Positions 1 through 15,887 of a stretch of DNA of 15,887 nt are shown one piece after another (the stretch's first letter is position 1; the number at the start of each line of letters is the position of its first letter). A program made the position numbers and the translations under genes. The notes under the pieces were generated by a model, which saw only the letters and a program-made list of their open reading frames with translations, was not told the origin of the DNA and ran no database searches. This DNA comes from Candidatus Altiarchaeota archaeon (GTDB lineage: Archaea > Altiarchaeota > Altiarchaeia > IMC4 > SCGC-AAA252-I15). Location of the stretch: contig JAZDIN010000019.1 in the NCBI GenBank assembly GCA_043804895.1, positions 1 through 15,887 on the forward strand. The letters run 5' to 3'.

Positions 1-480
1 TGTGATGTATTCGTCTGATACGAGTTTTTTTCCTTTTTCCATTATTGGGGCGTCTATTCTCTCAGTGCTGAGGACCTCAATCAGTATCCGTTCCTCCTTG
101 AGTGATTGTATCCCTGACCTTTTGAAGCCCGACTCCCTTGCAACGTGCAGGAACTCATGGGCCTTCTCCGGCGTCCTGGCCATTATGTGTAGTATGGGGC
201 ATTCGTACCTGAACCATACTGTGCCCTTGGAGGTTTTGAGGGCTGCGTGAACCTCTTTTGGTGTGACTTTCCTGTGCCATTTTTCTTGGAATTTGTCTTT
301 GCCTTTGCCGCCGAGGTCTAGCATGAGGACTATGCGGCCTGCGCAGCTTGAGGTGGTGTAGTAGTCTGGGAGAGTGTTTATCGCGTCCAGGAGGGGTTTA
401 AGTTCGACGTCCATGTCGCCAACCTTCTCGGCGGCCCGTAGGTTGTTTATGGCCTGTTTTTTCTGGTCTTCGAATCCCAT
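1..480 (-). CDS. taw3: tRNA(Phe) wyosine-pathway methyltransferase Taw3/TYW3, 3' end outside the window
   Basis: Manual translation from ATG at 480: MGFEDQKKQAINNL...DVELKPLLDAINTLPDYYTTSSCAGRIV...KWH...PILHIMART...ARESGFKRSGI...IEVLSTERIDAPI. Contains the TYW3 motifs TTSSCxGR and GFxxSG; open to the window edge; absent from the ORF track. Confidence 0.93.
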   Translation of the reverse strand, partial: MGFEDQKKQAINNLRAAEKVGDMDVELKPLLDAINTLPDYYTTSSCAGRIVLMLDLGGKGKDKFQEKWHRKVTPKEVHAALKTSKGTVWFRYECPILHIMARTPEKAHEFLHVARESGFKRSGIQSLKEERILIEVLSTERIDAPIMEKGKKLVSDEYIT

Positions 481-511
481 GTTATATTATAATGGTTTTC
501 ATATTATTACC
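481..511. promoter_or_regulatory. Overlapping divergent promoters for taw3 and the 512 ORF (probably leaderless)
   Basis: 31-bp AT-rich gap with TTATATTA (482-489, +) and TAATAATA (509-502, -), each about 22-30 nt from the start codon it faces. Confidence 0.55.
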
Positions 512-1390
512 ATGCCTCGTGGGAAGCGTAAGGAGGAGTCGAAAGGCGACAGGACGGGTACGGTAATCCTGGTTCTTGGCTGCCTGGTGGTGCTGGTTTT
601 TGTGCTCGCGTATGCGTTTCCGAAGGCTGCTGTTGACACTACCAAATACGGCGTGAAGGTCGTGTCCGAGATTCCGCTGGAGAATCTCAGAAGGATGGAG
701 TACATCGCCTTATATAATGACACCTCAAGCCCTGCGGAGGTGACTTGCAAGTTCGAGCTTTCAGCAATATCGAAGCCTGACCCGAATGGTTACCGGGTCA
801 GCGTCGGCGAAGGCGATTATGGCATATACGTGAAAAGCAAGGAGGCGTCCATCAAAGGCCGCGATGAAGAGGAGATTCTGACTGCCTGCCATGTGTTCGC
901 CTGCCTGCGTGACGGGATTGAGTGCCCGAATTTCATGGCTCTGGGAAGCTTCATCAAGAGTGCGGATTCTATGAGCGTTATTTTGGACGGCAGCGCCGGC
1001 CAGGCGACAGGGAGAGGATACGCTGAGGTTGTGGGAGTGTTGGGTTATGTGCAAAGCAAGAAGGCTGACCTGGACGGGGACGGCGTTATTAGTCAGAGCG
1101 AAGTTAACGCTAACGAATTTTTCATCTACCCGTTCGTGAAGGATGGGGATTCCTGCCAGGCTATGCCATTGAACAACCTCATACAAAACTGGTCTGGTGA
1201 TAATAGGACGACTGCGTGTTCGAACATCGAGCCCGCCATAATCTTAACGAACTCTAACGAGTCGGCGATACGATTGGATGGACAGCAGGTCATAATATCA
1301 GGAAGCGACGACCAGATACACACCGGCGCAGTGATACTCAGGGACTTCATCGCACCAGATTGGATTAGGAGGATGTACGGCATCAACTGA
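512..1390 (+). CDS. Membrane-anchored extracellular protein with an EF-hand-like Ca-binding loop, function unknown
   Basis: Start moved to ATG 512 (MPRGKRKEE) because the 374 start overlaps taw3. Basic N-terminus, one hydrophobic helix (VILVLGCLVVLVFVLAYAF), several Cys, loop DLDGDGVISQSE; ends 2 nt before fen. Confidence 0.75.
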   Translation: MPRGKRKEESKGDRTGTVILVLGCLVVLVFVLAYAFPKAAVDTTKYGVKVVSEIPLENLRRMEYIALYNDTSSPAEVTCKFELSAISKPDPNGYRVSVGEGDYGIYVKSKEASIKGRDEEEILTACHVFACLRDGIECPNFMALGSFIKSADSMSVILDGSAGQATGRGYAEVVGVLGYVQSKKADLDGDGVISQSEVNANEFFIYPFVKDGDSCQAMPLNNLIQNWSGDNRTTACSNIEPAIILTNSNESAIRLDGQQVIISGSDDQIHTGAVILRDFIAPDWIRRMYGIN

Positions 1391-1392
1391 AG

Positions 1393-2355
1393 ATGGGCGT
1401 TAACCTTAGGGACATCGTCGTCCAGAAGGAGATTAGCTTCAAGGACCTCTCAGGCAAGACCATAGCTGTTGACGCCCTCAACACGATATACCAGTTTCTC
1501 TCATCGATCAGGCAGGCTGATGGGACGCCACTCATGAACTCTCAGGGGGAGGTGACTTCGCACCTTTCCGGCCTCCTTTACAGGACGTCGAATCTGATTA
1601 GGATGGACATTAAGCCGGTTTACGTGTTCGACGGTAAGCCGCCTGACTTGAAGTTTAAGACCCTCCAGGTGCGGGGGGAGAGGAAGAGGGAGGCACAAGA
1701 GGAGTGGGTGAAAGCGAAGGAGGAGGGCAGGCTCGACGACGCACTCAAGTTCGCGAAGAGGACATCAAAGCTCACTGACAAGATGCTCGCAGACAGCAAA
1801 ACCTTACTAACTATGATGGGCGTCCCCCACGTGCAGGCTCCATCTGAGGGGGAAGCCCAGTGCGCTAGGATGGTCCGGGAAGGTAACGCATGGGCTGTCG
1901 GCTCACAAGACTTTGACTGCCTCCTTTTCGGGGCGCCGAAACTTGTTAGGGGGTTGACTTTAAGCGGTAAGATGGAGTTGGGGATTATTGAATTGGATGC
2001 CGTCCTCTCAGACCTTGGCGTCACCAAGGAGCAGCTCATAGACCTTGCGATACTCGTCGGCACTGACTTCAACGAGGGAGTTTATGGGATAGGCCCGAAG
2101 AAGGCATTGAAGGCTGTGAAGGAGGGTAGAGCCAGCGAATTCGACGTCGATTTTGCAGGCGTTAGGGAGGTCTTCCTAAACCCCGAGACGAGCGGAGAGT
2201 ATGATGTGTCCTGGGGTAAGGTAGATGCTGAGGGCATGGTGGAGCTCCTCTACAGGCGAAACGGCTTCAGTGAGGAGAGGGTTAGGAAGGCCGCTTCTGA
2301 GCTTGAGGCTGCGTACAGGGATAACACGCAGCAGAGCCTCTCGAAGTGGTTTTGA
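1393..2355 (+). CDS. fen: Flap endonuclease 1
   Basis: MGVNL start, IAVDALNTIYQFLSSIRQADGTPL, VFDGKPP, APSEGEAQ, SQDFDCLLFG, GTDFN-GVYGIGPKKA (H3TH) and C-terminal PIP box QQSLSKWF. Confidence 0.98.
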   Translation: MGVNLRDIVVQKEISFKDLSGKTIAVDALNTIYQFLSSIRQADGTPLMNSQGEVTSHLSGLLYRTSNLIRMDIKPVYVFDGKPPDLKFKTLQVRGERKREAQEEWVKAKEEGRLDDALKFAKRTSKLTDKMLADSKTLLTMMGVPHVQAPSEGEAQCARMVREGNAWAVGSQDFDCLLFGAPKLVRGLTLSGKMELGIIELDAVLSDLGVTKEQLIDLAILVGTDFNEGVYGIGPKKALKAVKEGRASEFDVDFAGVREVFLNPETSGEYDVSWGKVDAEGMVELLYRRNGFSEERVRKAASELEAAYRDNTQQSLSKWF

Positions 2356-2393
2356 CTGCCGGATTTTTTAAGCTCAGGGAGTATAGTTAACAA

Positions 2394-2930
2394 ATGGTCA
2401 ACGCAAGAGGCTATTCAGGTGTCCTACTCGACGTCATAAAGAGCGAGAGGATGGTGATATTGGGGCCGATAGTCTTCGTTAACTTCTTCGCTGTCGGCTA
2501 CATACTCCACGGGGTCGTGTTCGCGTTCAAGACCCTGGAGCTTTCTCAGATTCTCATCTGTGTCACGTTGAGCATGATACTATTCTTCGGCGAGCTCGTG
2601 ATGCTTCTGATACCGATTAAGGTGTGGGTGGACCATAAGCTTGCCCGCCAGCTTAGGAAGGAGCGCGACATCATAAAATTGAGCTTCGACGAGCAGGATA
2701 GGGAGATATTCAGGAGGATCAAGGTCGAATCAAACAGCATCATACTGCTGCTCACAGGGTTGATTAATTACTTCCTCATGGCGTTGTTCCTTTTCATGTG
2801 GTATTCCAACAACGGCCAGCCGCTGCCGATCAAGGTTGTAGTGAACGCCCTAATCCCGGTCTACGGGTTCTACGTGTTAGTGAACGTGTTGGCTGCAGCA
2901 TACGACATGCTAGCTGCTAAGGAAGCGTGA
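2394..2930 (+). CDS. Hypothetical membrane protein (about 4 TM helices)
   Basis: Four hydrophobic segments separated by a charged loop; TTTTTAAG TATA-like box about 25 nt upstream; host-like codon use; fills the gap between fen and the convergent HPS gene. Confidence 0.7.
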   Translation: MVNARGYSGVLLDVIKSERMVILGPIVFVNFFAVGYILHGVVFAFKTLELSQILICVTLSMILFFGELVMLLIPIKVWVDHKLARQLRKERDIIKLSFDEQDREIFRRIKVESNSIILLLTGLINYFLMALFLFMWYSNNGQPLPIKVVVNALIPVYGFYVLVNVLAAAYDMLAAKEA

Positions 2931-2934
2931 GTTG

Positions 2935-4212
2935 TCAGATTTTCTTCTCCCATCGCAGGAGCTGCCCGACCTTTCCGAGCGAGCTTCCCTCCCTAATCTC
3001 TTTCCTTATCCTGTTCTCTTTCTCAAGGACGTCCTGCGCGCGGTTGCCTATTTCCACGGCTTTCTCGGAGGGTATGACCACGACGCCGTCGCCGTCGCAC
3101 AAGACCCAGTCTCCGGGCTTCACTCCTACGCCGCCTATCTTAATTGGGACGTTAATCTCACCGAACCCCTTAGGCTCCCCTGCTGTTGGCATCGTCAGCT
3201 TGGAATATACCGGCAGCTTCATCATCTTAATCTCATCCGTGTCCCTCACAGCCCCGTCAACGACGACAGCGGCTACACCCTTCTTTAATGCGGATTCTGT
3301 TGCCAGCTCCCCCCAGACTGCTGGGCCGACTCCGCCGGAGGTTATCACGATTATGTCCCCTTTGGCTGCGACGTCAATCGCTTGAACAGGCTTAGCCCAG
3401 TCTCCAGGGTAGGTTCTCACTGTGACTGCCTTTCCTGCTGCTTTGATGCCGACTATCGGCACTATTCCGGGGAGGTCTCCGCTTCGGTGCATCGCATCAG
3501 AGACGTTCGCTGTTGAGACTTTAGAGAGTATTTTCCCGACGTCGGTTCCGCGTCTGTAAAGGTCGGTCTTCACCCTCCGCCCTGAGTCCACGGCCTTCCT
3601 GATGTCAGAGGCGGCTTTCCTGACATTCTCAGCTTTTGTTATCGCTCCGCCTATGATGACGACCTGAGCTCCTGCGTTGATTGCGTCAACCACTGACTCG
3701 GAGTTGAGGCCTCCAGCAACCAGGACTGGTATCTTCACTGCCTTCACTACTTTCCTGACCTTATTGAATGGTGTCTTAGACTCCATCTGCTCGTCTATGG
3801 CTGTGTGTACTGCGACGTAGTCTGCGCCGAGCCCCTCAGCCAGTTTAGCCCGCAAGACGACATCCTCCACCCCGATTAGGTCTACTGTAATCTTCGTCCC
3901 GTAGTTTCTCGCGACTTCGACGCACTCCCTTATCGTCGCCTCAGAAGCCTGGCCGCATACGTCAACCACGTCGGCTCCGGCCTTCGCCGCGGATTCCACC
4001 TCCACCCTCCCCGCGTCCATTGTCTTCATGTCAGCGACTATAACCTTTTTAGGGAACATCTCCCTCAGCCTACGGACGGCATCAAGGCCTTCACTCTTGA
4101 TTAACGGGGTCCCGGCCTCAATCCAGTCTACGCTTTTCTCAGCTTCCTTCGCCACCTTCAGTGCCCTTTCAAGTTCAGTGTAGTCCAAGGCCAACTGTAT
4201 TATCGTCTTCAT
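2935..4212 (-). CDS. hps: 3-hexulose-6-phosphate synthase fused to an RraA/MenG-like (HMG aldolase-like) domain
   Basis: N-terminal HPS barrel motifs QLALD, IEAGTPLIKSEG, ADMKTMDAG, HTAIDEQ, VAGG; C-terminal RraA motifs STANVSDAM, GKAVTV, AVWGEL, DGAVRD, PGDWVLCDGDGVVVIP. Confidence 0.92.
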   Translation of the reverse strand: MKTIIQLALDYTELERALKVAKEAEKSVDWIEAGTPLIKSEGLDAVRRLREMFPKKVIVADMKTMDAGRVEVESAAKAGADVVDVCGQASEATIRECVEVARNYGTKITVDLIGVEDVVLRAKLAEGLGADYVAVHTAIDEQMESKTPFNKVRKVVKAVKIPVLVAGGLNSESVVDAINAGAQVVIIGGAITKAENVRKAASDIRKAVDSGRRVKTDLYRRGTDVGKILSKVSTANVSDAMHRSGDLPGIVPIVGIKAAGKAVTVRTYPGDWAKPVQAIDVAAKGDIIVITSGGVGPAVWGELATESALKKGVAAVVVDGAVRDTDEIKMMKLPVYSKLTMPTAGEPKGFGEINVPIKIGGVGVKPGDWVLCDGDGVVVIPSEKAVEIGNRAQDVLEKENRIRKEIREGSSLGKVGQLLRWEKKI

Positions 4213-4252
4213 CGCAGCTATATTTTATGGGTGCAGGTAATAAATAGGTTCT
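4213..4252. promoter_or_regulatory. Overlapping divergent promoters for hps and the DUF401 gene
   Basis: 40-bp gap with TATTTTAT (4221-4228, +) and TATTTATT (4246-4239, -), each about 25-30 nt from the start codon it faces. Confidence 0.5.
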
Positions 4253-5464
4253 ATGATAGTCATCACCAAACTCGCCTGCGTTTTCATCCTCCTAGTGCTT
4301 CTCATCCGCAAGGGCGTGAACGTCGGTCTGACATTGCTTTTGGGAGCCTTCTTCCTAGGCCTCCTTTTTAGCATGAGCCTAGGCGATATTGCCTTTACTG
4401 CATACGGAGCCTCTGTCGCCCCTCGGACGCTGACTCTCCTTGCGATAGTCCTGCTGATAACACTCCTTGGGAACGTCCTAAAGCACATGGAGAACCTTGG
4501 GAGGATAGCCTCAAGCCTAGAGAACCTCCTACCTGACGTGAGGATTACGTTAGCCGCCATACCTGCGTTCATAGGCCTCCTGCCGATGCCTGGGGGTGCG
4601 ATGGTTTCGGCGCCGATGACAGGGGAGGTCGCGGATAAGGTAGGGTTGGATGCTGAAACAAAGACGGTCGTGAACTACTGGTTCAGGCACATCTGGGAGT
4701 ACTCCTTCCCGCTCTACCCCGGAGTCATACTCAGCGCCAGCATATTCGGCATAACATACGCTGACATCATCCGCACCAACGGCCCAGTGAACGTCGCAGC
4801 CATACTAGCAGGGACATTCCTAGTGCTGGCTGGGATTAAGGGGACGAAGAGCAAAAACAGGGACTACATTAGCAGTCTCAAAACCTTAATATTCTCAGTC
4901 TGGCCTGTCGTTGCCGTAGTCGCAGCGAACCTCCTCTTCGGAGTAGACTTAGTCGTAGCCCTTGTCACAGTCATTACCATCCTCTTCATCCAGAGCCGCT
5001 TCTTCAGCGGATTCCTGAAGACAATCTTCAAAGAGAGCATAAGGTGGCCTCTCATCATCCTCATCCCGAGCATCATGATATTCAAGGCAGTAATCGAGGG
5101 GAGCGGCGCATTCAACGGCCTCCCCGAGTTGTTCGTTGAATCGCACATACCGATTCCCCTCATACTATTCGCCATCCCCTTCACTGTCGGCCTCCTGGTG
5201 GGAGTAACCGAAAGTTTCGTGGGCGTGAGCTTCCCGCTCCTTTCAGCATTCATAGAAGGCAGCGGATTCAACTTCAGCTACTTCATGCTCGCCTACGTCG
5301 GCGGATTCATGGGCGTGATGCTGTCGCCGGTGCACCTGTGCCTCATCCTCTCCCGAGAATACTACGGCAGCGACCTGAGGAAAGTCTACATGAGGATTAT
5401 ACCACTTGCAGCATCAGTGACTGCAGCAACAGCATTACTGTACATATTCGGCTGGCCGCCCTAG
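4253..5464 (+). CDS. DUF401 family multi-pass membrane protein (ion-transporter superfamily-like)
   Basis: Motifs PAFIGLLPMPGGAMVSAP, NYWFRHIWEYSFPLYPG and GVMLSPVHLCLILSREYY; highly hydrophobic, 403 aa. Confidence 0.85.
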   Translation: MIVITKLACVFILLVLLIRKGVNVGLTLLLGAFFLGLLFSMSLGDIAFTAYGASVAPRTLTLLAIVLLITLLGNVLKHMENLGRIASSLENLLPDVRITLAAIPAFIGLLPMPGGAMVSAPMTGEVADKVGLDAETKTVVNYWFRHIWEYSFPLYPGVILSASIFGITYADIIRTNGPVNVAAILAGTFLVLAGIKGTKSKNRDYISSLKTLIFSVWPVVAVVAANLLFGVDLVVALVTVITILFIQSRFFSGFLKTIFKESIRWPLIILIPSIMIFKAVIEGSGAFNGLPELFVESHIPIPLILFAIPFTVGLLVGVTESFVGVSFPLLSAFIEGSGFNFSYFMLAYVGGFMGVMLSPVHLCLILSREYYGSDLRKVYMRIIPLAASVTAATALLYIFGWPP

Positions 5465-5465
5465 T

Positions 5466-6107
5466 CTATCGTCTGTTCTTGTCAACCATGTAGTGTAGGA
5501 CGACATGGTCTCCGTACTGGAGTATCCCGTCAAGCTGCAACTCGATGTTGCGCTCCAGCTTCCCGTCGAAGACACTGACGCTCGTCTGCCCGAGCATGAG
5601 CGGAGCTACCATCACGTACAATTCATCCACGAGGCCGTAGCCGAGCATCCTCATGTTCAACGCCACATCCCCTTCCAGTAGGGTCTTCTGCATCCCGGCG
5701 CGGTGCAGCTCCCAGAGGAGGTCCTCTAGGTTCACGGCATTCTCCCCCACCTCTAAGACTGAAACGTCAGGCTTCACATCCTGTATCGGCTTCAGCCTGA
5801 ACTTGTTGGAGCTCTTGCAGGTGGCTAGAATGACTTTCCTCGCATTCTTCAGCACCCTCGCCTTAGCAGGAGTCTCCAACCCCTTGTCTATTATCACGAC
5901 AGGGGGGAACGTCGTCGAATCCTTGGCAGGGAATTCAGGGTCGTCTTGCGCCACCCGAGCGGCACTCGTCAACACAGCGTCCACGGTGCCCCTCAACTCC
6001 TGCACCCTATAATCCTCGAGCCTGTTGAATAGGAACACCGGATGCTCCACATCCATACGCCCATCCAAACTGGCCTTCGCAGTCAAAATCACATACGGCT
6101 GAGGCAT
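5466..6107 (-). CDS. RibD C-terminal/ArfC (pyrimidine reductase)-like protein with atypical cofactor-binding motifs
   Basis: Start moved to ATG 6107 (MPQPYVIL), with GGTGG SD upstream. Motifs SLDGR, LRGTVDAVL, DDP, VIID, LLEG, GLVDEL, VAPLMLG. Confidence 0.8.
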   Translation of the reverse strand: MPQPYVILTAKASLDGRMDVEHPVFLFNRLEDYRVQELRGTVDAVLTSAARVAQDDPEFPAKDSTTFPPVVIIDKGLETPAKARVLKNARKVILATCKSSNKFRLKPIQDVKPDVSVLEVGENAVNLEDLLWELHRAGMQKTLLEGDVALNMRMLGYGLVDELYVMVAPLMLGQTSVSVFDGKLERNIELQLDGILQYGDHVVLHYMVDKNRR

Positions 6108-6141
6108 AACAAAACCACCTAGGTAAAAGATTATAGGAGTA

Positions 6142-6175
6142 GAATAAAAAGAAGGGATTTCCGACTGAAAACCCC
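6142..6175 (-). terminator. Stem-loop plus U-tract after the Thr-rich lipoprotein gene
   Basis: Minus strand GGGGTTTTC-AGTC-GGAAATCCC (9 bp, two G-U) followed by TTCTTTTTATT. Confidence 0.55.
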
Positions 6176-6213
6176 ACAACCCCGGCTTAAAAGGCCGATA
6201 TAGTAGAGGCCTT

Positions 6214-6939
6214 TTAATCGTTGGCCTTCGGCAAAGTTGTGGTGATAGGGCTGGAAGGCATTGTAGTAGTTGTCACATAGGTTGTCGCAGTCGAATTCTG
6301 GGGTATTGTTGTAGTAGTGTAGGTCGTAGTAGTAACGTTCGCCATTATCGTTGTAGTTGTCGTGTGTAGGGTCGTAGTGGTGGTGATGTTAATTAAGGTT
6401 GTGGTCGTCATCGGCGGGAATGTTGTCGTAGTCACATTCGTGAAATTACCCAAAGTTGTTGTGGTAGGAGGATAGGTCGTAGAGGTAACATTCGTGAAAT
6501 TCCCTAAAGTTGTTGTGGTAGGCGGATAGGTCGTAGAGGTAACATTGGTGAAATTCCCCATAGTCGTTGTGGTAGACGGATAGGTTGTCGTCGTAACATT
6601 CCACGGAGGCATGGTCGTCGTTGTACTGTTCCATGGAGGCATAGTTGTAGTAGTTATGCTAGTATTAGTTACGTTCAAACATTTTACGCCTTGTTTTGGG
6701 CATTTGTCGAGTCCTGGACCAGCTACATATTTGCAGATGTTGTTTACGCATTCAAGGTGTTTGGGTTGTAGGGTAACAGTGGTGTTGGTTGAATTTGTGA
6801 TGTTTATGGGTATGACATAGACAGTAGTCGTAGTAGCATTACCGCCCTTTTTGAATTCCCCTGTTGGTTGTGTCACACACCCAGAGAATATCACCAAAGC
6901 GGCTACCGCCAGAATCAATACGATAAAGTTGTTCTTCAT
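6214..6939 (-). CDS. Thr-rich mucin-like surface lipoprotein/glycoprotein
   Basis: Signal peptide with lipobox FSGC; GGAGG SD at 6953-6949; small 4-Cys module (HLECVNNICKYVAGPGLDKC...KC); long Thr/Pro stalk with about 17 N-x-S/T sequons. Confidence 0.85.
   Translation of the reverse strand: MKNNFIVLILAVAALVIFSGCVTQPTGEFKKGGNATTTTVYVIPINITNSTNTTVTLQPKHLECVNNICKYVAGPGLDKCPKQGVKCLNVTNTSITTTTMPPWNSTTTTMPPWNVTTTTYPSTTTTMGNFTNVTSTTYPPTTTTLGNFTNVTSTTYPPTTTTLGNFTNVTTTTFPPMTTTTLINITTTTTLHTTTTTIMANVTTTTYTTTTIPQNSTATTYVTTTTMPSSPITTTLPKAND
6394..6558 (-). repeat. Three intragenic 54-nt tandem repeats encoding GNFTNVT(S/T)TT(Y/F)PP(M)TTTTL
   Basis: ACATT(C/G)GTGAAATT recurs at 6434, 6488 and 6542 (54-nt period); the differences are mostly synonymous. 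Confidence 0.9.
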
Positions 6940-7037
6940 TTTTTAGGCCCTCCATACGACATACAATGTATATAGTTAAGGGGGGGCGGGAATAAAAGCG
7001 CAGGATACCAGGATTCTCCACTTGGGGTTTCTTACGG

Positions 7038-7079
7038 TTTATATACTAGTGTTCTATATTTTGATACAGGTGTTCTATA
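7038..7079 (+). promoter_or_regulatory. TATA box plus tandem direct-repeat operator of MNT-HEPN pair 1
   Basis: TTTATATA at 7038-7045; ATACTAGTGTTCTATA (7043-7058) and ATACAGGTGTTCTATA (7064-7079), 14/16 identical, 21 bp apart; the second contains the AGGTG SD. Confidence 0.65.
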
Positions 7080-7081
7080 AA

Positions 7082-7639
7082 TTGAAACAGTTGTTCGGTA
7101 ATTTTTCGGTGATTAAGGTATTGGACCATTTCATAGAAAACCCATATCAGGAATACCACCTCCGCGAGATAGCACGTACGCTCAAAATAAGCCCCTCAAC
7201 AGCAAAGGCGGCCCTAAACAGACTTCACAAGAAAAAGCTCGTCGAGAGAAGGGAGGAGAGAAACCACGTATTATATAAGGCTAACATGGGTGATTTGACG
7301 TTCAAGTACATTAAGATAGCCCACAACCTAGCGTGGATTGAGGATATTCACCTTGTTGAGATGGTACTCGAACACGCACCAACAACAACGTCAATAACGC
7401 TGTTCGGCAGCTATGCGACAGGAGAGAATGACATGGAAAGCGATATGGACTTAGTCGTGATATCCGGAAACAAAGCAAAACCCGCATCGGAAGTAAGTGA
7501 AAAAACAGGCAGAGACGTGAATATCCTAGCCTACACTCCAGAGTCATGGGAGAAGGAGTCTAGAAGTAACCGTCCGCTTTACCTGGAGGTTATAACAAAG
7601 GGGATAGTATTATATGGTGAAAGACCGGTGATAGAATGA
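7082..7639 (+). CDS. wHTH-MNT minimal nucleotidyltransferase (putative type VII antitoxin)
   Basis: Likely TTG start at 7082 after an AGGTG SD. N-terminal wHTH (YHLREIARTLKISPSTAKAALNRL); MNT motif LFGSYATGENDMESDMD (GS-x10-DxD). Confidence 0.88.
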   Translation: MKQLFGNFSVIKVLDHFIENPYQEYHLREIARTLKISPSTAKAALNRLHKKKLVERREERNHVLYKANMGDLTFKYIKIAHNLAWIEDIHLVEMVLEHAPTTTSITLFGSYATGENDMESDMDLVVISGNKAKPASEVSEKTGRDVNILAYTPESWEKESRSNRPLYLEVITKGIVLYGERPVIE

Positions 7640-8073
7640 GGCTTGAGGAATGTTACGAACGGCGTCTCCTTAGGAGGGATAAATCAGACCATAAAAAAGC
7701 GGAAAAAGCATTGGAGATGGCCAAGGAGAGGATAACAAGAGCAAGGAGACTGGCAGAAAACGGATTCAACACTGAAGCCTTAGTCGCAGCCTACACATCG
7801 ATGTTCTACTCCAGCAAGGCGCTACTGTACATGGACGGAGTAATTGAGAAAAGCCACACATGCGTCATCGAATACGTTAAAGAGCAGTACGTCAAAAAAG
7901 GCCTTCTGAGCCAGAATCACATGCATTGGATGAACACGTACAGGCTGGAACGGCATGAGGTGATGTACGGCTTAAGCGTGTTTGATGTTACTGAGGGTGA
8001 GATAGGGACAGCATTAACCAAAGCTCATGAGTATCTAGAGGCGGTTAAAAAGATAGTACTACAGAATAAGTAA
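7636..8073 (+). CDS. HEPN domain protein (UPF0332-like, R-x4-Y type)
   Basis: ATGA overlap with the MNT gene; AYTSMFYSSKALL, EKSHTC and RHEVMY motifs. Confidence 0.88.
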   Translation: MRLEECYERRLLRRDKSDHKKAEKALEMAKERITRARRLAENGFNTEALVAAYTSMFYSSKALLYMDGVIEKSHTCVIEYVKEQYVKKGLLSQNHMHWMNTYRLERHEVMYGLSVFDVTEGEIGTALTKAHEYLEAVKKIVLQNK

Positions 8074-8082
8074 AAGATTAAG

Positions 8083-8111
8083 GTTATGCTGGCTTCAGAA
8101 GCCAGCATAAC
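8083..8111. terminator. Perfect inverted repeat between convergent genes, possible bidirectional terminator
   Basis: GTTATGCTGGCTTC-A-GAAGCCAGCATAAC, 14-bp arms, between the HEPN stop (8073) and the DUF4139 stop (8125). Confidence 0.55.
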
Positions 8112-8124
8112 ATTGGATTACTGT

Positions 8125-9525
8125 CTAGCAGTGGTTGTACCGTATTGTGTAGGTCAGCGTGCTTTCGCCGTTGGCTGTTACTGGTATAACCCATTTTATC
8201 TTCTGGTTGCTTTCTTTGATGTGCTGGTAGTTTTCTTTGGTTATCTTCCAGTCCCAGTATGCGTTCTCTAGGACGGTGACTTTCACGTTCTCGTCCTTGT
8301 GGTTTCTGAGCGTCACCTGCCATGTGACCTCATACTGGCATCCGAGGTCTTCCACGCTCATCTGCTTCCTCTCCCCGACTATGTCGAATGCGTTGCCGAC
8401 TAGTATCCTCAAAGTCTCGTCCTTTGGGGTGTGGTCGATGCTATCTTCGCCGATGAACTGCAGCTTACCGTCAGCGTCCTCCTTGAAGACCCTCACTTTC
8501 CCCTTCGGAAGCGGCATCCCAAGGCCGTTATTTTGGCTGTTGTTGAAGTTGAGTTTCACCTGAACTTTGGTGTTGTCTGTGCTGCCGTACCATCCGCCAG
8601 TGTTCTCGTACACGTACTCCTTCTCAACTCCAGCGCCCTCGGCTGTGAGGAGGCTAATCTGCTTGTCCTCCTTGTCCTTGAGCGTCGTCCTCCTCTGTAG
8701 GTCGTACATGTGGTATTCGAATAGCTGCTCTTCCTGGAACTGCGCTGCCGAGGCTACTTTAGCATCGGCGTACATCCTTTCAAGCAGGTAGGGTTGCGGT
8801 TCTGTGACGCGGTTGACGTCGCCTGCCACCAGCTTCAAGGAGGCGTCCTCGAATGTGGTGCCTGCGTTGTTTGATATTGTGACCCATCCGTTCAAGTCCA
8901 TCTTGTTGTCGTCCTTGTTTGTGACTAGGACATAGTCGGCGCTCCAGCTTAACCCGGAGGTCATGTATGAGAGCTGCGCTGCCTTGCTGCCTGCGCCTTT
9001 GTTCACGAGCATCCATTCGAGCGTCGGCTTCACTATCAGACCCTCAGGCAATGTCGGGAGCGTTAAGTCGTTGACTGACACGACCTGTATGCTCCCGTCG
9101 TCCTTCTGCAGTATCATCTCTGAGCCCTGGTTGGCAAGTAATGTTCCCTCAACAGGCTCTTTTGTGTCGCCCACAACATTGTAGCCCATAATCTTCCTAC
9201 CCAGATATTTCTCCAGGAGCTTGTCCTTGCTGACGAGATCATACTGGTAGTTCTGCTCCAGGACGCTGAATGAGCCATCGGATGACGTGAGTTTCACGCT
9301 TGTTGGGTCAATCTGCGATGCTACCCCCTCGAAACTATGCCACCCAACCCCGTCCGGGAGGCTGATGTGCCTCGTCTCCTTGACGACGCCGAGGTCTGAG
9401 TTGTATACCGTGACTTCCACACCATCACCAGGGGTTGCCGCAGAAGCGGAAGGTACCTGACTGCATCCTGATGTCGCAAGAACCAAAACCAAAACAAAAG
9501 CCGTGAATATATCCGATTTTTCCAT
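8125..9525 (-). CDS. DUF4139/DUF4140 family lipoprotein
   Basis: Motifs VTVYNSDLGVVKETR, IDPTSV, EQNYQYDL, LSYMTSGLSWSADY, LVAGDV, LFEYHMY, LGMPLPKGKVRVF, FIGEDSIDHTPKDE, GNAFDIVGER. Lipobox TSGC. TTTTAAA at 9555-9549 favours a leaderless start at ATG 9525. Confidence 0.88.
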   Translation of the reverse strand: MEKSDIFTAFVLVLVLATSGCSQVPSASAATPGDGVEVTVYNSDLGVVKETRHISLPDGVGWHSFEGVASQIDPTSVKLTSSDGSFSVLEQNYQYDLVSKDKLLEKYLGRKIMGYNVVGDTKEPVEGTLLANQGSEMILQKDDGSIQVVSVNDLTLPTLPEGLIVKPTLEWMLVNKGAGSKAAQLSYMTSGLSWSADYVLVTNKDDNKMDLNGWVTISNNAGTTFEDASLKLVAGDVNRVTEPQPYLLERMYADAKVASAAQFQEEQLFEYHMYDLQRRTTLKDKEDKQISLLTAEGAGVEKEYVYENTGGWYGSTDNTKVQVKLNFNNSQNNGLGMPLPKGKVRVFKEDADGKLQFIGEDSIDHTPKDETLRILVGNAFDIVGERKQMSVEDLGCQYEVTWQVTLRNHKDENVKVTVLENAYWDWKITKENYQHIKESNQKIKWVIPVTANGESTLTYTIRYNHC

Positions 9526-9593
9526 GGTAGGATATCCGCGTCCAACCATTTAAAAGCAACGGTTTCTCTTCGGTATCAGCCGAAGTAATAAGA

Positions 9594-10715
9594 CTATTCG
9601 AGCGATTCCAAAACCTTTTTCACGTCCTGGGGGCTGTGTTTCAGCCTCAACTGCCTCGTCTGGCCGCGTCCTGGGACGGGTATGCTTTCTATGAGCCCGT
9701 AGTGTTCCAGTTTCGCAGTGAGTTGGTTGTATTTTTTCACTCCTGTGCCGTCTTTCTTCCTGAGTTTCTCGTAGGCTTCCCCGGATTTTAGGCCGTCTGA
9801 TTCGAGGATTATCGATAGGAGTGTCTTCTCGAGCTTGTCAAGCGATTCCACTGTCTTTTTGATGTTTGTAGTCCTGGACTCACGCTCATACGCCAGTTCA
9901 ACGTGTTCCATCGTCACCTTCTTTGAGGCGTCTTTTTCAGCGAGTAGGGCGCTTCTTCTGATGAGGTCTATGCCGACTCGCAGGTCGCCTGCGTTGAAGG
10001 TCTTCTCGATTATGTATTCGAACGCATCAGAGGGGAGCACGCCATCGTAGAGGCCATATTTCTCCCTTGTTCCTAGGATGTCTGACACTTCTTTCATGCT
10101 GTATGGAGGGAAGTATACTTTCACTGGGTTGTAGACGCTAGCAGTCTTCGCCTCAAGCTGGCCCATTACCTTGTCGTCTGGCATTATCCCTATCACGCCT
10201 ATCTTATCGTAGCCGTAGGTTGTGTGCGCTTTGAGGAGGTCGAGTAGTAGCTGGTCGATTGTGTTGTTTAGGAAGAGCTGGTCCATCTCATCCAATGTGA
10301 CTATCAGGCTTTTCCCGTCCTTCTGCAGCTTCTTGAACACCTTCTCCTTCACTGAGTTGAGTGGCTTGCCTGTGTCCGGCGGCGAGTGCCCGTACACTTC
10401 CTCGTGTATCCTTGAGAACACGCTGAACCGTGTGTTGTGGTCGTCGCAGTTAACGTAGACTGCAACCATCTTGTTCGAGACCTTAGCAACCTCGTTGAAC
10501 AGGTACTTCACAGCTGTCGTCTTCCCAGTTCCGGGAGGCCCGTAGACGAGGGTGTTGACTGGGTTGACTCCGCGTAATCCGGGTTTTAGGGAGATTGACA
10601 TCTCCTTCAGTTGGTCGTCGCGGTGTATGAAGTCCTCTGGGACGTATGAGGGTGTGAAAACCTCCTCGTTTCTGAAGAGCGTCTCGTCGTCCATGAGCAG
10701 GTCTGAGGCTTTCAT
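9594..10715 (-). CDS. cdc6: Orc1/Cdc6 replication initiator
   Basis: N-terminal LFRNEEVFTPSYVPE..HRD, Walker A GPPGTGKT, YVNC, Walker B LDEMD, FPPY, sensor-2 GDLR, C-terminal wHTH with GRGQTR; SD GGAGGTG at 10730-10724. Confidence 0.95.
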   Translation of the reverse strand: MKASDLLMDDETLFRNEEVFTPSYVPEDFIHRDDQLKEMSISLKPGLRGVNPVNTLVYGPPGTGKTTAVKYLFNEVAKVSNKMVAVYVNCDDHNTRFSVFSRIHEEVYGHSPPDTGKPLNSVKEKVFKKLQKDGKSLIVTLDEMDQLFLNNTIDQLLLDLLKAHTTYGYDKIGVIGIMPDDKVMGQLEAKTASVYNPVKVYFPPYSMKEVSDILGTREKYGLYDGVLPSDAFEYIIEKTFNAGDLRVGIDLIRRSALLAEKDASKKVTMEHVELAYERESRTTNIKKTVESLDKLEKTLLSIILESDGLKSGEAYEKLRKKDGTGVKKYNQLTAKLEHYGLIESIPVPGRGQTRQLRLKHSPQDVKKVLESLE

Positions 10716-11224
10716 CCTTCAAGCACCTCCTTTGCCCTGTCCAGGATTACCATTACAGTCCTGAGCATCTTATTGAAGGTGTCATCTTCCAAACTGAGGG
10801 TGACCCCATACTGCTGTGACTCTCTTACGCTGATGATAGTAGACGACTCCTGCTTTTCTTCGGCGTTCATTTCATGCACTGAGCGTATGAGCTCCGCGTC
10901 GAGGTCTATCATCCCGTCCTCGATGAGCTTGTATATGAGAGCGAAAGTGCAGTCCTGGTTGCGACTCTCATACCCAAATTTTGCAGTTATCGCCAGCAGG
11001 CAGTGGTAAATGCTGTAGAATGCCGCCGAAGCGGACCAGTCGGAGTACCCCATTCCCTTGAAATCAGACATTGCCTTGAGGTTATGCTCCGCCTTCCTGA
11101 TGTGCCGCCTGGCTGTGGCCAAATCCGGCCTAGTTTTCACCAGCCCCCTGTGGCTGCCTGATCCCTTCAGTTCCTTCTCTGCTTTCCTTAGACACCAGTC
11201 CACTTTGTTTTCAGCGTGAGACAT
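10712..11224 (-). CDS. HEPN domain protein (R-x4-Y type)
   Basis: HIRKAEHNL, FYSIYHCLLAI, ESRNQDC and RESQQY motifs; overlaps the upstream MNT gene by 14 nt and cdc6 by ATGA. Confidence 0.87.
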   Translation of the reverse strand: MSHAENKVDWCLRKAEKELKGSGSHRGLVKTRPDLATARRHIRKAEHNLKAMSDFKGMGYSDWSASAAFYSIYHCLLAITAKFGYESRNQDCTFALIYKLIEDGMIDLDAELIRSVHEMNAEEKQESSTIISVRESQQYGVTLSLEDDTFNKMLRTVMVILDRAKEVLEG

Positions 11225-11807
11225 CGCCTATCACCTTGATGAGTTTTTCGTGGCCGAATACGACCACTCCATTTTTTAGGGCGTTTACAACCACCTTGTC
11301 TTTCTTTTTCATGTTCTCAATCAGGTCGTCCCTTGATTGTTTGACTGTGTGGATCTTTCTCAGGTTGAGCTTGTTGATTGAACAGATAACATCGTTTACT
11401 TTGTCATTCTGTCGCTGCGCTAAGACTAGGAGCAGGTCTATGTCCTCTGGGTTTTCCTTAGACAGTACTGACCCGAACAGTACGCCGATTTCAGCATGCT
11501 CACCGAGAATCCTCAACTCAGCAACCCACCTGCGCACCTTAGGTTGAGACTCATCAGACTCTTTCATCAGGAGGAAAGACAAGTATTTCAGCGAATATTC
11601 ACTCCCATAGTCAGGCTTGTAAAAAACAGCCTTGCCCATTTGCCGCGAAACCAATAAACGCTTCCCTTCAAGACGCTTCAAAATCTTCAAAGCACCCATG
11701 GGAGTAAGGCCGACTAGCTTGCTTAGGTTGTTCGCGTTATAGTCTTTACCGTAATCCTTAAGCAAAACCAAGACGACCTCCATCTCCTTGCTCGTAATAC
11801 CTTCCAT
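11211..11807 (-). CDS. wHTH-MNT minimal nucleotidyltransferase
   Basis: wHTH YNANNLSKLVGLTPMGALKILKRLE...GKAVFY; MNT motif LFGSVLSKENPEDID (GS-x8-DxD); C-terminal GVVVFG. Confidence 0.87.
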   Translation of the reverse strand: MEGITSKEMEVVLVLLKDYGKDYNANNLSKLVGLTPMGALKILKRLEGKRLLVSRQMGKAVFYKPDYGSEYSLKYLSFLLMKESDESQPKVRRWVAELRILGEHAEIGVLFGSVLSKENPEDIDLLLVLAQRQNDKVNDVICSINKLNLRKIHTVKQSRDDLIENMKKKDKVVVNALKNGVVVFGHEKLIKVIGDVSR

Positions 11808-11809
11808 CT

Positions 11810-11850
11810 TAAACTATCAGTTCATATATGTAAACTGTGAGTTTATATAA
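11810..11850 (-). promoter_or_regulatory. TATA box and two palindromic operators of the MNT-HEPN-cdc6 operon
   Basis: TTATATAAA (11850-11842, -); TAAACT-GTG-AGTTTA (11831-11845, perfect arms) and TAAACT-ATC-AGTTCA (11810-11824), 21 bp apart, between the TATA box and the ATG. Confidence 0.75.
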
Positions 11851-12058
11851 CGACTTGAGAGAGTATTTGGCTCAACCAAACAAACGTTCGGAAAAACCAG
11901 GTATCATTCTTCCCTCACTTATCTCAACTTTGAAAAACTCTTGTCTATTGTCCCATGTTTTATTCTTGACTTAGAGTAGTCAACCCTTATATCGCCCCAG
12001 CCACGACAAGCCCCTCCCCCACAGGGATTGGCGAGTGACCGCGCCTATTATTGTTCCA

Positions 12059-12072
12059 TTAAAAAAAAATAA
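12059..12072 (-). terminator. Oligo-U archaeal terminator after the 39-aa ORF
   Basis: Minus strand TTATTTTTTTTTAA, about 20 nt after the TAA at 12093-12091. Confidence 0.6.
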
Positions 12073-12090
12073 GTGGGGGTATGGGAGGGG

Positions 12091-12210
12091 TTAGATGTAT
12101 TTTGGCATGAATCCGAGCCTGTGGTAGGCGTACATCCGCCCGAATGTGCTCATGTTCTCTCCATTCTCCTGTGTGGTTGCCTTTCCAAGTCCTAGTATTT
12201 TTCTCATCAT
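12091..12210 (-). CDS. Small 39-aa protein MMRKILGLGKATTQENGENMSTFGRMYAYHRLGFMPKYI, function unknown
   Basis: Below the ORF-track cutoff. GGAGG SD 8 nt upstream (12223-12219), TTTTAAA TATA box at 12313-12307, oligo-T terminator downstream, host-like codons (AGA, ATA, AGG). Confidence 0.65.
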   Translation of the reverse strand: MMRKILGLGKATTQENGENMSTFGRMYAYHRLGFMPKYI

Positions 12211-12226
12211 TTTCTTTGCCTCCGAT

Positions 12227-12282
12227 ACCCCCGGAATCCAAGTGGATAATGAACAGCCAACCACCTTCCATTAGATGGGGGT
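12227..12282 (-). promoter_or_regulatory. Structured 5' leader hairpin of the small-ORF mRNA
   Basis: ACCCCC-ATCTAA-TGGA-A-GGTGG ... TCATT-A-TCCA-C-TTGGAT-TCC-GGGGGT. Four G-U pairs form only on the minus strand; the hairpin starts near the TSS expected from the TATA box (about 12284). Confidence 0.55.
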
Positions 12283-12395
12283 TTGACGTAATAGCTTGGC
12301 CGTTGGTTTAAAAGTACCTTGCGGTAGAGAGCAACGGAAAAGTAATCAAGTAAGTCGACCCGTATTTAATAGACGCACAGGAATAGTATTCTAAG

Positions 12396-13976
12396 GTGGA
12401 ACTGAAACTGGCCGATAACAGGTTTTTCCTGCTTTTCGTCGCCTTCGTATCCGGTGCCTCGATTATGTGCTTGGAGTTGGCTGCTTCGAGGGTTCTGGCT
12501 CCGTCGTTCGGCAGCAGCATATACGTTTGGGGTGCGTTGATTGGGGTTATCATGGCTGCCTTGTCGTTGGGGTATTTTCTTGGGGGATGGGTTGCGGACA
12601 GGGAGGGTGGCATCACTGCCCTGTTCAAGTGCATGGCCTACTCCGGAGTCCTCATCTCACTAATACCTGCTGTGAGCAAGCCTGTGTTAGCCTACACCAT
12701 GCGGTGGGGCCTGGTCTTCGGCCCAGTCGCCGCGTCTTTTATTCTTTTCGCCCTCCCGATGATTTTGCTTTCTATGGTGTCTCCGATGGTGGTGAAAGCG
12801 TATGCTGGGAAGATTTCAACAGTCGGCGGTTCGGCTGGTCTCGTATTCGCTGTTGCTACAGTCGGTAGCATGGTTGGTACTTTCAGTGCTGCGTTCGTGA
12901 TGTTACCGGCCTTGGGGGTGCGGGCCGTGCTCTTGGCTGATGCAGTAGTGGTGTTCCTGATTGGATTCGCGGGTCTTGGTAGGAGGGAGTATCTGCTTTT
13001 GGTTTTGTTTTTGGTTCCTGGTGTCGCGTCAGCGCATGCGCAGTGCGTTGACTTGAAAGGTTTTGAGCTCTTGTATTGCGGGGAGTCAGAGTATAATGTG
13101 ATAGGCGTGTATGATAGTCCATGGTATAGGGTGCTCACGCTCAATGACGGGAGCCTCGTGCAGACCGTGGAGAGGAAGGGTTCACCGCTGACTGGCATGT
13201 ACTATGACGTGTACTCCCTGGGGCCACTTCTAACCAGCGGCAAAAGAGTGCTCTTTTTTGGTTTGGCTGGGGGGACTGCGGTAAAGCAGCTTATCATGTT
13301 CCATGAAGTCAACGTCGATGCTGTTGAAATCGACGGGAAGGTGGTGGATGTCGCTAGGGATTACTTTAACGTCACAGAAGGTGATGGCCTGCGCATTTTC
13401 GTCGCGGACGGGAGGCGGTATCTTTCCGAATCTGGCGAGTATCAACGACCAGCGGCTAAAGCCGCTGGTTTGATACGCCGGAAACTGCCCAACCAAGTGG
13501 AGTCCCTGCGACTGCCCCCTGAAGAGGACAGTTTCCGAGCGTATGACATGGTGGGCGTGGACGTTTTCAACGGCCCGAACCTTCCGGTGCACATGTCGAC
13601 TGTCGAATTCTTCAGTGAGGTTTCAGACCATCTGGGCGATGATGGAGTGGTTATGGTGAATGTCGTGAGCTCCAAAGGGGACAGGAGCGTTGGTGATGCG
13701 GTAGCATACACGATGAAACAGGTCTTCCCGTCTGTGTACACCGTGGACTTGGAGTACAACAGGATTATTGTAGCCTTCAAGAAGGAGACTAGCGAGTCGG
13801 AGGTCATCAGACGCCTTAAAGCCAACTCTAACCCGCTCCTCAAAGGAGTAGTCGAGGGAGCAGTCCTCAACCTCCGCGAGTTCAACGCCGTAAGCGGCGT
13901 GGTGTTGACAGACGATAGGTCAAACATCGAGGAGTTGACGTTCAAGGCCTTCGCATCTCAATGGCACCAGCTGTAG
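12396..13976 (+). CDS. Membrane-domain (MFS-like) fused spermidine synthase-like/SAM-dependent transferase with a 34-aa insertion
   Basis: N-terminal TM region (SGASIMCLELAASRVLAPSFGSS...GSMVGTF); C-terminal Rossmann motifs VLFFGLAGG, VEID, ADGRRYL, YDMVGVDVF; TATTTAAT about 26 nt before the GTG start. Confidence 0.88.
   Translation: MELKLADNRFFLLFVAFVSGASIMCLELAASRVLAPSFGSSIYVWGALIGVIMAALSLGYFLGGWVADREGGITALFKCMAYSGVLISLIPAVSKPVLAYTMRWGLVFGPVAASFILFALPMILLSMVSPMVVKAYAGKISTVGGSAGLVFAVATVGSMVGTFSAAFVMLPALGVRAVLLADAVVVFLIGFAGLGRREYLLLVLFLVPGVASAHAQCVDLKGFELLYCGESEYNVIGVYDSPWYRVLTLNDGSLVQTVERKGSPLTGMYYDVYSLGPLLTSGKRVLFFGLAGGTAVKQLIMFHEVNVDAVEIDGKVVDVARDYFNVTEGDGLRIFVADGRRYLSESGEYQRPAAKAAGLIRRKLPNQVESLRLPPEEDSFRAYDMVGVDVFNGPNLPVHMSTVEFFSEVSDHLGDDGVVMVNVVSSKGDRSVGDAVAYTMKQVFPSVYTVDLEYNRIIVAFKKETSESEVIRRLKANSNPLLKGVVEGAVLNLREFNAVSGVVLTDDRSNIEELTFKAFASQWHQL
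13441..13542. mobile_element. 102-nt non-autonomous IS200/IS605-like mini-element (PATE/MITE-like) inserted in frame
   Basis: Removal restores ...ESGE-Y-DMVGVD. Left hairpin ATCAACG-ACCAGCGGC-TAAA-GCCGCTGGT-TTG and right hairpin ACTGCCCCC-TGAA-GAGGACAGT-TTCC resemble IS605/IscB-element end hairpins with CT(A/G)AAG loops. GTAT at both junctions makes the boundary ambiguous by about 2 nt. Confidence 0.75.
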
Positions 13977-15887
13977 CTCTTGTCCACGTCGCATAAGACC
14001 GTCTGCAATCGGGCTCTCTCTACCTTAAGCTCCTGGACCCTCTTCTCCAGAGCGTTTATCTTCAGCTGCTGCTCGTAGTTGACCTTGTAGTTGTAGCTGA
14101 CAAGCTCGTCCAGGCGGACTGATTCGCCGCCTGTTCCAGGGGGTAGTGAGTGAGGGTCTAACTCAACCAGGCCTCGGTCGTTCATGTAGTCTGACATGCC
14201 TGGTTTCTTGGGCTTTAGCTCATAGTTGACTATCTCCTCTAGGACGTCCCTGCCTTCGAAAGCTGATGTTCCAACGATTATGTAGTTATCGAAGGTTGCA
14301 TTGTTCCATTTCAAAGTACTTTTCCCAACGTCCCCCGTCATATGCCATCCTGAGTAGAAGCCTCCTGATCTTGCATCATATGCCCCCATATGAGCAGTGA
14401 TAGTATATTCGGGACCGAATACGAAGGCGATAATACTGTTGTTTGTAGCGGTTCTTATGAGCAAATCCCCAGCGTCGCTGCCTATTGTTCCGCCAGCGGT
14501 GACAGTGAATATGTCAGCCGCTCCGGCGGGATTCATGGGAACGCTCCACCAGAAAGAGCAGTCGGCGAGACGCTTGAGCTCGGGATCGAAGGTGTCCCGC
14601 CCGTTACGGTACATCATCTCGGCCATATCTATGACATTCTTTGCAAAGTGATTTTGAGCGTAACCGTGGCCGTGAACCAGGCCGTCCGCAGTGGCGCCAT
14701 ACCGGCGCAGGCTCCAGTATCCGAAGGGGCTTGCCAGTGAAAAGGCGACAAGCGGGGCGTTGTTCCAGGCCAGCCCGCCGGTGAGCGTGGTGATAACGAT
14801 GGAGGTCTCACGGCAGATCATGTCCATGCGGAAATCGCCCATCTCGGCAAGAGCCGGCAGGAGGAGTCCCCTTTCCAGGCCGCGCGCCTGTTCGGCGTCC
14901 ACCCCGCCTGAAGCCCGGAGGAATTCCAGACTTTCGACCATAGACCGGAAAGGATAGGTTTCCATGTACTTGGCGAATTGGATGCGGCCTTTGTCTATGG
15001 TGTTCGTGGCGGTGTCAAGGTCCATCCAGTCCCAGGTGAAATATTTCGCTTTGTACTGCTCCATGATACTGAGAGCGGCCCTGGCAAACCGGGCGTCCCC
15101 GGTCAGTACATAGGCCAGCGCGAGCGGGCGGGCGCCCCGCGCGAGGGCTTCATGACGGGATGTGGCGTAATCGCGGTCCAGACTCACTCCCGCAAAGTCC
15201 TTGGTACGATATTCCTTCCCCACGGGGCAGAAATGTTTGCCCGGCCCCTGGTATTGCAGGCCGCAGCGGTGTTCCTCGCAGTAATAATAAGCGGCGGCCC
15301 AGCCCGGACCATCGGGAATGGTCAGATTGCCCGCCAAAAGCCCCTTTGCCTGGGTGATGATTGAATCGCCTTCCTTCTTTCCCCAATCGGTAGAGGCATA
15401 TCTCTGACGGATGAGCGGGACGATGTTCTGACCGAAGACGGCATCAGCGCCCCTCTCCTTTGGCATGATGATAAGCGGCAGGGGGATGCGCTTGCATGAG
15501 CGGAGAATGCCTTCGTCGGAATCCACCGCGCCTTTGACTGCGAACACCGGCTGATACCACTCGCAGGAGAAAACCGGCAGGGTTGAGGCCACGCTTTTCG
15601 GGAGCCGCAGGGTCGCAGTGAAACGCGCGGAATCGCCAGGACCCACCACCGCTTCGAGCGGCGTGATAAGAGCTGAGCCGTACCGTCCCTCCGTCCGCTC
15701 CATACGGGCGGAGATGCTGCGGGCAACCGTGCCGCGGTTACGCACTACGAGAGGATATTCATACACGAGATCGCCCGAAGCATCAGAGACTACGCGAAAA
15801 TCCGTGCCGTTCCAGAAAACATTAAGATAACGCTTCACCAGCCGGACATTGCGGATGGATATTTTTCGGCGCTTCTCCAAATCCGGG
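13958..15887 (-). CDS. Apparently chimeric ORF, 5' end outside the window: alginate-lyase/heparinase II/III-like N-terminal part fused to a tail-fibre chaperone (S74/ICA)-like coiled-coil C-terminus
   Basis: No in-frame stop before the window edge. N-terminal part has GWAAYYYC...HFCP, LALAYVLTGDARFARAA and KGRI, with CGN Arg codons and higher GC. After about 14500: TSAFEGRDVLEEI..ELDPHSLP..EQQLKINALEKRVQELK..LCDVDKSYSWC, with host-like codons. Confidence 0.55.
   Translation of the reverse strand, partial: PDLEKRRKISIRNVRLVKRYLNVFWNGTDFRVVSDASGDLVYEYPLVVRNRGTVARSISARMERTEGRYGSALITPLEAVVGPGDSARFTATLRLPKSVASTLPVFSCEWYQPVFAVKGAVDSDEGILRSCKRIPLPLIIMPKERGADAVFGQNIVPLIRQRYASTDWGKKEGDSIITQAKGLLAGNLTIPDGPGWAAAYYYCEEHRCGLQYQGPGKHFCPVGKEYRTKDFAGVSLDRDYATSRHEALARGARPLALAYVLTGDARFARAALSIMEQYKAKYFTWDWMDLDTATNTIDKGRIQFAKYMETYPFRSMVESLEFLRASGGVDAEQARGLERGLLLPALAEMGDFRMDMICRETSIVITTLTGGLAWNNAPLVAFSLASPFGYWSLRRYGATADGLVHGHGYAQNHFAKNVIDMAEMMYRNGRDTFDPELKRLADCSFWWSVPMNPAGAADIFTVTAGGTIGSDAGDLLIRTATNNSIIAFVFGPEYTITAHMGAYDARSGGFYSGWHMTGDVGKSTLKWNNATFDNYIIVGTSAFEGRDVLEEIVNYELKPKKPGMSDYMNDRGLVELDPHSLPPGTGGESVRLDELVSYNYKVNYEQQLKINALEKRVQELKVERARLQTVLCDVDKSYSWCH

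Follow-up and report, generated by a model that had tools for sequence, protein, structure and literature searches.

Long-range pairing between the 5'- and the 3'-region that silences the finished mRNA is a textbook feature of bacterial type I toxins, and it may be asked what such a pairing would do in an archaeon. The question is raised by a stretch of 15,887 nt from a genome of the Altiarchaeota (in the following the window), the minus strand of which contains a 39-aa ORF with a 3'-UTR that is complementary to the leader including the SD motif. A first-pass annotation had interpreted this arrangement as a type I toxin-like mRNA switch. The explanation that we favour, in which our confidence is about even, is that an mRNA folding back on itself limits the translation of a lineage-specific small protein that is linked to Orc1/Cdc6.

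The TATA box, the SD motif, the ORF and the T-run that had been proposed are all present at their coordinates on the minus strand (Table 1), and the claim that they form a complete small transcription unit is borne out by the conservation of the promoter element, the leader motifs, the ORF, the helix and the T-run. The ends of the putative transcript were deduced from the positions of the promoter and the T-run, and the SD motif would be used by the 39-aa ORF; numerous genes in the window appear to be leaderless or to be devoid of an SD motif. A tRNA/tmRNA scan gave no match for the unit. A fused MFS/spermidine-synthase gene is located upstream on the opposite strand, while downstream the start of orc1/cdc6 (NCBIfam NF001624 score of 403.8 bits versus a cut-off of 354) overlaps the stop of the HEPN gene by 4 nt.

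Table 1. Features of the small transcription unit and of the genes downstream of it in the window
Feature	Positions	Strand	Remarks
Promoter-upstream element, ACTTTTCCNNNGCNCTC type	12327-12343	(-)	About 14 nt 5' of the TATA box; invariant alignment block
TATA box TTTTAAA	12313-12307	(-)	Same position in 7/7 aligned loci; putative function
Leader motif 1, GGTGGTTGG	12257-12265	(-)	Near-invariant in the promoter and leader alignment
Leader dyad, ATCCRCTTGGAT	12236-12247	(-)	Predicted hairpin of 4 bp with a 4-nt loop; invariant except for the R position (three alignments)
Closing helix, 5' strand	12219-12232	(-)	Contains the SD motif; complementarity, fold, swap test, comparison of 18 units
SD motif GGAGG	12223-12219	(-)	Within the 5' strand of the closing helix
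39-aa ORF, stop codon included	12210-12091	(-)	C-terminal motif Y-x-Y-x-x-L-G-F-x-P; coding selection, narrow family
Closing helix, 3' strand	12075-12088	(-)	Anti-SD plus C-run; first base 2 nt past the stop codon
T-run	12072-12061	(-)	Likely 3' end of the transcript; putative role
MNT-like gene	11807-11211	(-)	Pfam Polbeta, under the cut-off; PADLOC PDC-M05A for the MNT/HEPN pair
HEPN gene	11224-10712	(-)	Pfam HEPN; PADLOC PDC-M05A for the MNT/HEPN pair
ORC1-type replication initiator gene orc1/cdc6	10715-9594	(-)	NCBIfam NF001624, Pfam Cdc6_lid and AAA

The complementarity that had attracted attention is present: the 3'-UTR segment 12088-12075 can pair with the leader segment 12232-12219 at 13 of the 14 positions, the exception being a C.C mismatch at 12224/12083. 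Folding of the whole transcript, which had been suggested as a check, resulted in a minimum-free-energy structure that contains exactly the predicted helix (the closing helix). The duplex has a predicted energy of -26.5 kcal/mol, compared to -16.8 +/- 2.7 kcal/mol when the 3' segment was shuffled 500 times with preservation of the dinucleotides (z -3.63; 2 of the 500 were as good), here and in the following as nearest-neighbour predictions at 37 °C. The stability of the whole RNA is unremarkable (z -0.30), and therefore the signal is a specific helix and not structure in general. A bulge-helix-bulge motif, as for circularisation, was considered and rejected; the helix of the window has the single C.C mismatch and no 3-nt bulges.

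A weak peptide search in related genomes pointed to small ORFs that share the C-terminus, and the related loci have in common the promoter element, the TATA box and two leader motifs, with Orc1/Cdc6 starting a short distance downstream. A covariance model of the promoter and the leader, built from sequence only (R1), was run on 61 genomes of the phylum and matched 34 of them, including 20/20 in the family of the window and 2/2 in the sister family; elsewhere only the promoter part was matched. Promoter-only matches are found at one or two extra loci in other genomes. In the two families 21 matches extend to at least model position 113 and therefore include the dyad. In 17 of the 23 loci of the two families orc1/cdc6 directly follows the unit, and the remaining six comprise two with different insertions (the window genome and its congener G002) and four on contigs without an adjacent orthologue. 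In G002 about 2.5 kb, including an epimerase-like gene, separate the unit from cdc6.

In a third family, the same small ORF precedes the orthologous cdc6 gene in all nine loci examined and mostly abuts or overlaps its start; in G024 the stop codon overlaps the cdc6 ATG by 4 nt. The promoter element is present in this family, the leader motifs are absent, and no clear helix could be seen by eye. The link between the protein and cdc6 is therefore older than the RNA device. Taken across the three families, the small gene is in fixed synteny with orc1/cdc6 and vertically inherited.

Some additional observations concern copies at other places. The genome G013 contains the small ORF twice: the second copy has the promoter element and lacks the leader motifs, while the leader-bearing copy is not located beside cdc6; in this genome, which is 85% complete, a cdc6 orthologue was not found. 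A scan of metagenomes with the two leader motifs yielded 118 stretches, and among the 80 loci listed R1 confirmed three (four matches), one of which is identical to G013 and one of which is partial and doubtful. On one metagenome contig the promoter plus leader is duplicated at a distance of 1.4 kb, with an antisense gene in between.

The closing helix is found in all 18 units that were compared, with 8-19 predicted pairs and 18 different strand sequences, and it invariably begins 1-5 nt past the dyad and ends 2-7 nt ahead of the T-run (in one unit the leader carries a long insertion, and the 5' window was moved manually). As the register of the helix was lost in a MAFFT alignment of the 18 units, swap and shuffle tests that need no alignment were used. 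With 19 genomes, the cognate duplexes have a mean of -28.3 kcal/mol compared to -18.6 kcal/mol (sd 6.8) for swapped partners, in 13 of the 19 cases the best partner is the cognate one, and not one of 20000 permutations reached the cognate mean. It should be noted that kin share helices, which makes this test harder, not easier, to pass. Shuffling for each genome gave a similar picture, in that at most 9 of 500 shuffles were as good as the native pair in 15 of the 19 genomes. In an RNAalifold analysis of nine close units the closing helix was the only long-range element, and two of its pairs showed compensatory changes. G011 was left out of the helix statistics (near-identical to G020), as were G012, G004 and G022 (dyad absent, or partial model match); G005, the unit of which is split over two contig ends, entered the swap test only. 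In the case of G018, the 3' segment of the swap test missed the partner (rank 17), which was found with the redefined window of the 18-unit comparison. The proposal that the 3'-UTR of the completed mRNA folds back on the leader and the SD motif thus stands as a prediction, with compensatory change across the 18 units.

Complementary arms beside orc1/cdc6 could also be an inverted repeat in the DNA that is bound by a protein, the conserved non-coding pieces being ORB-like elements of a replication origin. Archaeal origins usually adjoin orc1/cdc6 and carry inverted ORB repeats, according to the cited parts of a study that includes the ORB and mini-ORB of Pyrococcus (PMC1904270). The likeness to the elements given there comprises, in addition to the adjacency to orc1/cdc6, a TTCC-containing core in the promoter element and the leader dyad: the promoter element of several genomes contains the core common to ORB and mini-ORB, and the dyad departs from this core by a single inserted base. 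However, both ORB-like boxes are single copies (one dyad per locus), the spacing to the G-run is different, and the interval enclosed by the arms is occupied by a coding ORF, with no AT-rich unwinding element there or between the boxes. Moreover, the arms of the helix are wholly different between genera although the Orc1 proteins are 49-73% identical, as would be expected for base pairing but not for a protein site common to them, and G.U pairs occur in the helix (9 of 261 predicted pairs). We regard an origin as a minor and very improbable rival. As a side observation, the dyad (12236-12247) is followed after 2-5 nt by the G-run (12219-12232), which, at a spacing other than that in the cited parts of the Pyrococcus study, resembles an ORB box with its G-string.

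If the helix forms in the RNA, the most obvious consequence would be that the SD motif is hidden. In the window, the predicted probability that the SD motif is paired to the 3'-UTR is 1.00 (partition-function fold), and burial at P >= 0.5 is predicted for 11 of 17 units compared to 4.2 expected from shuffled 3'-UTRs. Shuffled 3'-UTRs reach P >= 0.5 in about one quarter of the cases, because the 3'-UTRs are C-rich and the SD motif is G-rich. Six of the 17 units (G002, G003, G007, G013, G018 and G008) keep the helix without burial of the SD motif. Where a spacer or an insertion parts the SD motif from the helix, a separate anti-SD stretch is often kept (G001, G015, G005, G009, G017 and G027). 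In G001, G003 and G027 the SD motif is set apart from the 5' strand of the helix by insertions of about 40-80 nt that consist of adjacent hairpins. Burial of the SD motif thus appears to be enriched, but not universal. The blocked SD motif of the first-pass annotation holds, as a prediction, for the window and the 11 units, while its status as the conserved purpose of the fold receives moderate support, given its absence from the other six. The same annotation had also postulated a mutually exclusive nascent hairpin that leaves the SD motif free. In a fold of the leader only such a hairpin indeed forms in the window (12282-12277 with 12232-12227; SD motif free, probability of pairing 0.01) and in a few relatives, but as a conserved switch it did not survive the swap test with 19 genomes (-11.9 kcal/mol for cognate versus -12.25 kcal/mol for swapped partners; 13655 of 20000 permutations were as good).

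Since burial is not predicted for these six units, which nevertheless have the helix, the universal role of the helix may be something else. It might be a clamp for the 3'-end, for insulation or for stability, which aids the stop at the T-run or protects the ends of the RNA, with the burial of the SD motif as a side effect, and a strongly promoted small gene would thereby be kept off the cdc6 promoter with which it shares the T-rich box. This is the closest rival of an mRNA that limits its translation by folding back, and we regard it as possible, though doubtful. The presence of the helix in 18/18 units with an end that always precedes the T-run by 2-7 nt is in its favour, as is the burial of the SD motif in only 11 of 17 units, and in the relatives this T-rich box, about 23-30 nt before the cdc6 ATG, can also be read as the putative TATA box of a leaderless cdc6 mRNA. 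However, archaeal termination is generally held to require oligo-T only, and bacterial intrinsic terminators have a tighter spacing than the 2-7 nt found here from stem to T-run. In addition, the anti-SD stretches that are retained after insertions would be left unexplained by a pure terminator role.

The protein encoded by the unit belongs to a family with a length of about 35-45 aa. In an alignment of 19 small ORFs Gly-Phe is invariant and Tyr and Pro are near-invariant; the codons of the invariant Gly and Phe have a third-position diversity of 0.72 and 0.28, respectively, and a diversity of zero at positions 1-2, and the sequences point clearly to coding selection on the 39-aa ORF. SD-like motifs are found upstream of the small ORFs in relatives. 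The peptide matched no family in Pfam, NCBIfam or PADLOC, and nothing above 0.75 was found for it in the ESM Atlas. A profile search in 1.84 billion representatives yielded 13 matches at E <= 0.001, and 11 of the 12 that were fetched belong to the same small family. Relatives outside the clade were not found among these representatives, and the small protein would thus form a new, lineage-specific family. A metagenome protein of 182 aa (P0007) has repeats with a GF-x-P-x-W-L motif that resembles the C-terminus of the small protein, probably a low-complexity coincidence. A prediction of the complex of the small protein with Orc1/Cdc6 had a score of 0.00 in both runs, with an uncertain fold of the partner.

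Conservation is concentrated in the last ~12 codons, and the N-terminus is variable. This distribution would also be expected if the small ORF were a regulatory upstream ORF for orc1/cdc6, with C-terminal residues that act in the ribosome tunnel and a ribosome at the stop codon that holds the helix open and sets read-through or reinitiation into cdc6. The trp leader, TnaC and SecM exemplify leader-peptide attenuators and arrest peptides in bacteria. The unit shares with them a short ORF before the regulated gene, a stop codon near a helix and a U-run, and conservation at the C-terminus, and its geometry is compatible, since the distance from the stop codon to the 3' strand is 2 nt in the window, and that to the 3' strand or the anti-SD is 0-10 nt in most units, and the ORF stop overlaps or abuts the cdc6 ATG in the third family, as in G024 with its 4 nt. 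Nevertheless, in contrast to the attenuators, the partner of the helix is located upstream of the SD motif of the ORF itself and not in a compact terminator, and the downstream cdc6 gene appears to have its own promoter. In several lineages the motif is followed by 5-30 codons, and this variable distance to the stop codon speaks against an arrest site at a fixed position. In the window, two further genes are located between the unit and cdc6, and one genus (L057, L059, L060 and L065) has instead of the ORF a conserved peptide of only 19-20 aa with synonymous variation, which resembles the N-terminus, namely that of the G014 protein. We therefore consider an upstream ORF of this kind unlikely.

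The very same genus, which retains the leader, the helix and the synteny with cdc6 while having switched to a much shorter peptide, could be taken to indicate that the transcript is chiefly a structured non-coding RNA, in which the leader motifs and the helix are functional and the ORF is secondary. The leader motifs are indeed better conserved than the small ORF, and G010 has the leader and the helix without a recognisable small ORF. Leader motif 1 is non-coding, because the reading frame differs between genomes, and in the dyad columns 1-4 pair with columns 9-12 in 9/9 sequences without covariation (RNAalifold). Still, the coding selection on the peptide is clear, the part that is common to the third family is the peptide and not the leader, and Rfam 15 gave no match at the gathering score in the window and none even at E <= 5 in 11950-12400, so that a chiefly non-coding function seems quite improbable. 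As a pattern for genome-wide searches, the 10-base dyad is at the level of chance (60 of 61 genomes were matched, and controls behaved alike); a cluster of three dyad matches in G024 turned out to be a coding region with tandem repeats and was discarded.

This leaves the initial idea that the peptide is a toxin of a type I toxin-antitoxin system, with an mRNA that is kept inert by the fold-back until it is processed. Toxins of such systems are small, hydrophobic and usually membrane-spanning, and their distribution is patchy and often multi-copy or mobile. In the hok/sok system, long-range pairing of the 5'- and 3'-regions of the hok mRNA keeps the full message inert, and the model includes metastable nascent hairpins. 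The unit resembles hok in that the leader is predicted to pair with the 3' end of the complete mRNA, and it differs from it in that the nascent hairpin is not conserved and that a plasmid or mobile context and a hydrophobic toxin are missing. The cited parts of the work on aapA1/IsoA1 of Helicobacter pylori describe that folding of the full-length mRNA impedes translation and that 3' processing activates it (PMC5416894). A 3' end that folds onto the SD motif and acts as the inhibitory partner is common to aapA1, as described there, and to the unit, for which the long-range SD-hiding fold is predicted in the window and in the 11 of 17 units with burial. Furthermore, the MNT/HEPN pair adjoins the unit. 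However, this pair is an insertion specific to the window genome and is missing in the relatives. The small gene is syntenic with orc1/cdc6, and the family has a match in 20/20 genomes. It is present in a single copy in the window genome, and the peptide has no Pfam or PADLOC match. The caveat of the first-pass annotation that the peptide has no clear transmembrane helix proved to be well founded: it is hydrophilic (GRAVY -0.44, best 15-aa window -0.14) and without a membrane-type segment, and 17 of 19 peptides of relatives remain below 1.0 in their best window, the two above being ORFs that read through the T-run. A hydrophilic, single-copy, vertically inherited peptide in synteny with orc1/cdc6 in an archaeal host differs from aapA1, as far as the cited parts go, in each of these respects. 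Of the four features of type I systems that could be examined the unit lacks three, and a type I toxin is hardly credible.

Regulation of translation that requires both UTRs is not without precedent in archaea. In haloarchaea, translational regulation was shown to depend on the 5'- and 3'-UTRs together (Brenneis and Soppa 2009, PMC2636863), and the remark that no archaeal example has been characterised therefore needs this qualifier; a case in archaea that is resolved to the base pair and has support from covariation was not found in the open-access literature. The abstract of the haloarchaeal study contains neither a base-paired model nor covariation and deals with organisms that mostly do not use SD motifs, whereas the pairing described here is defined to the base, has phylogenetic support and is predicted from the sequence.

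If the mRNA indeed limits its own translation by folding back, the following course of events can be envisaged. The closing helix would join the leader just past the dyad to the last bases of the 3'-UTR before the T-run, and as soon as the 3' end has been made it would shut the mRNA and, in most lineages, bury the SD motif. As the finished mRNA would be shut, ribosomes would therefore load mainly during transcription, or once the helix has been reopened. Candidates for reopening are trimming of the 3' end, a helicase, a factor bound to the dyad, or a ribosome that terminates at a distance of 0-10 nt before the 3' strand. The outcome would be a low and tightly gated synthesis of the small protein beside the cdc6 promoter. 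The unit, the coding selection, the synteny and the covarying helix are shown by the comparison of genomes, and we infer the ends of the transcript, the use of the SD motif, the gating of translation and any link to the function of Orc1/Cdc6.

A more specific version, which is speculative and in our view rather unlikely, would be a 'translate-at-birth' mRNA at the locus of the replication initiator, in which the finished message is locked by the helix and the dyad hairpin is the handle for a protein that reopens it, either Orc1/Cdc6 or the small protein itself. This invariant hairpin has a distance of 2-5 nt from the helix, and Orc1/Cdc6 would be a candidate, as the dyad and the promoter box resemble the ORB core. 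In this case, the synthesis of a small partner of Orc1/Cdc6 would be tied to the status of replication or repair, and the firing of the cdc6 promoter would likewise be tied through the shared T-rich box. The unit would then be one arm of a replication and repair regulon, given the promoter box before the XPD-like helicase gene and the radical-SAM/HhH gene.

The promoter element has two exact and five one-mismatch matches in the window genome, compared to two for a control with the reversed pattern. It precedes a radical-SAM plus helix-hairpin-helix gene, an XPD/Rad3-like helicase gene, and genes for a KaiC/RadA-like ATPase, PspC and an unknown 62-aa protein, and this recurrence looks like a small replication/repair regulon. 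Another 44 nt upstream, the short intergenic region that precedes the divergent MFS/spermidine-synthase gene contains a degenerate second copy of the element (12371-12387 on the minus strand, 12 of 17 positions by eye).

The functional statements on the unit are predictions for uncultured organisms. With this proviso, and at a confidence that balances belief and doubt, the unit represents a conserved regulatory arrangement for a new small protein that is not a toxin. A fold-back design that is textbook knowledge for bacterial toxins would here be attached to a small protein that accompanies orc1/cdc6 across an order of the Altiarchaeota. With the closing helix, post-transcriptional control in archaea could be studied on an RNA element that is defined and can be mutated, the promoter element is a candidate operator common to the unit and to repair genes, and the new family of small proteins may comprise partners or regulators of the replication initiator.

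Follow-up and report, generated by a model that had tools for sequence, protein, structure and literature searches.

How does a gene come to carry a palindromic segment of 102 nt in the middle of its catalytic domain and still remain open? The question arises in the window analyzed here (a whole stretch of 15,887 nt from a Candidatus Altiarchaeota archaeon), in a gene whose product matches the Pfam family Spermine_synth (PF01564, E 8.9e-7) and whose relatives carry the NCBI name "fused MFS/spermidine synthase [Candidatus Altiarchaeota]". An earlier note on this DNA had described an in-frame insert of 102 nt adding 34 residues, and the sequence at 13439-13544 is as it described: the open reading frame runs ...SESGE-Y-QRPAAKAAGLIRRKLPNQVESLRLPPEEDSFRAY-DMVGVD..., cutting 102 nt restores GGCGAG TAT GAC, and a single plus-strand frame of the insert, that of the host gene, is open (together with one minus-strand frame in a six-frame check). 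At 102 nt, and free of stops in the host frame, the element leaves the gene open. Far from being broadly conserved, the 34 residues are missing from all 11 of 11 orthologues from relatives' genomes, with the alignment gap exactly at the insert, and the orthologous DNA at the empty site reads TATGAC, TATGAT, TACGAC or similar (TATGA/TACGA).

The event has a counterpart elsewhere in the same genome. A second genic copy of the same subfamily (IA, C62:28160-28264, minus strand) sits within a 448-aa coiled-coil gene at ...RK-Y^E-K... (caret, here and below, marking the junction), in the same element frame, and its insert is likewise missing from 7 of 7 orthologues. The two genic copies share 93% identity; as they thus differ at 7% of positions, they are not brand new. 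Contigs from a sediment metagenome (X1, 0.07 of sampled words) match the window from 13440 on and diverge upstream of 13440; at the host gene only 13440-13489 is matched, in two other contexts, with neither junction covered and no empty site among these contigs.

The insert is little more than two hairpins, as had been read from the letters, and 13430-13555, folded as single-stranded DNA, likewise forms a pair of neighboring hairpins with an energy of -28.5 kcal/mol (z = -4.9, equalled by 0 of 200 shuffles). The limits first proposed, 13439..13544, captured a real insert, but its ends slide by a shared AT/TAT, and the supported model is that of Table 1, in which the element is followed by a target word forming part of the host codons TAT GAC. 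We take the "top" strand of the transposon to be the window's minus strand, and describe the element on that strand hereafter.

Table 1. Coordinates of the element, its parts and its host gene within the window (strand of the element parts as presumed for the transposon top strand).
Feature	Position	Strand	Details
Host gene, fused membrane (MFS-like)/spermidine-synthase-like transferase	12396..13976	+	526 aa including insert
Non-autonomous element, subfamily IA	13441..13542	-	102 nt; host residues 350-383; absent in 11/11 orthologues
Right-end (RE) module	13440..13475	-	foot helix TATCAA/TTGATA, 2-nt bulge, 9-bp stem ACCAGCGGC/GCCGCTGGT, loop TAAA
Linker and 5' arm of long-range stem	13476..13510		GGAAACTG (13481-13488) pairs with CAGTTTCC (13529-13536)
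Left-end (LE) hairpin, ACTGCCCCC-TGAA-GAGGACAGT	13511..13532	-	10 nt from top-strand left end
Target word ATGA (top strand TCAT)	13543..13546	-	directly 5' of left end (top strand)

Read in this direction, the RE module is a hairpin followed by CGTTGAT (ACC-stem-TTTA-stem-GGT-CGTTGAT^), placing the hairpin 7 nt from the right end, compared with 10 nt for the LE hairpin at the left. Minimum-free-energy folds enclose the LE hairpin in the long-range stem, which one further copy (C62b) has kept via matched 1-nt deletions, one per arm. At the 5' foot of the RE hairpin stands ATCAA, to which the element tail TTGAT is perfectly complementary; a 9-nt complementarity of family I (GCGTATCAA versus TTGATACGC) restates the abutting foot helices, and a circle-junction test requiring an 11-nt complement, the window of which extends into bulged positions, was positive in 0 of 20 copies. 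No obvious complement of TCAT stands 5' of the LE hairpin, and counts of G:T and A:C in hairpin 1, compared as a test for active-strand asymmetry, are about equal.

About 20 related two-hairpin elements are present in the organism's own genome. The copy search proposed in the earlier note turns up a further three full-length copies (82-93% identical) and one copy with an internal insertion, alongside about 15 more distant relatives that have the first hairpin in common; the 20 analyzed copies fall into subfamilies IA, IB, IC and II. Two of the 20 are genic, and most copies are intergenic. Copies measure 99-106 nt, or 156-207 nt where nested modules are present (exactly 102 nt in four), lengths too small for a transposase gene. 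The first hairpin is maintained as a structure: in an alignment of the 20 copies (A1), 93% of cells are paired and both sides have changed in 9 of 15 pairs, a result matched by 0 of 500 shuffles, and the LE hairpin of the IA copies shows compensated changes of its own (CTGTCCCC/GGGGACAG and CTGTCCCTT/AAGGGACAG). From this alignment a covariance model (R1) was built for the first hairpin; its matches fall at 25 distinct genomic places, 20 of them being its own input. Rfam, searched in evalue mode with seven copy-holding loci, returned tRNA only, plus sub-threshold psRNA14 matches (E 0.04-0.5, at 28-33 bits where the gathering score is 60).

A preferred word adjoins one end of these elements. 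On the top strand it is TCAT in 11 of 20 copies, TTAT in four, CCAT in two and another word in three (plus strand ATGA, ATAA and ATGG for the named words), such that elements lie directly 3' of YYAT on the minus strand in 17 of 20; the three lacking a YYAT flank are both IC copies and C47. The ATGA target often falls at start codons, and also in xAT-GAx codon pairs. No target duplication is seen beyond an ambiguous AT (TAT in family I), and that only this much is common to both ends is expected if the right end finishes ..GAT. TAT does stand on either side of the insert, as it would for a MITE moved by a DDE enzyme with TA/TAT duplication; the conserved flank (ATGA), however, runs past the repeated AT at just one end, a pattern more in keeping with a target word than with a duplication, and terminal inverted repeats are absent, the best ungapped inverted match between ends being 5-9 of 16 nt across all 20 copies.

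Related genomes point to the origin of the hairpin. R1 matches a terminal hairpin directly downstream of an intact Y1 tnpA in G020 (41 bits), G018 and the closed genome G026 (36-37 bits). In G020, the matched hairpin (C45:16401-16436) comes last behind a Y1 tnpA (C45:16528-16878; PF01797, 129 bits, HUH motif); a Y1 tnpA of the G026 IS lies at C1:20661-21014. The end hairpin of the mini-elements is homologous to the right end of tnpA-bearing IS in these relatives. The elements of this first IS type show nine left flanks of the form (T/C/G)TCAT^TACAA.. and four right ends ..GGTCAT(T/C)CAT^; a second IS type in G020 follows TTTAT^...TTTAT^ (four more left-flank loci, two right ends). Four IS right ends in G026 read ACC-stem-TTYA-stem-GGT-TGTTTAT^, each with a different flank, and the one full copy examined there (L105, n = 1) lies 3' of TCAT, so that IS200-type elements of the relatives and the mini-elements have the target word TCAT/TTAT in common. 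By eye, in an unscored comparison, the LE hairpins of the G020 and G026 IS also start ACTG like that of the element, with a TTTA loop. Because the R1 hairpin is the right end of a tnpA-bearing IS in relatives, with the same target word, we conclude that the insert is very probably a PATE-type non-autonomous IS200/IS605 derivative that keeps only the LE and RE hairpins, which bears out the family link suggested by the earlier note.

The search for a candidate mobilizing partner, also proposed there, found Y1 tnpA in the relatives and none at home. The own assembly (G000, 88.7% complete) has no PF01797 match, nothing significant by tblastn with the G020 TnpA, and no match to the TnpB zinc-ribbon domain PF07282; within the genus, Y1 tnpA was found in none of five genomes including G000. 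Multicopy IS are often missed by assembly. PF01797 is the family that also covers RAYTs, and the lack of any Y1/RAYT gene in G000 by this measure speaks against the elements being REP/BIME- or REPIN-like sequences (tagged palindromes of 20-40 nt) kept by a domesticated RAYT-type enzyme. So do the element ends, which read ATCAAC../..GCGT and whose 5' ends are neither GTAG nor CGTC, the tags that the PMC3733652 abstract gives. The same hairpin, moreover, terminates mobile, tnpA-bearing IS in relatives, and we regard the domesticated and DDE-moved alternatives together as highly improbable.

The chemistry of the family suggests how the IS200/IS605 derivative could have arrived. Family members insert 3' of a tetra- or pentanucleotide, excise precisely as a single-stranded circle, and recognize the cleavage word through bases adjoining the hairpin foot (PMC5027513, as described in the sections consulted). 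By analogy, a Y1 HUH transposase (TnpA) would cut one strand, here presumably the window's minus strand, at the short word beside each hairpin, free a single-stranded circle and paste it 3' of TCAT/YYAT in single-stranded DNA without target duplication; the word used in the host gene would be the TCAT opposite codons TAT-GAC. The active strand, the cleavage positions and TnpA as the mobilizing enzyme are presumed in this scheme. Since no tnpA or tnpB partner was found in the own assembly, mobilization in trans and reversibility are projected from the known chemistry of the family, and any present-day mobility is likewise putative.

An insert could also leave the gene product at the RNA level, for instance through the archaeal splicing endonuclease acting at a bulge-helix-bulge (BHB), giving a protein that lacks the 34 residues. 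The genome is rich in tRNA introns (17 of 26 predicted tRNAs contain one, many of them long and hairpin-rich), and the element ends can meet by pairing with the central TTGATACGC. We scanned both genic copies at all cut positions consistent with removal of 102 nt, using the BHB geometry. Nothing beyond a trivial pairing of GTAT/GTAT or ATAT/GTAT emerged, the inner helix forming 0 of 3 pairs, and hence no BHB motif. Hairpin 1 was absent by eye from the 12 tRNA introns inspected (of the 17 predicted), and no R1 or nhmmer match coincides with a tRNA intron, one weak R1 match lying at the edge of a dubious "tRNA-Ser" call on C3. The intergenic position of most copies, a flank word fitting the target of a DNA transposon and the lack of an Rfam RNA family also count against removal from RNA. 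A BHB intron was accordingly rejected, neither genic copy having the motif and the inspected tRNA introns carrying other hairpin modules; we consider any intron-like removal to have very little chance of being correct.

We turn to the consequences of the transposon-derived insert for the host protein. The insertion falls within the catalytic domain, where it separates the DGRxYL helix from the YD strand, and weak PDB sequence matches to this domain (METTL13, 5wcj, E 1.4e-7; aminopropyltransferase, 6qmm) have alignments ending at the insertion point. An AlphaFold model of the whole protein has a mean pLDDT of 90.3, with residues 351-380 at 52-71 between a helix (339-348) and a strand (383-388). 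The surface loop that the earlier note had proposed to look for is hence matched by a low-pLDDT excursion outside the confident fold, and the 34 added residues are probably a poorly ordered surface-loop excursion between helix and next strand of a Rossmann-like domain. The insert would presumably be both translated and tolerated by the host protein.

The same element might instead be a young or harmful arrival in a gene that is dead or dying, in frame by chance and not by tolerance. Its location within the catalytic domain is compatible with damage, and chance could supply the open frame, given that a random stretch of 102 nt leaves about one in five of its frames open and that the copies average 1.1 of 6. 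Against this, the 143 residues downstream of the insert are still open and retain 40-51% identity to orthologues, the remainder of the host fold is predicted with high confidence with the insert as an excursion from it, and the divergence of the genic copies noted above is not that of a fresh insertion. Both genic copies, furthermore, are in an open arrangement, and gene-breaking copies number 0 of 20, which looks like survivorship. A moribund host gene is therefore unlikely in our estimation, and toleration of the insert is the reading we retain.

The earlier note had further cast the element as "peptide-donating", a description that the family does not bear out. The number of open frames per copy is at about chance level, and the host frame is open in three of five IA copies (closed by stops in C4b and C62b) and in no IB or IC copy. 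The open coding frame of the insert looks like the product of chance and survivorship, not of design. Length is a separate matter: 14 of 20 whole copies are divisible by three (nominal p about 9e-4, the copies not being independent), and both the unit lengths (102, 102 and 105 nt) and those of the nested modules (54, 51 and 57 nt) are multiples of three, which is no more than suggestive of adaptation. One could extend this to propose that a gene-dense genome has shaped the elements, triplet lengths and an ATGA target allowing them to settle in coding DNA or at gene starts without loss of the gene, with precise exit wherever a Y1 TnpA is present. We think this unlikely; if it were true, 34-aa protein inserts would be switchable and heritable in either state, and the 54-57-nt double-hairpin modules would represent this Y1-driven system at its most reduced.

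The closest described counterparts are the PATEs of Haloquadratum walsbyi, derived from IS605-type transposons in a genome with at most one IS200-type transposase gene that is not a pseudogene (Dyall-Smith et al, 2011, PMC3119063). As portrayed in the passages of that study drawn on here, PATEs and the present element both lack terminal inverted repeats and a target duplication, bear hairpins close to either terminus, are targeted by a word of 4-5 nt at their 5' end, show a greater end-to-hairpin distance on the left than on the right, and belong to heterogeneous families with nested small repeats and a working tnpA scarce or absent in the same genome. The present elements differ in their host (Altiarchaeota, not haloarchaea), in autonomous relatives that have tnpA only (IS200 type) without tnpB, in a target ATGA that often coincides with start codons, and in two in-frame genic copies, the like of which those passages do not report. 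The Helicobacter pylori element IS608, which moves by "peel and paste" with a Y1 TnpA, likewise has hairpins near its ends and inserts 3' of a short word (TTAC, versus TCAT/YYAT here); in both, the cleavage word can pair beside the hairpin foot and precise excision would be expected (PMC5027513, sections consulted). Unlike IS608, the element is geneless and just 102 nt in length, with no transposase found in its own genome, its chemistry being drawn by analogy. In form and outcome it resembles the Rickettsia palindromic elements (RPEs), palindromes of ~100-150 nt lying in frame in unrelated housekeeping genes, the added peptide apparently tolerated in both cases; RPE families, in the portions of PMC10969869 consulted, have a conserved open reading frame and in some nearly half of the copies genic, whereas genic copies are the minority given above here and the frame is unconserved.

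Neither these elements nor PATEs in Altiarchaeota turned up in a literature search. In a 2026 survey, IS200/IS605 is the archaeal IS family of widest distribution and Altiarchaeota have a high IS content; the parts consulted mention MITEs once, in the background section (PMC13343696). Y1 "peel-and-paste" transposition offers a mechanism for a class of small Altiarchaeota hairpin repeats, and with its ends and target word defined (TCAT^, ..TTGAT^) the model lends itself to testing. The ATGA target predicts insertions right before start codons, a point relevant to how genes stay expressed after such hits. In annotation, inserts of this kind explain unexpected 34-aa "loops" and alignments of MAG proteins that break in two. 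The outcome in this archaeon is RPE-like, a selfish palindrome that has probably become part of two housekeeping proteins, and the element is an archaeal example of a known route by which selfish DNA alters proteins.

Reading from position 13440, the frame around the insert runs ...GAG TAT CAA CGA ... GAG CGT ATG AC.., and the inserted 102 nt supply residues 350-383 (QRPAAKAAGLIRRKLPNQVESLRLPPEEDSFRAY) of the host protein. These residues have no counterpart in any of 11 orthologues drawn from 11 related genomes, the alignment gap falling exactly in front of the conserved Tyr-Asp pair; this confirms the in-frame 34-aa insert claimed in the earlier note. The empty site reads TATGAC, TATGAT or TACGAC in orthologue DNA. 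An ancestral protein loop is excluded by the dispersal of element copies. The contig carrying the gene (C19) belongs to a 71-contig assembly (G000) of 1.58 Mb (G+C 51%, completeness 88.7%), and the closest relatives of the window proteins bear the NCBI name Candidatus Altiarchaeota.

Coordinates of the element, its host locus, its families and related features in assembly G000
Feature	Location	Strand	Size	Remarks
Host ORF	C19:12396-13976	+	526 aa	Helical membrane half and spermidine-synthase-like transferase half
Element studied	C19:13441-13542		102 nt	Within host ORF
Convergent gene	C19:13958-15880	-	640 aa	Alginate-lyase/heparinase-like; 3' ends overlap host gene by 19 nt (13958-13976)
Upstream of host gene	C19:11808-12395		588 nt	No ORF of at least 120 aa; overlapped by two ORFs, 70 and 108 aa
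Subfamily IA			102 nt	Four copies of exactly this length, including element studied; one more with internal insertion
Subfamilies IB and IC			99-103 nt	First hairpin as in IA, second hairpin different
Family II			105-106 nt	First hairpin related
Second in-frame copy	C62:28160-28264	-		93% identity to element studied
Family II copy	C26:23980-24118	-		At 5' end of 551-aa membrane-protein ORF; open frame, ATG inside element
Ends at start codons	C4:20770; C38:3435 (-); C3:~50411 (-); C4:~59664; C35:~14038
Nested double-hairpin module	C62:2080-2135; C3:50484-50540; C7:32918-33025		54-56 nt	In element copies C62b, C3 and C7

Copies elsewhere in the genome, which the earlier note had proposed seeking by BLAST, do exist: further matches to the insert were recovered from G000 by BLAST, nhmmer and a covariance model, and 20 copies were analysed. 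Eighteen of the 20 are intergenic, often abutting a stop or start codon; in six of the 20, small additional hairpin modules separate the two hairpins. The first hairpin (the right-end hairpin in minus-strand sense) is strongly conserved as a structure, with 93% of alignment cells paired and 9 of 15 pairs changed on both sides, a covariation reached by none of 500 shuffles; slid registers drop to 21-47% paired. A covariance model of this hairpin (R1) finds 25 distinct places in G000 (the 20 used to build it and five new, four of them weak) and matches 12 of 49 genomes across the order at E <= 0.001, with no match in three of the four other genomes of the genus. Window positions 13440-13489 (50 nt) also occur, with 0 and 2 differences and both flanks different, in contigs of a freshwater-sediment metagenome (run X1), which may represent additional copies or hybrid elements from the same or a related organism.

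The element ends form no inverted repeats (best match 5-9 of 16 nt). The element begins ATCAACGACC..., and the flank after its far end is ATGA in 11 of 20 copies, ATAA in four and ATGG in two, the three exceptions being both IC copies and copy C47. Because AT alone is common to both sides (TAT in family I), and comparison with orthologues assigns the GA behind it to host codons, the sequences indicate that the conserved flank is a one-sided target word, with no duplication. In minus-strand sense, the element studied reads TCAT/ACGCTCGGAA-ACTGTCCTC-TTCA-GGGGGCAGT-...-TATCAA-ACCAGCGGC-TTTA-GCCGCTGGT-CGTTGAT/ (slashes marking the element boundaries), in which the right-end tail TTGAT is perfectly complementary to the ATCAA found at the 5' foot of the hairpin at that end. 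Such complementarity would present the cleavage word to TnpA via base contacts at the hairpin foot, and we infer that it fits the presentation of the cleavage word in IS200/IS605 elements, whose peel-and-paste mechanism is treated in PMC5027513.

Since ATGA and ATGG contain ATG, the end of several copies coincides exactly with the start codon of the following gene, and that gene is thereby separated from its former upstream DNA. The genes beginning at these ends read as a 507-aa ORF, a 612-aa ORF, a HicB-like ORF and a HepT/DUF86-like ORF, the last two labels being putative, from a reading of the first residues. The family II copy on C26 may give the membrane-protein ORF an extended N-terminus or a new start codon.

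Kinship of these ends with IS200/IS605, suggested earlier, is supported by transposase-bearing relatives that share the terminal hairpin and target word. In three genomes of another genus of the same family (G020, G018 and G019), R1 matches lie at the very end of a ~670-nt repeated element (delimited at positions 57-730 of a 751-nt query) that encodes a Y1 transposase (PF01797, up to 129 bits, HUH motif). In tnpA sense, nine left flanks of a first IS type read (T, C or G)TCAT/TACAA..., and four right ends read ACC-stem-TTCA-stem-GGT-CAT(T or C)CAT/, followed by unrelated DNA; a second type has TTTAT/ on both sides (four further left-flank loci, two right ends). In the closed genome G026, from another family of the order, 4 of 10 R1 matches adjoin tnpA genes or fragments; the right ends read ACC-stem-TTYA-stem-GGT-TGTTTAT/ with four different flanks (loop TTTA in three, TTCA in one), and in L105, the single full copy examined, the left end reads TCAT/TACATTTTAGCAAGGAT-ACTGCGGGC-TTTA-.... 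With these IS the element studied has in common its target word, a left-end hairpin starting ACTG, and a right-end ACC...GGT hairpin followed by a 7-nt tail that ends in AT. The absence of inverted repeats, a target word confined to one side and these tnpA-bearing relatives all contradict a DDE-type MITE or a RAYT-driven REP.

A tnpA-bearing element with related ends, of the kind that the earlier note proposed to locate, was found in relatives but not in the element's own assembly, where neither a Y1 tnpA (PF01797 profile and tblastn, at 88.7% completeness) nor a TnpB zinc-ribbon domain was matched. The four other genomes of the genus likewise yielded no Y1 tnpA, so the elements in G000 may be fossils, or their partner may sit in the unassembled 11%. 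Above cut-off, tnpA occurs in 3 of 21 genomes of the family (G020, G018, G008); outside it, G026, G023 and G039 carry the gene, and searches of G030 and G006 did not find it.

Removal of the insert as an RNA-level intron is unlikely, given that a scan of both genic copies shows no bulge-helix-bulge splice motif at the junctions, no element copy lies within a tRNA intron and no Rfam family is matched by the element in seven loci containing copies. ARAGORN predicts introns in 17 of 26 tRNAs of G000 (ten of them 77-256 nt), and several of them share a GAGCCCCTTTCTTTC...GAAAGAAAGG hairpin module that has no relation to the element studied; a 'tRNA-Stop' and a 350-nt 'tRNA-Ser' on C3 look like doubtful calls.

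Some elements are themselves occupied. One IA and two IB elements share the position of the 54-56-nt module, directly behind ..TTTGAT, and in C7 another 51-nt module lies within its first hairpin; in three family II copies the corresponding position is taken by a different module of 56-57 nt. All these modules have ..AT on either side, as do the elements carrying them, and hence may be moved by the same Y1 chemistry.

The second genic copy lies inside a 448-aa coiled-coil ORF, read in the same element frame as in the host gene (YQRPSAEAAGLIRRKLPSRVESMRLPPEGDSFRAY); the segment is absent from all seven orthologues, in which the site reads ..RK-Y/F-E/G/T/R/K/S... The element family has not evolved an open frame: copies average 1.1 open frames of six, and the host frame is interrupted by stops in C4b and C62b of subfamily IA and closed in every IB and IC copy. 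Peptide donation, envisaged in the earlier note, is not a conserved feature of the family, and the in-frame genic copies are best read as survivors of selection. Lengths are divisible by three in 14 of 20 copies (102 in five, comprising four IA and one IB; 105 in three; 99 and 156 in two each; 162; 207), with a nominal binomial p of 9e-4 for copies that are related and come from G000 only.

An AlphaFold model of the host protein, built on 30 sequences (mean pLDDT 90.3), shows the insert partly as helix, at low confidence (350-363), and partly as coil, after helix 339-348 and before strand 383-388; pLDDT blocks across residues 351-380 are 61, 71 and 52, flanked by 94 (331-340) and 92 (381-390). 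When solved methyltransferase-fold proteins are matched by sequence, the alignments are interrupted at the insertion point. Both observations fit a tolerated surface excursion of the host protein.

This kind of element is already known. PATEs (palindrome-associated transposable elements, non-autonomous derivatives of IS200/IS605) are recorded from haloarchaea, and the element studied matches, in target word, right-end hairpin with tail, and left-end hairpin, the anatomy set out for PATEs and IS605-type elements in PMC3119063 and for the peel-and-paste mechanism in PMC5027513; the same puzzle of a missing tnpA partner is described for Haloquadratum PATEs by Dyall-Smith et al. in PMC3119063. In-frame palindromic mini-elements have been described among Rickettsia RPEs and other MITEs of bacteria (PMC10969869). 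Literature searches found no account of elements like these in Altiarchaeota. The novelty lies in the lineage, in ends and a target word that are defined, in two PATE-type insertions in frame within genes of an archaeon, and in frequent placement immediately ahead of start codons.
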